A stretch of DNA of 64,000 nucleotides, from positions 3,008,001 through 3,072,000 of the forward strand of contig OY970296.1 of assembly GCA_963716175.1 (NCBI GenBank), in the 5' to 3' direction. The notes beneath the pieces were generated by a model, which worked only from the letters and a program-made list of their open reading frames with translations, did no database searches and had not been told where the DNA came from. Shown one piece after another: positions 1-64,000 of the stretch (within the stretch, counting starts at the first letter, position 1; every line of letters begins with the position of its first letter). Made by a program: the position numbers and the translations under genes. This stretch comes from an uncultured Armatimonadetes bacterium (GTDB taxonomy: Bacteria > Armatimonadota > Hebobacteria > Hebobacterales > Hebobacteraceae).

Positions 1-1089
1 ATACTGCCCGCGATCCGCCGCGCCGGCGGGGAACTGGCCCGCGCCTCCCTGCAGGTGGTGCATGCTCACTACGATCACAGCCCGGAAGGGCAGGCGAAGA
101 AGACCCAACGGGACCGCCGGCTGCTCGAACTCGACCTGCAGGAGAACCCCGCCCATCCGTTCGTGCATTTCAATGTGGGCATGACCGCGCTCCACGGGCG
201 TGACTTCGATCGCGCCATTGCTCATCTGCGGCGCAGCATAGACCTTTCGGGGCCGCGGGAATCGCATGTTCGGAAGGCCTTCGCGCTGCTCGCCACCGCC
301 TACCGGAGCAAGGCTGATGTGGAAGCCGCCCTGCGGGCCTGCCAAGAGGGCAGGCGCATCTACCCCGACGATCCTGAACTGGTGTTCAACGAAGGCATCT
401 GTCACCAGATGGCCGGAAACCTGCAGCAGGCCGCGGCCGCGTTCCTCTCCATCCTGGAGCAGAGCGGCCGCTCGGACTACCTGGCCAGCATCGACGCGGG
501 CGTTGGCTCGTATAAGGCCCGCCATAACCTGGCCGTGGTATACGACAAGCTAGGCCGGCTGCAGGAGGCCGAAGCCTGCTGGCAACAGGTGATCGATGAG
601 CGGCCCGAATTCCTGCCAGCTTGGCTGGCGCTGGCAGAGCACCTAGCCGGTGCCAGTAGGGAAGACGATCTTACCCCTCTCGCGAGGCGAGCCCGCAGCA
701 GCGGACGTACGCTAGCCGCGGACTTGGTCACTGGCCTGCACGCACTGCGTTGCCGAGACCTGTCGCTGGCTGAGCAGTGTTTCCGTCGGGCGGTCGAAAG
801 CTCTCCAGACGTGGATTTCGGATTCCGTTTCCTCAGCCACGCGCTGCTGCAGCAGGGGGAGAGGGCAGAGGTGGAAGGTGTTCTCCGCCGCCTGATAGAG
901 CTCGCCCCTGATGACGGGGAAGCCCACCACAATCTGGGCAGCCTGCTGATGGAACAGCGCCGCCTAGCGGAGGCCGCATCTGAACTCCGAAAAGCCATCG
1001 AGCTGCGGCCTGGCAACACCAGGTCGCAACACATGCTGGAAGAGGCGTCACGGCGGCTGAGTCAGGGGGTAGGTGTCGAGGGCCTGTAG
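1..1089 (+). CDS. Glycosyltransferase family 2-TPR protein, 5'-truncated at the window edge
   Basis: Frame is open from base 1 (ILPAIRR...VVHAHY, like the C-terminal end of a GT2 domain), followed by many TPR repeats (FNVGMT, HNLAVVY, HNLGSLL). Confidence 0.75.
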   Translation: MLPAIRRAGGELARASLQVVHAHYDHSPEGQAKKTQRDRRLLELDLQENPAHPFVHFNVGMTALHGRDFDRAIAHLRRSIDLSGPRESHVRKAFALLATAYRSKADVEAALRACQEGRRIYPDDPELVFNEGICHQMAGNLQQAAAAFLSILEQSGRSDYLASIDAGVGSYKARHNLAVVYDKLGRLQEAEACWQQVIDERPEFLPAWLALAEHLAGASREDDLTPLARRARSSGRTLAADLVTGLHALRCRDLSLAEQCFRRAVESSPDVDFGFRFLSHALLQQGERAEVEGVLRRLIELAPDDGEAHHNLGSLLMEQRRLAEAASELRKAIELRPGNTRSQHMLEEASRRLSQGVGVEGL

Positions 1090-1528
1090 CCCGCTACGTA
1101 GCACGAGAGGCCGAGGGGGCAGTGCAAAGATACAGAGACAGGAACGCCGGAGGCGTGACTAATCCCAGCCCCCCTTCTGTCCCACTTTCGCTGACGCTCT
1201 ACAATGGCCGCTTTGCGCAACCTCGTGATTGGACTGTTCCGTCTCAGCGGCGTGCGCAACATCGCCGCGGCGCTGCGCACCTAGGCCTGGCACGCCCAAC
1301 GCGCCATCGCCCTCGTCACCGCCCCGCAGGAGATAACGCAGTGACCCTGCCAGACCGTAGCTTGGCCCTTGTCCCAGAAACGCTGAAGACGTACAATAAG
1401 GATGCGGGTGCGCCGACTGAGAGCTGGCAAGCCACCTTGCTCAGCGTTGCTGTCACGCCGCCTGCTCCCGATCACTATAGGGCGAGTGTGACCGGCCAGT
1501 TGATCGTCGGCGCGCCAAGAGGTGGGAA

Positions 1529-2011
1529 ATGGATGATCGGAAATCGCCAAGCCCGATGATCGTGGATCTGGGATGCGGCTCCGCCAAGCGCGGGAATGTC
1601 GGGATCGATCTCACGGCCGTTGGCACCAAGGCCGACATCATCTGCAACCTGGGATTTGAGCCGATCCCGCTGCCGGACAGCGTGGCCGACAGGGTCCTCG
1701 CCTATGACTTCCTGGAGCACATGCCATTCTGCGTCTGGGAGAACGGGAAGCGCCGAACGCCGGTAATAGATCTGTTCAATGAGGTCTGGCGCATTCTTAA
1801 GCCGGACGGGATTTTTGAATCTCTCACGCCCTGTTACCCGGCACGGGAATGCTACCAGGATCCCACGCATGTCAGCGTCTGGACCATGAAGACCATGTCC
1901 TACTTCTCGGATTTCATCGTGCCGCAGTATGGGATAAGAGCGCGATTTCGGGTCTTGCGCAACGAAGTCGAAGGTTCTCACCTGGCGAGTGAGCTGCAAG
2001 CAGTCAAGTAG
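1529..2011 (+). CDS. Class I SAM-dependent methyltransferase (type 11-like)
   Basis: VDLGCG motif I, DFLEH, EVWRILKPDG, DPTH motifs. Confidence 0.85.
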   Translation: MDDRKSPSPMIVDLGCGSAKRGNVGIDLTAVGTKADIICNLGFEPIPLPDSVADRVLAYDFLEHMPFCVWENGKRRTPVIDLFNEVWRILKPDGIFESLTPCYPARECYQDPTHVSVWTMKTMSYFSDFIVPQYGIRARFRVLRNEVEGSHLASELQAVK

Positions 2012-2028
2012 CCCGGACGTGGCGCCAG

Positions 2029-2775
2029 ATGGATCCACCGGAGACAGGGAAGACGCCTGACTCGTTGCGGGCAGCGGTGGTTGCTGAGTACGCACCCGAG
2101 TGGCTTGCCTGTAAGGTGTTCAGGGACTGGTCCAGTGGGGCGGCCTTGGGGACGCCGGAGCGTTACGGGCGTATCTCAAAGCTGCGTCGAGCCCGCGTGA
2201 GCTCACTTGCCAAGGCCCTCTCCCAGTGGACGCAAGGACGCTACGGCGAAGCACAGGCTCGCGCGCTCATCGCAGCCTTCGCGGAAGTCTCTCTCCCTGC
2301 GCAGTTGGAAGAAGCCTACTCTCAGGTGATCTGGTCTCTCGTCTCCCAGATTCGCGGTCTGATCGCGGGGAAAGGGCAACTGCGCGCGCTCGTCGCGGCG
2401 GAGAGCGAATCCCTGCCCGCGGTGGCGGTGCTCCAGTCCGAATTCGGCTACGGCCCGGGAACAGCCGCCGTCATCGTTTCCGAGGTAGGTGACATGGCCG
2501 ACTTCCCCAGAGAAGCAGCCTTCGCTACCTACTGTGGGGTGACTCCGCTCAAACGCAGGTCTGGGGTCTCCCGCGGCGCTGCACGCCTCTCGCGCTTCAC
2601 TAACAAGCGGCTGCTGCGAGCGGTCACGCAGGCGGCGCTGACAGCTGCGACCCACCACGCAGAGTCCCGACTCTACTACCAGAAGAAGCTGGCCGGCCGA
2701 TCCGCGCACCAAGACGCTCGCCCTCATCGCGCTCGCGCGGCATCGTGCCCGGCGGCTCTACAAGGTACTGCGACG
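2029..2775 (+). pseudogene. IS110-family transposase fragment (C-terminal part, frameshifted near 2705)
   Basis: GYGPGTAAVIVSEVGD...FATYCGVTP..RSG...NKRLLRA; the C-terminal ALIALARHRARRLYKVL lies in a shifted frame; no N-terminal DEDD domain. Confidence 0.75.
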
Positions 2776-2814
2776 TGCGTCGTTACCGTCGGCGGAGGTC
2801 GCCGCGTAACGTGA

Positions 2815-3299
2815 GTGTACCTCGTCTTCTTCCTGGAGATCGGCACCCGTCGGATCATCCACTGGAACGCCTCTACCTCCCCGGACGAGGCCTGGGTGCA
2901 CCAACAGTTCCGGAACCTGTCCGTGGTGAACGACGGCCTGCCCAGGTATCTCATCCACGACCGGGACAGCAAGTACACCCGACATGCGGACTCCTTGCTA
3001 GAGGACACGGGCACCAAAGTGATCCGGTTGCCAGCAAGGTCTCCCAATCTAACGGCTATGCGGAACGCTGGATTCGCAGCCTACGGCAAGAGTGCTTGGA
3101 CCGGATCATTATCCTCAACGAAGCCCATCTACGCTGGGTGCTGGCTGAATACGTCCGCTACTACAACCAGCACCGGCCCCATCAATCGCTGCAGCATCTG
3201 CCGCCGGAGGCCCCGGACGCCTATCCGCGTGAGGGCAAGATCGTTGCCCGCCCGGTGCTCGGCGGCCTCATTAACGACTACTGCCGCCTCGCCGCCTGA
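2815..3299 (+). pseudogene. Integrase-core (rve, DDE) transposase fragment, frameshifted near 3050
   Basis: YLIHDRDSKY...RLPARSPNL in one frame continues as NGYAERWIRSLRQECLD...YYNQHRPHQSL in another. Confidence 0.8.
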
Positions 3300-3563
3300 C
3301 GGAGTCCGCAGTCCACTCCACCATCGGGGGCTGCTGCTGCGCGCCCGGCGTGGCCTTCTGACGCGCATCATGGCAGCCCTGGCCGACGCGCGAGCCATCC
3401 GAAACCTGACCAACCAACCACGCGATAGGGCAGGTCCCGCTCTGCACCTGCCGAAGAAACCCTCAGATCAGTTTCGGTACATTACGGGTGCCGAGGCTAG
3501 TGCCACATCACCAGCACGACGTGCATCGTGGCGCGTCATGTGAGGGTGCTCAGTGGAGCGGCG

Positions 3564-6500
3564 CTACTTGCTACCGTTCGCGGAGGATCGGCTCATACGA
3601 CGCTGCTGAAGCCTTGCGCACTCCTCTTGGATGAGCGCGACTTCTGAGCGCGATAGGCCAAGGCCCTCCCGGAGGACCAGCCCATCCAGCTCGCTCCACA
3701 CGTTGGGATGAGCGCCCGGTTTCCTCAGGGCTTTGTCAAGCCGCGCCAGCTTTGCACTGATCCGGTCTACTACTCTCTGCGGGAACTTCTCCAGGTTTGG
3801 AAGGATCGCAGCTCGCGCGTCACGTGGCTCCAGCTTGAGTAGCCCGCCGCCATAGCCGCGCCCAACAAGCTCCAGGCTAAGCCCAGTGAGCGAGGAGTAG
3901 AACGACGCCAGGTAGGGCTTGACGAGGTCGCGGTGCGTCGTGAAGGACACGTGATGCAGTGTGTTGGTACTGTTGACCTTGGCTTCGTTCATGGTCATGC
4001 GGCACCGCCTGCCCGACATGTAGGTCAGAAAAGCATCAGGGGACGGCGGGTACGGCACGGAGTACCAAGGCCATCGCGTACGGCACTTGTACCTAAGGTG
4101 GACCCCCATTCGGTGTCCCTCGTCCAGGTACCTAGCGAGTTCCTCGTCAGCAGCAATGTCTGCGTCAGGCGGAACTCGCAGCAGCAGGTGCTGTGCATCC
4201 GCTTTCCGCAGTCTCGCCAGGTCCTCGCGCGAGAAGACCGCTCCTGCCACGTGGCTGGCGCTGGTGAGGACGGGCTTCAGCCACCCTCTCCTGATGCCTC
4301 TGGCCCGCGCGGCGCTGGGCGCTAGCGTGTAGAACTTAACATCGCCCGTGACGAGCCCGATGCCCACATTCGCCACACTCGCAAAGGGCAGAGCAAGCCC
4401 GCGTTCGATCAGCGACTCAAGGAGATCAAGCACATCCTGGCTGGTGAGCAGCGCCGTCCATTTCGTCGCTTGCCATCCCTGGCGCGCCTCAGGTGCGGCC
4501 GACGCGCGCTCCAGTGATCCTGCAAGGTCATCTGCCCCGCGCACCTCTGTGCGTCTCATCCCAGCCGCATCGGACGCGCTGGCCAGTAGCAGCAGCACAT
4601 CCTGCTGTTTCTCGAATACTCGGCCCTCGAAGAGCACGAACGACAGGCTTCGAAAGCGTTTCCGCAGGAATCTGCGCACAGGTTCAGCATAGTCTGCGGT
4701 TAGCAGCTCTGTCGGCAGTACCATGGCGAGGCGGCCCTGGGGGCGGAGGAAAGCCGTGGCGTGCAGCAGGTATGGCGCCCATGAACTGGCACTCGGCGAG
4801 AGTCGTGCATCCGGCCCAAGAGTGGCATTAAGGACCTTGTTCGCCGCTTCAAGCGCACGGGCGCGATCCGCTCCTTTGAACCGGTGGGCACGGACATACG
4901 GTGGGTTACCCACAACTGCATCAATACCGTGCGAAGGCCCGACGTCGCCAGGGGATACTGAGAAGAAATCGTCGCGGACCATGTGGTTGGCCGGCAGGCG
5001 CTGCCGTCCTCTCCACAGCTCCGCGAACTGGCGCCAAGCCAGTGCGTCCATCTCAACGCCGTAGACGTGCTGCCCGATGGCGTCGCGGCCAGCACCCAAC
5101 GACGACAGCCTGTCACAAGCCTCACGCAGGAACTCTCCGTCACCAGATGCCGGGTCCAGAACGGCATCTGACCGGTTCCTCACCGCCCAGGAGACCAGGA
5201 ACCTAACTATGCCGGTAGGCGTGGCGACCGCGCCGCGGATCTTCGCCGCTGCGCTTGCGAACAGACTCTCTCCGTCTGACGCCATGCTGTCGGCGGGCGA
5301 CGTGCTAGGCAGGGCAGGTATGGAGACGGTGCGAAGCCGCGGTGCCACCGATGGCGGCACAAACACGTCGGCGAACGGCTCGTAGCGGCGACTCGCCTTG
5401 TAGCTCCTCGCAATGTCGTCCAGGGAGATGGAGCCAAAGAGATCGCGGGTGGGCGGCTGGGCGAACCGGAATGACTTGCGAATGGCGGAGTGGATGATCA
5501 CAAGCGCAGGAGGGACTCCCAGGTCGCGCGCGAGAATCTCTTCCAGATACCGGCTCTGCAGTTGAGCGGACTGGTGCCGAGCAACTCTCCCGGAGGACGC
5601 GTCGCCGTTGGCAACCGAGTTCCCCTCACCATGCTGAGAGGACTCGCGTCGGGGGCGACCGCCGGACAGCCGGGCCGTCAGCGACAGGTGAACTAGCGGC
5701 GCTGATTCACTGGCGGACACGAACAGAGTGCCTGTCTCGAGTTGATTCAGGATGTGGCGGGCCGTCTCATGTCCTGCGATGCGCCGGTAGACCTGTGTGT
5801 CGGTCATGCGCAGGAACACCTTGGTCGATCCCAGCCGCAAGGTCGGATCAGACTCACTGGGACTCGATACGTCCCCGGGCCCTGGGAAGGCTAGCTCCAA
5901 CGCGCGGGTTAGCATTGCCTCCGCCGCCATTCCGCGAGGTGAGTAGATAAAGCCCTCGTATATCCTGCGCTCAAGCTCAAAGAAGTCACGGACTAGCGCT
6001 TCCGTATCCGACCCGGCATCCAGCAGAAGGTTCGGGCCGACCTTGCGGAACGCTTGGGCGAGGGCCACCGGCTCGGGGTAGGGCAGGCCAACCGACCTTG
6101 CAGTGCGGGTGACTCCCTCGAGCGCGTCGACTGACAGAGTCCCGTTCACGAGCAGGTTGAGCACTGCCACCTCGTCGCCGGGTGGCATCAAGGCGGAGTC
6201 CGCTCTACCCGCCCGCGATGGCGCTAGCGCCCCCGCCAGAAGGTCCCTCGCCATCGCGATCTGCGACGCCAGCTCCGGCTGTCCTTCCGAGCGCATGTCC
6301 CTGGAGAACTCGGAGGCCAACCTCCGGGCATCGCCTTGGTGGAACCTGCCTAGGCGCTTCCGGAGGAAGACTTCGGCACCATGCGATAGCGCCGTATGGC
6401 CTATGTCATGTAGTAGTGAAGCCAGGACTATCAGGGTAATAGATCGATCGCTTAGGGCGAGGGCCTCCGCTATGGTCCGGCTCAGTTCGGCCACCGCGAG

Positions 6501-6680
6501 CGAGTGCTCGTATCGCGAGTATGAGCGCTGCAACTTGACGACGTACTCCATCGTGCCGAGGAGCCGGATATCTTTGAGGCGCTGCAGGTACCCGCGATCC
6601 AGCACCGGAGCCAGGCCCATTGCCCGCAGCCTGTTCTCGATGGCCTGCACCGAATCGAGTGGGTGCTGCTCTTCAGCCAT
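3564..6680 (-). CDS. Fusion of an HD-domain phosphohydrolase (SAMHD1/dNTPase-like) and an N6-adenine DNA methyltransferase with C-terminal TRD
   Basis: N-terminus LQRLKDIRLLG, SRYEHSL, LLHDIGHTALSH; C-terminus VLDPASGDGEFL, GVEMD, VVGNPPY, GRGYGGGLLKLEP. Start placed at ATG 6680, overlapping the upstream stop. Confidence 0.85.
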   Translation of the reverse strand: MAEEQHPLDSVQAIENRLRAMGLAPVLDRGYLQRLKDIRLLGTMEYVVKLQRSYSRYEHSLAVAELSRTIAEALALSDRSITLIVLASLLHDIGHTALSHGAEVFLRKRLGRFHQGDARRLASEFSRDMRSEGQPELASQIAMARDLLAGALAPSRAGRADSALMPPGDEVAVLNLLVNGTLSVDALEGVTRTARSVGLPYPEPVALAQAFRKVGPNLLLDAGSDTEALVRDFFELERRIYEGFIYSPRGMAAEAMLTRALELAFPGPGDVSSPSESDPTLRLGSTKVFLRMTDTQVYRRIAGHETARHILNQLETGTLFVSASESAPLVHLSLTARLSGGRPRRESSQHGEGNSVANGDASSGRVARHQSAQLQSRYLEEILARDLGVPPALVIIHSAIRKSFRFAQPPTRDLFGSISLDDIARSYKASRRYEPFADVFVPPSVAPRLRTVSIPALPSTSPADSMASDGESLFASAAAKIRGAVATPTGIVRFLVSWAVRNRSDAVLDPASGDGEFLREACDRLSSLGAGRDAIGQHVYGVEMDALAWRQFAELWRGRQRLPANHMVRDDFFSVSPGDVGPSHGIDAVVGNPPYVRAHRFKGADRARALEAANKVLNATLGPDARLSPSASSWAPYLLHATAFLRPQGRLAMVLPTELLTADYAEPVRRFLRKRFRSLSFVLFEGRVFEKQQDVLLLLASASDAAGMRRTEVRGADDLAGSLERASAAPEARQGWQATKWTALLTSQDVLDLLESLIERGLALPFASVANVGIGLVTGDVKFYTLAPSAARARGIRRGWLKPVLTSASHVAGAVFSREDLARLRKADAQHLLLRVPPDADIAADEELARYLDEGHRMGVHLRYKCRTRWPWYSVPYPPSPDAFLTYMSGRRCRMTMNEAKVNSTNTLHHVSFTTHRDLVKPYLASFYSSLTGLSLELVGRGYGGGLLKLEPRDARAAILPNLEKFPQRVVDRISAKLARLDKALRKPGAHPNVWSELDGLVLREGLGLSRSEVALIQEECARLQQRRMSRSSANGSK

Positions 6681-7953
6681 GGGGTGCTTCTGCCTCGCCG
6701 GATGGTGAGGGGGGCATTGCTTGGCCGACCTCAATGTATGCGCGGTGCTGCCACTCGACCCACCGCGTCGGTGCCACCGGATGGAACCCGCCAGGGCGCG
6801 ATTGGTCCGGCATCTCGATCTCCACACCAGGAAACCAGTTGAAGATGCTGAACTGAAAGGAATCGGCGAGCACTCTGTCCTTTAACCTCCTGGCGAATGC
6901 GATGGTCCGCGTCACGCTACCGTCAGTGTCAAACGGGAAGCCGACTATGAACCCGGCGGAGACGCTGATACCCGCATCCCGAAGCACCGCGAGGGCGTCC
7001 TCCGCCTGGCCCAAGTCAACGCGCTTATGTATGCGCTGGAGAATTTCGGGATCGCCCGACTCCAGCCCTACATAGACTCGGTGGCAGCCTGCCCGCGCCA
7101 TCTCGCGAGCAAGGTCGGCGTTGACTGCGTCAACTCGTGCGTTGCAGAACCACGTCACACTCCGCTGCAGCCCGCGGATGCCTTCACAAAGCCGAGCAGC
7201 ATATTCCCGGTCAGCCATGAAGTCGGGATCAACGAACGATAGTTCGCGGATTCCTCGGTCGCCCGTCAAGTACTCTACCTCAATCAGAACACTCTCGGCA
7301 GACCGCACGCGTCGGCGGCTACCGCTGATCGCCGGTACGCTGCAGAAGGCGCAGCGGTACGGACATCCCCGCTGGGCCTCGATGATAGTGACGGGCGTCT
7401 GGACGCAGTCTGGACTCCAGTAGTGTGAGAAGTCCGGAACCAAGTCCCATGCTGGCATCGGCACGCGCGAGAGTTCGGCCGCCTGTCTCCTCGGGTGCAC
7501 CTGATCCCCCCTGCAGAAGACGCCCGGGATACCCGACAGGCTGCCGCCCGATGACAGCCTCTTACACAGGTCTCGCATGATCGGCTCGCCGTCACCTACT
7601 GCCGCCATATCGAACTCTGCACTCTCGAGGGCGACATCCGGCGCCGCTGTTGGGAGCGGCCCTCCCACGATCACCGCCACGCTGTGTGCAGCCTTCGCAG
7701 CCGCGGCAAAGCGCCGGACCGGTGCGACGGTCAATGTTGACAGGGTCATTCCCACCAGGTCCGGCATCCAGCCGTCGAGACCGGCCAGAACTCCGTTGTC
7801 GTCAACTCCGCGCGCATCCGCATCAACAAGTCGCATGTCAGCGATATCTCTGATGCAGGCGGCAATGTAGAGCAGACCCAAAGGAGGCAGCCGGGTCTCA
7901 CACCTGGTGAAGCCGGCCTGCACGCCCTTCGGCTGGACCAACAGCACATTCAT
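6673..7953 (-). CDS. Cobalamin-binding radical SAM protein (class B methyltransferase-like)
   Basis: B12-domain motifs PPLGLLYIAA, VGGP, GDGE; CxxxCxxC in RGCPYRCAFC; GLESG; FIVGFP. Confidence 0.9.
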   Translation of the reverse strand: MNVLLVQPKGVQAGFTRCETRLPPLGLLYIAACIRDIADMRLVDADARGVDDNGVLAGLDGWMPDLVGMTLSTLTVAPVRRFAAAAKAAHSVAVIVGGPLPTAAPDVALESAEFDMAAVGDGEPIMRDLCKRLSSGGSLSGIPGVFCRGDQVHPRRQAAELSRVPMPAWDLVPDFSHYWSPDCVQTPVTIIEAQRGCPYRCAFCSVPAISGSRRRVRSAESVLIEVEYLTGDRGIRELSFVDPDFMADREYAARLCEGIRGLQRSVTWFCNARVDAVNADLAREMARAGCHRVYVGLESGDPEILQRIHKRVDLGQAEDALAVLRDAGISVSAGFIVGFPFDTDGSVTRTIAFARRLKDRVLADSFQFSIFNWFPGVEIEMPDQSRPGGFHPVAPTRWVEWQHRAYIEVGQAMPPSPSGEAEAPHG

Positions 7954-8927
7954 GCCTTCCAGGTCCTCGCCATTATCGTGAACACAAGCGCCGCCGCGAA
8001 TATCGCACCGGGGATGTACAGCGTCTCAACGCCGCTCTTGCCTGAGAACACAGGAGTGACGTTGGAGAGGAGCCACACGGCCATGCCAATGAAAAGCCCT
8101 GACCCAAGCCACGATATCTGGAGCAAACGCCTGCGCGAAGAGCCGCGGCTCTCCTCGTACCTTTCCAGGACCCGCTTAATCTCGGCTGCGTCCGCCGGTG
8201 TGCGCGCGTTTGCGCGCAGAAAACTCATCATGTCCTCTGCCTGCCGATCGCGTTGACTCTGCACCTTCTCAGCCACTGCCTGTCGCACAGACGGGTCTTC
8301 GGCCTTCAGGCCGCTCTGACGCAGTATCCGCTGCACCTCTGAGTCGAGAGCGATCCGTGACGGCGTCATCTGTGACTCGAACAGATACCGAGAGTCATCT
8401 CGGTCCGGGTAGCCGACGGAGGCCGGTCTCGACAGCGCGACTATAATGAGCTGGCAGATGCTCATGTACGGCCGGATCGACACCGGGAAGCTGTTATGGT
8501 TCGCTAGCTGCAGCACCAGGTTACCGTCCTGTCCGGGGTTTATGAAGTCGTTAGCGAAATGCACCGACAGGCCGAGCCGGGCGAAGCTGCTACGAGCTAC
8601 GATCCGGCCTGCCACTGTCTTGGACAGTACGATACGCTCGAGGGTCGGCGCGAACAGCACCTCACCTGGCTCAAGGGTGACCTCTTCCCCGGAACTTGCT
8701 GGCGGCAGGGCTTCGAAGAGCGCTTGTGTCTGTGCCTCTGGTGCCGCCGCATCAGCCTTCCTGACGTCCTTCTTGTACCTGGTGAACCGGTTTCCGACGC
8801 GGATATCGACAGACGCGAAACGAATCTGCTTGTCCGGCTCGAATGGGTGATGCTGCGGGTCCGTGGAGATGATCTTCACATCGCCGGACGTGATGGCCGC
8901 CTTTATGTCTACGTCCGATAGGTACAT
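7950..8927 (-). CDS. dCTP deaminase (Dcd)/trimeric dUTPase-fold protein with two C-terminal transmembrane helices
   Basis: YLSD, ASVD, LEPGE, RSSFARLGL, INPG, ICQL motifs; C-terminal hydrophobic segments LLQISWLGSGLFIGMAVWLL and LYIPGAIFAAALVFTIMA. Confidence 0.85.
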   Translation of the reverse strand: MYLSDVDIKAAITSGDVKIISTDPQHHPFEPDKQIRFASVDIRVGNRFTRYKKDVRKADAAAPEAQTQALFEALPPASSGEEVTLEPGEVLFAPTLERIVLSKTVAGRIVARSSFARLGLSVHFANDFINPGQDGNLVLQLANHNSFPVSIRPYMSICQLIIVALSRPASVGYPDRDDSRYLFESQMTPSRIALDSEVQRILRQSGLKAEDPSVRQAVAEKVQSQRDRQAEDMMSFLRANARTPADAAEIKRVLERYEESRGSSRRRLLQISWLGSGLFIGMAVWLLSNVTPVFSGKSGVETLYIPGAIFAAALVFTIMARTWKA

Positions 8928-9856
8928 GTCACCCCTCCATTACGCGGCATTGTTCTCTCATTCGGCTCATCGTGAAATGTTACCTGCGGCTACGCCCTTG
9001 TGCGGCTCGCGCACGGATGGCTGGGAGAGAACACATGTGCGCAGGGGGCCTCGGCCATAGCACGGTAGAGAAACCTATACCCGTGCTTTCTCGCGGGGAA
9101 CGCGGCTCAGAGAGGCTACAGCGGCGACGGCCAATGGCCGCCGCCGCTGTCTCTTGCATCGCTCGGGCCTAGCCACCAACGCAGGCGTACGCCCCTGTTA
9201 GCTCCTCCTTCGGCACTGGGATCGAAAAGGACAGGAGCATCGGTAGCCCGTCAGGAATGTAGTCCCGTTTTCCCCGGTGTTTCTGCACCGCATACCGCGA
9301 ACATGGTCCCCCCGATTACTATCGGCTTCACGATACCGGGTTTCGGCATGTTCGAGACGTGGCGGCGGCGGCGCATCCGGACATGACCCGCGGAAAGAAG
9401 CCATAGCTGCGTTTCGTGCCTGCTGTAGCGGTTAGTCCCCCGTGGAACCGCCATAGCCTTGCCTTGACCAGCTTTCCCGGTCTATCGTGGGCAACGCCAT
9501 CTTGCTGGGGGATGAACCCACGTGGAAGGCGCTGGGACCTCGATCTGCTTGGTAATGAAGGCGGTGCTGCTCAGTGTAGGTGTCGGGCGCTTGCAGGACC
9601 GCTAGCGTTAGATCTGTGACTCCCTGGGCTGCCTCCTCTGGCTGATCAGGCGACGAGTTTGCCTGTCAAGGCCCTGTAGGGCCGGCGCGAGAGAGCAGGA
9701 GACCTGTCTGTACACGTCGAGCGTGAACGGACTGCGCTCACGAGATGACGAACCTGGTGGCCGACACACAGTTTCTGGGGAAACGGCTGTTTGTCGCGTC
9801 ATAACATTGGGTATGGCGCCAGCCCAGGGCGGGGGGGAGCGCCGAGCGCGTCTACC

Positions 9857-12800
9857 CTAGCCGATCGGCAGTTCCTGGTCGCCCCGCCGACCCCTTCGCC
9901 GCCTGACCGGTTGCTTAGCAGCATGACCCAGGAGGTCCCATACAAGCTCGTCGATCCCGACACGCTCGGAGGTGAGGATGCGTCTGACCTCCGAACGCTG
10001 ACGTCCTATGTCGCCTTGCGTGATCTGCGGGGCCAGCGCGGCGACTGCTCGGTGGCATTCCTTGCTCAGCGTCGCGAGCCTTTCGTGGGTCGCGTTGGCC
10101 GCATCGTAGCGGGGAATAGGGAGCACCTCGAACGGGAGCCGTGTTATGTCACGTTCGCCCCATTGTCCACTTGTTTGGTACGGCTTTATCGCCTGGTTCA
10201 CAGCACTGGAGTTTAGCAGTGAGCAGAGGTAGTGCGCCTCATCTTCGTCCTTCGTCTCGTAGTAGTAGGTGACCATGTCCGCCGCAAATCCGTTCACGCG
10301 CAGTCCGCCAGCATCCAGCGCCCTGTTGGCGTTCACGACGCATGCCGTGAGGTGGGTGCCGGACTTGTTGTACAGAAGCTTATAGCGCCCCTTGAGAACC
10401 TGGCAGGTGAGGGTATGCTGGTAGTCGAGGCGATTGTAGATCGTCCTCTCCGTAGTCGTTTTCTTGTTGTCAGCCCAAGCGGCTTCTGTCTTCGCTAGCC
10501 ACTCGGCCAGGGCCGGGTACCCCGCGGAAAGGGCGGCCTCTCGAGTAAGGAGGCCCATGTTCGTGCCTCTCCTTATGGGCTGCAGCGGGAGGACGACCAG
10601 GTCCAAGGTGAGGTGACCGAACGGCAGCAGATGCTTCCCGAGGAGAGTCGCGTAGAGGAAATCCGCCTCCACCGGGCCCTCGAAGCGCATGTCCCTCCAG
10701 GGCGTCTTGGCGTCCTTCTGAATGTCTGGGGTGGTCTCCACGTATGGTCGTTCCGGGCTAACTGTTCCCCACTCGTCTCTAGCGGCCGGCCGAACAAACC
10801 AGAAGCAACGCGGGAATATCGAGGCGCCTGCCCTGAGCGAACTCCAGTAATGGCTTGCTGCCGTCTGTGGGAGGGGCGAGTAGCTCTCCTGATCCATTCG
10901 AAGGATCGGTCTAGCGAGATCCCATACCAGGTTCCTTGCTGGCAGGCTGCCGGTGGCCCTGAGCATCGGGATGTTGGCGGCAAGCGTCTTGCCTTTCGTC
11001 CGCACAAGCAGGCACGCGGGGACGTTGAACAGAGGGGCGATGCCCTCGAGGTCCACCCCGCGTGTGAAGCCGAGGCGCTGGAAGGTGAGGTGTTGTTTGG
11101 CGCCGGTCAGCGTGCTCTTGGGCATGACGAACGCGAGGGTACCTTTCGGGCCCACGTATCTTCCGAAGGAGAACTCGTAGAAAAGCGTAGAGGTGTCCAT
11201 CACCGTGAACAGCTTCACATCTGACTTATCGAGCAAGCCATGCCGGAAGACAAGCTTCTTGACCTGCGCCTGGTACCGGGCGTCCTGGATGTAACGGTAG
11301 GCCAGCCATGGTGGGTTTCCGACGACGAAGTTGAACCGCCTGTTGGAGAGGTAGATGGGGCGGTAGGCGTTGCGGAGGATGAAACCCCAGACAGTGTCCC
11401 GGTTCTGCCGAACAAGCCGGATCATCAGCTTGAGGTTATCCTGCCAGAGGGCAAGCCCCATGGAATCGCCATGGCGCCACTTCCTCGCCACGTACTCGCG
11501 GAATCCGGGTGTCAAGACTCGTTCGCCCTCGGGCCTGCGTGCGTAATCGCACATCGTGTCAATGACGTCGTCAAGAAGGATGGGCGACTTGGCCATGCTG
11601 GCTGGTATATGAAAGTACTGCTCGACTTCTTCTCTGCGGCGCCCAGTGAAGCGCTCCTCGGTACCGACAAGGATCCTGATGGGCGCGCTACCTTGGCGGC
11701 TCTCCTCCTGCAACAAAGCGTCCGCCATGTAGACGGGGATGGTGATGTTCCCCTTGTGCTGCTTCAGGTCGGGAGCAAGCGCGAGGGCGTAGTTGACCCG
11801 GGAAATCGTGACAGCGAGGGGATGGACGTCCACCCCCATGATGTTCCTCTGGGCGTAGGTCGCAAGAAGCGTGCCGCGCCTGCGAGCCCGCCGCGCTTGT
11901 CGAATAGCCACGAAGAGGAAAGTGCCCGATCCACAGGCGGGGTCCAAGACACTGCCCTTGCCTTTGTAGCCCGCCTCGGTTAAGGTCAGTTCGGCCAGCC
12001 AGTCAGGGGTGTAGAACTCGCCAAGGTCGTGTCGAGTCTCGGGGTCCACTAGACCCTGGTATAGCTCCTTGAGGAGGTCCTCGTTGATCTTGGCCGGGCT
12101 GTAGATGTACAGGTGTTGGAGCATGCCGTTGAGCAACTGGACGGCGTCGTTTCTCACGGCATCGCTCAGCACCCACGCGAAGAAGTCTTCTTCGGCAAGG
12201 TTGAGCAACCCGTTGCGCCGGAACACCTCGCCGTCAACGATCTCCGTGAGGGACCGAGCGCCTCGCGGATGGCGTTTGAACAGGGCCAGGTAGGCCAGCA
12301 CCTTGGCGAGGAGGGAGAGGTAGGTGTGCCGGATGAACAAGTCCTGAGTCCCAACCTCACGGCTGCCGTAGACCTTAGCCAAGAGGCTGTTCCATTCGGC
12401 GAACTTTACCTGGGTAGTCCCATCCTCCTTGAGGTGCTCCAACATGCCAAGCAGGCTGGCGGAGGCGGCTGAGAAGACGGCGCTGTCCGCGCCGAACCTC
12501 CTTAGAACATCGGCGGAGGTGGGCGCGAGGTTCTTTTGCGAGAATAGGAAACTGTCAAACCAGAGGAGAGCTGCGTCCGGAGCGTCAGCTTCGAGGCGCT
12601 GCAGATCAACAGGCTGCCCGACCGGCCGCAGGGTGTCTTCGTGCAGCGCGTATACCTCGAACGTGATTCCATCGGTGATGATGCCGAAGCCGTGTTTCGG
12701 CACCTGAGGTGATCTCAGGTACTTGCTGAGTTCACGCTTGCCTGTATCCCTCTCGGCCTCGAGATCACGCTTGAACTCGAAGACAAGATCGCGATAGAGC

Positions 12801-13000
12801 GCGTCGATCCTGCCACGCAGCTTAAGGGCCTCGACGCCCCTCTCGATGCTGATTTCTTCTGGCTCTATACCAAAGGCACGTTCGATGAACCCAAGGAACA
12901 GATGCCGACGGTAGTCGTGAGCCTGTCTATCCTTCCGCGCTCTTTCGGCGACTCGGACGTACTTCCCCAGTTCCTCAAAGAAGCGGTCGCGTCTCGCCAC
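9857..13000 (-). CDS. Type IIG restriction-modification enzyme (REase-MTase-TRD in one polypeptide)
   Basis: N-terminal PD-(D/E)xK-like IDALYRDLVFEFK; GEFYTPDWLA, DPACGSGTFL, VVGNPPW. Confidence 0.85.
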   Translation of the reverse strand: MARRDRFFEELGKYVRVAERARKDRQAHDYRRHLFLGFIERAFGIEPEEISIERGVEALKLRGRIDALYRDLVFEFKRDLEAERDTGKRELSKYLRSPQVPKHGFGIITDGITFEVYALHEDTLRPVGQPVDLQRLEADAPDAALLWFDSFLFSQKNLAPTSADVLRRFGADSAVFSAASASLLGMLEHLKEDGTTQVKFAEWNSLLAKVYGSREVGTQDLFIRHTYLSLLAKVLAYLALFKRHPRGARSLTEIVDGEVFRRNGLLNLAEEDFFAWVLSDAVRNDAVQLLNGMLQHLYIYSPAKINEDLLKELYQGLVDPETRHDLGEFYTPDWLAELTLTEAGYKGKGSVLDPACGSGTFLFVAIRQARRARRRGTLLATYAQRNIMGVDVHPLAVTISRVNYALALAPDLKQHKGNITIPVYMADALLQEESRQGSAPIRILVGTEERFTGRRREEVEQYFHIPASMAKSPILLDDVIDTMCDYARRPEGERVLTPGFREYVARKWRHGDSMGLALWQDNLKLMIRLVRQNRDTVWGFILRNAYRPIYLSNRRFNFVVGNPPWLAYRYIQDARYQAQVKKLVFRHGLLDKSDVKLFTVMDTSTLFYEFSFGRYVGPKGTLAFVMPKSTLTGAKQHLTFQRLGFTRGVDLEGIAPLFNVPACLLVRTKGKTLAANIPMLRATGSLPARNLVWDLARPILRMDQESYSPLPQTAASHYWSSLRAGASIFPRCFWFVRPAARDEWGTVSPERPYVETTPDIQKDAKTPWRDMRFEGPVEADFLYATLLGKHLLPFGHLTLDLVVLPLQPIRRGTNMGLLTREAALSAGYPALAEWLAKTEAAWADNKKTTTERTIYNRLDYQHTLTCQVLKGRYKLLYNKSGTHLTACVVNANRALDAGGLRVNGFAADMVTYYYETKDEDEAHYLCSLLNSSAVNQAIKPYQTSGQWGERDITRLPFEVLPIPRYDAANATHERLATLSKECHRAVAALAPQITQGDIGRQRSEVRRILTSERVGIDELVWDLLGHAAKQPVRRRRGRRGDQELPIG

Positions 13001-13702
13001 TGCGCTCCCCTCGTATGCGGAGGATACGTTGCGGTATTCACCATGGAAGGCGGTTTCGCCTGCCGCCCGTCCAGGGAATCGCCCCCTGTGCCCGGCCCAA
13101 TCCGTGGTTCGTTTGCGGAGTGAGGCGCATTAGTGGCCCCACCCCTGGCGGGCGTAGGGAGGATGGTAGGCCCGGGGTACGGTCGGGCCCAGTAACGCGC
13201 TCCGTGCGCCTGGGAACGGGTCTCGCCCCTTACGCGGGTTGCGGTTCTTACAGAAGCATCCACTTCCCCACTGACGAGCTACTTATCGAGATCGCTATCG
13301 GCATGGGCCACCAGCTGTTGGAGATCAGGTTCGTCCGATGCCGCGGCCGCAGCGCTCAGCAAATGGGCGACTATGGGCGGCAGCCATCGGGTGAGGCGTG
13401 TCTGCCCATCAGTCGCCGCCGGATCTTCATTGGGCTTGGGTTAGGTGGCGAGGTGGGCATGAGACTGGGGGAGGGAAGGCTCTTGCCCCTGATGCTGGCT
13501 GCCCGGGTTCCTTGGGCGCCAGAGTGGCACTGTGGGTCGCGATCACTCCTTCTGGGCCAACAAAGTCGCGGGCCGGGCGAAGGCATACCACATCACTCCG
13601 CCGACCGCTCTGGGCATTCGAGCGCTGCTGACTAGGGCATGGCGCGGGGCATTCCAGTCTGATGGCGGGGCTGTTCGTGAGGGCTAGGCCTCCGGGTACG
13701 CG

Positions 13703-15895
13703 TCAAGAGCGCCACTGGAGGTACGAGATGATGCCGGCGGCTACTGTGGCGATGCCCATGATCCAGAACCAGATTCGGACGAATCCCAACGGGAGGGCGA
13801 GCGCTAGCCCGCATGCAAGGGCTCCGCCCACCTCATAGAGGCTCTTCGCCCATCGTGGCCAGTGAACCCACGGAAGCAGCAGGTAGCCAATGAGAATACC
13901 ACACGATATGGCTAACCATCCTGCCCATTTGGCAACGCCGAGTGTCCTGGCCAGCCTAAGCTCCGCACTCCTGGCGCGGTCCGCCTCTTTCGTTTCGCCA
14001 CTCTGCGCTTCGGTGAGCATCGTCTCTAGACTCACCTTCTCCGTTGCCAGATCTTCCTGCATTGCCTCCGCTGCCTGCCTTCGCTGGCGCTCATGGGCCA
14101 ACTCGCCTTCGAGTTCCTGTAAGTGCAGATCTCTGACTCTCGTCTGCCCCTTGAGCCGGAGGTACTCCTGCTCCGCCAGTTCCTGGGCCCGTTTCGCGGC
14201 CCATGTCTGCTGCTGCAGTAGACTCAGAGAGCGCGCAATTGCTGCGTCTACCTGGTGATCACGCGCATCTTCAGACGCAGGCGCCCGAAGGCTAGCTGCG
14301 AGGCGCTCATCAACCATCGTGAGAACGGCGGCCTGTGCGGCGACCGCCTCATCTATTCCTGCTTCGATCGCATAGCGGTCGATGCGAGCACAGACGCGTT
14401 GCGCAGCCTCCGACGGAAGGCGAGCGATCGTCCCGATGAAGGGGCAAGCAACCAACTGGGCGAAAGCCCTATCGTAGTCGGCGGTCCTGGGGAGCGCCCA
14501 TCGCGTCATCTGCATGCAGTGGTCCGGATGGATACAGAATGGGATCTCGTTGCCGTCTTCTCGCCGTCGAATCCAATCATACCGTCTGAGTTTCCCGTCA
14601 CATGTTACGAACCATGCGCGAGCTCGCGCAAAGGATGTGGTGTCCCCGCGGAGTCTGAGGATGAGCAGTCGGTGGAATGCATCGTGGGTGATGATCTCGC
14701 CGTGCACGCCCGGGTCGCGTGCCGCCAGGAGCACAGCGCCTTCCTCCTGGGGAAGCGAAGGTGTGGCCATCGCGTCATCGTGCGGGTTATCGTCGACCAT
14801 TACGCCGAGTTGAGGAAGCAGCGCGTCGACGTTCCGAGCTCTGGCTGCAAACTCATCGACGCTGACCCCCGTACGCGCGTACTCGTCATAGTAGAGGCTG
14901 ACGAAGTCTTGCTCCGATGAGGCCCTGGCGGCAAGAGCGGCGAGTGTGCGTGACGCAATAGGATGCGCCCTGATCCGCTCAATGTTCGCCCGCAGCGATG
15001 TCCGCAACTCCTTGAGCGTTCTCTGCGAGACAAGGAGCTTGCCCCCAATCTGTCTGATAACATCTGCGAGCGTCCGGATCTGGAAGAAGTGCTGGGGGCC
15101 CTGCAGGTTGAGCAGACGGTACAGGACGTTCGTGTCAAGGTAGAAGAGGGTGCCCTGGAAAACGCCCCTGACGAGAGATGAGCACTTCGGATCAATGTGA
15201 GCAGTATGTACGATGCAGGCGTTGTCGAGTAAGCGGGTCAAGTAAAGGGCACGGTCACCTTCGGCGTCCAGCCAGAATGCCGTGAGTGTCTCGCGCCGCA
15301 TGCCCATCAGGTGCTGATCCACCGGCGGCAGGGAAGAGAAGATGCCTTCGATCGTTGGTGCCAGCTTCCCTTCGCTCGGCGGCGGCCCCGCGCCTAGCAG
15401 CGCCTGGGTCTGGGCACCGTAGCGGAGTAGCACTTGCCGGTTGAACGCCTGCTGGTCAGTGAGGAGTCGAGACAGTTCCTGGTCAGTGAGCGACGGGTAC
15501 TGCTCCTGCAGGTGGATGTGCCAGGCATCCATGACACGTCCCTCGAGTCGGTCCGCTTCTTCGATTGCCTGCTCGAGAGCACGTCGGTGCTCGGGGGTCA
15601 GGTTGTACTTCGGATCTCGGCGCCCTGAGTGGCTAATGCGCCGTCCTCGCCGCTTGCTGACTGACCTCAGAACGTGGCGGATCTCTGCAGGCTCAAATCG
15701 CAGTCCGAAGTCCGCCTCGATCGCCGAAGAGATCTCGCTTGGGCTGTAGGACTCATCGCTAGGGAGGCTCCAGAGAGCCCTCTCCACGAACCCCATTGTG
15801 ATCTGGTCAGCAAGTGGTGTTCCGGGCTCGAACGCCCCGATGTGGAGAAGCCTGCGAATAGCTTCATAGCGAGCAGGTCCGCCTAAGGCTGTCAT
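13703..15895 (-). CDS. Hypothetical protein: PIN-like domain, coiled coil and C-terminal TM helices
   Basis: FYLDTNVLY, HDAFH, WFVTCD acidic motifs typical of the PIN fold; E/Q/R-rich coiled coil; 2-3 hydrophobic helices at the C-terminus. Confidence 0.6.
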   Translation of the reverse strand: MTALGGPARYEAIRRLLHIGAFEPGTPLADQITMGFVERALWSLPSDESYSPSEISSAIEADFGLRFEPAEIRHVLRSVSKRRGRRISHSGRRDPKYNLTPEHRRALEQAIEEADRLEGRVMDAWHIHLQEQYPSLTDQELSRLLTDQQAFNRQVLLRYGAQTQALLGAGPPPSEGKLAPTIEGIFSSLPPVDQHLMGMRRETLTAFWLDAEGDRALYLTRLLDNACIVHTAHIDPKCSSLVRGVFQGTLFYLDTNVLYRLLNLQGPQHFFQIRTLADVIRQIGGKLLVSQRTLKELRTSLRANIERIRAHPIASRTLAALAARASSEQDFVSLYYDEYARTGVSVDEFAARARNVDALLPQLGVMVDDNPHDDAMATPSLPQEEGAVLLAARDPGVHGEIITHDAFHRLLILRLRGDTTSFARARAWFVTCDGKLRRYDWIRRREDGNEIPFCIHPDHCMQMTRWALPRTADYDRAFAQLVACPFIGTIARLPSEAAQRVCARIDRYAIEAGIDEAVAAQAAVLTMVDERLAASLRAPASEDARDHQVDAAIARSLSLLQQQTWAAKRAQELAEQEYLRLKGQTRVRDLHLQELEGELAHERQRRQAAEAMQEDLATEKVSLETMLTEAQSGETKEADRARSAELRLARTLGVAKWAGWLAISCGILIGYLLLPWVHWPRWAKSLYEVGGALACGLALALPLGFVRIWFWIMGIATVAAGIISYLQWRS

Positions 15896-16228
15896 CCAGG
15901 ATCCCTCTTCCCGGGCTGAGTCTGTTGTGCAGTGACAGCTTCGGCATCGCGCTGGACGGAACCGCGCTATACCGTGCGGTGCCTGAATAGGGCCATCTAC
16001 CTTAATACGCTATTCGACGGCAGCACCGGTCCTTCCTTCACTCCTGGCCTTGTTGACCAGAGGTCCGGGAGGACATCTGCTCATCCCTGCACGGCGAGGT
16101 GCAATACCCGCCCGGCATTGCGTGGAGCGTCGCGGGCCCAGGCGGCACATAAGCGCCGTTCTGTCCCAAGCGCTGCCGCAGTACGTTCGTGTATCGACGC
16201 CGGGCCAGTTCTCGCTACCGGCTGCCAC

Positions 16229-16690
16229 TTAGGATGCCGGTTCCCCGCCGCCCGTGCGGATGTAGGTGCGCATTGCCTCTATCTCCGCGCTGAAGCCCCA
16301 TTCTGCCGCCATACGATCCGCCTCCTGCTCGCACGACTCATCGTCGATCCTGTGGTTGCACACGACGTGGGCGAACTCGTGGGCCACGATCCCCACTCTC
16401 ATCTCCTCCGAATAGCAGGGGAGGCGCGGGTCAAGCCAGATCGCGCGGCTCAGCGCGGCCGGACGTTCCAGTACCTTCGTGCAACTCCGGCCGGGGCAGG
16501 AGACCCATGATACGAGGCAGGTGTCGATCAGCTTATGCGCCTCATCCCTTGGCATCTTGCTGAGGACCTTCACGCACGCTCTGCACACCGACTCGTATTC
16601 CTGTGTGTACTGCGCCGACTGGGTCACGGGGCTGGTGCCGTCCGAGACATACACCCGCGGCGGGTACAGCGTGAACATGGAGAACTGCAT
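16229..16690 (-). CDS. Small zinc metallopeptidase (ImmA/IrrE-like)
   Basis: VAHEFAH plus downstream EQEAD; AGGAG RBS before ATG 16690. Confidence 0.6.
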   Translation of the reverse strand: MQFSMFTLYPPRVYVSDGTSPVTQSAQYTQEYESVCRACVKVLSKMPRDEAHKLIDTCLVSWVSCPGRSCTKVLERPAALSRAIWLDPRLPCYSEEMRVGIVAHEFAHVVCNHRIDDESCEQEADRMAAEWGFSAEIEAMRTYIRTGGGEPAS

Positions 16691-17097
16691 TACCACTCCT
16701 ATTGGCCGTGAAGCAGCGGGGCCACCCGGAGGTCCCCCCTCATGTGCGGTTCCTTCGCATGCCCGACGCCCCTGAGCCTGAGACCCCAGGGCGAGAAGTC
16801 GCGATCTGGCCTCCGGGCATCCCACTCACACGCCGGTGGTGAAGACCCTCTCGAAGTTCCCTGCAAGAGTCATCCGAACCTCCCCCGGCGCTATCTGCTA
16901 CCCGACGATTTGAGTATCTGGGAAGACGCGACGGTTGATGCTCGGCCATCTTCAGTGACGCCGCTCGCCATCTCGGCCTTGGGTGGGCCGCTTTGTGGGT
17001 GGTGACCGGCGGTACAATCGGCTTCGGGCGGCTCAGGAGTGCCGCTATGGGCCTAGCGCTGTCGGTCTTGCGCTCAGGTTGCCGGTAGTCGTATCAG

Positions 17098-20000
17098 CTA
17101 CATCGGCAACTGAAACGCCCTCGCGATGTACACCGCCATCTGGTCGCGGGTGACGGGGTCGGCCGGTTTGTAGGTGCCATCCTCATACCCCTTCACCACG
17201 TTGTGGTCCACGCAGGCCTTGATCGCTACACCTGACCAGTAGCCGGCCGGCACATCCGGGAAGAGCTGCGGGGCGGTGTTGAGGGCGTCGCTGAGCGTGA
17301 CCCATCCCTTGGCGCGGGCGATGAACACCGCCATCTGGCCCCGGTCCACCACCAGCGTGGGCTGGTAGTGAGTGGCGTCATAGCCCTGCACCACACCCTG
17401 GGCCACCGCATACTCGACGTACTTGTAGGCCCACTGATCAGTGGGGACGTCATCGGGGAAGCTGGCGGTGGCCGGACCTGTGGGCACGTTGGCATCGCCC
17501 CCGGCTAGAGCGCGGCTTACGTAAACCGCCATCTGGTCGCGACTGACCGGCTCGGTGGGCTTGTAAGTGCCATCGGAGTAGCCCTGCACGATGCCGGCGT
17601 CAACCAGCGAAGCAATAGCCGATTCGGCCCAGAAACCGGCTGGGACGTCAGTGAACTGGGGTGGGAGCACAAGGTCAACTGTGGTGGTCTGCCCCGCGGT
17701 AATCACCACACCGGTCTGAGTGGCAGCGCCGTGCCCATGCGCAGTCGCCTTGACGGTCGTCCCCGTGGTCTCGGCGACGTCAATGGTGAAGGTCCCATTG
17801 GCATCGGCCGCGGTGTATAGATTCCCGCCGATCCAGATATCGGCGTAAGGAATGGGACCGCCGGTGGTAGCATCGGTCACAGCACCACTGACGGTGCCGA
17901 AGCTGCGTATGTGAGGCTCCCACATGCGGATAGCCCCCACGGAATCGCTTCCCGCCTGACTGGCAGTGACTACGAAACGCCCGTTGGCGCTCATGTCAGG
18001 AGGATCCCCACCTATTCCCCCTTCGACGAAGGCGTTATAGAGCACGACGCTCCCGATGCCCGTACGGTCTCGGACCACGATGTACCCGGTCCCGCCTCCA
18101 TACGTCCCTGGCACTACGTAGTAAAACGCGACCATCTGGCCATCCGCGCTCACCGCGACCGGGTAGGACGGATGGTACAGGCTGTATGGGGTTGCCGGCG
18201 CGTCGCCGGGCATCAGGCTGGCGAACTCCGTGGTCCCGGCCACCCGGTCACGCAGGTAGACATTACCATGACCGATGGGGCTGAAGTACGTATTGTAGAT
18301 GGGGACCAGATCATTGGCGTCAGAGCAAAAGGCCACGAAACGACCATCATGGCTCATCATCGCCACGCCGGACCAGTTGTCAGGCGCGACGATTTGCTGC
18401 GAACCGTCCTCGGCGAGGCTTACGCGTTCAGTTGTCGCTGTGGTCAGGTCGTGGAGGAAGGTGTCGATGATCCCGTTGGTGTCCCCTGCTACCAGGTTCG
18501 TCGCGGCCGATGAGAAGGCTACATAGCGGCCGTCGGCACTGATGCAGGGATCCGTTGATGGGCCGTCGGCCTGGGCCCCGTTGCTGGCCACGCTGACGCG
18601 CACTGTGCGTTTGGTCAGGAGATTGTGCACGAACACATCCGTCTGCCCGTTGGTGTCGTCCGGGACCAGGTTCGTGGCATCAGAACTGAAGCAGACATAG
18701 CGGCCGTTGGCGCTGATCGTGCCGTGGGCAATGCTATCCGCCGGCGTGCCGTCACTGGCAGCGCTGGCCAAGGTTAGGCTGGACGTCTCGCGGTCGTACA
18801 CGTAGGTCTGCCAGACTCCGGGCGGCACGTCAGGAGGCAGGACCACCGGTGAGTACGCCACATACCGCCCGTTAGCGCTGACTGAGGCGGCGGAGCCGCC
18901 GATGGCCTGAGAACCGTCCTCCGTCTTGCTGATCAGTTCGATCTGCCCAGTCGATCGGTCCAGGAGGAAGACGTTTCCCGTCTGCCCCGGTGGCAGCGGG
19001 ACCAAGTCTGTGGCGCTGGAGGCGAAGACAACATAGCGCCCGTCCGGGGTGATCACGGGGCTGTAGGAGTTCCCGTTCGGGAAAGTATTCCCGCTCATGG
19101 AGTGCACGATGATCTCCGGGTGCACGGCCCAATCCGATATAGTCCAGGGCTGCAGCGGGAAGTCAATCCCTGAGGTCGTCTGCTGATCCACGACCTCGAC
19201 GTTCGAGACTTCACCAGCGTCATAGCCTCGCATCACGGCGGTGATGGTCCAGGTCCCCGGCCAGGCGGCAAGGGCATACGTGCCGTCAGCGGCACTTATG
19301 GTCTCACCCTGGCCGCCATAGACGGTAACGCCCCCGAGCGGCTGAAGGGTGACGGCATCTCGGACGGTTCCCGTGACCGTGCCCCTGGCGATCTGGAGTG
19401 CGAAATCCACTGTCGTGGCTGCGCCCGACACCACCACGACGCTGTCCATCGTCAATGATCCGAAACCGGCGCCGCTGGCAGTCACGGAGTAGGTGCCTTC
19501 CGGCACGACCGGCAGCAGATAGCCTCCGCTGCCATCTGTGATCGCCCTCAGGTAGCTATAGGTGACTGACCCGCCAATGACGGGGTTGCCGCTGCCGGCG
19601 TCAGTGACTGTCCCTTGGATCAAGCCGATGCCCTGCGCGACATCGCGCACCTCAATCTGCTGGTTGGCGGCCACCCCGTTCTCGGTGACGATGTGATGGT
19701 TGGGGAAGACCACTTGCACCGCCACCGTAGTGGCGGTGCCGAGGCCGAACTGGCCTATGGGCTCATTCTGGCCCATGAACCCCGACCCCCCGTCAACCAT
19801 GCGCGTGAGGGTACGACCCGGGGGGAAGGAGAGGTCGTTGTCCAGATTCACCAGGATGCGGGCACCCAGCGCGTCCCGCACCGGACTGCCGTCGGTGGCG
19901 TCGCCGGTGGCGCTGGTGAGGGCGCGCACCCGCAGCCAGTGCCCATCGCCAGGCGAACCGAGGTTGTGGTAGAGCAGGGATGTGTCGCTGTCGGAGGCGC

Positions 20001-21117
20001 CGAGGAGATCCATGCTGCCGTCCCGGTCGAAGTCGGCCCAGCAGATAGCCGTGTAGTTCCGACCCGCGCTCACTCCCTCTGCGAGGCTCAGGTCCGTGAA
20101 CGTGCCGTCTCCATTGTTGTGAAAGAGGAAGGGCGCGATGCTGCCGCTGGCGGGACCGACGATGAGATCCAGAAATCCGTCGTTGTCGTAGTCGGCCCAG
20201 GCGGTGCCGCGCGTGGGCATGCTGACTGCTGACATCCCTACGAGGTCCAGCACAGAATCGAAGTGGCCGCCGGTGTTCATGCAGAAGACCGATTCCTCCG
20301 TCCGTCCATTGCCGATGAAAACGTCCAGCCAGCCGTCATTGTTGTAGTCTCCCCAGGCGACGCCGGTGCTGTCGTGTCCGGGGAAGCTGCCCGAGGAGAA
20401 CGTACCGTCTCCCTTGTTCGTGAAGAGATAGGCGTTCGTCTGCTTGGCTGGATCGAAGATGCTTCTCTGCCGCGTCATCGCCACATCCAAGAAGCCGTCA
20501 TTGTTGTAGTCGGCCCAAGCGCACCCCATGCCGTCCATGGGACTGCCCATCCCCGCCGCAGCCGTGACGTTCGAGAATGTGCCATCGCGGTTGTTGTGAT
20601 ACAGGACAGAGGGGCCGTAGTCGTTGTAGGAAACGAAGAGGTCGAGCCAGTTGTCCCCGTCGAAGTCGCCCCAGCTCGCCCCTCGACCGAAGAAGGCGCC
20701 GGTCATCGGTGCGAAACCAGCGGTTGCTCCCACATCCGTGAAATGGTCGCCGTCATTCCGGTACAGGTGCGGAGTGTGGGAGCCGCCGATGATGATGAGA
20801 TCCAGCCTGCCATCGTTGTTGTAGTCACCCCAGGCGCATCCCCATTCGTCATATGAGACCGTGTCAAGTCCCTTGGCAGCGGTGACGTCCGTGAAGGTCC
20901 CATTGCCGTTATTGTGCAGCAGCACACATGGGCCGGTCCCGCCGATATAGAGGTCAGGGTAGCCGTCGTTGTCATAGTCGCCCCAGGCCGCGCCCATGGC
21001 CGCCGGAATGTTCAGAGTGGTACCTAGGTCGGCAAAACGACCGGCGGACGCGCGACCCGAAAGGAGAAGACCGCCCAACAGCAGCACAACGGAGAGCCCC
21101 AGAGTCCGAGATGCCAT
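17098..21117 (-). CDS. Secreted FG-GAP/ASPIC-UnbV protein with carboxypeptidase-regulatory-like repeats, TolB-like propeller and SLH domains
   Basis: Signal peptide; repeated WGDYDNDG; GTVTDA..G.P repeats; ISADGRYVAF repeats; C-terminal GYxDGTYKP..VTRDQMA SLH motifs. Confidence 0.85.
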   Translation of the reverse strand: MASRTLGLSVVLLLGGLLLSGRASAGRFADLGTTLNIPAAMGAAWGDYDNDGYPDLYIGGTGPCVLLHNNGNGTFTDVTAAKGLDTVSYDEWGCAWGDYNNDGRLDLIIIGGSHTPHLYRNDGDHFTDVGATAGFAPMTGAFFGRGASWGDFDGDNWLDLFVSYNDYGPSVLYHNNRDGTFSNVTAAAGMGSPMDGMGCAWADYNNDGFLDVAMTRQRSIFDPAKQTNAYLFTNKGDGTFSSGSFPGHDSTGVAWGDYNNDGWLDVFIGNGRTEESVFCMNTGGHFDSVLDLVGMSAVSMPTRGTAWADYDNDGFLDLIVGPASGSIAPFLFHNNGDGTFTDLSLAEGVSAGRNYTAICWADFDRDGSMDLLGASDSDTSLLYHNLGSPGDGHWLRVRALTSATGDATDGSPVRDALGARILVNLDNDLSFPPGRTLTRMVDGGSGFMGQNEPIGQFGLGTATTVAVQVVFPNHHIVTENGVAANQQIEVRDVAQGIGLIQGTVTDAGSGNPVIGGSVTYSYLRAITDGSGGYLLPVVPEGTYSVTASGAGFGSLTMDSVVVVSGAATTVDFALQIARGTVTGTVRDAVTLQPLGGVTVYGGQGETISAADGTYALAAWPGTWTITAVMRGYDAGEVSNVEVVDQQTTSGIDFPLQPWTISDWAVHPEIIVHSMSGNTFPNGNSYSPVITPDGRYVVFASSATDLVPLPPGQTGNVFLLDRSTGQIELISKTEDGSQAIGGSAASVSANGRYVAYSPVVLPPDVPPGVWQTYVYDRETSSLTLASAASDGTPADSIAHGTISANGRYVCFSSDATNLVPDDTNGQTDVFVHNLLTKRTVRVSVASNGAQADGPSTDPCISADGRYVAFSSAATNLVAGDTNGIIDTFLHDLTTATTERVSLAEDGSQQIVAPDNWSGVAMMSHDGRFVAFCSDANDLVPIYNTYFSPIGHGNVYLRDRVAGTTEFASLMPGDAPATPYSLYHPSYPVAVSADGQMVAFYYVVPGTYGGGTGYIVVRDRTGIGSVVLYNAFVEGGIGGDPPDMSANGRFVVTASQAGSDSVGAIRMWEPHIRSFGTVSGAVTDATTGGPIPYADIWIGGNLYTAADANGTFTIDVAETTGTTVKATAHGHGAATQTGVVITAGQTTTVDLVLPPQFTDVPAGFWAESAIASLVDAGIVQGYSDGTYKPTEPVSRDQMAVYVSRALAGGDANVPTGPATASFPDDVPTDQWAYKYVEYAVAQGVVQGYDATHYQPTLVVDRGQMAVFIARAKGWVTLSDALNTAPQLFPDVPAGYWSGVAIKACVDHNVVKGYEDGTYKPADPVTRDQMAVYIARAFQLPM

Positions 21118-21193
21118 CGCACATTCCCCCTAGTACAGCAGTACCGGGCCCCCTCGAAAGTGACGATGGCCAGAACTAGCGGCCCGTGGTCCG

Positions 21194-21222
21194 ATTGTAC
21201 CTCGGCCCCGGGCTCAATGCAA
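21194..21222 (-). promoter_or_regulatory. Sigma70-type promoter of the first SLH gene
   Basis: TTGCAT-17bp-TACAAT on the minus strand. Confidence 0.5.
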
Positions 21223-21294
21223 CCGCCCAGCCCGCCCTTGCGCCTCGCTGAGACAGGCTGAAGGCTACACTACTCGCCATCTACCCGCAACCGC

Positions 21295-23901
21295 TCACAC
21301 CGGCAACTCGAACGCTCTCGCGATATACACCGCCATCTGGTCGCGAGTCACGGGATTGGTAGGCTGGTAGGTGCCGTTGTCATATCCCTTGACCACGTCG
21401 TGATCCACGCAGGCCTTGATCGCCACGCCCGACCAGTAGCCGGCCGGCACATCTGGGAAGAGCTGCGGGGCGGTGTTGAGGGCGTCGCTGAGCTTGACCC
21501 ATCCCTTCGCCCGGGCGATGAACACCGCCATCTGACCGCGATCCACCACCAGCGTGGGCTCGTAGTGAGTGGCGTCATACCCCTGTACCACGCCCTGGGC
21601 CACCGCGTACTCGACATACTTGTAGGCCCAGAAATCAGTAGGGACATCATCGGGGAAGCTGGCGGTGGCCGGCCCTGTGGGCACGTTGGCATCACCCCCG
21701 GCCAGAGCGCGGGAGATGTAGACCGCCATCTGGTCGCGGGTGACCGCCACTTCAGGATGGTAGGTGCCATCGGGATAGCCTAGCGCGATGCTGGCGTTAG
21801 ACACGGCCTCGATGGCGCCGAAGGCCCAGAACTGATACCCCGCGTCCGTGAACTTGTCCTCCGCAAGCGCCGCCGCCACATCCTTCACTACGATTGTCTG
21901 GTTCACGGCGATGTCGTAGTGAATGACCACCGTGCCGTCCGGGAAGCGCACCCGCACCGCCACTGGCCCATCAGTAGGGATGCCGAACTGCGCCACCTGC
22001 TCGCTCTCAGCGCAGAAGCCGGACCCGCCGTCGATGAGCCGAGTCAGGGTGTGGCCAGGCGGGAAACTGGCGTCGTTGTCCACGTTCAACTCGACCCGTG
22101 CGCCGATGGCGTCACGCGTGGGTTTGCTGGTGTCAGTGGTATCACCGGCGGCACTGGTGATAGCGCGCAGCCGCAGCCAGTTGTCGCTAGTGCCGATGTT
22201 GTGGAAGAGCCAAGATGGCGTATCGTAGAGCGCTTGTACCACATCCACGCGACCGTCAAGATTAACGTCGGCCCACGCAACCCCGCCGCTGGCGCCCTGG
22301 TGATCAACGTCGAGGCCCGACCCGGCCACCATGTTCGTGAATGTGCCATTACCGTTGTTGTGGTAGAGAAACGGCTGCTGACCAAAGTTGCCAACGAACA
22401 GGTCAAGGTAACCGTCGTTATCGTAATCAGCCCAGGCCGCGCCCTGCGCGTTGTAGGCGTCGCCTGCCATGCCGGCAACGTTGGCGACGTCAGTGAACGT
22501 GCCATTGTGGTCGTTGTGGAAGAGCCAGTCGGGCGCTGATTCGCCGCTCGTGAAATAGCAGTCAAGCCAGCCGTCGTTATCGTAGTCTCCCCAGATCGCG
22601 CTTAGTGTGTTCACCGGAATGGTTACTCCGGCCTGAGCACTCACATCGGTGTAGGTTCCGTCACCGTTGTTATGAAAAAGCATGGCTGGTTTGTACATGC
22701 GAGCGAGAAGCAGATCGGGGTGGCCATCGTTGTCGTAGTCGCCCCAGGCGGCCGATTGGACGGCATCAGCTCCCCCCAGACCGGCAGCTGCAGCAATATC
22801 GGTGAAGGTGCCATCACCATTGTTCCGCAGCAGATAGGCGTTCCCGAAAATGTTGCACACAAAAGCATCCAGCAGGCCGTCGCCGTTGAAGTCGCACCAC
22901 GACACGCTGCTGCCGGCATTGAACGCCACATGCAGGCCGGCATCGGCGCCGAGCTCCACGAACTGAGACGGATCGCGACGGAATAGCCACGGGTAGGCAT
23001 CGCCACCAACCAGGACATCAAGGAGGCCGTCGTTGTTGTAGTCGCCCCACGCAACCCCAGAGTCTGGCGCGGGTGCAGTGGGGAGTTTCAGCGTTTGGCT
23101 CACGTCAGCGAATGTGAGATCATGGCCATTGCGAAAGAGCATTGGTCCGTGTTGGGGATGGGAAGTCCCCTGATCGTAGCCCCCAAAGAACAAGTCCGGG
23201 TACCCGCCGCTGTCATAGTCACCCCAGCCAACACCAACCGAGTTTGGGAGGTTAAGCCCGGTGACTTGCTCGAACTGCGGCCCTGCCTTGACTGGCAGTT
23301 GCGCCAGCGAGAAGTCTTGCGTCGCGGTCTGCCCCGACACCACCGCCACACCCGTCGCGCTCCCCCACTTGTGGCCTCCGGCGGCCGCGCCGACGCGATA
23401 GCCCGTGCCCACAGGGACGTTGGCGAGGGTATAGCTGCCATCGACACTAGTGGTCGCGCTCAGCGCGCCGCAGGTGACATGCGCCCACTGGATGGGCAAG
23501 CCGCTGGCCCCGTCCGTGACCCGGCCCACGATAGAGCCAAAGGCGGTCGGCGACAGCGAGAAGTCCACCGTGCTGATCTCGCCCTCGACCACCGCGACGG
23601 TGCTGGCCGAAGACGGGGTGTGATCCGGAGCGCTGGCGGCAACCGTGTAGCTCCCGATGCCCAGGTCTGAGAACCCGTACCGGCCCCTGGCATCCGTGGT
23701 TGCGGTGAGGCTGCCACAGGACATAGCTGCCCCGCCGATGGGCAGTCGGGTAGCCGAATCCGACACCACCCCTGCGATGGCGCCAGTGGGGGTTACCGCC
23801 AGGGCCAGCTTCAGCGCGGCACCGTCGGCCTGGCAGGCCACTGCGAAGAGAGAAATGAGAAACGCCAGCACGATAGCAGGGACAGCCGTTCTTCGGGCCA
23901 T
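21295..23901 (-). CDS. Secreted carboxypeptidase-regulatory-like/FG-GAP/ASPIC-UnbV/SLH protein (paralog of 17098-21117)
   Basis: Signal peptide MARRTAV..., WGDYDNDG repeats, SLH triplet nearly identical to the neighbour; start chosen from the shared 5' leader. Confidence 0.85.
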   Translation of the reverse strand: MARRTAVPAIVLAFLISLFAVACQADGAALKLALAVTPTGAIAGVVSDSATRLPIGGAAMSCGSLTATTDARGRYGFSDLGIGSYTVAASAPDHTPSSASTVAVVEGEISTVDFSLSPTAFGSIVGRVTDGASGLPIQWAHVTCGALSATTSVDGSYTLANVPVGTGYRVGAAAGGHKWGSATGVAVVSGQTATQDFSLAQLPVKAGPQFEQVTGLNLPNSVGVGWGDYDSGGYPDLFFGGYDQGTSHPQHGPMLFRNGHDLTFADVSQTLKLPTAPAPDSGVAWGDYNNDGLLDVLVGGDAYPWLFRRDPSQFVELGADAGLHVAFNAGSSVSWCDFNGDGLLDAFVCNIFGNAYLLRNNGDGTFTDIAAAAGLGGADAVQSAAWGDYDNDGHPDLLLARMYKPAMLFHNNGDGTYTDVSAQAGVTIPVNTLSAIWGDYDNDGWLDCYFTSGESAPDWLFHNDHNGTFTDVANVAGMAGDAYNAQGAAWADYDNDGYLDLFVGNFGQQPFLYHNNGNGTFTNMVAGSGLDVDHQGASGGVAWADVNLDGRVDVVQALYDTPSWLFHNIGTSDNWLRLRAITSAAGDTTDTSKPTRDAIGARVELNVDNDASFPPGHTLTRLIDGGSGFCAESEQVAQFGIPTDGPVAVRVRFPDGTVVIHYDIAVNQTIVVKDVAAALAEDKFTDAGYQFWAFGAIEAVSNASIALGYPDGTYHPEVAVTRDQMAVYISRALAGGDANVPTGPATASFPDDVPTDFWAYKYVEYAVAQGVVQGYDATHYEPTLVVDRGQMAVFIARAKGWVKLSDALNTAPQLFPDVPAGYWSGVAIKACVDHDVVKGYDNGTYQPTNPVTRDQMAVYIARAFELPV

Positions 23902-23956
23902 CGCACACCCCCCTGATGCAGCAATACCGGACCCCCTCGAAGCGGCCCGTGGCGAC

Positions 23957-23985
23957 AGTATAGCGCGGCGCCAGGTGTAGGACAA
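23957..23985 (-). promoter_or_regulatory. Sigma70-type promoter of the second SLH gene
   Basis: TTGTCC-17bp-TATACT on the minus strand. Confidence 0.5.
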
Positions 23986-24169
23986 GCCGAGTCAGGTCGG
24001 GGAAGAAGCTGCCCAGCCCTACGCCCGCACAGGATGCGCAGCCGCTTGTGCCAGAGGCCGTCAGCCGTCTGTGAGACCTCTTCGAGTGGGGACAGAGGTG
24101 CCGTTCTCGCGCCACAAACCTCGTATATTGGAATGAGAAAGGGTTTGTCGGCTGCGAGTGGTCCCGAGG

Positions 24170-25093
24170 CTAGCCTGGCTGATCGCCTGCCGGCCCGAGC
24201 ATCCCCTCCAGCTTCTCGACGGCGGCCAGCTTGGTGCGCACATCCGAGTGCAGGTATCTCGCCGTCGTCCCGATGTCCGCGTGCCCCAGCAGCTCCTGCA
24301 CCGTGCGGATGTCGGCGCCCGAGCGGATGAGGTGGGTGGCAAAGGTATGGCGGAGTTTGTGGGGGGTAATGCCTTTGCCCGCGAGCCCGGCTTTGCCGAG
24401 CGTGCGCGCCAGCATCCGGCTGATGGCTCTGCCGGAGATGGGCTGGCCGAACTGGCTCACAAAGAGCCGGTGGCTGTCCGTCCTCTTGCGCTGGCGCAGG
24501 TACTGCTCGATGGCCGCAACGGCCTGCTCTGCCAGAGGCACCACTCTCTCCTTCGCCCCTTTGCCGTGTACCAGCAGTTGCCGGTTCTCCAGGTCCAGAT
24601 CCTCCAGGCTGATCTGGGCGATCTCGCTGCGCCGCATGCCCGTGGAGAGCAGCAGCACCACCAAGCACTTGTGCCAGGGCCGCTGGGCTGCCTGCAGGAG
24701 TCGCTGGGCATCTGCTTCCGTGAGCGTCACGGGCACCTGCTGTTCCAGTCTGGGCAGAGGCAGCCTGCGGGCGGGATTGCCCGAGACATGGCCCATGTCC
24801 TGGAGGAAGCCAAAGAAGGAGGACAACACCCAGAGCTTCCGTCTCACCGTCAGGGGTGCTCGATCTGCCAGGCTCACCGCGAACTGCATCACCTGCTGGC
24901 GCGTGATCTGATCGGGAGGGGGCGGCTGACCCAGGCGCTGGGAGAGGAACTCCGAGAAGGCCCGCAGGTCGCGGCGGTACGCCTTGACGGAGATGGGAGC
25001 GCAGCTGCGATAGCCCCTCAGGTACTCCAGGAACATCGCCACCGCCTCCTCGAAGGAGAGCGTGCCGGCCTCGGCGTCGTGGGTAGCGGTCAC
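24170..25093 (-). CDS. Tyrosine recombinase, XerC/D-like (copy 2)
   Basis: GMRRSE, HGKGAK, PHKLRHTFAT, LLGH, RY catalytic set; GTG start overlaps the upstream TGA (GTGA). Confidence 0.9.
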   Translation of the reverse strand: MTATHDAEAGTLSFEEAVAMFLEYLRGYRSCAPISVKAYRRDLRAFSEFLSQRLGQPPPPDQITRQQVMQFAVSLADRAPLTVRRKLWVLSSFFGFLQDMGHVSGNPARRLPLPRLEQQVPVTLTEADAQRLLQAAQRPWHKCLVVLLLSTGMRRSEIAQISLEDLDLENRQLLVHGKGAKERVVPLAEQAVAAIEQYLRQRKRTDSHRLFVSQFGQPISGRAISRMLARTLGKAGLAGKGITPHKLRHTFATHLIRSGADIRTVQELLGHADIGTTARYLHSDVRTKLAAVEKLEGMLGPAGDQPG

Positions 25094-26055
25094 GGCTGTG
25101 CTCCCTCCTCTCTCTGCGGAACACTCTCCCCGAGCAGACCCGTCAGCCTTCCTACTGCCGCCAGCTTCGTGCGCACATCCGAGTGCAGGTACCGCGCCGT
25201 CGTCCCCAGATCGGCATGGCCCAGGAGCTCCTGCACGGTGCGCACATCCACGCCCTTGTGGATGAGCTGGGTAGCGAAGGTGTGGCGCAGCTTGTGAGGG
25301 GTAATCCCCTGGCCCGCCAGCCCCGCCTTCTCCAGCACCTGGTCCAGCATGGCGTTGACCACGTGGCCTCGGATGGGCTGTCCACGGGAGTTCACAAAGA
25401 GCCGCCGGCTCTGGGTGCGGGGCCGGTGGGGCAGGTACTGCTGGATGGCCGCCACGGCCTGACGGGTGAGGGGGACGATCCGCTGCTTGGCTCCCTTCCC
25501 GTGCACCAGCAGTTGCCGGTTGGTCAGGTCCACCTCCTCCAGGCTGATCAGCACCGCCTCGCTTCTGCGCAGGCCCGTCGCCAGCAGCAGCATGATGAGG
25601 CACCGATGCCAGGGCAGTTCGGCCGCCGCCAGCAGTTGCTGCGCCTGCTCCTCTGAGAGCGTCACCGGGATGTGCTGCTCCAGCTTCGGGAGGGGTAGTC
25701 TCTTGGCGGGATTGCCCTGGACATAGCCCATATCCTGAAGGAAGCCGAAGAAGGAGGAGAGACAGGCCAGCTTGCTGCGCACCGTGATCGGGGACCAGTG
25801 CGACAAGGAGACCGCGTACTGAATCACCAGCTGGCGGGTGATCGCAGCCGGAGCTGGCAGCGGCCCGGGTTGCGAGGAGAGGAACTGCTGGAAGTTGCGC
25901 AGGGTCGTGGCGTAGGCTCGGACAGAGGCAGGAGCGCAGCTGCGGTAGCTCCGCAGGTACTCCAGGAACATCGGCACCGCCTGCTCCAAGGGGAGCTCGT
26001 CCCCGGTGGAGGGCGGTGCGGCACGGGCCGCTTCGGCCTGGGCGAGAGTGGTCAT
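25090..26055 (-). CDS. Tyrosine recombinase, XerC/D-like (copy 1)
   Basis: GLRRSE, HGKGAK, PHKLRHTFAT, LLGH, RY; GGAGG RBS before ATG 26055. Confidence 0.9.
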   Translation of the reverse strand: MTTLAQAEAARAAPPSTGDELPLEQAVPMFLEYLRSYRSCAPASVRAYATTLRNFQQFLSSQPGPLPAPAAITRQLVIQYAVSLSHWSPITVRSKLACLSSFFGFLQDMGYVQGNPAKRLPLPKLEQHIPVTLSEEQAQQLLAAAELPWHRCLIMLLLATGLRRSEAVLISLEEVDLTNRQLLVHGKGAKQRIVPLTRQAVAAIQQYLPHRPRTQSRRLFVNSRGQPIRGHVVNAMLDQVLEKAGLAGQGITPHKLRHTFATQLIHKGVDVRTVQELLGHADLGTTARYLHSDVRTKLAAVGRLTGLLGESVPQREEGAQP

Positions 26056-26216
26056 GCACGCCTCCTCTGGTGGATGGTTGCGGCATGACATGAATCACTT
26101 CAAGCGGCGAACAAGTCCAGGCCTTTGTGCAAGTATTCTGTGGGGTGGGCCCTAGTGCGGGTATTTCGTATCCCCTCGATTTCGGGCCAGGATGGCTCTA
26201 GGAGCCACGAGAAGAG

Positions 26217-26610
26217 TGGAGTGGGCCGATAAGCCGAGTTTTGGCGCGACATTCGCCCGATACGTCAGGTTATGTCGCGAGCGTCCATCTATCTAGGGCT
26301 GCGATCGCTCGCAGCCTCAAGCGGCCAACCCGGGGCTGATGCGGCGTCGGGCCAACGCTGGTCCCCAACCGGGGACTCGCCCCCTATTTGGCCTTGCTCC
26401 GGGCGGGGTTTGGCCAGCCGGTGTGTCTCCACGCCGCTGGTGCGCTCTTACCGCACCATTTCACCCTTGCCCAGCTCGCGCCGGGCGGTATGTTTCTGTG
26501 CCACTTTCCGTCGGGTCGCCCCGCCTGGGCGTTACCCAGCGCCCTGCCCTGTGGAGCTCGGACTTTCCTCGTTCCGCCATCGGCGAACCGCGGACGCTTG
26601 GCCCACTCCA
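26217..26610 (-). ncRNA. rnpB: RNase P RNA (bacterial type A-like)
   Basis: GAGGAAAGTCCGAGCTCC near the 5' end, GGAAAGTGGCACAGAAA, GGTAAGAGCGCACC, AAAACTCGGCTTAT near the 3' end; P1 TGGAGTGGGCC/GGCCCACTCCA. Confidence 0.95.
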
Positions 26611-26615
26611 TCTCC

Positions 26616-26624
26616 ATTCTACCA
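26616..26624 (-). promoter_or_regulatory. Extended -10 promoter of rnpB
   Basis: TGGTAGAAT (TGn-TAGAAT) just upstream of the P1 start. Confidence 0.55.
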
Positions 26625-27081
26625 CATGCTCGGCGTCTCCGCGCCAACCGGCCGCACTGTCCTCGCCAGAGCATGTCTCACTTCCCGGAGCAGGTGCCAC
26701 GCGCCTCGGATGTGACCGTCTATGGCTGCCCAGGCGGCCTAGCACAGTTGATGCAGGGTATGCGGGGCGTGATTCTCACAGCGGCCACGGAACCGATGCA
26801 GGTGGAGATGTAAGGCCGTTGTCATCCGCGCGCGACATGAATGCTGGCCCGCGTACACCCCGCGCGGACTGATCCCGCCGTCACCACGGGCGAATCATGC
26901 CGGTGGCATTGACCGCGAGTTCCGGCCTGCACATTTCGGTCGACCGGGATGCGAAGGCGGCTAGACTTCTTCACCCATCGAAACTGGTTGATTCCACGAT
27001 CTGCTGAAAGCCGCTGAACAAGTCCGGGTGTGCCCCTCACCCGGCAGCAAGCTGTTTTCGTCGGCAAACATGACAGTCAAT

Positions 27082-27262
27082 CGGTAGGCTGAGTTCTGGC
27101 GCGAACGTCCTGCCCTGTGGACCTCGGACTTTCCTCAGCCGCCTCTCGGCGACCGCGGACGCCTGGCCCACTCCATCTGCATACCACCATGATGCTCGGC
27201 ATGGTCGCGCTGACCAGCCGCACGACCCTTGTTAACATGAGTCTCCCCCGCCCTGGAGCAGG
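27082..27262 (-). repeat. Internally deleted rnpB copy A (mini-rnpB 27082-27175) plus homologous upstream region
   Basis: GGAGTGGGCCAGGCGTCCGCGG...GAGGAAAGTCCGAGGTCCACAGGGCAGG joined directly to a 3'-end-like GCGCCAGAACTCAGCCTACCG; ~85 bp upstream resembles 26611-26695. Confidence 0.85.
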
Positions 27263-27282
27263 ATACGGGTACACAACGTACC

Positions 27283-27311
27283 TTGACAGGTCATGTCGAT
27301 ATGACTATCAT
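27283..27311 (+). promoter_or_regulatory. Promoter and operator of the TA operon
   Basis: TTGACA-17bp-TATCAT with palindrome GTCAT-N6-ATGAC in the spacer. Confidence 0.75.
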
Positions 27312-27340
27312 GGTCTCGTAGGGGAAAGGCAAGGAGCGCC

Positions 27341-27631
27341 ATGAGAACCGCAGCCATCTCCCGTCTGAAGGCCAAGCTTAGCGAGCACATCGCGTGGGTC
27401 AAGCGCGGGGAGGAGGTCCTGGTGACCGAACGCGGGAAGCCGGTCGCGCGCATCGTGCCGGTGGCCCCGGGGACAGCGGGTGACGACCGAATGCCGGGGC
27501 TGATCGCTCGAGGCATCGTGCGATTGGGGAAGAAGCAGCTCCGCAAGGCGCTCTCGGATTTGCCCGTCTGCAGGGTGCCGAAAGGAGCAGTGCTGCGCGC
27601 TCTGGACGACGAAAGGCAGGACCGAGCATGA
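27341..27631 (+). CDS. Phd/YefM-family antitoxin
   Basis: LKAKLSEHIAWVKRGEEVLVTERGKPVARIVP; ATGA overlap with the toxin. Confidence 0.9.
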   Translation: MRTAAISRLKAKLSEHIAWVKRGEEVLVTERGKPVARIVPVAPGTAGDDRMPGLIARGIVRLGKKQLRKALSDLPVCRVPKGAVLRALDDERQDRA

Positions 27632-28059
27632 GGTGGTGGGATACCTCAGCCCTGTTGTCTCTGTTGCTGCAACAGGAGACGACTGACGAGCTCAAGGCGC
27701 TGCTCGCGTCAGACGACACTCTCGTAGTGTGGTGGGGCACAAAGGTGGAGGCAGTCTCTGCCGTGTCCCGGCTGCAGCGCGATGGCTATACTGAGTCCCG
27801 CGTCAGCGCTCGCCTGTTCAAGCACCTAGATGGCCTGCTGTCAGCGGCCTACGAAGTGCAGCCGCTGGAAGAGGTCCGCGCCACGGCCTGCCGAGCGCTT
27901 CGCGTCCATGAACTGCGCGCCGCGGACGCGCTGCAGTTAGCAGCAGCCCTCGTTTGGGCAGAGCACCATCCCACAGGATTAGGCTTCGTGTGCCTGGACC
28001 GCAGGCTTCGCGAGGCAGCCACGCGCGAGGGATTTGAGGTACTGCCCGAATCGTCGTGA
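27628..28059 (+). CDS. vapC: VapC-family PIN toxin
   Basis: WDTSAL, LRAADALQLAAA, FVCLDRRL..AA..EG. Confidence 0.9.
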   Translation: MRWWDTSALLSLLLQQETTDELKALLASDDTLVVWWGTKVEAVSAVSRLQRDGYTESRVSARLFKHLDGLLSAAYEVQPLEEVRATACRALRVHELRAADALQLAAALVWAEHHPTGLGFVCLDRRLREAATREGFEVLPESS

Positions 28060-28127
28060 GCGCACTGCCGCGGGTGGAAGTGAACGCCAACGTAGACAGC
28101 CGGTCTCTCGTCGCTTAGTCGCTGAAT

Positions 28128-28302
28128 CGGTAGGCCGAGTTTCGTCGCGAGCGCCCTGCCCTGTGGAGCTCGGACTCTCCTCGGCTGCCACAAGCGGCGA
28201 CTGCGGACGCTTGGCCCACTCCATTGGGATTGCAGCACATTCCGAGCGCGCGGTCCTCCGCTAACCCGCTGCCAATGGGCCCGTCGCACTCCAGGCGGTG
28301 CC
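28128..28302 (-). repeat. Internally deleted rnpB copy B (mini-rnpB 28128-28223) plus weakly homologous upstream region
   Basis: GGAGTGGGCCAAGCGTCCGC...GAGGAGAGTCCGAGCTCCACAGGGCAGGGCGCT joined to CGCGACGAAACTCGGCCTACCG. Confidence 0.85.
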
Positions 28303-28509
28303 GAAGCACCTACCGGCGATTATGGAACTCAAGTGCATCTGGGGAGACTGGGAGGTTCTCCACTGCCGGGCTCGGCGCCGTCTGACACCCGGAATGTGCT
28401 CCTGTGTGACAGTGGGGGCAGGCACTTGGCCGACGGCAGCGAATCTGCGCGGCAGCGCAATGAAGCTGGGTTTCGTGCGGTTGCGGGTCTCCGGCTGGGA
28501 GGGCCTCCG

Positions 28510-31500
28510 GTGAGCCTGCGCAGGATCGGCGACTACACGATCACCCGAGAGCTGGGACGCGGGGGCATGGGGACGGTCTACCAAGCGCTCTCAGCAGAGG
28601 GCGCAACGGTGGCCGTCAAGACGGTGGTCTGGCCCGACACCGTAGACCCGCGAGCCCGATGGAATGCGATAGAACGCTTTCAGCGCGAGGCGCGTGCGGC
28701 CCGCTCGCTCAGCCATCCCAACATCTGCCAGGTGCTCGACTTCGGCGCGGACGAGAACAGCCTTTTCCTCGTGATGGAGTTCCTGGATGGGGACACTGTC
28801 CGCCAGCTGATTGACTTGGCGGGGAAGATCGAGCTGGGGCGCGCGGTTCAGATCATGCACGCCGTAGGCGAGGCACTTGCGCATGCGCACGGCAAGGGGA
28901 TCATCCACCGGGATATCAAGCCAGGGAACATCATCGTCCTGCGCAACGGCCAGGTGAAGCTGACCGACTTCGGCCTGGCCTTCGTCGTCCACGAGACGCG
29001 CGTCACCGGAACGGGCGAAACCATGGGCACGCTGTTCTACCTGCCTCCTGAGCAAGTGCGGGGAGACAGAGTTGATGCGCGCTCGGACATATTCTCACTG
29101 GGTGCCACCTTCTACGAGATGGCGACCGGCGCCCCTCCCTTCCAGGCCGGGAGCCCCGCCGCGGTGATGCACCAGATCCTGACCAGGGATCCGCCGCCGG
29201 CGAAGGAGCTGCCCGAGAGTGCTTGCCGTATCCTCGAGAAGTGTCTCCGGAAGGATCCGCGGGAGCGATTCCAGAGTGCACGGGAGATGGTCGAGTCCTT
29301 GCGCGTGTTGGAGGGAGACGCCGCCCTCGTCGCCACGGCGGTGTTGCCCAAGGTAGAGTCGAAGGCGGCGGGCCGCCGCTGGCGAGGTCCGCTGCAACTG
29401 CTCCGGGCACTGAGAGGGTGGCGTGCCGTAGCGGCGGCCGCAGCCGTGCTGGCCGTTGGCGCCATAGCGCTGTTTAGAGCTGAGACCAGATCCCGCGGTC
29501 GGCCAATGACTGCCGCGGTCTCAGCTACAGAGCCCGGAGTGGTTGCCAGATTCCCTCCCAGCCTGAGGCCGCTCCGGCGAGGGCTGGTCGCCACCTATCT
29601 ATACGGTGGCGCGGGCCGCGTAGGGGGCATTGCGGTGCGAGCAGATGGCACTGTCCTCGTGACGGTTGGATCCGGCGACTCAGTTCCCCCTGGAGTATAC
29701 GTGGCTCGGGAGGGCGATGGCTGCGACCCAGGCGACGCCTACACAGAGCCGGGGAAGCCCTTTGTCGAGCCGATGGGTATTGCGGTTGGTCCGGATGGCC
29801 GGGTCCTGGTGGCCGACAGGGGGGCCTCGACCGTGTGGATGATCGCCGCGCCCGGCGCTCGTGCACAGGTGCTGACTCAGAGCATCCCCAGCCCTTGTGA
29901 TGTGTTGATTGCGCCTCCTGGTTTCCACGGTCCCAACGTGGACCCGGGAGACCTGCTGGTCTGCGCCAGCCGTTCTGCCCAGCCAGAGCGGTTCGGGCTG
30001 TACGTCGTGGACCGGAAGACCTCGGGCGTTCACCCTCTCGCCGGGCCTCCCGAACTCCAGGACGGGCTGCTTTACGCGGCGTTCGGGCCTGACGGCACCC
30101 TCTACGCCGTCGAAGACGACAGCAGCCAGGACGGCTACACCATCGTGACCATATCTCCCGAGGGCCGCTGCACCCGGATCGTTGGCAACCTGTGGCAGGA
30201 CTTCACCCCCTTCCCGCACACCGGACCCATCGCCGTACAGCCGGTGACGGGTCAGGTGTTCTTTGCCTACCACTCGACCATCTACCGCCTCGCGGCTGAC
30301 CGCGGGACGCCTGAAAAGTACGCCGTCGGGGGCCTGGAGATCACAGCTCTCGAGTTCAGCCCCGATGGCTCTGCTCTTCTTGCCAGCGATGCAAATGCCC
30401 GTGTCGTGGCGAAGATCGGGCCCTATCCGGTTGAAGGCAAACTGCTCGTGGCCGGCTGGTCTCAGACCACCCCCAAGAGAGAGGAGCCGGGGAGCGAGGA
30501 GTTCTGTTACGTGCTGGAGGGGCGGTCGGACAAGAAGGTCGTGGTCCCTGTTCGGCCGGGAGGCGATCTGTCACCTCTAGGCGCCGAGGTGGTCTATGAG
30601 TCCGAGAACGACTACCCCGGTGACAAGCCCTGGCGAAAGCGCTGCCACATCCTGAGGACCGATCTCGGCGGCCACAAGAAGGCCAATCTGACTGAGTCCA
30701 TAGGCGTGCGGGCGATCAACTGCTGTCCGCTGTGGTCACCGGACGGGTACAAGATCTCCTTCCTTCACTGTGATCCGGTCGAGGGTGTCAAGCCTTGTGA
30801 GACAGGCCTGGAAATATGGGTGATGAACGCTGATGGCACGGCACCACGGCGAGTGGCCCGGCCTGATGCCACAGCAGGGTTGGGGTCGCAGTCATTCCCG
30901 GAACGCTGGTGGTCGGTCAACGGGGACCGTGTCATCTACCGGTACGGCCACCAGGGTCAGGTCGTGAGCGTTGACCTGGACGGGACGGGCCGACAGATGC
31001 TGCCGATCTTCTCCGGCAACTTCTCGCCGGATGGATCGAGGATCGTGGACGAACGAACCAAGCCAGACGTCGTGAATGGAGAGCCGGGAGTATGGCGCCA
31101 GCTCTCCCTCACCGATGCCGATGGTGCCCACCCGCGGGTTCTACTTCAGCACTTCGTGAGCGACTCCGATGTGGCGAAGAACCTGCACGTGGCCAACGTT
31201 GACCTGCAGAACCCACGGTGGGCCAATGACGTCCGGGAGTGGGTCGGCCCGAAACGGGTCAAGTGGTCGCCCGATGGCAAACGCGTGGCCTTCCTGGCGG
31301 CGCTGCCCTTCGAGCCAGCCGGCAATACCTACTACTTCCAGGTCGAAGCCTGGATCTACGATCTCGCGACCGGCATCCTCGTCAGGCTCACAGACAACAC
31401 GGACGCAGAGAACAGCCTCAGCTGGCGTGGTCCCAACACCCATCCTGACCGCCCGCGAGTGACCGTTGGCAATACCACTGTGGCCTTCGCCGAAGTCACG

Positions 31501-31809
31501 AAGGCGGGCCTGACGACTGTGACCCAGGATGGCCATCCGCCGGCAGAGCCCGGCGGGTACCGCTTCTGCGGCGACTACTACCACATGAAGACCACCGCGC
31601 GATACCGCGGACCGGTCAAGATAGCTATGGCATATGCGGACAAGGACGTACCAGGTGGCGATGAGCGTGCCCTCGCCATCCTCCGCTACTCTGAGGGAAG
31701 CGGGAAGTGGGAGGACATCACTACCTCACGCGATACCAAGGCCAACGTCGTCACCGGGCAGGTTGACTCGATCGAGACTGGTCCCCCTCCTCGCGGGGGC
31801 CCACCGTGA
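28510..31809 (+). CDS. Membrane Ser/Thr protein kinase with extracellular NHL/TolB-like propellers
   Basis: LGRGGMGTVY, AVK, HRDIKPGN, DFG, YLPPE; one TM segment; WSPDG repeats. Confidence 0.9.
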   Translation: MSLRRIGDYTITRELGRGGMGTVYQALSAEGATVAVKTVVWPDTVDPRARWNAIERFQREARAARSLSHPNICQVLDFGADENSLFLVMEFLDGDTVRQLIDLAGKIELGRAVQIMHAVGEALAHAHGKGIIHRDIKPGNIIVLRNGQVKLTDFGLAFVVHETRVTGTGETMGTLFYLPPEQVRGDRVDARSDIFSLGATFYEMATGAPPFQAGSPAAVMHQILTRDPPPAKELPESACRILEKCLRKDPRERFQSAREMVESLRVLEGDAALVATAVLPKVESKAAGRRWRGPLQLLRALRGWRAVAAAAAVLAVGAIALFRAETRSRGRPMTAAVSATEPGVVARFPPSLRPLRRGLVATYLYGGAGRVGGIAVRADGTVLVTVGSGDSVPPGVYVAREGDGCDPGDAYTEPGKPFVEPMGIAVGPDGRVLVADRGASTVWMIAAPGARAQVLTQSIPSPCDVLIAPPGFHGPNVDPGDLLVCASRSAQPERFGLYVVDRKTSGVHPLAGPPELQDGLLYAAFGPDGTLYAVEDDSSQDGYTIVTISPEGRCTRIVGNLWQDFTPFPHTGPIAVQPVTGQVFFAYHSTIYRLAADRGTPEKYAVGGLEITALEFSPDGSALLASDANARVVAKIGPYPVEGKLLVAGWSQTTPKREEPGSEEFCYVLEGRSDKKVVVPVRPGGDLSPLGAEVVYESENDYPGDKPWRKRCHILRTDLGGHKKANLTESIGVRAINCCPLWSPDGYKISFLHCDPVEGVKPCETGLEIWVMNADGTAPRRVARPDATAGLGSQSFPERWWSVNGDRVIYRYGHQGQVVSVDLDGTGRQMLPIFSGNFSPDGSRIVDERTKPDVVNGEPGVWRQLSLTDADGAHPRVLLQHFVSDSDVAKNLHVANVDLQNPRWANDVREWVGPKRVKWSPDGKRVAFLAALPFEPAGNTYYFQVEAWIYDLATGILVRLTDNTDAENSLSWRGPNTHPDRPRVTVGNTTVAFAEVTKAGLTTVTQDGHPPAEPGGYRFCGDYYHMKTTARYRGPVKIAMAYADKDVPGGDERALAILRYSEGSGKWEDITTSRDTKANVVTGQVDSIETGPPPRGGPP

Positions 31810-31900
31810 GGCTCGCCGCAAACGGCAAGGTAGGTCGCGTTCAGGGGTTCGGCGGCCTATGCCGCCAGTTGGCCCCGGCAAAAGGCGCGCTACCCCATCA

Positions 31901-33022
31901 TTAGGCGAGGATCTCCCTCAACCGCCGCGCTGTACAATGAGCCCAGGGCCCGTGAGGCGGACAGCCCTGGAGAAGCACCGTCGCCAGCCCGTGGTAGACC
32001 AGGTAATCGAAATCGGCGCCGGCGTGTTCCTCTATCTGCTGGTGAATCCCGAACGCGGCCTCCGCAAGGCCCAGCCTGCCGAGCGCGCAAGGCCCGGGAA
32101 CGTCCTCCTGCCCCCCCGGGTATCCCCATAGCTTGCGCGGGCGCTGCGCTATGACGGGTTCCACAGCCAACCACACCTGCTGATTCACGCTCGCCGCATA
32201 CTCTCCACCGTAGTCCCTCAGGGCTCTGAGGCTATGGCCCAACTCGTACAGCGCTCCGTATTGGCGCTCGGCCTTGTCCAGCTTCTCCAGGTCGTCCGGG
32301 CCGATGCCCAGGCTCTCCCGGTAGTCCTCCAGCAGCTCCCTGGCGGCAGCGCTGTTCATGTGGTTGTCGTACTCAGTGGTGTACTGCTCAGCCTTGCTCC
32401 GCACTTGGTACCAGTTAAGGTCTGGCTGCTGTGCGATCAGGTGAAGCTTGTCCACCTCGTCCTTGGTGATAGCGCAGTCGGAGGCGTGGTTCATGAGTTC
32501 ACCTGCCTGCCAGAGCATCATCGCCCAGAGGGGCGGCCGACGCACCTCGGTCGCCTCCTGAGTTCCTCCCATCACCTGACACTGCTGGCTATCATCGAAC
32601 CATTGCGTGAGATCGGCCAGCAAGAGACGACCATGGAGCCTGGTGGTGTGGAATCTGATCAAGAGGTCGGGCTCCCCGCTCTCGCTTGCCCAGCACCGCT
32701 CCACGTAGAATGGCTCGGGGGTCACCGGTATCTTCAGGAGGGCCCTTTTCGCCTGCTGCGGATCCAGAGGGCGACAGCGCCCGGCCTGGGGGGGGTCGTA
32801 CATGGCCGGCACATAGCCTCCTTGATCCATCGCCTGCATGAAAGGATCGAGCTGCTCATGGCGGATCAGCAACTGCAGGTCATCCGAGAGCGTCATCCCC
32901 CATGGTTGCCAGGAGTCAAGCGCTACGTCTCCGACGTACAGCACGTCCACCTTCGCGCGCCTGAGCACGTCAACTAGGCCACGCGCCATCGCGCACTTCA
33001 CCTGCCTCATGTCCGCTGGCAT
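31901..33022 (-). CDS. Hypothetical protein, possibly a divergent nucleotidyltransferase-like fold
   Basis: 373-aa ORF; VLYVGDVAL...SDDLQLLI loosely resembles the G..A...D.D motif of NTP_transf_5 proteins. Confidence 0.45.
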   Translation of the reverse strand: MPADMRQVKCAMARGLVDVLRRAKVDVLYVGDVALDSWQPWGMTLSDDLQLLIRHEQLDPFMQAMDQGGYVPAMYDPPQAGRCRPLDPQQAKRALLKIPVTPEPFYVERCWASESGEPDLLIRFHTTRLHGRLLLADLTQWFDDSQQCQVMGGTQEATEVRRPPLWAMMLWQAGELMNHASDCAITKDEVDKLHLIAQQPDLNWYQVRSKAEQYTTEYDNHMNSAAARELLEDYRESLGIGPDDLEKLDKAERQYGALYELGHSLRALRDYGGEYAASVNQQVWLAVEPVIAQRPRKLWGYPGGQEDVPGPCALGRLGLAEAAFGIHQQIEEHAGADFDYLVYHGLATVLLQGCPPHGPWAHCTARRLREILA

Positions 33023-33592
33023 CTGCGCCTCTTTCGCCTCCGAATTGCATTATGGGTGCACACCCGAGGCGGTGGGTCGGAAACGGGAGCATCGAGGAGG
33101 TCCCATGGCACCAGTGACGGCAGCACGGGATGAGACCTGACCGGACTTGCATCCGCGCCCTCGGGGCGAGCCGTCGGGGGAACACCATCCAGCGAGGAAG
33201 CCGCGCGCGAATCCGGTCCCCGCAGGCCCGCTCGCCTCGGCACGAGCTGAAGACGCATCACGCCCCCCCGCGAGGTGCTCACGAGAGCGATCGGAATGCG
33301 TCAGCGGGATTGGGTTGCACCTCGGCCCGGTAAGTCTACACGGCTTGCCATCCCCAAGTCAAGTGCAAGTCGGCACGGCAGTTGTGTCGCTGGGCAGCAT
33401 GATTCGCCATGGCGAGCATGTCCCACCATGCCGCCTCCGTACACTTGCCCATGCTGGTCAGCAGGTCGCTGAACTGCCTCCCGCCAGGCTGCCCCAGTTC
33501 GCTGTTAGCGAGCGCCTCGCCCCTCGCAGGTCGGCCCAAGCCCCCCGCCCGTCACGGCACCGGAAACGGCGCGGAAATCCCACTGCGCCCTC

Positions 33593-33620
33593 TTGACATG
33601 CCGGCTACCTGTGGTATCAT
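33593..33620 (+). promoter_or_regulatory. Promoter of the padR operon
   Basis: TTGACA-16bp-TATCAT with TG extension; imperfect palindrome ACGA..TCGT downstream. Confidence 0.55.
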
Positions 33621-33659
33621 GTGATACGAGACGATATATTACGCGTCGTTATAGAGCGG

Positions 33660-34352
33660 ATGCGACAGGAACATCCAACAACTCTCGAGTACGCTATCCT
33701 GGGCCTGATCGGGATCTCCCCGGCGACCGGCTACGACATCCATAAGGTCTTCGCCACGACGCCTCTGGCGCACTTCAGCTCCAGTCCCGGGGCGATCTAC
33801 CCCGCACTGCGCCGCCTCGGCCAGCGCGGCTTGCTGGCAGCTCAGTTGGACAGGACGATAGAGGCGCGGCCCCGCCGCGTGTACGCTCTCACCAAGGCCG
33901 GCAGGGAGCATCTCGTCTCCTGGCTTCGGCAGGCTGTCACCCGGGAGGAGCTGATCCGCGGTGCTGGGGCTCCCATCCTTCGTTTCGCTCTGGCCGAGGG
34001 ACGGGTCGCCAAACGGGAGGTCCTCGCATACCTCGGCAGCTATCGGCGCGCGCTTGAGTCCTACCTCGAAGAGCTCCACGAGTACAGTCGGAGAATGCAC
34101 GCCGATGCAGGGCTTCACCCGCGCCTCGCCCTCGAACACGGGATGCGTGGCTACCAGGGCGAGCTAGACTGGGTCGAGTCGGCCATCTTACAGATCAAAC
34201 GCGCACGCCGCAGCTCCTCGCAGCGGCGGGAGTCGCGCCCAAGACCGGAACGCACAGGAGGCGATGATGCTGCAGGGACTGTCGCGAAGCATGCTGAGCA
34301 TTTGTCTCGTGTTGGTGCTGTTCTCCGGCATCGCCGTCGCGGCCGGGGGTGA
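33660..34352 (+). CDS. PadR-family transcriptional regulator
   Basis: LEYAILGL...TGYDI...SPGAIYPALRRL...RRVYALTKAG; the C-terminal tail overlaps the next gene. Confidence 0.85.
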   Translation: MRQEHPTTLEYAILGLIGISPATGYDIHKVFATTPLAHFSSSPGAIYPALRRLGQRGLLAAQLDRTIEARPRRVYALTKAGREHLVSWLRQAVTREELIRGAGAPILRFALAEGRVAKREVLAYLGSYRRALESYLEELHEYSRRMHADAGLHPRLALEHGMRGYQGELDWVESAILQIKRARRSSSQRRESRPRPERTGGDDAAGTVAKHAEHLSRVGAVLRHRRRGRG

Positions 34353-35326
34353 AGGCCAAGTGGCTGCGCCGCAGCCATCCCCGGGCGAGTCGAAGATCTG
34401 GGGCTGGTGGACCCTGGTGCCCTGGGACGGCCGCCCAGTCGGAGCGTCGGCCTGGGCTGATGTCCTCAACCAGGCCTTCGACCTCACGCGCAAAGGGAAG
34501 GCTGGCGAGCAGCACCGTTATCAGATCAAGCGCACCAACCTCACGGTGGACCGCCAAGGGAAGGTCGTCGGCCGCATGACCGCCGAGGCCCAGCTTGCCC
34601 GCACGCTTCTCCGCGAAGCCGAGCCCGGCGTCTGGCTGGAGCGCTGTGAGTGGGAGCGTTTCGCCGTAGCCCAGGGCATGGGCCCGGACGACTACCCGAA
34701 GCCTCAGGAGCTGCCAGGCGGCCGGGGCATCTCCTACGAGTTCTCACCTCGCACCTTCGACTACGTCAACCCGCCCGCCGACTTCGCGCGCGTCGGCGAC
34801 GAGGTCGGCGGCTACCTGCTCAAGGTTCTCACTATGGACGCCATGGGCTGGGACGCGATCCTCCGCGCGCTTGGCGATGAGTTCAGGGGCGGAGTCCGCA
34901 TCGGCGACACCTGGCGCCACACCGAGTTCGAGCCCTGGGATATCACGCGGGTCGGCAGTGAGGGCCTCGATAGGCCGGTACCACGCGGGTGAGATGCAAG
35001 TTGGCGTCGTCGGCCTGACCCGTTTCGGCGGCGAGCCCTGCGTGCTCATCTGGCTCTCGATGGAGGGCAACAAGGTGAGCCAGAATATCGCCACTCCGCA
35101 GTTCTCCATGAACATGCAGAGTACCGAGTACTTCCGCGGCGAGCTTGCCGCCTCTCTTCTCGACGGCCGCCTCGTCTCCATGGAGCTGTGGGGCTCCTTG
35201 CCCTGCGTCATGGAGATGGGCTTCGGGGGCCAGCCTCCCACCGAGCAGCCCATCGGCGCCATCGTCCAGCAGGTTAGCATGTGGGAGATCGCGGCTACTC
35301 CACAGACCAAGACATCCGGGCAGTAG
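34264..35326 (+). CDS. Secreted hypothetical protein, split by a frameshift near 34968
   Basis: Signal peptide; ORF 34264-34992 continues plausibly in the frame ending at 35326. Confidence 0.55.
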
Positions 35327-35358
35327 GATCATAGCGTCACCATCAGTCCGCCGCGCAG

Positions 35359-35472
35359 TGTCGCGACGGCCCATCTCTCCAGGGCGCAGTTGCCTGCAGC
35401 CTCGAGCAGCCTGGAGCTGATTCGGCCCGGGGCCAGCGCCGCGAGAACGCCTCAAGCAGGACTGCTCCGAGC
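35359..35472 (-). repeat. Degenerate fragment of the rnpB 3' region (copy C)
   Basis: tgtcgcga-cggcccatctctccagggc...gcagcctcgagcagcc...gctgattcggc aligns with 26273-26360 (tgtcgcga-gcgtccatctatctagggc...gcagcctcaagcggcc...gctgatgcggc). Confidence 0.7.
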
Positions 35473-35514
35473 CGCGCCGAACCTCGCGCCCGATCGCGGC
35501 CCCGGAGGAAACAC

Positions 35515-36273
35515 ATGAAAGGCGTTGTGCTCGCGGGTGGACTGGGCACCCGGCTCTACCCGCTGACCAAGGCAACCAACAAGCACCTGCTCCCGGTCTA
35601 CGACCGGTGCATGGTGCACTATGCCATTGGCAATCTTGTTCGGGCCGGGATTACCCACGTCATTGTGGTAACTGGTGGCCCCCATGCCGGCGATTTCGTC
35701 CGTGTCCTGGGGAATGGCAAGGGTCTCGGTGTCGAGCACCTGGAATACGGCTATCAGGAGGGGGAGGGCGGGATCGCCGAGGCCCTGGGCGTGACCGAGG
35801 ATTTCGCCGAAGGCGGCCCAGTGATGGTGGTGTTGGGCGACAACTTCACCGACGCCGACCTCGGCCCCGCCGTGCGCGGGTTCAAGTCCGGCGCGCACCT
35901 CTTCTTGAAGCAGGTCCCTGACCCCAGGGACTACGGAGTGGCGGTGTTCGACGAGAACGACCCCTCGCGCATCGTCCGCATCGAGGAAAAGCCGAAGCAG
36001 CCCAAGAGCAACTACGCCGTGACCGGCTTCTACATCTACGACCGCCGCGCCTTCGACTACATCCGCCAGTCCGAGCCCTCCGCCCGCGGCGAGCTTGAGA
36101 TCACCACCGTCAATAACTTCTACATTCGGGATGGCCTTATGACCTGGAGCGAGCTGGATGGCCTCTGGCTCGACTGCGGGTCCTTCGAGGGCCTGTTCGA
36201 GGCCAATCGCGTGGTGGCCGACGCCCGCCGCAAGGGCGAAAAGCGCTTCCTCCCGCAGGTGGAACCAGGGTAG
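35515..36273 (+). CDS. Sugar-phosphate nucleotidyltransferase (RmlA/SpsI-like)
   Basis: GVVLAGGLGTRLYPLT, KHLLPVYD, EEKP, RGELEIT. Confidence 0.9.
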   Translation: MKGVVLAGGLGTRLYPLTKATNKHLLPVYDRCMVHYAIGNLVRAGITHVIVVTGGPHAGDFVRVLGNGKGLGVEHLEYGYQEGEGGIAEALGVTEDFAEGGPVMVVLGDNFTDADLGPAVRGFKSGAHLFLKQVPDPRDYGVAVFDENDPSRIVRIEEKPKQPKSNYAVTGFYIYDRRAFDYIRQSEPSARGELEITTVNNFYIRDGLMTWSELDGLWLDCGSFEGLFEANRVVADARRKGEKRFLPQVEPG

Positions 36274-36278
36274 GCCAG

Positions 36279-37598
36279 CTAGTGCTGCTTGATCAGGCCC
36301 CGATAGGCCAGGTGCATCATATACTGATCCAGCAGCACCAGCGCCACGAACGCCTCTGCCACCGGCCACACCCGGGGCACGATCGTCGGGTCGCGGCGGG
36401 TGACCGCGGCCAGCACGCGGTTCTCCAGTGATACCTTGTCTATGGTGTGTTGTTCCTTGGCGATGGTGGGCGTCGGCTTCACCGTGATCCGCGCCACGAT
36501 GGGCTGCCCGGTGGTCAGTCCCCCGGTGATCCCTCCCGCGTGGTTCGATCGAAACTTGACCTGTCCCCCCTCGACATACATCTCATCATTGAACTGCGAC
36601 CCGCGGCTGTCTTTCGCCGCCACGCCATCACCGATCTCCACTGCCTTCACCGTGCCGATGCTCAGCATCCGCCCTAGCTCCCCATCCAGCTTGCGAAAGA
36701 CGGGCTCGCCCACCCCGGGCGGAACTCCGGTGGCGATCACCTCCACCACACCGCCGCTGGAATCCCCCGCCTCCGCTATCTCCATGATCCTCCGGTACAT
36801 CTCATCCGCCGCCGCTAGGTCGGGGCAGTTCAGCTTCGGGTGGATGCCGTGCTCGGCGCGGATGCCCTCCTCGGCCATTTCTCGCCACTTCAGCCCGGGG
36901 ATCTCCCGCTCGAACTCCGCCAGCACCGCCATCTTCTCCAGAAATCGCATCCCCGGCTTCAGCCGGCCGGAGACGAACATCGCCTCATAGACCGGATCGT
37001 GCTGCCGCCGCACTTCCTTGTACGCCGCGACCTTCTGCTTGATACTCTCCACCGGCAGCTCTGGCGCCCGCACCCCGGCCGCCTCCTTCACATAGCCGAC
37101 CACTTCGATGCCGTGGTCGCGCAGCACGCGCTTCGCCACTGCCCCTGCCGCCACGATAGTCGCGGTGTACCGCCCGCTGAAGAACCCGGCCCCGATCGCG
37201 TCATCCCACATCCCGTACTTCTGATAGGAGGCATACGAGGCGTGCCCCGGCCTCGGCGTGCGGTTGGTCACCTGGTACTGCTCGATATGCTCGAAATGCC
37301 GGTCCAGGTTCGGGATCAGGATCACCAGAGGAGTGCCGTTGGTGCACCCTGCGTTCTCGAACCCTGGCATGGTGTCCGCCGCGTTCACCCCGCTGTAGAT
37401 GATCGGGATGTCCGGCTCTCGGCGGGGCGAGGTCAGCTCTCCCTGCCCTGGCTTCCGCACCAGCAGCTCGCGGTAGATCTCCTCCTCTGTGATCAGCAGC
37501 CCAGGAGGCACCCCTTGCAGGTGGACCGTGAGGCCCTCTTGATAGGAGCCCCCCGCCACCGCCACCTTGAACAGCGTCCCCATATCGCAGCCCAGCAT
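36279..37598 (-). CDS. aroC: Chorismate synthase (divergent, with internal insertion)
   Basis: PRPGHA, GDSSGG, SNHAGGITGG, KPTPTI, RRDP. Confidence 0.9.
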   Translation of the reverse strand: MLGCDMGTLFKVAVAGGSYQEGLTVHLQGVPPGLLITEEEIYRELLVRKPGQGELTSPRREPDIPIIYSGVNAADTMPGFENAGCTNGTPLVILIPNLDRHFEHIEQYQVTNRTPRPGHASYASYQKYGMWDDAIGAGFFSGRYTATIVAAGAVAKRVLRDHGIEVVGYVKEAAGVRAPELPVESIKQKVAAYKEVRRQHDPVYEAMFVSGRLKPGMRFLEKMAVLAEFEREIPGLKWREMAEEGIRAEHGIHPKLNCPDLAAADEMYRRIMEIAEAGDSSGGVVEVIATGVPPGVGEPVFRKLDGELGRMLSIGTVKAVEIGDGVAAKDSRGSQFNDEMYVEGGQVKFRSNHAGGITGGLTTGQPIVARITVKPTPTIAKEQHTIDKVSLENRVLAAVTRRDPTIVPRVWPVAEAFVALVLLDQYMMHLAYRGLIKQH

Positions 37599-37618
37599 TG
37601 CCGCCGCCTCTCGCCCGC

Positions 37619-38959
37619 CTATTCCTCGATGCTGATGTCGGCTCCCAGTGCCTTCATGCAGTCCGCGAACTCCGGGAAGGTCACCGCTGCCGCCTCCGCA
37701 CCGTGCACGACAGTGGTTCCAGAGATGGCGCATCCCGCCACCGCCAGCGCCATTACTATCCGGTGGTCCCCGTGTCCCTCCACTTCCGCGCCGCCCAGCT
37801 CGCTCTCGTGTACGACCAGCCCATCTTCGAGTTCCTCTACCTCCGCCCCCAACTTCCTCAGCTCACATGCCATCACCGCGATCCGGTCAGACTCCTTGAT
37901 CCTTGCCTGCGGCACATTCACCAGCCGCGTCGCGCCCCTGGCGAAACACCCCAGCACGGCCAGGGTGGGCAGCGCGTCCGGTGTCGCGTTCAGGTCCAGT
38001 TCGCACCCCGCCAACTGGTGCGCCTCCACCCCGATCCAGTCGCCCCGCGCGCGCACGTGGGCCCCCATCTGGCTGATGTAATCGGCCACCGCCTTATCGC
38101 CCTGCGTATCCGTCAGATCCAGCCCCCGCAGCACGATCTCATTGTCATTCAGCGCGCCTGCCCCCAGGAAAAACGTCGCCGACGACCAGTCCGCCGGGAT
38201 CGCCCGGTCCACCGGCCGGTACTGCTGCCCCCCGGGCACGCGGAACTCCCGCAGCCCGTCTTGCTGGAACACGATCCCCTGGCGCCGCAGCCAGTCCAAA
38301 GTCATCTCCACATAGGGCGCTTCGTTCAGCTTAGTGACGTGGATCGCGCAGTCTCCATCCGCCAGCGGCGCGTTGATCAGTAGCCCGGTCACGTACTGGC
38401 TGGTGCTGCCCTCGATGGAGGTCTCCCCGCCCCGCAGCCGCCCCTCCACCACAAAGGGCGCGCTGCCTGTGCCCCGCGTGGACCGCACTTTCGCCCCCAG
38501 GTCGTTGAGAGATTCCGCCAGCGGCCCCGCCGGCCGCCGCCGGATCTGCTCGTCCCCGGTCAGCACCGCTATCCCTTCTCGCAGCAGCGCGCAGGTGCCC
38601 AGCGCCGTCCGCAGCGTCACCCCGGAATTGCGCACATCAATCACGTTCTCCGGGACGCGGATCTCGCCCCGCGTCCCGCGCACGCTCCACACCTGTGGGG
38701 CGGGCATGTCGGAGTTTACCCTGAGCGAAGCCGAAGGGCATGCCCGCTGGCCGTTCCCCGCCGCTCCCGTCTCTATCTCCGCGCCCAGCGCCTGATAGGC
38801 CTCCACCGCCGCCAGGGTGTCATTGGAAACCAGTGGCTCCCGGATCGCGCTCTCGCCTTGCGCCAGGCTGGCGATCGCCACCGCCCGGATGGTGTGCGAT
38901 TTCGACCCGGGAATACGCACCTCGCCCCGCAGCCGCGACTGGCGGCACACCAGCTTCAT
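37619..38959 (-). CDS. aroA: EPSP synthase
   Basis: PGSKSH, NSGVTLR, SQY, KESDRI, DHRI. Confidence 0.95.
   Translation of the reverse strand: MKLVCRQSRLRGEVRIPGSKSHTIRAVAIASLAQGESAIREPLVSNDTLAAVEAYQALGAEIETGAAGNGQRACPSASLRVNSDMPAPQVWSVRGTRGEIRVPENVIDVRNSGVTLRTALGTCALLREGIAVLTGDEQIRRRPAGPLAESLNDLGAKVRSTRGTGSAPFVVEGRLRGGETSIEGSTSQYVTGLLINAPLADGDCAIHVTKLNEAPYVEMTLDWLRRQGIVFQQDGLREFRVPGGQQYRPVDRAIPADWSSATFFLGAGALNDNEIVLRGLDLTDTQGDKAVADYISQMGAHVRARGDWIGVEAHQLAGCELDLNATPDALPTLAVLGCFARGATRLVNVPQARIKESDRIAVMACELRKLGAEVEELEDGLVVHESELGGAEVEGHGDHRIVMALAVAGCAISGTTVVHGAEAAAVTFPEFADCMKALGADISIEE
38695..38757 (+). repeat. GTGG-type REP-like palindrome with a nested element, inserted in frame in aroA
   Basis: GTGG-GGCGGGCATG [tcggagtttaccctgagcgaagccgaaggg] CATGCCCGC. 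Confidence 0.65.
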
Positions 38960-39042
38960 GCTCGCACCCCGACTCTCATCCGCGTTTCCCCCGCTGCCTC
39001 CTGCTCGGCGCCAGCGAGTAGGGGAGGAGGCACAGCGGAGAG

Positions 39043-39115
39043 TAGGCCGTCTGGGATTCGAACCCAGGACACCCGGATTAAAAGTCCGGTGCTCTACCGA
39101 CTGAGCTAACGGCCC
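39043..39115 (-). tRNA. tRNA-Lys(UUU), CCA not encoded
   Basis: GGGCCGTTAGCTCAGTCGGTAGAGCACCGGACTTTTAATCCGG...GGTTCGAATCCC..ACGGCCTA cloverleaf. Confidence 0.97.
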
Positions 39116-39123
39116 ACACCCAG

Positions 39124-39152
39124 AATCTACCAACAACCTCCCGCGGTGTCAA
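39124..39152 (-). promoter_or_regulatory. Sigma70 promoter of tRNA-Lys (possibly also aroA-aroC)
   Basis: TTGACA-17bp-TAGATT with TG extension. Confidence 0.7.
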
Positions 39153-39168
39153 TCAGAGGCCTCGTCTT

Positions 39169-39194
39169 GTAGGGCGGGCATTCCCATGCCCGCC
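39169..39194 (+). repeat. GTAG-type REP-like palindrome
   Basis: GTAG-GGCGGGCAT-TCCC-ATGCCCGCC. Confidence 0.7.
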
Positions 39195-39272
39195 GCCTGT
39201 TCTGCAATCCGGTTTGACCTCCGCCGCTCGGGCATGCTAGAATCCCGTGAAAGCCGTCTGGCCGAGGCCTGC

Positions 39273-40026
39273 GTGATCCCTTTCCGCGACGACAACCCGA
39301 CCCGCTCTGTCCCCATCGTCACCATCGGCCTCATCGCCGTCAATGTCGCGGTCTACCTCTACCAGGTGGTCCTACCCGGCCTGAGGCAGGAGCTTTTCAT
39401 CTACACGCACGCCGCCATACCGGCGGTGTTGCTGGGCCAGGTGGGGCTGGAGCAAGTCCTGCCTCACCAGCTTCTGGCCGCCGCCCATCACTACCACATA
39501 CCCATCCTCCCGGTTCAGCCCGCCTGGCTCACCATCTTCACCGCCATGTTCATCCACGGCGGGTTCATGCACATCGCCGGCAATATGCTCTATCTCTGGA
39601 TCTTCGGCAACAACGTCGAGGACCTGCTGGGATCCGTGCGCTTCGTCGTCTTCTACTTCATCTGCGGCACGGTGGCGGCTGCACTTCAGATCGCGTTCAG
39701 CCTGCACTCTCCGGTTCCCATGATCGGCGCCAGCGGCGCCATCGCGGGCGTGCTCGGCGCCTATTACATCAAGTTCCCCCAGGCGCGCGTCCAGTGCCTG
39801 GTGTTCCTTTTCCTCTTCATCACTGTCATCTCGGCTCCCGGCCGGCCTGGTGCTATTGCTCTGGTTCTTGCTGCAGGTCCTCGACAGCCTCGGGACCTTG
39901 GGGCGAAGTGGTGCGCCCGGCGGGGTGGCCGTCTTCGCTCACATCGGTGGCTTTGTTGCCGGCTGGCTTCTCATCCGCCGCTTCGAGCCTCGTCGCCGCC
40001 GTTTCGTCAGGTCCAGCTACTGGTGA
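39273..40026 (+). CDS. Rhomboid intramembrane serine protease (frameshift near 39833)
   Basis: HGGFMHIAGNMLYLWIFG and GASGAIAG; the catalytic AHIGG is in the shifted frame ending at TGA 40026. Confidence 0.85.
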
Positions 40027-40030
40027 CGTG

Positions 40031-40894
40031 CTATTCCTCGGGCGGCGGGCTGGGCGGCACCCCCAGCCGCCTCAACCCATCTTGGGCGTAGACGTTCACC
40101 GGATCGAGCAGGAGCGCAGTCTGATACTCCCGGGTGGCCGCGGCTCGCTCCTGCTTGCGTTCCAGCGCCAGGCCCAGCCAGATGTGGAGCTCCACGCTCT
40201 TGGCATCCAGCGCCACCCCGGACCTCAGCTCCCGCACCGCCTCGGTGAAGTGCCCGCCATCGCGGTAACCCGCCTTGACGAACGCGTCCCCGATATTCAC
40301 GTGGGCCGCGCCAAGTTGGAGGTGAGCATAGGCACGCAGGGCAAGCGGGATCGCGGGCCCGACCTCAGGGGCCGGCGGGGTGGCCGGTTCTACCGGCAGC
40401 GTTCCTGCCACCGCCGCCGCGACGGTCTCGCGAATCGTCGTTGGCACTGTCGGCCCGTAGCCGATGAAGCGAGCCCGGGCGACGCCCTTCCGATCAATCA
40501 CCCACAGGTCGGGCACTCCATTCACGCCGAAGGCGCGCGCGACGCCCCCTTCATCCAGCAGCATACGGTAGGTCAGCTCGTTCTGCTTGGCGAACTCCGC
40601 CACCGTGTCCTGGTCCTCGCGCTCGTTGATCCCCAGTGCCACCAGGCCCCTCTCGCCGAATTCCCGCGATAGCTCTTGGAGCTGCTTCAGCTCCTCCGGG
40701 CAGTGCTTTCCCCAGGTCGCCCAGAAAGAGATCACCACCACGCTACCCGACAGACCCGACAGCGAGATCACCTCTCCTTCGGTAGAGGTCAACGAGAAGC
40801 CGGGCGCCGGCTCCCCTTTCTGCAGAGCCCAGACCGGCCCCGTCGCGAGCGCCACCAGTGTGGCCCAGAGGGCGATCCATCGGCGGATCATCAT
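40031..40894 (-). CDS. Secreted TlpA/redoxin-domain protein with C-terminal TPR
   Basis: APGFSL, FWATWGKHC, FGVNGVP; TPR-like tail. Confidence 0.8.
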   Translation of the reverse strand: MMIRRWIALWATLVALATGPVWALQKGEPAPGFSLTSTEGEVISLSGLSGSVVVISFWATWGKHCPEELKQLQELSREFGERGLVALGINEREDQDTVAEFAKQNELTYRMLLDEGGVARAFGVNGVPDLWVIDRKGVARARFIGYGPTVPTTIRETVAAAVAGTLPVEPATPPAPEVGPAIPLALRAYAHLQLGAAHVNIGDAFVKAGYRDGGHFTEAVRELRSGVALDAKSVELHIWLGLALERKQERAAATREYQTALLLDPVNVYAQDGLRRLGVPPSPPPEE

Positions 40895-41072
40895 TGCTCT
40901 CCCTTCACTCCGGGTAATGCGGACCCGGATGCTCACCACTACCATGGGTGCCCGGTCTGTCAGTCATATTAACACACGTCGCGTCTGCCTTGCAGGCAGC
41001 AGACGCGACGCAGTTGCCAGTCAGTCACGACACCTACATTTCGCGGACCATGCCGGCCGCGACCACTACGAG

Positions 41073-42858
41073 CTAACGAAGGGCCAGCTCCGTAGTCAAC
41101 CTGAACCCATAGTCCAGGCTGGGGGGAATCTGCCGCGGCCCTTGCTCTCCCGGCGCCCGGCCAGCTCCTCTCGCCGCGCCCCCTCGCTGTGCGGTTCTGC
41201 CGCGCGGGCACCGCCCCTCGCGGCACCACCGCGCGTGCCGGCGCCGCCGCGCGCAGCACCTCCGCGCGCGCCGCCACGCATGCCGCCTCGGCCACCGCCT
41301 CCTCGTCCGCCGCCACCACCGCCTCGCATTCCTCCGCCGCCGCGCCTGCCGCCGGTCAGCGCCAGCGCATAGCCCCCATCCGGCCCGAGGCTGGCCCGCT
41401 GGCTTGCCCCGGCCCGGAATTCGACTTTGCCTCGAATGGTATCCTCGGTGTGCACTATGCGCCCGCTCTCGCGGGTGACATAGGTGATGCGCTCACCCTC
41501 CAGGGTGACCAAGCGCGCGCTCTCCAAGGCCTGCGGCGTGATGCGCCCCGCGCCTCCAGGCGCCGCCTGTCCAGTTCGGCCCCGCGCCGCGCCCCGCCGC
41601 GCCCCGCCTCCACGTGCAGTAGCGCCAGCTCGCGCCGCCCCGCCGCGCGTCCCGCCCCTGCCCCCGGCGCCGCCGCGCATGCCCCCACCGGCTCTCATGC
41701 CCCCACCACGCGCCCCCCGCCGCCGCGCATGCCTCCACCTCCCCGCCGGCCTCCGGTCAGCGCCACCTGGAACCCGTCGCCGATCGCGGCTGCGGCGGTC
41801 GTCTGCGGTTGAGCTGCAGGCGCCTTCTCTAACAGCGGCAGTTCCGGCAAAGTATAGCTGGAGCTCACCACCGCGCACTCCCGTCCCCGGAACCAGCGCA
41901 ATCCCTCGAAGGTATGCCGCGCTTGCACGAAGATCGCGCGTCGTGTGTAGAGGTCGTAGACCGCGCCCAGCGGCGACTCCCAGGTGTCCCCAGGGAGGAC
42001 TGGATAGTCGGCGAAGGCCAGCGAAACCTCGCCCAGCCCCAGCCGCGGCCGATTGGTGGCGGAGGAGGCCGGGATGGTCAGCCCGTTGCGCGAGACCTGC
42101 ACCATGGTGTACTGCCCCACCTCTGGCACCGACTGTCTCAGCGCCTCCGCCGTCAGGCTGGCCGTCCGCAGCCGGTTCCGCACCAGGGCCGTGACTCCCT
42201 CGTAATAGGCATCCAGCACCGTCTGGTTCAGCTCCCCACGCAGCTCGCCTGCGAGCACGTCGAACCCCTGCGGCAGCACCTGGTCCGCTCTCAGCGCAGA
42301 CATCTCGCCCCGCCCGGTCACGATCCGGTTGAAGATATCGTGCTCGCCGAACTTCACCGTTAGCAGCACCCCGCCCTCCGGCGTCGGGATGGTGTTCTCC
42401 ACTAGCACCTTGATCGAGCTGCTCCCGGCATAGTTCCCGGAGTTGTCATAGGCGTCGGCCCGGATGATGTGTGAGCCGTCTGCTACAGTGCTCGTATCCC
42501 ACCGCACCTCATAGGGGGAGGTGCTGGCATACACGAACTCCCCGTCCACTCGGAAGACTACATATCCGGAACCGCCCGGCCAGTCCCCTTTCACCACTGC
42601 CACCCCCCGCAGCTTAGCCTCGGATTGGGGGGATACGATCTCGAACCCTGGCAGCGGCGCCGGTTGCTTCGGAGCCGCGGCTGGGCCCGCTGGTTTGGTC
42701 GCGCCACTCTTGGCCGGCTGCTTCTGCCCCTTGCCGGGGACCGGGCTAACGCGGCCTCCTCGCTGCGCCCCCCAGAGCAATCCCACGCTGGCGCTCGCCA
42801 CCAGCGCCGCCAGTGCAATCACCCCTGCCAGCCGCCTGCTCCCATCTCGTCTCGCCAT
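41073..42858 (-). CDS. Secreted Ig-like domain protein with two Gly/Arg-rich tracts (frameshifts near 41715 and 41150)
   Basis: Signal/TM segment; WDTSTVADGSHIIRADAYD (bacterial Ig-like); reading continues across frames to ...LDYGFRLTTELALR-stop. Confidence 0.6.
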
Positions 42859-43074
42859 TACCCGCTCCTCCACATCCGCCCTCACCGGATTAGACTCCCC
42901 CGAATCTCCCGGAGTTCCTCTCCAGCCCTCGCCGGCCCAGCGCCACCTAGTCTCGCCCCACCCAGGCGGCAGAGCCACTGCGCCGCCAGGGCCGGCCGTC
43001 ATTATAGTCCAAACCCAAACTGGCTTCAACCGGTTGCTAGTCGCACGCTTCCGCCGACTGCGCCCATGACAGGC

Positions 43075-43104
43075 TTGACAAAGCCAAACCGCCTCCAGTA
43101 TCAT
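43075..43104 (+). promoter_or_regulatory. Sigma70-like promoter upstream of the HNH gene
   Basis: TTGACA-18bp-TATCAT. Confidence 0.45.
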
Positions 43105-43350
43105 CGCAGCTAGTGAACTGCCGTTGGCGGCAGGCGAGATGGATCTGGGATGAACCAGTACCCACCTATCGAGATACGGACCGGTCGGGACCAGCTAGAG
43201 CCGGTGCTGGTGCTGACCGCTTACTTCTCAGACCGGGCCAGAGGAGCTGTGGAGCCCTCAGGCCCGTCGGCGCGCCCATCGCTGGCGGGTTCTGCCATTT
43301 CGGCACACCTATCCCGGGCCGCCGCCCCCGCCAGACGTGAGGCCTAGCTG

Positions 43351-43881
43351 ATGGACGGAGTTCTAGTACTCAACCACAACTACCAGCCCCTGAACGTCAC
43401 CAACGTGCGCCGCGCCCTGGGCATGCTCTGGCTGGGCAAAGCGCATACGGTGGAGAGGGACTCCAAGGTCTTCCGCGCCGAGCGCCTCGAGATAGAGATG
43501 CCCACCGTAGTGCGTCTGAACCACTATGTGCGCCGGCCCACGCCGGTGCTGCACATTTCGCGGAAGAGCGTGTTCGCGCGCGACCACCACACCTGCCAGT
43601 ACTGCGGCGCCCACAACGTCTCCCTCACCATAGATCATGTCATGCCGAAGGAGAGGGGAGGCGGCACCGACTGGGACAACCTGGTGTGCTGCTGCACCGC
43701 GTGCAACAACAAGAAGGGCAACCGCACCCCGGAGGAAGTCGGCATGCGCCTGCGTCGCCGGCCCTTCCGCCCCAAGTTCATCCCCTATATCAGCTACACC
43801 AAGTTCCTCGCCGCCGCTGCCAATCCCACCTGGCGGCCCTACCTCGCGCCCTACGCCGACCTCCCGTCGCTCTCCCTGTAG
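43351..43881 (+). CDS. HNH endonuclease (McrA-like)
   Basis: RDHHTCQYCG, TIDHVMP..RGG, NLV.CC..CN..KG. Confidence 0.9.
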   Translation: MDGVLVLNHNYQPLNVTNVRRALGMLWLGKAHTVERDSKVFRAERLEIEMPTVVRLNHYVRRPTPVLHISRKSVFARDHHTCQYCGAHNVSLTIDHVMPKERGGGTDWDNLVCCCTACNNKKGNRTPEEVGMRLRRRPFRPKFIPYISYTKFLAAAANPTWRPYLAPYADLPSLSL

Positions 43882-43908
43882 GGCGGGCATGCCGAAGGCA
43901 TCCCCGCC
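43878..43908 (+). repeat. GTAG-type REP-like palindrome between convergent genes
   Basis: GTAG-GGCGGGCATGCC-GAA-GGCATCCCCGCC. Confidence 0.6.
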
Positions 43909-43914
43909 GCTCGT

Positions 43915-45096
43915 CTACGGCCTCATCGCCAATTCCAGCGCCAGCCTCGCCACCTCTTCCGCCGCTCGCGGCCGCCCCAGCGATCTGCTGGCCTGGGCCA
44001 TCCGATTGCGCCTGGCGTCATCCCACAGCAGCTCCTCCAGCACCTGCGCCAGCCGTTCCGCCGTCAGCTGCGCATCAGAGATGATGACCGCGGCCCCGGC
44101 CTTTGCCAGCGGCTCGGCGTTCTGCTGCTGCTCTCCCGTGCTCGCACCAGACCACGGGATGAGCACACTGGGCAGGCCCCGCGCGGTCAGCTCGGCCACT
44201 GTGCTCGCGCCCGCTCGCGACACTACCAGATCGGCGGCCGCCAGGGCCGCCGGTAGCTCTGCTCCCAGATAGGGGAGGGCGCGGTAACTCGGCGCCACCG
44301 CGCGCGCTTCCTCCGGCGCCAGTGAGACCGGATGCTGTCGGCCCGTGACGTGCAGCACCTGGAGTCCATGCAGCCGGCCGCCCTCGGCCATCATCCGGAG
44401 CGCCCCCACCAGCGCCTCGTTGATGGGCCGCGATCCCAGGCTGCCGCCGAGCGCCAGCAGTGTGGTCCACCCCGGGTCGAGCCCCAGCGCCCCCGCCCCC
44501 TCCTGCCGCATGGCCTCCACCACTTCCCGCCGCACCGGCAGCCCGGTTACCACTACTCGCGCCGATGGGCGCACTCGTGCCGCGAAGAAGGCCTCTTGCT
44601 CCGGCCAGGCCACTGCCATCACCTCGACCAACTTGGCCGCCGCGCGGCTGGTCCACCCCGGCGTTCGGTTTCCCTCCAGGGCCAGCGAGGGGATGCCCAG
44701 CAGGCGCGCCGCCAGCAGCACCGGACCCGAGACATAGCCGCCCGCGCCGATCACCACCTGAGGCCAGCAGCCGCGGAGCGCGCCTAGGCTCTGGAACAGC
44801 GGAATCCCCAGCGCCAGTTCCGCCGCTGCCCGCGCCCGCCGGCCCAGACCCCCGAGCCCGCGGCCCGCCAGGCCGTGCGCCGAGATGGCGCGGAACTCGT
44901 AGCCGGCCGCCGGCACCACCTGGGCCTCCATCCGATCGCCCCCGATGAACAGCAGCCGGACCTCCGGCCTCAGCCGCCGCAGTTCCGCCGCCACCGCCAG
45001 CGCCGGGTAGACGTGACCGCCCGTGCCGCCGGCGGCCAGCACCACGGAGCGCGCGGTCGCTCCTGCTGCGCCTTCGCGCGTGCGCGGGGCCTTCAC
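43915..45096 (-). CDS. murG: UDP-GlcNAc:lipid I transferase
   Basis: GGTGGHVYP, GGYVS, GGSLGS, SRAGAST; GTGA overlap with ftsA. Confidence 0.95.
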   Translation of the reverse strand: MKAPRTREGAAGATARSVVLAAGGTGGHVYPALAVAAELRRLRPEVRLLFIGGDRMEAQVVPAAGYEFRAISAHGLAGRGLGGLGRRARAAAELALGIPLFQSLGALRGCWPQVVIGAGGYVSGPVLLAARLLGIPSLALEGNRTPGWTSRAAAKLVEVMAVAWPEQEAFFAARVRPSARVVVTGLPVRREVVEAMRQEGAGALGLDPGWTTLLALGGSLGSRPINEALVGALRMMAEGGRLHGLQVLHVTGRQHPVSLAPEEARAVAPSYRALPYLGAELPAALAAADLVVSRAGASTVAELTARGLPSVLIPWSGASTGEQQQNAEPLAKAGAAVIISDAQLTAERLAQVLEELLWDDARRNRMAQASRSLGRPRAAEEVARLALELAMRP

Positions 45097-46343
45097 GAGC
45101 TGAACAGCTCCCTCACCCAGGCCACCACCCGACCCAGGACGGGCAGCGCCCGCACCCGCCTCCTGGGCCGGGCGCGGCGCGACTCGGCCTCCCGATGGGC
45201 ATAGTAGACCAGTCCCACGCCGGTGGCCAGCGCTGGCGTCTCCAGCATCTCCACCGGCCCCGATGCCACCCGCGGTCTCCCCAGTCTCGCCCGGCAGCCG
45301 AGTGCCTTCTCTGCCACCGAGGTTAGGCCTGGCAGCAGGCTGCCTCCCCCCGTGAGCACCGCTCCCCCTGGAGGCCGCCATCCCTGTCCACCGGCCGTGT
45401 GGCGGGTGCCCTCCAGCCTGGCCACCTCGTGCGCCACCAGGTTGAAGGTCTCTTCCACTCTGGCCTCGATCACCTCCGCTGCCAGCCGCCGGCTCAGGCT
45501 CCGCTCTTCCTCGCCCGGCAGCACGATCATCTCTTCCTCCGGGACCAGTGCCGCCTGGCAGCAGCCGTGGGTCAGCTTCACCTGCTCCGCCTGGGAGTGG
45601 GTGATGCCCAGGGCCACCGCCAGGTCGTGGGTCACGTTGCTCCCGCCCACCGGAACCGCGCCGGTGAACGCGATACTCCCCTCGAGGAAGAGGCCGAGAT
45701 CGGTGGTGCCGCCGCCCACGTCAACCAGCAGCACCCCGAGTTCCTCCTCCTCCGGGGTGAGCACCGCGTCGGCTCCCGCCAGGGGCTCGGCCACCAGTTC
45801 GGCCACCTCCAGGCCGGCCTGCTCCACCGCCTTCACCACATTCGCGACCAGGTTTCGGGAAGCGGTGATGATGTGGGTCTCGACCGCCAGGCGGTTGGCT
45901 GCGAGCCCGACAGGATTGCGCACCCTCGGCTCGGCGTCCGCCCAGAACCCCCGGGAGATGGCGTGAATCATCCGGCGGTCAGAGGACAGCGACACTGCAT
46001 TCACCGCCGCGCTCATCACCCGCTCCACATCATCCCATGTCACCTCGTGATGGGCGCGCGCAATCTGGATCTCACCCCGGGAGTTCAGGCAGGAGATGTG
46101 CTGCCCCGTCACCCCCACCCAGGCCGCCCCCAGCTCCACCCCGGCCATGCGCTGCGCCCTCGCCACCGCCTCCCGCACCCCCCGCGTGGTCTCGGCCACG
46201 TCCACGACAGTTCCCCGCTTCAGCCCCGCGCAGGGCACCGAGGCCGCCCCCAGCAGCGTCACCTCGGCCCCGCGCTGCCCCACCACCGCGGCCACCTTCG
46301 TGGTGCCGATATCCAGACCCAGGAGGGTCTCCGGCCCGGCCAA
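45093..46343 (-). CDS. ftsA: Cell division protein FtsA
   Basis: GLDIGTTK, DVGGGTTD, VLTGGGS. Confidence 0.95.
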   Translation of the reverse strand: MAGPETLLGLDIGTTKVAAVVGQRGAEVTLLGAASVPCAGLKRGTVVDVAETTRGVREAVARAQRMAGVELGAAWVGVTGQHISCLNSRGEIQIARAHHEVTWDDVERVMSAAVNAVSLSSDRRMIHAISRGFWADAEPRVRNPVGLAANRLAVETHIITASRNLVANVVKAVEQAGLEVAELVAEPLAGADAVLTPEEEELGVLLVDVGGGTTDLGLFLEGSIAFTGAVPVGGSNVTHDLAVALGITHSQAEQVKLTHGCCQAALVPEEEMIVLPGEEERSLSRRLAAEVIEARVEETFNLVAHEVARLEGTRHTAGGQGWRPPGGAVLTGGGSLLPGLTSVAEKALGCRARLGRPRVASGPVEMLETPALATGVGLVYYAHREAESRRARPRRRVRALPVLGRVVAWVRELFSS

Positions 46344-46441
46344 TCGCCGCCTCCATCACAGGGAATCACGAACTCAGAGTGACTAGGCGAGTCTGCGGCG
46401 CCAGCACCGCTCGGTCCTGCCGCTCCGCCGCCCCGGGCGGT

Positions 46442-46810
46442 CTAGTGCGAGGGCGTGGCATGCCGCGCTCGGTGCGCCTCCAGCCGCGCCCTCACAAACA
46501 ACCCCCGGATCCGGCCCAGGTTGGTGAAGATCCGTATCCCCAGCGCCACCACCACCGCCAGATAGAGATCCACCCCGAGCTTATCGCCAAGGTAGGCCAA
46601 CAGGATCGCCACTCCCATGTTCACGAAGAAGCCGCTCACGAACACGGCCTCGTCGAACTGGCCTTCCAGCCGCGCCCGCACCGCTCCGATGAGGGCATCC
46701 AGCCCGGCCAGGATGGCGATGGCCGCATAGTCGGCCCAGGAGGAGGGGATGGCGAATCGGTAGACCAGCAGGAAGCCCAGCACCAGCGCGACCACCGGAA
46801 GCAGGATCAC
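46442..46810 (-). CDS. sbp: Small basic protein (DUF1290)
   Basis: AILAGLDALIGAVRA, FVSGFFVN, LGVDLYLA. Confidence 0.85.
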   Translation of the reverse strand: MILLPVVALVLGFLLVYRFAIPSSWADYAAIAILAGLDALIGAVRARLEGQFDEAVFVSGFFVNMGVAILLAYLGDKLGVDLYLAVVVALGIRIFTNLGRIRGLFVRARLEAHRARHATPSH

Positions 46811-47553
46811 GGCGTCTCCTCCGTGACCGGCTTGGCGTACTTGTACTTCGGGGCAATCGCAATCGGCGGGACCACCAGGTCGTCCTTCGCCGTCAGCTTC
46901 ACTCGGAACTTCGCTGACCGCAGCCGATCCAGGAGACCGTCACGAATGCTCAAGGCAGAGGTCAGGTTATCCTTGTTGCCGATCGCCCGGAACGTGAACG
47001 GGCCGGAGATGGTGGTGTTGTTCACCTGGATGAGAGGGCCGGAGCATCTGATCGCCGTCCCCGACACCAGGCGCTGACCGTTCAGCGAGAGCGCCTCCGC
47101 CCCGGCCGCCCACAGCTCATTGGCGAACTGGACCAGGTCGAAATCGTGGATCAAGAAGATGTCCTGACTCCCGATCTCATTGTCCTGCGTGCGCATGGTG
47201 CTGTCGCCCAGCTCCACTTCCACGCCCGGCCCCTTCACCGGCAGCAGGCCGAGCGCCACGCGGCTGGCCTGCAGTTCCTGGTAGACCCGCTGCGTCACCC
47301 CCTTATCGCTCATCGCCTCCTTCTCGAACTTCCCCACCTGGGCGCGCAGATGTGCGATCTCCTTCGACTGCAGCTCTAGCTGCGTCTGGCTGTTGCTCAG
47401 CATGCTGATCAGGGCACTGCTGCGCCGTCCCGCCTCCGCCGCTCCTCGCAGCTTCTGCGTGTGCACCTGCACTCCCAACAGCCCACCCAGCACCAGGCAA
47501 ATCCCGGACACTGGTAGCGTCCAGGTCTTTCCCGCCTCCCAGAATTCGCGCAT
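46807..47553 (-). CDS. DUF881 family protein
   Basis: GPGV, IHDFDL, NELWAAGAEA, NGQR. Confidence 0.85.
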   Translation of the reverse strand: MREFWEAGKTWTLPVSGICLVLGGLLGVQVHTQKLRGAAEAGRRSSALISMLSNSQTQLELQSKEIAHLRAQVGKFEKEAMSDKGVTQRVYQELQASRVALGLLPVKGPGVEVELGDSTMRTQDNEIGSQDIFLIHDFDLVQFANELWAAGAEALSLNGQRLVSGTAIRCSGPLIQVNNTTISGPFTFRAIGNKDNLTSALSIRDGLLDRLRSAKFRVKLTAKDDLVVPPIAIAPKYKYAKPVTEETP

Positions 47554-47586
47554 TCCGACCTCACTCCCCCCGCACTCGCAGCCTGC

Positions 47587-48393
47587 TCATCGCCGTCCCA
47601 CCGCCGCTGCAACATTTCTGGCCAATCGAGGGCGCCAGTAGGGAGCCCGGGGATCACTCAGATCCATGTATGCTATCTGATCCGGCCCCAGGCGATCGAG
47701 CGCCGCAGCCAGCAGCTTGATCTTCGCCTCCATCTGCTCCGCTCCGCCCAGCCGCACTGTCGCGCCCGAGTCCAGCACCGCCTCCACCTCGTTCTCGCCC
47801 ACTCGCTCGAGGCGCGCCACCTGCAGCCGCGGGTCTGGCCCCAGCGCCCGCAGCACCGCCAGCAGTTCCGCCAGCTCCGCTCTGCCAGCCGCAGTGCCCA
47901 CCTCGGCCTTGGTGAGATGAGGAGCCACCAGCTCGGGCAGCCCCCATCCCCACTCATCGCGGATGCCGAACACCACCCCGTCAGGGTTTACCAGCATCGC
48001 TTGGTCCGCCCGCCGCACCACCGCCACTGCTTCTCGCCGCTCCACCGTCACCATCAGGCGGCCGGGGAAGCTTCGCACCACCTCCGCCCGTGCCACCACT
48101 GGCACCCTCTCCGCCCGTTCCTCCAGCAGTCGCACGGGCGCGCGGAAGAAGTTCGTGTCTGCCGGCAGCTTGACGCGAGCCGCTACCTGCTCGGCCACCT
48201 TGGGATCTCCCCGCAGCACTACCTCCCTCACCGCGAAACGGGGCGAGGTGAAGGGAATGCACAGCAGCTCGACGGCCAGCGCGGCCGCCGCCCCCGCGGT
48301 CAGCAGCCGCAGCCGCCTCAGCCCGCGGGCCGCCGGCCGCTCGCGAGAAACCGTCGCGCTCAGCCTGGGCCTATAGGGCGCGCCTTGTGCCAT
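47587..48393 (-). CDS. ftsQ: Cell division protein FtsQ/DivIB
   Basis: TM then POTRA (SPRFAVREV, FPGRL.V.V.ER); position in the dcw cluster. Confidence 0.8.
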   Translation of the reverse strand: MAQGAPYRPRLSATVSRERPAARGLRRLRLLTAGAAAALAVELLCIPFTSPRFAVREVVLRGDPKVAEQVAARVKLPADTNFFRAPVRLLEERAERVPVVARAEVVRSFPGRLMVTVERREAVAVVRRADQAMLVNPDGVVFGIRDEWGWGLPELVAPHLTKAEVGTAAGRAELAELLAVLRALGPDPRLQVARLERVGENEVEAVLDSGATVRLGGAEQMEAKIKLLAAALDRLGPDQIAYMDLSDPRAPYWRPRLARNVAAAVGRR

Positions 48394-49480
48394 CGCTCCC
48401 CCGCTCCTCCAGTGCCAGCTCGATCAGTCTGTCCACCAATCGCGGGAAGCTGATCCCGGCCGCCTCCGCCGCTCGCGGCAGCAGGCTGGTGTCGGTTAGG
48501 CCCGGGATCGTCTGCAGCTCGAGCACGTACACCTCATCGGATGCCACGATCATGTCCACGCGGGACATGCCCCGACATCCCAGCGCCCGGTGCGCGGCCA
48601 GCGTCAGCTCCCGCGCTCGCACCGCCTGGGCCTCGGGGATGCGGGCCGGGACGATCTCCTCCGTCGCGCCCGGGGTGTACTTGGCCTCATAGTCGTAGAA
48701 CTCCCGCGACGGCACGATCTCGATCAGTGGCAGCATCTGGGGATCATCATTGCCCAACACCGGCCCGGTGATCTCAATCCCCGAGATGAATCTCTCGGCC
48801 AGCGCTTCCCGCCCATACTGGAAGGCCAGGTCCAACGCCGGCTCCAGTTGCTCTTGCTCCCTCACGATGGTCACGCCGATGGAGGAGCCTTCGGAAGCCG
48901 GCTTCACCACGCAGGGCAGGCCCACCTGAGATAGCACTTGCGCTCCCGCGCTTCCGCGCTCCGAGGCCCGCAGCGGCACCCACTCCGGCGTGGGTATACC
49001 CTCCCGCTCGAACAGCTTCTTGGCGATGATCTTGTTCAGCGCCATCGCGCTTGCCAGCACCCCGGAGCCGACGTAGGGAATCCCGAACAGGTCGAGCATC
49101 CCCTGCACGGTTCCGTTCTCGCCCGCCCCTCCGTGCAAGGCGATGAACACGACATCGGGTCCGCCCGCAGGCTGCTCCGCCAGACAGGCGTCGCGCCCTG
49201 TCTCCCGCGCCAGCGCGCGCGACGGTCCTGGGTCCCGACCTGTTGCCTCTCTTCCTCCGGAAGTGACCGCGGCCAGCGCTTTGGGATCATAACCCTGGGG
49301 CGACATCAGCGCCCCGGCGAGGTCTGCCGCCCTCTGCCCTGTGATTTCGGCCAAGTCCACGGCCGCCGCGTCATAGCGCGCCGGATCCAGGGCGGCCATC
49401 ACCTTCGTCCCGCTCTTCAGGCAGATCTCCCGCTCGGCCGATGTCCCCCCGGTGAGCACCACCACCTTCAACCGCGCCAT
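48371..49480 (-). CDS. ddl: D-Ala-D-Ala ligase
   Basis: GGTSAERE, LHGGAGENG, GSSIG, YDYEAKY. Confidence 0.95.
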   Translation of the reverse strand: MARLKVVVLTGGTSAEREICLKSGTKVMAALDPARYDAAAVDLAEITGQRAADLAGALMSPQGYDPKALAAVTSGGREATGRDPGPSRALARETGRDACLAEQPAGGPDVVFIALHGGAGENGTVQGMLDLFGIPYVGSGVLASAMALNKIIAKKLFEREGIPTPEWVPLRASERGSAGAQVLSQVGLPCVVKPASEGSSIGVTIVREQEQLEPALDLAFQYGREALAERFISGIEITGPVLGNDDPQMLPLIEIVPSREFYDYEAKYTPGATEEIVPARIPEAQAVRARELTLAAHRALGCRGMSRVDMIVASDEVYVLELQTIPGLTDTSLLPRAAEAAGISFPRLVDRLIELALEERGSDGTRRAL

Positions 49481-49487
49481 ACCCTCA

Positions 49488-50454
49488 CTATTCTCCGACG
49501 ACCTCGATCTCTAGCTCCAGGTCAATCCCATATCGCCGGAGGGCCAGGGCGTGCGCTCGCGCGATCAGCTCTGTCATCTCCGCAGCGGTGGCGTCCCCCC
49601 GGTTGATCAGGAAGTTGGCGTGTTTGGCTGAGATCTGCCGCGTCGCCCAGCCGCGTCCCCTTGGCCCCCGCCCGGTCCAGCACTTTCCCCGCTGCCACCC
49701 CCCGCGGATTCTTGAACACGCTCCCCGCGGACCAGGCCCGCAGCGGCTGCCGGCCGGCCCGCTTCTGACGCAGCCGCTCCATCTTCGCCCTGATCTCTTC
49801 CTTGGGCGCGGGCTGCAGTTTCAGGCGCGCCGAGATCACCACTGCCTTGGCCGCGCAGATGCTGCTGTGGCGGTACCGGTAGGCGAGCTGCGCCGCGCTC
49901 CATTCCCGCAGTTCCCCCTGCTCCTCCAGCACCAGCGCTCCGGTCACCAGGTCGCCGATGCATCCCGTATCGGTGCCCGCGTTCGTGGCCAGCGCGCCCC
50001 CCAGGGTCCCCGGGATCCCCACCGTGGACTCCAGCCCGCTCAGGCCTACCTCCGCCGCCTCCTTCACCAGCCTTCCCAGCTTCACTCCACCTCCCGCCAC
50101 CACTCCCTGCTCCAGCCATTGCACCTCGCTGAAGTTCGGCGCCAGCCGGATCACGATCCCCCTGATCCCGCGGTCGCCCACCAGCAGGTTGCTGCCATTG
50201 CCGATCACCTTGGCCGGCAGCCCCGCCTCTCGGGCGAAGCGAACCGCCTCGGCCAGGTCCGCGATATCAGCTGGCAGCACGAAGATATCAGCGGGTCCCC
50301 CGATGTGAAAGGTGGTGTGCCGCGCCATCGGCTCGCAGAGCTTGACCACGCTGCCGGGTATGCGCTGGCTGAGCGTGAACGCGGCGTGCTCCAGCTCGCG
50401 GCGCTCTGGGGCCATCACTGGTGCTGCAATCAAGGTCTGCTGTCCCGTGCTCAT
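49488..50454 (-). CDS. murB: UDP-N-acetylenolpyruvoylglucosamine reductase (one-base frameshift near 49638)
   Basis: GNGSN, IPGTLGG, SAGSVFKNP; HANFLIN...LELEIEVVGE-stop lies in the shifted frame. Confidence 0.9.
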
Positions 50455-51851
50455 CTCTTCCCGGCGCTCTGCGGCAGTCTCGCGGGCTTCACTCCCAGGC
50501 GGAGCGCCAGCTCCCGCGCCGTCTCCCCGATGTCCCCCGCTCCCATCACCAGGATCACATCACCTGGTCGCGCCAACCTTGCCAACCCGGCCACCAGTGT
50601 CTGCTTCGCCATCTCAAACACGCCGTCCTCTCCTCGGCGCGTCCTCAGTGGGTCCGCGATCAGACGCGAACTCACCCCAGGGAGAGGAGCTTCGCGCGCC
50701 GGGTAGATCTCGGCCAGCGCCACCACATCGGCCGCCTCTAGGGCGCGGGCGAAGCCGCCCGCGAAATCGCGCGTCCGCGAGTACAGGTGGGGCTGAAAGA
50801 CCGCCACCAGACGTCGCCCTGGGAAGGCCGCTCGCGCCGCCGCAATGGTCGCGGTCAGCTCGCTCGGATGGTGTGCGTAGTCGTCCACCACCGTCACTCC
50901 GCCGCTCTCCCCCAACACCTCGAACCGGCGCTCCACACCCGTGAAGCCGGCCAGCGCGCGAAAGCACGAGGCCAGGGAAGCGCCGGCCCGCAGCGCGGTG
51001 GCGGTTGCCCCTAGCGCGTTCAGCACATTGTGCAGCCCCGGTGTCCCCAACCGCAGCTCGCCCTGGTCCCGGTTCTCCACCAGCAGCCGGCACCGTCCCC
51101 CCAGCCCGTCCGTAGTCGGCTCGGCTCCCCGCACCTGCGCGCCTTCGGTGAACCCGTAGCTCACCACCTCGCGCCCCACTCCCGCCGCCAGGGGGCGCAG
51201 CTCCTCCCGATCCGCGCACAGCACCGCGCATCCCCCGGGCACGATCCGGCCCAGGAACTCGGCAAAGCTCGCCCGCAGGTGGGCCTCGGTCTTATGGTGG
51301 TCCAGGTGATCGGCCTCGATGTTGGTCACCACCGCGATCTCGGGCCGCAGATCCAGGTAAGACTCATAGGCCTCGCACGCCTCCACCACCATCCACTCAC
51401 CCTGGCCCACTCGCGCGTTGCCGTCCAGTGCCGCGTGCTCCCCTCCCAGCACCACCGTCGGGTTCATCCCGGCCTCCAGCAGGATCAGGCCCACCATCGC
51501 CGTCACCGTGGTCTTGCCGTGCGTTCCTGCTACCGCTATCCCCCGGGAGCCGGCCATCAGCTTTGCCAGCAGCTCCGAGCGACGCTGCACCTGCAGCCCG
51601 AGTTCCCGCGCGCGCCTGAGCTCCGGGTTATCCTCGTGAATGGCGTCCGAGATCACCACCCGCTCCGCCCCCTGCACCAGCTCGGCCCGGTGTCCGATGG
51701 TCACGGCTGCTCCCCGCGCGGCCAGCTCCCGGGTCATCGCGGAAGCCTGCAGGTCCGATCCCGACACCTGCACTCCTCGCGCCAGCAGCAGCTTCGCCAG
51801 CGCGCTCATGCCGATCCCGCCGATGCCTACCAGGTGCACCCGCGCGCTCAC
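50451..51851 (-). CDS. murC: UDP-MurNAc-L-Ala ligase
   Basis: GIGGIGMS, GTHGKTT, DDYAHHP, FQPH. Confidence 0.95.
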   Translation of the reverse strand: MSARVHLVGIGGIGMSALAKLLLARGVQVSGSDLQASAMTRELAARGAAVTIGHRAELVQGAERVVISDAIHEDNPELRRARELGLQVQRRSELLAKLMAGSRGIAVAGTHGKTTVTAMVGLILLEAGMNPTVVLGGEHAALDGNARVGQGEWMVVEACEAYESYLDLRPEIAVVTNIEADHLDHHKTEAHLRASFAEFLGRIVPGGCAVLCADREELRPLAAGVGREVVSYGFTEGAQVRGAEPTTDGLGGRCRLLVENRDQGELRLGTPGLHNVLNALGATATALRAGASLASCFRALAGFTGVERRFEVLGESGGVTVVDDYAHHPSELTATIAAARAAFPGRRLVAVFQPHLYSRTRDFAGGFARALEAADVVALAEIYPAREAPLPGVSSRLIADPLRTRRGEDGVFEMAKQTLVAGLARLARPGDVILVMGAGDIGETARELALRLGVKPARLPQSAGKR

Positions 51852-53020
51852 GGCGCCTTCCCGACGCTCTCGGGCTCACGGCATTGGCGGGAGATGTTGA
51901 GCAGCAGTCCCATGCCGATCATCGAGAACAGCAGAGATGAACCTCCATAGCTGACGAAGGGGAGCGTCACCCCGGTGGCCGGAATGGAGCCGGTCACCAC
52001 TGCGATGTTCAGCAGCGCTTGCACCGCAATCACCGCGGTCACCCCGGCTGCCATCAGCCCCGAGAACCGATCCGGCGCGCGCCTGGCCACCTGCATCCCT
52101 CGCCACACCAGAAGGCCGAACAGGGCCAGCACCCCCCAGGTCGCGATCATCCCCAGCTCTTCCCCCACCACCGCCAGGATCGAATCCGTGGTGGCCGCCG
52201 GCAGGTAGAAGTACTTCTCCACGCTCCCACAGTAGCCACTCCCGGTGAGACCACCCGACCCCAGGGCGATCAATGACCTCGCCTTCTGGTAGCCTCCGAA
52301 CAGCTCCAGGTCGCGGCCCTTGCCCAGGACCTGGAGCCCGAAATCAACGATGCGGCGCACCTGGTAGGGATGGTGCCACAGCAGCACCCCGGCCGGGATC
52401 GCGGCCAGCGCTCCCGCCGCCAGCAGGTGGCGCATCCTCGCCCCAGCGACATGGAAGTATACCAGCATGGCCCCGAAGGTGACCGCCGCCGTCCCGGCAT
52501 CCGGCTCGATCGCGATCAGACCCACCACCACGAACATCACCAGGAAGGGCGGATAGGCTTCTGCCCGAGCCGACAGCCCCCGCGGGAAGTGCGCGAAGTA
52601 GCGGGCGGTCACGATCACCAGCACCAGCTTCGCCATCTCGCTGGGCTGGAAGCTGAGCGGACCCAGACTATACCAGGAATGCGCTCCATTTCTTCCGGGC
52701 ACAAAGAAGAGTCCCGCCAGCAGCGCCACCGTGAGCAGCAGGAGCGCCCAGGCGCTCTTCGCCAGCCGCTCCAGCCCGATCCGCATCGCCCCCATCATCC
52801 CCAGCACGCCCACTCCCACAAAGGCCACCTCGCGCAGCAGGTAGGAGAGCACGCTTCCGCCCTGCGAGGCCGCCACTGGTATGCTGGCGCTGTACACCAT
52901 CGCCACCCCCAGGCTCACCAGTGCCAGGGTGGGGATGAGCAGCCACAGATCAACGCCGCCGGCTTCCGCCGGTGCGAGGGAGGCCTGTGGCACCTGCAGC
53001 GCGCGGCTGGCCTGCGCCAC
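51848..53020 (-). CDS. ftsW: SEDS peptidoglycan polymerase FtsW
   Basis: FQPSE, EPDAG, LPAATTD, LPFVSYGGSS. Confidence 0.9.
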   Translation of the reverse strand: MAQASRALQVPQASLAPAEAGGVDLWLLIPTLALVSLGVAMVYSASIPVAASQGGSVLSYLLREVAFVGVGVLGMMGAMRIGLERLAKSAWALLLLTVALLAGLFFVPGRNGAHSWYSLGPLSFQPSEMAKLVLVIVTARYFAHFPRGLSARAEAYPPFLVMFVVVGLIAIEPDAGTAAVTFGAMLVYFHVAGARMRHLLAAGALAAIPAGVLLWHHPYQVRRIVDFGLQVLGKGRDLELFGGYQKARSLIALGSGGLTGSGYCGSVEKYFYLPAATTDSILAVVGEELGMIATWGVLALFGLLVWRGMQVARRAPDRFSGLMAAGVTAVIAVQALLNIAVVTGSIPATGVTLPFVSYGGSSLLFSMIGMGLLLNISRQCREPESVGKAP

Positions 53021-54393
53021 TAGCTGATCCCCTCCTTCGCCGTCAGCGCTTGCACCAGTCCCTTGAACCTCCGGCCCCGCTCCGCCATGTTCGCGAACAT
53101 ATCGAAGCTGGCGCAGGCCGGGGACATGAGCACCACCTCCCCGGGCCGCGCCCAACTGCGGGCCAGCTCTACTGCCTCCGCCAGGTCCTGCGCTCGCGCG
53201 ATCTCCCTCACACCTGCCGCCCCTGCTGCCTCTGCGATCTCCTCTGCCGCCTCGCCGATCACCACCAAAGATGCCTTCCGCCGCGCCATCGCCTCCCCCA
53301 GCGATCGGAAGTCGTGCACCTTCGGCCGTCCTCCCGCGATCAGGATCACCCTCTCCGCGAAGGCCTCCAGGCCCGCCACCGCCGCCTCCGGTGTGGTCGC
53401 CTGCGAATCATTCACGAATACCACACCTCCGACCATCCCAACTACCTCCAGCCTGTGCTCCAGACCAGTGAACCGCGCCAGTGTCTCGGACGCCTTCTCC
53501 AGCGATGCGCCGGCCGCCCGCGCCGCTGCCAACGCCGCCAGCACATTCCCGAGGTTGTGCTCTCCGCGAAGCCGCACTGCCGTTCGCCGGCAGATCCTTT
53601 CCCCGGCCACCCGCAGCCAGCCCGCGGCCGTATCCGCGCCGCCGGGCTCCGCTTGCTTGATGCTGTAAGCCATCAGCCGCGCCCGCGTCCAGTCCCGGAG
53701 GGACCAGGCCTCCGCGTCATCGTGGTTGATCACGGCCGTGTCTTCCGGTCCCTGATTCGCGAGTATCCGCGCCTTCGCCTCTCGGTAGGCCGCCACGCTC
53801 CCGTGCCGGTCGAGATGGTCGGGGAACAGGTTCAGTACCACCGCCACCCGGGGACGGAATCCCTGCGTCGCCTCCAGTTGGAAGCTGCTCACCTCGGCCA
53901 CCAGGAGATCGTCTGGCTCGGCCCTGTCGGCCAGCTCGATTAGCGGCCGCCCGATGTTGCCTCCGACCAGGGCCCGTTTGTCCTCAGCTTCGAGCAGCTC
54001 ACCAATCAGCGCGGTGGTGGTAGTCTTCCCCTTGCTCCCGGTGACTGCAACCATGGGGCAGGGCGCAATCCAGTAGGCCACCTCGATCTCGCTCACCACC
54101 GTCGCCCCGCGCTCGCGGGCGCGGAGTAGGGGAGGAATATCCAGCGGCACCCCCGGGCTGGGCACCACCAGCTCCGCCTGCTCGATGCCCTGGTAGGCCC
54201 GGTCTCCGGTGTGGATGGTCACGCCCGTGCCTTCCAGCGCGGCGATCTCGCCAGCCAGCTCTTCTGCCGGCTTGACATCGGACACCGCCACTGCCGCCCC
54301 CCGCGCTGCCAGCACCCGCGCCACCGCCCGGCCCGTGCCTAGACTGCCCAGGCCAATCACATGTACCCGCTTACCCGCGAACCTATCGTTCAT
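53020..54393 (-). CDS. murD: UDP-MurNAc-L-Ala-D-Glu ligase
   Basis: SPGVP, GSKGKTTT, EVSSFQL, HRLE, SPACASFD. Confidence 0.95.
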   Translation of the reverse strand: MNDRFAGKRVHVIGLGSLGTGRAVARVLAARGAAVAVSDVKPAEELAGEIAALEGTGVTIHTGDRAYQGIEQAELVVPSPGVPLDIPPLLRARERGATVVSEIEVAYWIAPCPMVAVTGSKGKTTTTALIGELLEAEDKRALVGGNIGRPLIELADRAEPDDLLVAEVSSFQLEATQGFRPRVAVVLNLFPDHLDRHGSVAAYREAKARILANQGPEDTAVINHDDAEAWSLRDWTRARLMAYSIKQAEPGGADTAAGWLRVAGERICRRTAVRLRGEHNLGNVLAALAAARAAGASLEKASETLARFTGLEHRLEVVGMVGGVVFVNDSQATTPEAAVAGLEAFAERVILIAGGRPKVHDFRSLGEAMARRKASLVVIGEAAEEIAEAAGAAGVREIARAQDLAEAVELARSWARPGEVVLMSPACASFDMFANMAERGRRFKGLVQALTAKEGIS

Positions 54394-54397
54394 CCCT

Positions 54398-54423
54398 GTT
54401 GGGCAGGGGCTTGCCCCTGCCAC
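54398..54423 (-). repeat. GTGG-type REP-like palindrome between mraY and murD
   Basis: GTGGCAGGGGC-AA-GCCCCTGCC on the minus strand. Confidence 0.55.
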
Positions 54424-54447
54424 CTGTTCGTTCTCAATGCCGGCGAG

Positions 54448-55464
54448 TCACAGGGGAGAGGCGAAGACTCCCGTCGTGACCCATGCCGCTACCAGGGCAA
54501 CCGTCCAGAATGTCCAGACCACGCGCCGCTCTGACCATCCGGAAAGCTCGAAGTGATGGTGCAGCGGGCTCATCCTGAAGACCCGCCTACCCGTCGCCTT
54601 GAAAGACACGACTTGCACGATAACTGAAGCTTCCTCGAGAAACGGCACTAGGCACAGCCCAATGAGAGCAACTGGGCTGTCGAGAGACGCGGCCATCGCT
54701 GCCATCGCGCCGCCCAACGCGAGCGAGCCAACATCACCCATGAACACCCGCGCCGGGTACCGGTTGAACCACAGGAACCCAAGGCAACCCCCAGCTATAC
54801 CGAACGCTAGAAGGGTCACATCTGGAGCCGGCCCCGTCACCATGTTCGGCAGAGCTCCGCCAAGCGCAGCGAACCCAAGCGCGCCGATGACCGACAAGCC
54901 CGAGGCGAGTCCATCCAGCCCGTCGGCAAGGTTCATCGCGTTCGACGTGGCAACGACCGCAAGCGCCCAGAACGCTATTCGCCAAGCGTGCCATTCTAAC
55001 GTCGCGGGCAGGGCACTTGGGCGGCCAAACGCCAGAGCAAGCACGAGCGCCGCGGCAACGATGAACTCCAGCGCCATCTTCTGGCGCGCCTTCAGCCCCA
55101 GTGACCGCCCCCTCTTGATCTTCAGCCGGTCGTCGGCGAAGCCGATCCCAGCGAATAGTGCCGTTGCCCCGACCATCGCCGCGAACCGGACTGGCGAAGC
55201 CTGGAGATCAGGCGGTAGAAGGGAATACGCGAGGACCGCGGCGACGAGGGAGGCACTGACTATGAGTATGCCTCCCATGGTGGGTGTGCCCTCCTTCTTC
55301 AGGTGCCTCTGCGGCCCGTCATCTCTCACTCGCTGGCCCGCCCCAGCTCGTTTCAGCCAGCCAATCATGGGGCGACCAAATGCCAGCACTAGCAGTAGGG
55401 AAGCGACTGGTGCTAGCCCCAGGGCTACGGCGACTCTGGTCTGTGGCACGAGAAAGCTAAGCAC
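54448..55464 (-). CDS. mraY: Phospho-MurNAc-pentapeptide translocase
   Basis: KEGTPTMGG, DGLDGL, FMGDVGS, MSPLHHHFE. Confidence 0.95.
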   Translation of the reverse strand: MLSFLVPQTRVAVALGLAPVASLLLVLAFGRPMIGWLKRAGAGQRVRDDGPQRHLKKEGTPTMGGILIVSASLVAAVLAYSLLPPDLQASPVRFAAMVGATALFAGIGFADDRLKIKRGRSLGLKARQKMALEFIVAAALVLALAFGRPSALPATLEWHAWRIAFWALAVVATSNAMNLADGLDGLASGLSVIGALGFAALGGALPNMVTGPAPDVTLLAFGIAGGCLGFLWFNRYPARVFMGDVGSLALGGAMAAMAASLDSPVALIGLCLVPFLEEASVIVQVVSFKATGRRVFRMSPLHHHFELSGWSERRVVWTFWTVALVAAWVTTGVFASPL

Positions 55465-56830
55465 CCGTCGCCTCTCCGAGCAGCACCCTCACGATCTCCT
55501 CCATCCGCATTGCCCGCGAGCCCTTCACCAGCACCACATCTCCGGCCTGGATCCTCTGATCCACCTCCCGCGCCGCGGCCGCGTTGTCCGCCGCCTCGGT
55601 TACATCGCTCAAGCCTGACCTCGCCCCCTCCGCGATGTAATGGCCCAGCTCTCCCACCGTCACCAGCCCCGCCACCCTCAACGCCGCCGCCAGCTCGCCC
55701 ACCTCGCGATGCCACTCCGCGGTCATGGGCCCCAGCTCTTTCATATCCCCCAGCACCGCCCACTTGCGCTTCCCCGGCAGGTCGGCGAGCAACTCCAGCG
55801 CCACCCGCATCGAGTCCGGGGCCGCGTTGTAGCTGTCGTTGATCACCGTGAAGCCACCGGGAGCCGGTACGATCTGGCCCCTCATATCCGCCGCCTCGAA
55901 CGCGGACAGGCCGGCAGCCACCCATTCCGGTTTCCCCCCTGCCGCCATCGCCGCGGCCGCCGCGGCCGCCGCGTTCAGCGCCTGGTGTCGCCCCGCAGCC
56001 TTCAGGTGGATCTCCTGCTCTCCCCCCCAGCCGCGCAGCACGAACCGCACGCTCCCGTCCGCGCTCAGGCTCACATCAGCGGCCCTAACCTGGGCCGCCG
56101 GTCCCTGCCCGAAGGAGACCGTTCGCGCCGGGCTCCGCTGCCGCAGGAAATCGAAGAAATCATCGTCCGCGTTCAGCACCGCAGTCCCGTCCGCCGGCAG
56201 CGCCGTCAGCAACTCCGCCTTGGCTTCCGCGATCGCCTGCCGGCTGCCCAGCAGCTCCAAATGGGACACCCCCACATTCGTGATCACACCCACCTGGGGT
56301 CGTGCCATCGCTGCCAGATAAGCGATCTGCCCCCGCCCCCGCATGGCCAGCTCCACTACCGCCGCTTGCTGCTGCTCGTCCAGCTCCAACAGCGCCAGCG
56401 GCACGCCAATCTCGTTGTTGTAGTTCCCCGGCGTCCGCGCGGTGGGCCCCCCCTGCGAGAGAATCGCCGCCACCATCTCCTTGGTCGTGGTCTTACCAGT
56501 GCTGCCCGTGACTGCGATCACCTGCACCGGCACTGCCGCCCGATGCGCGGCCGCGATCCCGCCCAGGGCCTCGAGCGTATCCTCCACCAGGATCAATGGA
56601 CCCGTGGCGGCTATCCCCAGGGCCACCACCGCCGCACCGGCTCCGCGGCTGAACGCCTCCTCCACGAACGCGTGTCCATCGAACCGCTCTCCCTTGAGCG
56701 CAACGAACAGCGCGCCCACAGATAACCTCCGAGTATCGGTTGAGACCCCATAGAAAGCCGTCGGCGCTGCTCCTCGCAGCACTCTCCCACCCGTTGCTCT
56801 CAGCACCGTGTCCAGGGTGATCTCAGCCAC
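55457..56830 (-). CDS. murF: UDP-MurNAc-tripeptide D-Ala-D-Ala ligase
   Basis: GSTGKTTTKE, NNEIGVP, DSYNA, KGSR. Confidence 0.95.
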   Translation of the reverse strand: MAEITLDTVLRATGGRVLRGAAPTAFYGVSTDTRRLSVGALFVALKGERFDGHAFVEEAFSRGAGAAVVALGIAATGPLILVEDTLEALGGIAAAHRAAVPVQVIAVTGSTGKTTTKEMVAAILSQGGPTARTPGNYNNEIGVPLALLELDEQQQAAVVELAMRGRGQIAYLAAMARPQVGVITNVGVSHLELLGSRQAIAEAKAELLTALPADGTAVLNADDDFFDFLRQRSPARTVSFGQGPAAQVRAADVSLSADGSVRFVLRGWGGEQEIHLKAAGRHQALNAAAAAAAAMAAGGKPEWVAAGLSAFEAADMRGQIVPAPGGFTVINDSYNAAPDSMRVALELLADLPGKRKWAVLGDMKELGPMTAEWHREVGELAAALRVAGLVTVGELGHYIAEGARSGLSDVTEAADNAAAAREVDQRIQAGDVVLVKGSRAMRMEEIVRVLLGEATGA

Positions 56831-58355
56831 CGGGTTCCCCCTCCATCTCCTGGATCACCGCCTCCGCCACTTCCCGGTCATCGAAGTGAATGGTGCGGTC
56901 GGCGAAGATCTGATAGTCCTCGTGCCCCTTGCCGGCGATCAGCACCACATCCTCCGGCCTCGCCTCCTCGATCGCCCGCCGGATTGCCGCTTCCCAATCC
57001 CCCTCCACCAGGCAGCGCCTCCGCGCCTCTTCGGGAATCCCGGCCAGGATCTCCTCGATGATCACCTCCGGCCGCTCGCTGCGGGGGTTGTCCGAAGTCA
57101 CCAGGCAGCGATCTGCCAGCCGGCTCGCGATCTCCCCCATCACCGGCCGCTTGCTGCGATCTCGGTCTCCGCCGCAGCCGAACACGACAATCACCCGGCC
57201 GCGGGCGAGCTGCCGCGCCGCCTCCAGTGACCGGGTCAGGCCGTCCGGGGTGTGCGCATAGTCCACGAGCACGGTATGCGTTCGTGACGGCACTCGCTCC
57301 AATCTCCCCCGCACCGGCTCCATGCTCTCCAGGCCGGCGCGCGCGGCCTCCGCCGGGATCCCCAGTCCAAAGCAGGCCGCTATCGCGCCCAGAGCGTTGG
57401 AGACATTGAACCGGCCCAGCAAGCGCATCCTGATCCGTTCCTGGCCGGAAGGGATCACGGCCACGAAGGTCGTGCCATCCGCTCCCAGTTCCACCTTCTC
57501 TGCCCGGCAGTCCGCCTTGCTCTCCAGCGCGTAGGTCAGGGTCTGCCCCAGAGCCTTCGCGCAGAGCTCTCTCCCGGCCTCGTCATCCACGTTCACCGCG
57601 TTCACGCGCTGCCCATGGGCTGGCAGGTATTGCCGATCCTCGAACAGCCGACGCTTCGCCTCCAGGTAGGCCTTCATATCGCTGTGGAAATCGAGATGCT
57701 CCGGGGTCAGGTTGGTGAACACCGCCGCCCTGAATTGGCAGCCGTCTGCCCGGTGCAGAGAGAGCGCATGGGATGATACCTCCATCGCGGCATGGGTGGC
57801 GCCCTCCGCCACCAGCTCGGCCAGCAGGGCCTGCAGGTCTATCGCTTCCGGGGTGGTGTGCACTGCCTTGCGTCGGGCGGCGCCGATCCGGTACTCCAGG
57901 GTCCCGATCACTCCGCTCTCGTGGCCTGCCGCGCGGAAGATGGCGTCCATCATCAGCGCGGTGGTGGTCTTGCCATTGGTGCCGGTGATGCCAGCCAGGG
58001 TGAGGTGGGACGAAGGCTCGTCGTAGAAAGCACGCGCCACCGCCGCCATTGCCGCCCGGGTATCCGCCACTACTGCGATGGCGCCCCCCGGTGGCGCTGC
58101 CATTCCCAGCTCGCGGCCTGCCTCCACCACCAGTGCTCCCGCCCTTCTCGCCAGCGCCTCGGGGATGAAGCGATGTCCGTCGGTCCGCTCGCCTCGCACG
58201 CAGAAGAACGCAAACCCTGGACCCACCCGCCGCGAATCGTAGGCCAGCCCGGTCACCTCCACCTGACCGTTGCCGATGATGCGGGCCCCTGCTGACGACT
58301 CCACCAGAGCCGCGAGCGACTTCACCCGCCTCGAATCCGCCGCCCTGCCTCCCAC
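56823..58355 (-). CDS. murE: UDP-MurNAc-dipeptide ligase (meso-DAP-type DNPR motif)
   Basis: GTNGKTT, MEVSSH, DYAHTPD, SDNPR, GKGHE. Confidence 0.95.
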   Translation of the reverse strand: MGGRAADSRRVKSLAALVESSAGARIIGNGQVEVTGLAYDSRRVGPGFAFFCVRGERTDGHRFIPEALARRAGALVVEAGRELGMAAPPGGAIAVVADTRAAMAAVARAFYDEPSSHLTLAGITGTNGKTTTALMMDAIFRAAGHESGVIGTLEYRIGAARRKAVHTTPEAIDLQALLAELVAEGATHAAMEVSSHALSLHRADGCQFRAAVFTNLTPEHLDFHSDMKAYLEAKRRLFEDRQYLPAHGQRVNAVNVDDEAGRELCAKALGQTLTYALESKADCRAEKVELGADGTTFVAVIPSGQERIRMRLLGRFNVSNALGAIAACFGLGIPAEAARAGLESMEPVRGRLERVPSRTHTVLVDYAHTPDGLTRSLEAARQLARGRVIVVFGCGGDRDRSKRPVMGEIASRLADRCLVTSDNPRSERPEVIIEEILAGIPEEARRRCLVEGDWEAAIRRAIEEARPEDVVLIAGKGHEDYQIFADRTIHFDDREVAEAVIQEMEGEPGG

Positions 58356-58447
58356 TGCGACACAGATCCCTTTCCAGCTATCATTATACTACAGCAGCAG
58401 ATGCCTCGACTCGCCTGCCTCACCCCAGCATCGCCGCTCCTATACCC

Positions 58448-60259
58448 TCAGTCGGCTCCCAGCGCACGCTGGTTGACCTGAAGGCCGCGGGCCGAGGCCA
58501 TCCGGCGGTCGGGCGCGATCTCATCTGGCGGCACCCGCAGGTAGGCCAGGCTGCGTTCGCAGATCTCTCGGAAGGCGGGCGCGGCCACCACGCCCCCGTA
58601 GTGTCCGCCCTTGGGCTCATCAATCACCACCAGCATTCCCAGCCGGGGCTTGTCCACCGGCGCGAACCCCACGAACGAGCCGATGTACTTGCCGGAATGG
58701 TATCCCGCCTCGGGCGTGGGCTTCTGGGCCGTCCCGGTCTTGCCCGCCACCCGCCGGGCGGGGATGGCCGCCCTCTTGCCGGTCCCCTCTTCCACTGCTT
58801 TCTCCAGCGCCGCCCGCAGCCGCTCGCAGGTCGCCGTAGAGAGCACCGGCTTTGGCTGCGGCGGCGTGGGCCGCTCCACTCTGCCCCCTGGGTCAATCAC
58901 CATCTTCACCAGTCGGGGCGACACCAGTTTCCCGCCGTTCGCTACCGCGCAGTAAGCTCTCAACAACTGCAGCGCGGTGACGCTCACCCCCTGCCCGAAG
59001 CCCACATTCGCCACCTGCACCTGCGACCAGGTCTCCGGCGGCATCAGCAGCCCCGCCGACTCTCCCGCTAGCTCCACACCGGTTTGGTGCCCAAAGCCAA
59101 GCCGGTCGGCCCACCGGTACAGCCGCTTCGCCCCCAGCGCCAGCGCCACCGTCCCCATCCCCACATTGCACGACTCGATGATCATGTGGTCCAGGTCCAG
59201 CGTGCCGTGCGCTCGGCTGCCCGAGTGCAGGGCGCAGCTGATGGTCCGGTTCCCCACGGCCCGGCTCCCGGTGCAGGTATAGGTCTCCCCGTGGCTCATC
59301 ACCCCTTCTTCGATCGCGGCGCAGGCGGTGATCAGCTTGAAGGTGGACCCGGGCTCATACGGACTCACCACCGCGTGGCTCACCCAGCTCTTGGGTCCGT
59401 AGCGCTTGAACTCGTTGGGGTCGAAGCCGGGCTGCGTGGCCAGCGCCAGAATCTCACCGCTCTCGGGATCCATCACGATGGCCGCGCCACCGCTGGCGTT
59501 CGCCGCCTCCACCGCCTTCGCCAGTGCCTCCTCGGCGATCGCCTGGATGTCGAGGTCAATGGTGAGCACGACACTGCTCCCAGGGACCATGTCCTTCACC
59601 ACCACACTGCGCCCGGGGATCTGGTCTCGTGATCGCGCCTGCCGGCCATCCAGCATCACCAGCGTCTCCCCGTCCACCCCCGCAAGGCGCCGGTCCAGGG
59701 CGGCCTCGGTCCCGCCCAGGCCCTTGTGGTCCTTGCCCACGAACCCGAGCAGTGCCGCCGCCGTCTGCTCGTGGGGATAGGCTCTCCTCCACTCCGTGGT
59801 TACGATCAAGCCCGGGCAGTCGAGCTGGCGAATCGCCTCCGCCACCGGCTCATCCACAGTCGCGCGCAGCGGCACGTATCGCACCTTCTTCCCCGGCCCG
59901 GAGTCCTCCCCGAAGCTCAGCTTGCTCTCCAGCTGTGCCACTGGCATGCGCAGCAGCGGCGCCAACTGCTTTGCCGTCGCCGTCGGATCGCCGATCAGCT
60001 TTGGGTCGGCCGCCACCGAGAACAGCTTCAGGTTCAGAGCCAGCGGGTTGCCGTTGCGATCGTAGATCAGGCCTCGGGGGGAGCGGATGGGCCAGGCTCG
60101 GCCGCCCGTCTGCTTTGCTTTCTCCCGGTACGCGGAGTGGAACACCAGCTGTACGAAAAACAGCTTGAGCGCCAGCGCAGCCAGCAGCAGCATTGCCACC
60201 GCCGCCCAGCGGGCGCCCCGGCGGGCGATCTGCCTGCGGCCGTCGTCTTCCATGCCCAT
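58448..60259 (-). CDS. ftsI: Class B penicillin-binding protein (FtsI/SpoVD-like)
   Basis: RGLIYDRNG, EPGSTFK (SxxK), SCN (SxN), KTGTAQ. Confidence 0.9.
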   Translation of the reverse strand: MGMEDDGRRQIARRGARWAAVAMLLLAALALKLFFVQLVFHSAYREKAKQTGGRAWPIRSPRGLIYDRNGNPLALNLKLFSVAADPKLIGDPTATAKQLAPLLRMPVAQLESKLSFGEDSGPGKKVRYVPLRATVDEPVAEAIRQLDCPGLIVTTEWRRAYPHEQTAAALLGFVGKDHKGLGGTEAALDRRLAGVDGETLVMLDGRQARSRDQIPGRSVVVKDMVPGSSVVLTIDLDIQAIAEEALAKAVEAANASGGAAIVMDPESGEILALATQPGFDPNEFKRYGPKSWVSHAVVSPYEPGSTFKLITACAAIEEGVMSHGETYTCTGSRAVGNRTISCALHSGSRAHGTLDLDHMIIESCNVGMGTVALALGAKRLYRWADRLGFGHQTGVELAGESAGLLMPPETWSQVQVANVGFGQGVSVTALQLLRAYCAVANGGKLVSPRLVKMVIDPGGRVERPTPPQPKPVLSTATCERLRAALEKAVEEGTGKRAAIPARRVAGKTGTAQKPTPEAGYHSGKYIGSFVGFAPVDKPRLGMLVVIDEPKGGHYGGVVAAPAFREICERSLAYLRVPPDEIAPDRRMASARGLQVNQRALGAD

Positions 60260-60271
60260 CCCTCTCCTGGG

Positions 60272-60304
60272 AAAAAGAAAGGCCACCGCCTACGGGCGGT
60301 GGCC
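60272..60304 (-). terminator. Intrinsic terminator-like hairpin between the ftsL-like gene and ftsI
   Basis: GGCCACCGCC-CGTA-GGCGGTGGCC followed by TTTCTTTTT on the minus strand. Confidence 0.7.
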
Positions 60305-60820
60305 CTTCACCGTGCTCGCCTCGGCCCGGCCCCTGGCGCTGTCGGCCACCTCTGTCGCCAGTTCCGCCAGCACTGTGGCCAAGCCCCCGGACGCTTGCGC
60401 TGGGCCCCGGGTCGCCAGTTGCACCCCTGCCTCCTGTTCGGAGTAGGGGAGGACCACGTAGTCAACCTCCTGCACCGGGTCGGCCGGGCGCAGCCCCAGA
60501 CTGGTTGCGGCCTGCTGCAGGCGCTGGTTGGACTCCGTCAGGTTGATCTGATAGCGCAGCAGCGCATTCTGTGCCCGCAGATTCTCGATCTCTCGCCGCA
60601 GCCCCATGGCCGCATAGGCGTTGCGCGTGGCGAGAGCACACCCCATGGCGTAGAATAGCATGAAGGATAGCACCAGGGCGGCGAGCACGGTTGCGGCTAA
60701 GCCTGCTTGCATCCCCACCGGCCTTCTCCAAGGCACTCTGCCGGGCTGTTGTTTGGAGGAAATGGGCAGATCCCTGGTTCGGCCTTGCCAAGACATTTGC
60801 TGCGATTGCATCCTGCTCAC
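60290..60820 (-). CDS. ftsL: FtsL-like cell division protein
   Basis: One TM, a coiled coil, then A..LGL; lies between rsmH and ftsI. Confidence 0.6.
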   Translation of the reverse strand: MSRMQSQQMSWQGRTRDLPISSKQQPGRVPWRRPVGMQAGLAATVLAALVLSFMLFYAMGCALATRNAYAAMGLRREIENLRAQNALLRYQINLTESNQRLQQAATSLGLRPADPVQEVDYVVLPYSEQEAGVQLATRGPAQASGGLATVLAELATEVADSARGRAEASTVKGHRP

Positions 60821-60891
60821 CGCCCTGTTTCAGTTTTCGATTATTGGACAGGAGCTTGCCTGCCTGTGGCGGGCCTGCCTCCCTGCCTTTA

Positions 60892-61863
60892 CTACAGCCG
60901 TTCCGCGGCCCGCAGCACCGCGGACCTGGCCCTCGGGTTCTCGCTTGCCTCCTCCGCGGAGGGCTTCACCGCTCGCTTGGTCAAGATCCGCACCTGCGGC
61001 TCCGGTGAAACACCCTCGGACGGGAACGGCGGGCACAAGCTGTGACCACTGGATCGGCGGAACGCCCCCTTGGTTTCCCCGCCTTCAAGACTCTGGTAGG
61101 TCAAGACCACGATTCTGCCGTGACGCCTGGTGCGATGGATGGCTGCGTTCAGGGCTGCGTGAAGCGCTCCGAGTTCATCGTTCACGGCGATTCTCAAGGC
61201 CATAAACGACTTCGTGGCTGCGTGAAGGCGTTTCGGTCGCGCCCGTGCTGGGATAGCTGCTGTGACGATGGCTGCAAGTTGTGCTGTCGTCGTGATCCGT
61301 TGCTGCTGTCGTGCGGTGGCGATTGCTTGTGCGATTTTTCGTGCCCGCCGTTCCCCTCCGTACTCCCAGAGAATGCGTGCTAGCTCTTCCTCTGGCAGTC
61401 GGTTCACCAGGTCGGCTGCGGTGGTGTGCTCCCTCGGATCCATTCTCATGTCCAGCGGCCCCTCCAACCGGAAGCTGAAGCCTCGTCTCGCGGTTGTCAG
61501 TTGCTCCATGGAGGCGCCGCAGTCAATCAGCACTCCATCCACCGCATCCACGCCGAGCTTGTCTAAGATCACCTCCAATCGCGCATAGTTATCATCTACT
61601 AACGTCACCCGGCCCCGGCCGGCTAGTCTGGCTTTCGCTCTCTCGATCGCCTCGGGATCCCGGTCAATCCCGATCAGCCATCCCGCCTTAGCTGAGGCCT
61701 CGGCGGGCAAGCCCCCGGGGGAGATGCAATCCAGAATCGCTCCTGCATGTCCGCCCGACCCTAGCGTTGCATCCACCACCGTCTGCCCTGGCGTACAGGC
61801 CAGGTATGCCAACACCTCCTTCACCATCACCGGCCGGTGTTCGCCCGGCGCCTGCTCCTGCAT
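60892..61863 (-). CDS. rsmH: 16S rRNA m4C1402 methyltransferase
   Basis: HRPVM, DATLGSGGH, RGFSF, PLDMRMD, NPRARSA. Confidence 0.95.
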   Translation of the reverse strand: MQEQAPGEHRPVMVKEVLAYLACTPGQTVVDATLGSGGHAGAILDCISPGGLPAEASAKAGWLIGIDRDPEAIERAKARLAGRGRVTLVDDNYARLEVILDKLGVDAVDGVLIDCGASMEQLTTARRGFSFRLEGPLDMRMDPREHTTAADLVNRLPEEELARILWEYGGERRARKIAQAIATARQQQRITTTAQLAAIVTAAIPARARPKRLHAATKSFMALRIAVNDELGALHAALNAAIHRTRRHGRIVVLTYQSLEGGETKGAFRRSSGHSLCPPFPSEGVSPEPQVRILTKRAVKPSAEEASENPRARSAVLRAAERL

Positions 61864-61873
61864 CCCTGCTCCG

Positions 61874-61939
61874 CCCCTCGACTGCGCTCGGGGTGGCCCT
61901 GATTCCCTTCCTCGGGGCGATCCTGAGCCTGTCGAAGGA
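61874..61939. repeat. Inverted pair of REP-like elements between mraZ and rsmH
   Basis: CCCTCGACTGCGCTCGGGGT ... ATCCTGAGCCTGTCGAAGGA; same family as the element nested in aroA. Confidence 0.6.
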
Positions 61940-61964
61940 CCGCCCCGCCCGGCCAGCCAGGTTG

Positions 61965-62396
61965 TCAGATGTCAAGATTGAGTTCCGCGGCCTCGGCCAT
62001 GATGCGCTCGGGCTGGAAATGCTCCGCCTGGTAGGCGAGCCAGCGGTCTTTAGCCCAGATCTCGATCCGGTTGATCGCCCCTCGCACCGTCACATCCCGG
62101 TGAATGCCGGCCTGCTCTCGCAGCGCCGCGGGCAGCATCAACCTGCCTTGCCGGTCCAGCCACACCTTGCTGCCGCCGCTGAAGAACTGCCTCACCCGGT
62201 CACCTTTCAGGTCGGTCAGGCGCACCTGGCTCAGCTTCTCCTCGAGCTTCAGCCACTGCTCCCAGGGGAAGAGAAAGAGACAGCCATACCAGCCGCGGGT
62301 GACGAAGCCGCCGTGCTCGAGGCTGTCTCGAAACGCTCGGGGAACTGCTACTCGCCCTCGGTCATCCAGTTGATGCTCGACCTCGCCCGTTAGCAT
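61965..62396 (-). CDS. mraZ: Division/cell wall cluster repressor MraZ
   Basis: LDDRGR..VP, LDRQGR, IEIW. Confidence 0.95.
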   Translation of the reverse strand: MLTGEVEHQLDDRGRVAVPRAFRDSLEHGGFVTRGWYGCLFLFPWEQWLKLEEKLSQVRLTDLKGDRVRQFFSGGSKVWLDRQGRLMLPAALREQAGIHRDVTVRGAINRIEIWAKDRWLAYQAEHFQPERIMAEAAELNLDI

Positions 62397-62517
62397 CGCC
62401 GGTGTCCGGTGTCCCTCGTTGCCCTGTCTCGCCTCACGGGGGGAACACTGCTCCCGGCCTCGCCCAAGACCGGGATTTCTCCCCCGCTCTCCCCCGGGCT
62501 AGGGAAGATGCTGCGTG

Positions 62518-62545
62518 ATCTTACCACAATCTTCCACGAAGTCAA
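62518..62545 (-). promoter_or_regulatory. dcw promoter with MraZ boxes
   Basis: TTGACT-16bp-TAAGAT; two GTGG boxes 10 bp apart in the spacer, resembling MraZ-binding repeats. Confidence 0.65.
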
Positions 62546-62805
62546 GTGCCCACGCCCAGGAGCCCCAACTTTTTTGCGCTTGCATGGCGAACGAACAATC
62601 GCAAATACCCGTTTGCGACGAGGGGAAAGGATGATGCGAGGTGGCGCTTCCTAGGGAGAGAAGGATACGCGTCTGGGAAGACGCCTACCACACAGCCGTC
62701 ACATGGTTCGATCGAGCGGGGCAGCAAGACCACGTGCCGCCCGTGGGTCATCAGCCCAGCGGACGGCACGGGTATTGGACGACGCGCTCATTGCTCAGCA
62801 CCGGC

Positions 62806-63912
62806 TCACCTAGCGGCGCCCTGCGGTCCGGAAGGACCCCCTGCAGCTGGGCGTCCACTACCACCCGGCACGGGGAGGGTGACCGGGGCCAGGTACTCGG
62901 GTCTAACGGCCGGGGCCATAGCAAGGAAAGGCTCCCCGCGGCCGTTCTCGTCATAGGCCGTGCCTTGGAACCAGTAGATCGGCTGTACTGTGTCTAGACG
63001 CCACCCCGTCCCGCCCTCGAAGTAGCGCAGCTCGACACTCTCCACCTCCCCACGATACTGGTGATTAGCGCTGTGCGGGCCGGCGATCCTGCCCTCGTCC
63101 GACTGGGCCACGGCCAAGGCCTCTTCCGGCGACAGCAGCGGATACCGGCCGACAAGAGCAAGTTCGCGCATGCATCGGTTCACTGAATAGATCTCCCCGC
63201 GGCCATTGACCATAACAGTGAATTCGCCGTCGGAGATCCCGTCCAGGAAGCGACTGTAGACAACCTTTCGGCTGAGCAATACTGGTCGCTGGGTACTCTC
63301 TCCGGGAAAGGTATAGCCTCTGGATTCTCCTGCGCGCACCTCGACCAGCCGGCACCCATCTGGCAGTAAAGCGGTCTTGGCGAGGAAACTCTCGGCGGCC
63401 GCGGTGGTCTCCTCCTCGGGGACGGCGCCTACCACCGATTCCACGGAAGCCTCCGGCTGCGGCGATCTATCCAACCAGAAGGCGTAGAAGTTGCCATCCG
63501 ATTGGTAAGAGAGATTGAACCCCTCAGGGCCGCCGATATTGTACTCATTCGGGTCCTGCATCGTCTCAGGGGCCTCAGGGTAGTCTTTCGGATTCAGGGA
63601 CACTCCAAGCCGCGCAGCCAGGGCGCAGGCCGCAGTCTTCGTCGCCGGTTCACGCACGACTCCGTAGGCCGCCGCCCTATCCGGCAGGTACATCCTCGCC
63701 GCTTCGACTACTCCGGCCCCCCAGGCCAGCCCCATACTGGAGCCCTGTCCGCCGTGCTGCGGGAGACGGATCCTCTCGAGACGCGGCAGCGAGCGCTTTT
63801 CCGTCGCAGAGGGATGGACTGCCTTAGGGGACAACCCAAATGCCGCGGCCAGCGCCGCAGCACACAGCACAAGAACGATGAGCCCATACTTTGAGAACAG
63901 TCCGTTCTTCAT
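62806..63912 (-). CDS. Secreted or membrane-anchored hypothetical protein
   Basis: AGGAGG RBS, N-terminal hydrophobic helix, ~368-aa ORF. Confidence 0.65.
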   Translation of the reverse strand: MKNGLFSKYGLIVLVLCAAALAAAFGLSPKAVHPSATEKRSLPRLERIRLPQHGGQGSSMGLAWGAGVVEAARMYLPDRAAAYGVVREPATKTAACALAARLGVSLNPKDYPEAPETMQDPNEYNIGGPEGFNLSYQSDGNFYAFWLDRSPQPEASVESVVGAVPEEETTAAAESFLAKTALLPDGCRLVEVRAGESRGYTFPGESTQRPVLLSRKVVYSRFLDGISDGEFTVMVNGRGEIYSVNRCMRELALVGRYPLLSPEEALAVAQSDEGRIAGPHSANHQYRGEVESVELRYFEGGTGWRLDTVQPIYWFQGTAYDENGRGEPFLAMAPAVRPEYLAPVTLPVPGGSGRPAAGGPSGPQGAAR

Positions 63913-64000
63913 GGCGCGCCTCCTGGGCATCCGGCATCAGCGGCGGTCACTTAGGGTAGTCCCACCAAGTGAAAGCGTTTAGGTTGTCATCGCATGCGTG

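Follow-up and report, generated by a model that had tools for sequence, protein, structure and literature searches.

Probably decayed rnpB copies around a toxin-antitoxin module and a candidate island attachment site at the 3' end of rnpB in an uncultured Armatimonadetes bacterium

Two truncated RNase P RNA gene copies, miniA and miniB, flank a toxin-antitoxin (TA) module beside the working rnpB of an uncultured Armatimonadetes bacterium. To judge from sequence comparison, they look like dead rnpB leftovers and not like working small RNAs. Probably, successive insertions at an attachment (att) core displaced older copies of rnpB, which then decayed to the non-functional relics that are seen today. 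The insertion mechanism, its catalysis by the recombinases of neighbouring islands and the lack of expression of the minis are what we infer. The window, that is, the whole stretch of DNA that was analysed, comprises 64,000 nucleotides (contig OY970296.1, positions 3,008,001 to 3,072,000), and coordinates below are positions in it unless a genome is named.

The 3' end of rnpB and the islands beside it

The working gene (26214..26609, minus strand) is a bacterial type A RNase P RNA gene that matches the RF00010 model over model positions 1-367 with 282.9 bits. Comparison of 3' ends across the family shows that it has an extra hairpin of ~33 nt close to its 3' end that is absent from the minis and from the other rnpBs of the family. 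At that end lies the att core, a 23-nt repeat (CTCGGCTTATCGGCCCACTCC followed by AC; 26216..26238, minus strand) with four exact matches in the genome, all on the minus strand (the control gives 0). The 21-nt end of rnpB recurs exactly, downstream and on the rnpB strand, at 2961781, 2877091 and 2843613 of this genome (G000). Arms containing CCGCTACC/CCTCCACC repeats precede each copy of the core, and recombinase genes follow it. Beside rnpB these are int1 (25090..26091, minus strand; PF00589 with E 5.7e-44, PF02899, and 223.6 bits for the XerC model), the first gene of island 1, and, in tandem with it, int2 (24170..25105, minus strand; 68% amino acid identity to int1), which is identified by profile matches and by DNA repeats D2 and D4. 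The other copies of the core are followed by paralogues of the pair (92-95% amino acid identity; 94-95% for int1, whose paralogues follow two of the other att repeats) or by a single recombinase (58-60%). The 3' end of rnpB thus has the appearance of an attachment site for four islands in tandem, all of which start with Xer-like recombinase genes.

Xer/dif recombination uses a core of 11-6-11 layout, and IMEX elements exploit Xer. The island recombinases recall that system in being matched best by the XerC and XerD models and in having a core that may be laid out as two inverted 11-nt arms with CTCGGC between them. They differ from it in staying below the equivalog cut-off (223.6-236.2 bits against 335), in being island-borne and present in seven near-full-length copies in the genome, and in having their site within an RNA gene instead of at the replication terminus. 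By score and by copy number they are not XerC/XerD dimer resolvases, which are single-copy housekeeping proteins. An assignment to the IntI-type integrases was rejected (TIGR02249: 105.4 and 128.1 bits, cut-off 265; NF011946: 70.8 and 90.7 bits, cut-off 435).

There are also rnpB-like copies that end in a tail. All of them are homologous to rnpB through CTCGGC-TTA-nCG and diverge thereafter, that is, inside the att repeat. In all eight tail copies the 11 nt to the right of the hexamer, when reverse-complemented, agree with the left arm of the islands, also 11 nt long, at 7-8 positions; the mean best match is 7.9, as against 3.8 +/- 0.5 for shuffled sequences, with 0/5000 shuffles reaching 7.9, although the eight comparisons are not independent, since the tails may share descent. 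Direct or reversed-only controls score 0-5, and the genuine rnpB end matches the other type of arm at 9/11 positions. The tail may accordingly be read as an inverted repeat of the arm end of the islands, giving a dif-like 11-6-11 core. (Inversion between att sites was rejected as its source, being unable to bring a reverse-complemented left arm beside the hexamer.) Among the 15 non-rnpB junctions listed from the family genomes, 13 end in ...ATCGCGAC or ...GGAYCGACAA. A search for the tail pattern allowing up to three mismatches gives 19 matches, compared with 14 for a reversed-pattern control; those that overlap rnpB-like sequence were used.

Two minis around a Phd/VapC module

MiniA (27079..27174, minus strand) runs from GGAGTGGG at 27174 to CCGATT at 27079; miniB (28125..28222, minus strand), recognized by comparison with rnpB, lies directly beyond the vapC stop and has the same architecture. 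Each consists of approximately the first 72 nt of rnpB joined to ~25 nt of its 3' core, the order in miniA being rnpB nt 1 to ~72, the 3' strand of P2, J2/4, the 3' strand of P4 and the tail. Alignment places the deletion junction at GGACGTT in miniA (27104..27110, minus strand) and at GGGCGCT in miniB (28150..28156, minus strand), within a 7-nt direct repeat of which rnpB has two copies 258 nt apart: GGGCGCT at nt 66-72 and GGACGCT at nt 324-330. Lost from both minis are rnpB nt 73-330, and with them the specificity domain (P7-P14) and the P15-P18 region. The two units on either side of a TA module, the equivalent junction after about 70 nt, and the GCCTACCGATT that both have where rnpB reads GCTTATCGGCC had all been pointed out in an earlier note on this DNA, and all are borne out. 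The same note gave the deletion as ~290 nt; its shared junction holds, but the size is made up of the 258-nt deletion and the ~33-nt hairpin that only the present rnpB has. It was right about the loss of the S-domain, but the 3' strand of P1 is not merely gone: a conserved non-rnpB tail stands in its place (CCGATTGACTG or CCGATTCAGCG, neither of them complementary to GGAGTGGGCC).

The end of miniA (27077..27093, minus strand) is an att remnant made up of the hexamer CTCAGC, which is CTCGGC with one change, and the 11-nt right arm CTACCGATTGA, whose reverse complement matches the island left arm TCAATCGCGAC at 8/11 positions. MiniB (28123..28139, minus strand) has the hexamer CTCGGC and the right arm CTACCGATTCA, which in reverse complement likewise matches, at 8/11 positions, the left arm TGAATCGCGAC at the end of island 3. 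With a break of homology inside the core and a half-site in the next 11 nt, both resemble attL-type junctions. They are not of the attR type, which has an exact repeat of the 3' end of the target gene: the 21-nt repeat, searched for with up to three mismatches, has four matches in the genome, none of them in the minis, which hold its first half only.

With miniA as query, the whole genome yields three matches (miniA itself, rnpB and miniB), and beyond these a sensitive blastn search yields short att repeats only. Looking for the minis with RF00010, as the earlier note had proposed, succeeds in part: miniA is found, at 20.2 bits (E 0.013) and far from the gathering threshold of 100 bits, and miniB is not listed at E <= 0.1. 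The junctions recur, identical, in metagenome contigs L124 (1481 nt, 8 differences) and L126 (1179 nt, 96.6%), and contigs from four public runs span the passages from spacer to miniA, from miniA to the TA module, and from vapC through miniB to a kinase gene. Mis-assembly is therefore excluded. A metagenome scan for the junction returned 17 loci: L124 and L126, which are minis of close relatives; nine that are the ordinary rnpB of other organisms, with a P5 that reads TCGCG by chance; and six unrelated matches. No mini with the same junction was found among these 17 outside this species group. A joint in run X3 that skips 1048 nt (27146->28195) may reflect a variant that lacks the TA module or an artefact of the graph over the repeat; it occurs in a single contig (depth 2.1, side 24) and is too weak to serve as evidence. 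Another contig joint (26411->27101) was set aside as most likely belonging to the rnpB of other organisms.

The module between the minis has the features of a type II TA operon: a Phd/YefM-type antitoxin gene (27341..27631, plus strand; PF02604 E 9.1e-8, 32.2 bits, cut-off 29.8; TIGR01552 E 3.4e-9), a gene for a VapC-type PIN toxin (27628..28059, plus strand; PF01850 E 1.8e-6, 29 bits, cut-off 23.6) with a 4-nt overlap between its start and the antitoxin stop, and one putative promoter (27283..27311, plus strand), in which TTGACA and TATCAT, 17 nt apart, lie over a palindromic operator-like sequence. That promoter is the only sigma-70-like site found in 26100-28500. VapC homologues of 59-71% identity exist in four family genomes (G008, G012, G005 and G006), and the TTGACA recurs in the same four. 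That this VapC might be a protein-only RNase P (HARP) was considered and rejected; the generic PIN model is its sole match, and the gene of a Phd partner is present.

Could the minis give rise to ~95-nt RNAs which retain P2-P3-P4 and serve as RnpA-binding decoys or regulators of RNase P? The earlier note raised this and was correct that P2 and P3 can still form: P2 can pair 7/7 (wobbles included) in both minis, and both have P3 hairpins. The predicted fold of miniA is more stable than that of shuffled sequences (z -3.3; miniB, with a different predicted fold, has z -1.5), and both copies are kept across several metagenomes. The details argue otherwise. P4 in miniA has two A.C mismatches among its eight pairs, as the earlier note had said in general terms, and the P4 of miniB, which it considered nearly intact, has one A.C and one G.U, together with GAGGAGAG in place of the conserved GAGGAAAG. 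The P3 differences between miniA and miniB break pairs and include no compensatory changes, and the P3 of miniB is completely different between sister populations. The -10 boxes of the minis, TGGTAT and TGCAAT, both lack the key A that all seven full-length family copies retain (TAnAAT or TAnACT), so that the promoters, judged by consensus, are probably lost; the sigma-70-like site search of 26100-28500 found no promoter for the minis, and no terminator was found. The positional counterparts in G008 and G012 retain quite different pieces of rnpB. Decoy or regulatory RNAs are, on this balance, a most improbable reading, and retention of a P2-P3-P4 core would be no evidence of RNA mimicry if a microhomology-driven deletion yields such a core by construction.

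Relatives and the proposed displacement of rnpB

The minis do not stand alone. Other genera of the family, too, have copies of rnpB that end in a tail, some full-length and some decayed; they lie upstream of rnpB and enclose accessory cargo that is unrelated from case to case. In G011 the real rnpB (285.4 bits) has, 7 kb upstream, a full-length copy with a tail (253.6 bits), and a full-length tail copy in G007 scores 256.7 bits; G011b is nearer to G011a (91%) than to the tail copy of G007 (84%). G005 and G011 belong to one genus and share one architecture, and their alignment is limited to the rnpB parts, the cargo being different. In G014 relics lie on either side of a second hemA, a divergent one with 52% identity to the other copy; in this genome (95% complete) the RF00010 search finds no full-length rnpB. 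In G008 an orthologous TA module (67% nucleotide identity) lies ~125 nt upstream of the real rnpB in divergent orientation, so that the real rnpB holds the place of miniA relative to the module, and in G008 and G012 (both of genus g9) decayed 3' fragments of rnpB lie past vapC, at the position of miniB. Two relics of G002 (C184 and C254) are distant from any assembled rnpB, and for most of the others contig ends hide the surroundings. Assemblies of the family often break at rnpB, several of them with a contig end a few hundred bases or less from an rnpB match; weak RF00010 matches also occur within intergenic DNA.

We propose the following scheme. Segments carrying accessory genes and a nearly complete rnpB would have recombined at the core, and more than once. 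Each insertion would have set a fresh rnpB beside the genuine 3' end and left the previous copy stranded upstream, ending in the incoming arm: a tail, itself a strong half-site for the recombinase, where the 3' strand of P1 had been. Stranded copies would then have been free to decay, and a 258-nt deletion between the 7-nt direct repeats would have taken the specificity domain, either once, with subsequent gene conversion of the other relic, or on two occasions at this repeat. As for the Phd/VapC module, it would be the old cargo of one such insertion. Several considerations count against displacement by insertion: the proposed element would carry ~350 nt of rnpB with its promoter, which is unusual; no free or empty form of the inserting segment has been seen; and the G002 relics far from any assembled rnpB, like the lack of a full-length rnpB in G014, do not favour it. 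The shared junction and the derived GCCTACCGATT, moreover, fit more simply with a single deleted ancestor than with two displacements plus conversion.

Descent from one deleted ancestor was what the earlier note had concluded. The shared junction and GCCTACCGATT agree with it, but it is not required, because the minis are no closer to each other in their 5' parts (58/66) than to rnpB (57/66 and 60/66) and because gene conversion is documented at this locus. The 5' part of the L126 mini is identical to rnpB at 73/74 positions, and about 10 of the ~40 differences listed for its ~1180 nt sit within a 29-nt tract of miniB (28177..28205, minus strand) that is rnpB-like in L126; the same variants occur in runs X2 and X4. 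In a sister population, real rnpB sequence has overwritten the P3 region of miniB.

Much of this might be accommodated by local duplication through slippage or unequal crossing-over, with one loss of the middle of the gene, re-duplication of the resulting mini and later landing of a TA module, no site-specific recombination being involved. The shared junction with its microhomology, the signs of decay, and gene conversion as ordinary homologous exchange acting on copies would all suit such a course, which we nevertheless consider unlikely. Spacer S, which leads from the tail of miniA to rnpB (26610..27078), contains no ORF with a coding GC3 pattern, and from 26640 to 27078 has no homologue in a search of 15 family genomes, matching its own genome only (1/15). 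The spacers that follow the two tails are mutually unrelated and spacer S is unique, which means that the minis do not represent the units of a tandem duplication. Since the adjacency of TA module and rnpB predates the split from genus g9, there can have been no later landing of the module between the minis. In every copy the homology breaks within the att core and the tail is a recombinase half-site, and two species alike in architecture carry different cargo. Unequal exchange with an upstream pseudo-site was also dismissed, the duplicated spacers that it predicts being absent.

The ~60 nt of spacer S nearest to rnpB do resemble the DNA upstream of miniA (z 7). The co-duplication of ~85 bp of promoter-side DNA in the earlier note survives to that extent; for rnpB and miniB the similarity is weak (z 2-3), and between miniA and miniB it is absent (z ~1). 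Upstream DNA common to miniA and rnpB speaks against RNA-mediated (retro) copying, and G011, in which an entire rnpB forms the right end, does not suit a transposon that has terminal inverted repeats and duplicates 9 nt of its target.

If insertion at the core produced the relics, do they still serve as sites? The TA module would then be a mobile cassette moved by the island recombinases in the manner of an integron with its attC sites. Left arm, hexamer and strong right arm are kept in both minis, the 3' segment survives in nearly all relics that the region-neutral RF00010 search found, irrespective of their other losses, and recombinase pairs lie 1 kb away. Yet the hexamers do not match (CTCAGC in miniA, CTCGGC in miniB), and tyrosine recombinases are normally blocked by a mismatch in the exchanged region. 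The miniB orthologues of G008 and G012, moreover, have lost the hexamer or the tail while the TA module stayed, and the scores with the integron-integrase models (105-128 bits against 265) are low. Mobility of the cassette today is decidedly unlikely. The suggestion of the earlier note that rnpB-derived recombination sites bound the TA module is thus upheld as to the att-type 3' ends and doubtful as to present-day activity, in view of the changed miniA hexamer and of the decayed cores in g9. Decayed duplicates, its third reading, fit best.

Parallels and implications

Genomic islands integrate in tandem at the 3' ends of tRNA and tmRNA genes. As in those islands, recombinase genes of the tyrosine family here adjoin an RNA gene, a short direct repeat equal to its 3' end marks each island boundary, and there are arm-type repeats and tandem arrays. 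The differences are that the target is rnpB and that three of the four islands start with two tandem Xer-like recombinases. The tRNA/tmRNA model, moreover, provides for 3' fragments only, and downstream; upstream relics with the 5' part and the promoter side are left unexplained by it. Integron arrays, too, have a recombinase beside the insertion point and accessory genes, TA modules among them, separated by related site remnants. Here, by contrast, the recombinase is not IntI, gene relics take the place of folded attC sites as boundaries, and the array is on the opposite side of rnpB from the recombinase genes.

A precedent for displacement may be found in PMC4482086, on islands integrating in the 5' end of dusA, which supply a replacement 5' end: there, as proposed here, the target receives its promoter-proximal part from the arriving element, with displacement of the old part. 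The crossover at rnpB differs in being at the extreme 3' end, from which it would follow that incoming DNA carries almost the whole gene. Duplications and pseudogenes of RNase P RNA are taken up for eukaryotes only, and not for prokaryotes, in the relevant portions of the Bcheck survey (PMC2996960), and the animal pseudogenes treated there differ from the minis in being eukaryotic and dispersed. In a literature search that covered subscription journals thinly, no paper was found that reports islands targeting rnpB or arrays of rnpB relics in bacteria.

A more far-reaching view, which we put forward tentatively, would make rnpB a two-sided anchor, with large recombinase islands stacked downstream and, upstream, small recombinase-less cassettes (TA modules, a spare hemA, regulators) that insert at this same core and each bring a nearly complete rnpB, which takes over as the working gene. 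The ribozyme gene would then be serially replaced by horizontal transfer, and its relics would double as cassette boundaries.

The minis themselves are most likely junk. What the locus presents is an essential ribozyme gene serving as a hot spot of recombination on both its upstream and its downstream side, and the paired Xer-like recombinases, whose defined core lies in a conserved RNA gene, may amount to a new system of site-specific integration. The working rnpB of a lineage may itself have been swapped by horizontal transfer, which would undermine rnpB as a phylogenetic marker in this group.

The working gene and its two shortened copies

Rfam identifies minus-strand window positions 26214-26609 as the working RNase P RNA gene, rnpB (282.9 bits). 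The two mini-rnpB units that an earlier note had placed on either side of a toxin-antitoxin (TA) module, here of Phd/VapC type, are present upstream of rnpB and share its strand; miniA runs from 27174 down to 27079 and miniB from 28222 down to 28125. (The sole other Rfam match at the gathering threshold in the window is a tRNA gene at 39043-39115 on the minus strand, 75.2 bits.) A genome-wide search with miniA returns three matches, namely miniA, rnpB and miniB, and sensitive blastn of the genome adds short att repeats only. Mis-assembly had been raised, but metagenome contigs reproduce the layout and rule it out: L124 (1481 nt, 8 differences) covers the TA module, miniA, spacer and rnpB, contig L126 (1179 nt, 96.6%) covers a kinase gene, miniB and vapC, and contigs from four public sequencing runs bridge the same joints. 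A single low-depth contig of run X3 links miniA to miniB (window 27146/28195), skipping the TA module; either a variant lacking the module or an artefact of the assembly graph could give this join.

In both minis, the first ~72 nt of rnpB (the 5' strands of P1, P2 and P4, together with P3) are fused to the part of rnpB lying after the P2 3' strand, and the fusion point falls within a 7-nt direct repeat whose two copies are GGGCGCT (rnpB nt 66-72) and GGACGCT (nt 324-330). The deletion is shared, as had been claimed, but it amounts to 258 nt, the distance between these repeats, rather than ~290 nt; the remainder is an extra ~33-nt hairpin (GCGACAT...ATGTCGC) between the P2 3' and P4 3' strands of the working gene (window 26243-26285, minus), missing in the minis and in the other family rnpBs compared. 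Of the promoter-side DNA, taken earlier as co-duplicated, similarity is clear for the rnpB-miniA pair only (~60 nt, z 7); for miniB it is weak or absent.

Judged by their sequences, miniA and miniB are probably not working RNAs. P2 pairing and the P3 hairpin are still possible in both, but P2 pairing is an automatic outcome of a deletion whose two ends lay in copies of a P2-like heptamer, and the P3 changes between miniA and miniB are pair-breaking, not compensatory. P4, whose mismatches in miniA had been noted, has two A.C mismatches there when read from the alignment; in miniB, where it had been called nearly intact, it has one A.C mismatch and an altered conserved GAGGAAAG. The extended -10 box has A at position 2 in 7/7 full-length family copies and is altered to TGGTAT and TGCAAT in the minis, for which a consensus scan finds neither promoter nor terminator, and the predicted folds of miniA and miniB are unlike each other beyond P3. 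In the sister population represented by L126, ~10 of the ~40 differences listed are concentrated in 29 nt of miniB and make its 5' part match real rnpB at 73/74 positions; runs X2 and X4 carry these variants too. This pattern is gene conversion, and it shows that the P3 sequence belonging to miniB is not under preservation. That the minis act as decoy or regulator RNAs, to which the retained P2 and P3 had lent some appeal, is very improbable in the face of the P4 mismatches, altered -10 boxes, uncompensated P3 and converted miniB P3.

The 3' end of rnpB as an attachment site

The terminal 21 nt of rnpB recur as three further exact copies in the genome, all on the rnpB strand, ~72, 157 and 191 kb downstream. 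Recombinase genes adjoin every repeat on its downstream side: two Xer-like tyrosine recombinase genes in tandem follow rnpB and two of the repeats (copies 92-95% identical mutually), and a single, more divergent recombinase (58-60%) follows the third. An arm with CCGCTACC/CCTCCACC repeats precedes each repeat, these arms and the repeat are also present on many contigs of other family genomes, and 13 of the 15 non-rnpB junctions listed from family genomes terminate in ...ATCGCGAC or ...GGAYCGACAA. The rnpB 3' end is therefore the attachment site of an island family. Four tandem islands are attached there in this genome (G000:C1 2843613-3034238; ~72, 85, 33 and at least 46 kb), each opening with a 23-nt repeat and recombinase genes; window 1-26238 is the upper end of this array (1-26213 being assigned to island 1), and the far end of the fourth was not located by exact-repeat search. 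Island 1 also carries two very large genes (window 17098-23985, minus; ~1339 and 896 aa) built of ~53-nt-matching repeats spaced ~150-160 nt apart (families D1, D3, D5). Two island-type arms that include the core hexamer also lie beyond the window in reversed orientation (G000:C1 2797378-2797395 and 2797931-2797948, plus), followed by non-rnpB right arms, one of them TTACCGGCCGACCTGAGG; either secondary attachment or an inverted end of the fourth island could account for them.

Both minis match rnpB as far as CTCGGC-TTA-nCG, within the att repeat, and then pass into a tail, the AATCGGTAGGC that the earlier note saw on the plus strand. In 8/8 tail-ended copies examined, the 11 nt lying right of the hexamer (CTCGGC in rnpB) agree, once reverse-complemented, at 7-8/11 positions with the 11 nt left of it in island arms; these are not eight independent cases, as the tails may share ancestry. 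The mean best match is 7.9, against 3.8 +/- 0.5 for shuffled sequences (0/5000 shuffles reach 7.9), and the controls, direct and reversed-only, reach 0-5; at the genuine rnpB end, 9/11 positions match a second arm type. These matches allow the core to be set out as a dif-like site of 11-6-11 layout in which the tail forms a strong right half-site. The proposal that the minis are rnpB-derived recombination sites thus survives in their 3' ends; that they are still-active cassette sites is quite unlikely, since the miniA hexamer reads CTCAGC and the cores are decayed in genus g9.

Tail-ended copies across the family and their probable origin

Tail-ended copies are not peculiar to this genome. An RF00010 search of 15 family genomes finds, in G011, a second full-length rnpB (G011:C1 4617273-4617635, 253.6 bits), with the real copy (285.4 bits) 7 kb downstream of it, and, in G007, another full-length copy (G007:C103 2502-2894, 256.7 bits). 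These two, both without the P1 3' strand, and a copy in G005 are all tail-ended (3/3). The G011 tail copy is nearest to G011's own rnpB (91%, vs 84% to the G007 tail copy), a likeness that argues for repeated origin or homogenisation. G005 and G011, of one genus, have a common architecture, yet their alignment is restricted to the rnpB parts, the cargo being an oxidoreductase and a two-component pair in G005 and a BlaI-like repressor and IS21 in G011. Short matches spanning the model ends occur in G002, G013 and G014, and weak ones in G001; neither G014 (95% complete) nor G001 (one contig, 81% complete) has a full-length match, and a 5-kb G001 stretch around an rnpB-like 3' end has no blastn match to the present rnpB. 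Between two relics in G014 lies a second hemA, divergent from the other copy in that genome (52% identity).

We favour, with moderate confidence, the reading that the minis are displaced, decayed rnpB copies left by serial recombination at the core, the mechanism and its enzymes being inferred. Segments bearing accessory genes and a near-complete rnpB would recombine at the core, and every event would strand the prior rnpB copy upstream, tail-ended and open to decay; the internal deletion would have arisen at microhomology, its presence in both minis being due to conversion, inheritance or recurrence. Against this reading, no free or empty form of the proposed inserting segment was seen, some draft-genome relics are not placeable relative to rnpB, and the common junction and common GCCTACCGATT would be explained more simply by one deleted ancestor. 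Plain duplication followed by decay, which would dispense with serial recombination, we consider unlikely.

In kind the downstream islands are ordinary, since tandem arrays at the 3' ends of small RNA genes are known; what sets them apart is their target and the pairing of their Xer-like recombinases. The literature searched yielded no report of rnpB as an island target, and a survey of rnpB genes (PMC2996960), in its passages on duplications and pseudogenes, treats these for eukaryotes only. No close described parallel to the upstream row of relics was found in that literature; the nearest ideas are the dusA islands that replace a gene's 5' end, and integron arrays.

The toxin-antitoxin module and its place beside rnpB

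VapC homologues occur in 5/31 genomes of the class, this one included. G008 has an orthologous TA module (67% nt identity) ~125 nt upstream of its real rnpB, in divergent orientation, and miniA occupies here the place that real rnpB holds there; by this synteny, miniA is the apparent mark of a former working gene. No relative of the spacer between the miniA tail and rnpB was found in the family. The G008 locus (L054, on G008:C157; 5190-5270 and 6595-7067) also has an arm of island type (repeats of AAACCACC leading into CTGGATCGGACAA) adjoining the rnpB 3' fragment beside vapC, the usual hexamer not directly following, and a HicA-type TA pair between rnpB and the recombinase gene. In G008 and G012, decayed rnpB 3' fragments of differing extent lie directly past the vapC stop, which is the position of miniB, and ACGAAAC and GGCC are common to the G012 fragment and miniB. 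The miniB position therefore predates the split of these genera, and the TA module has long been a neighbour of rnpB.
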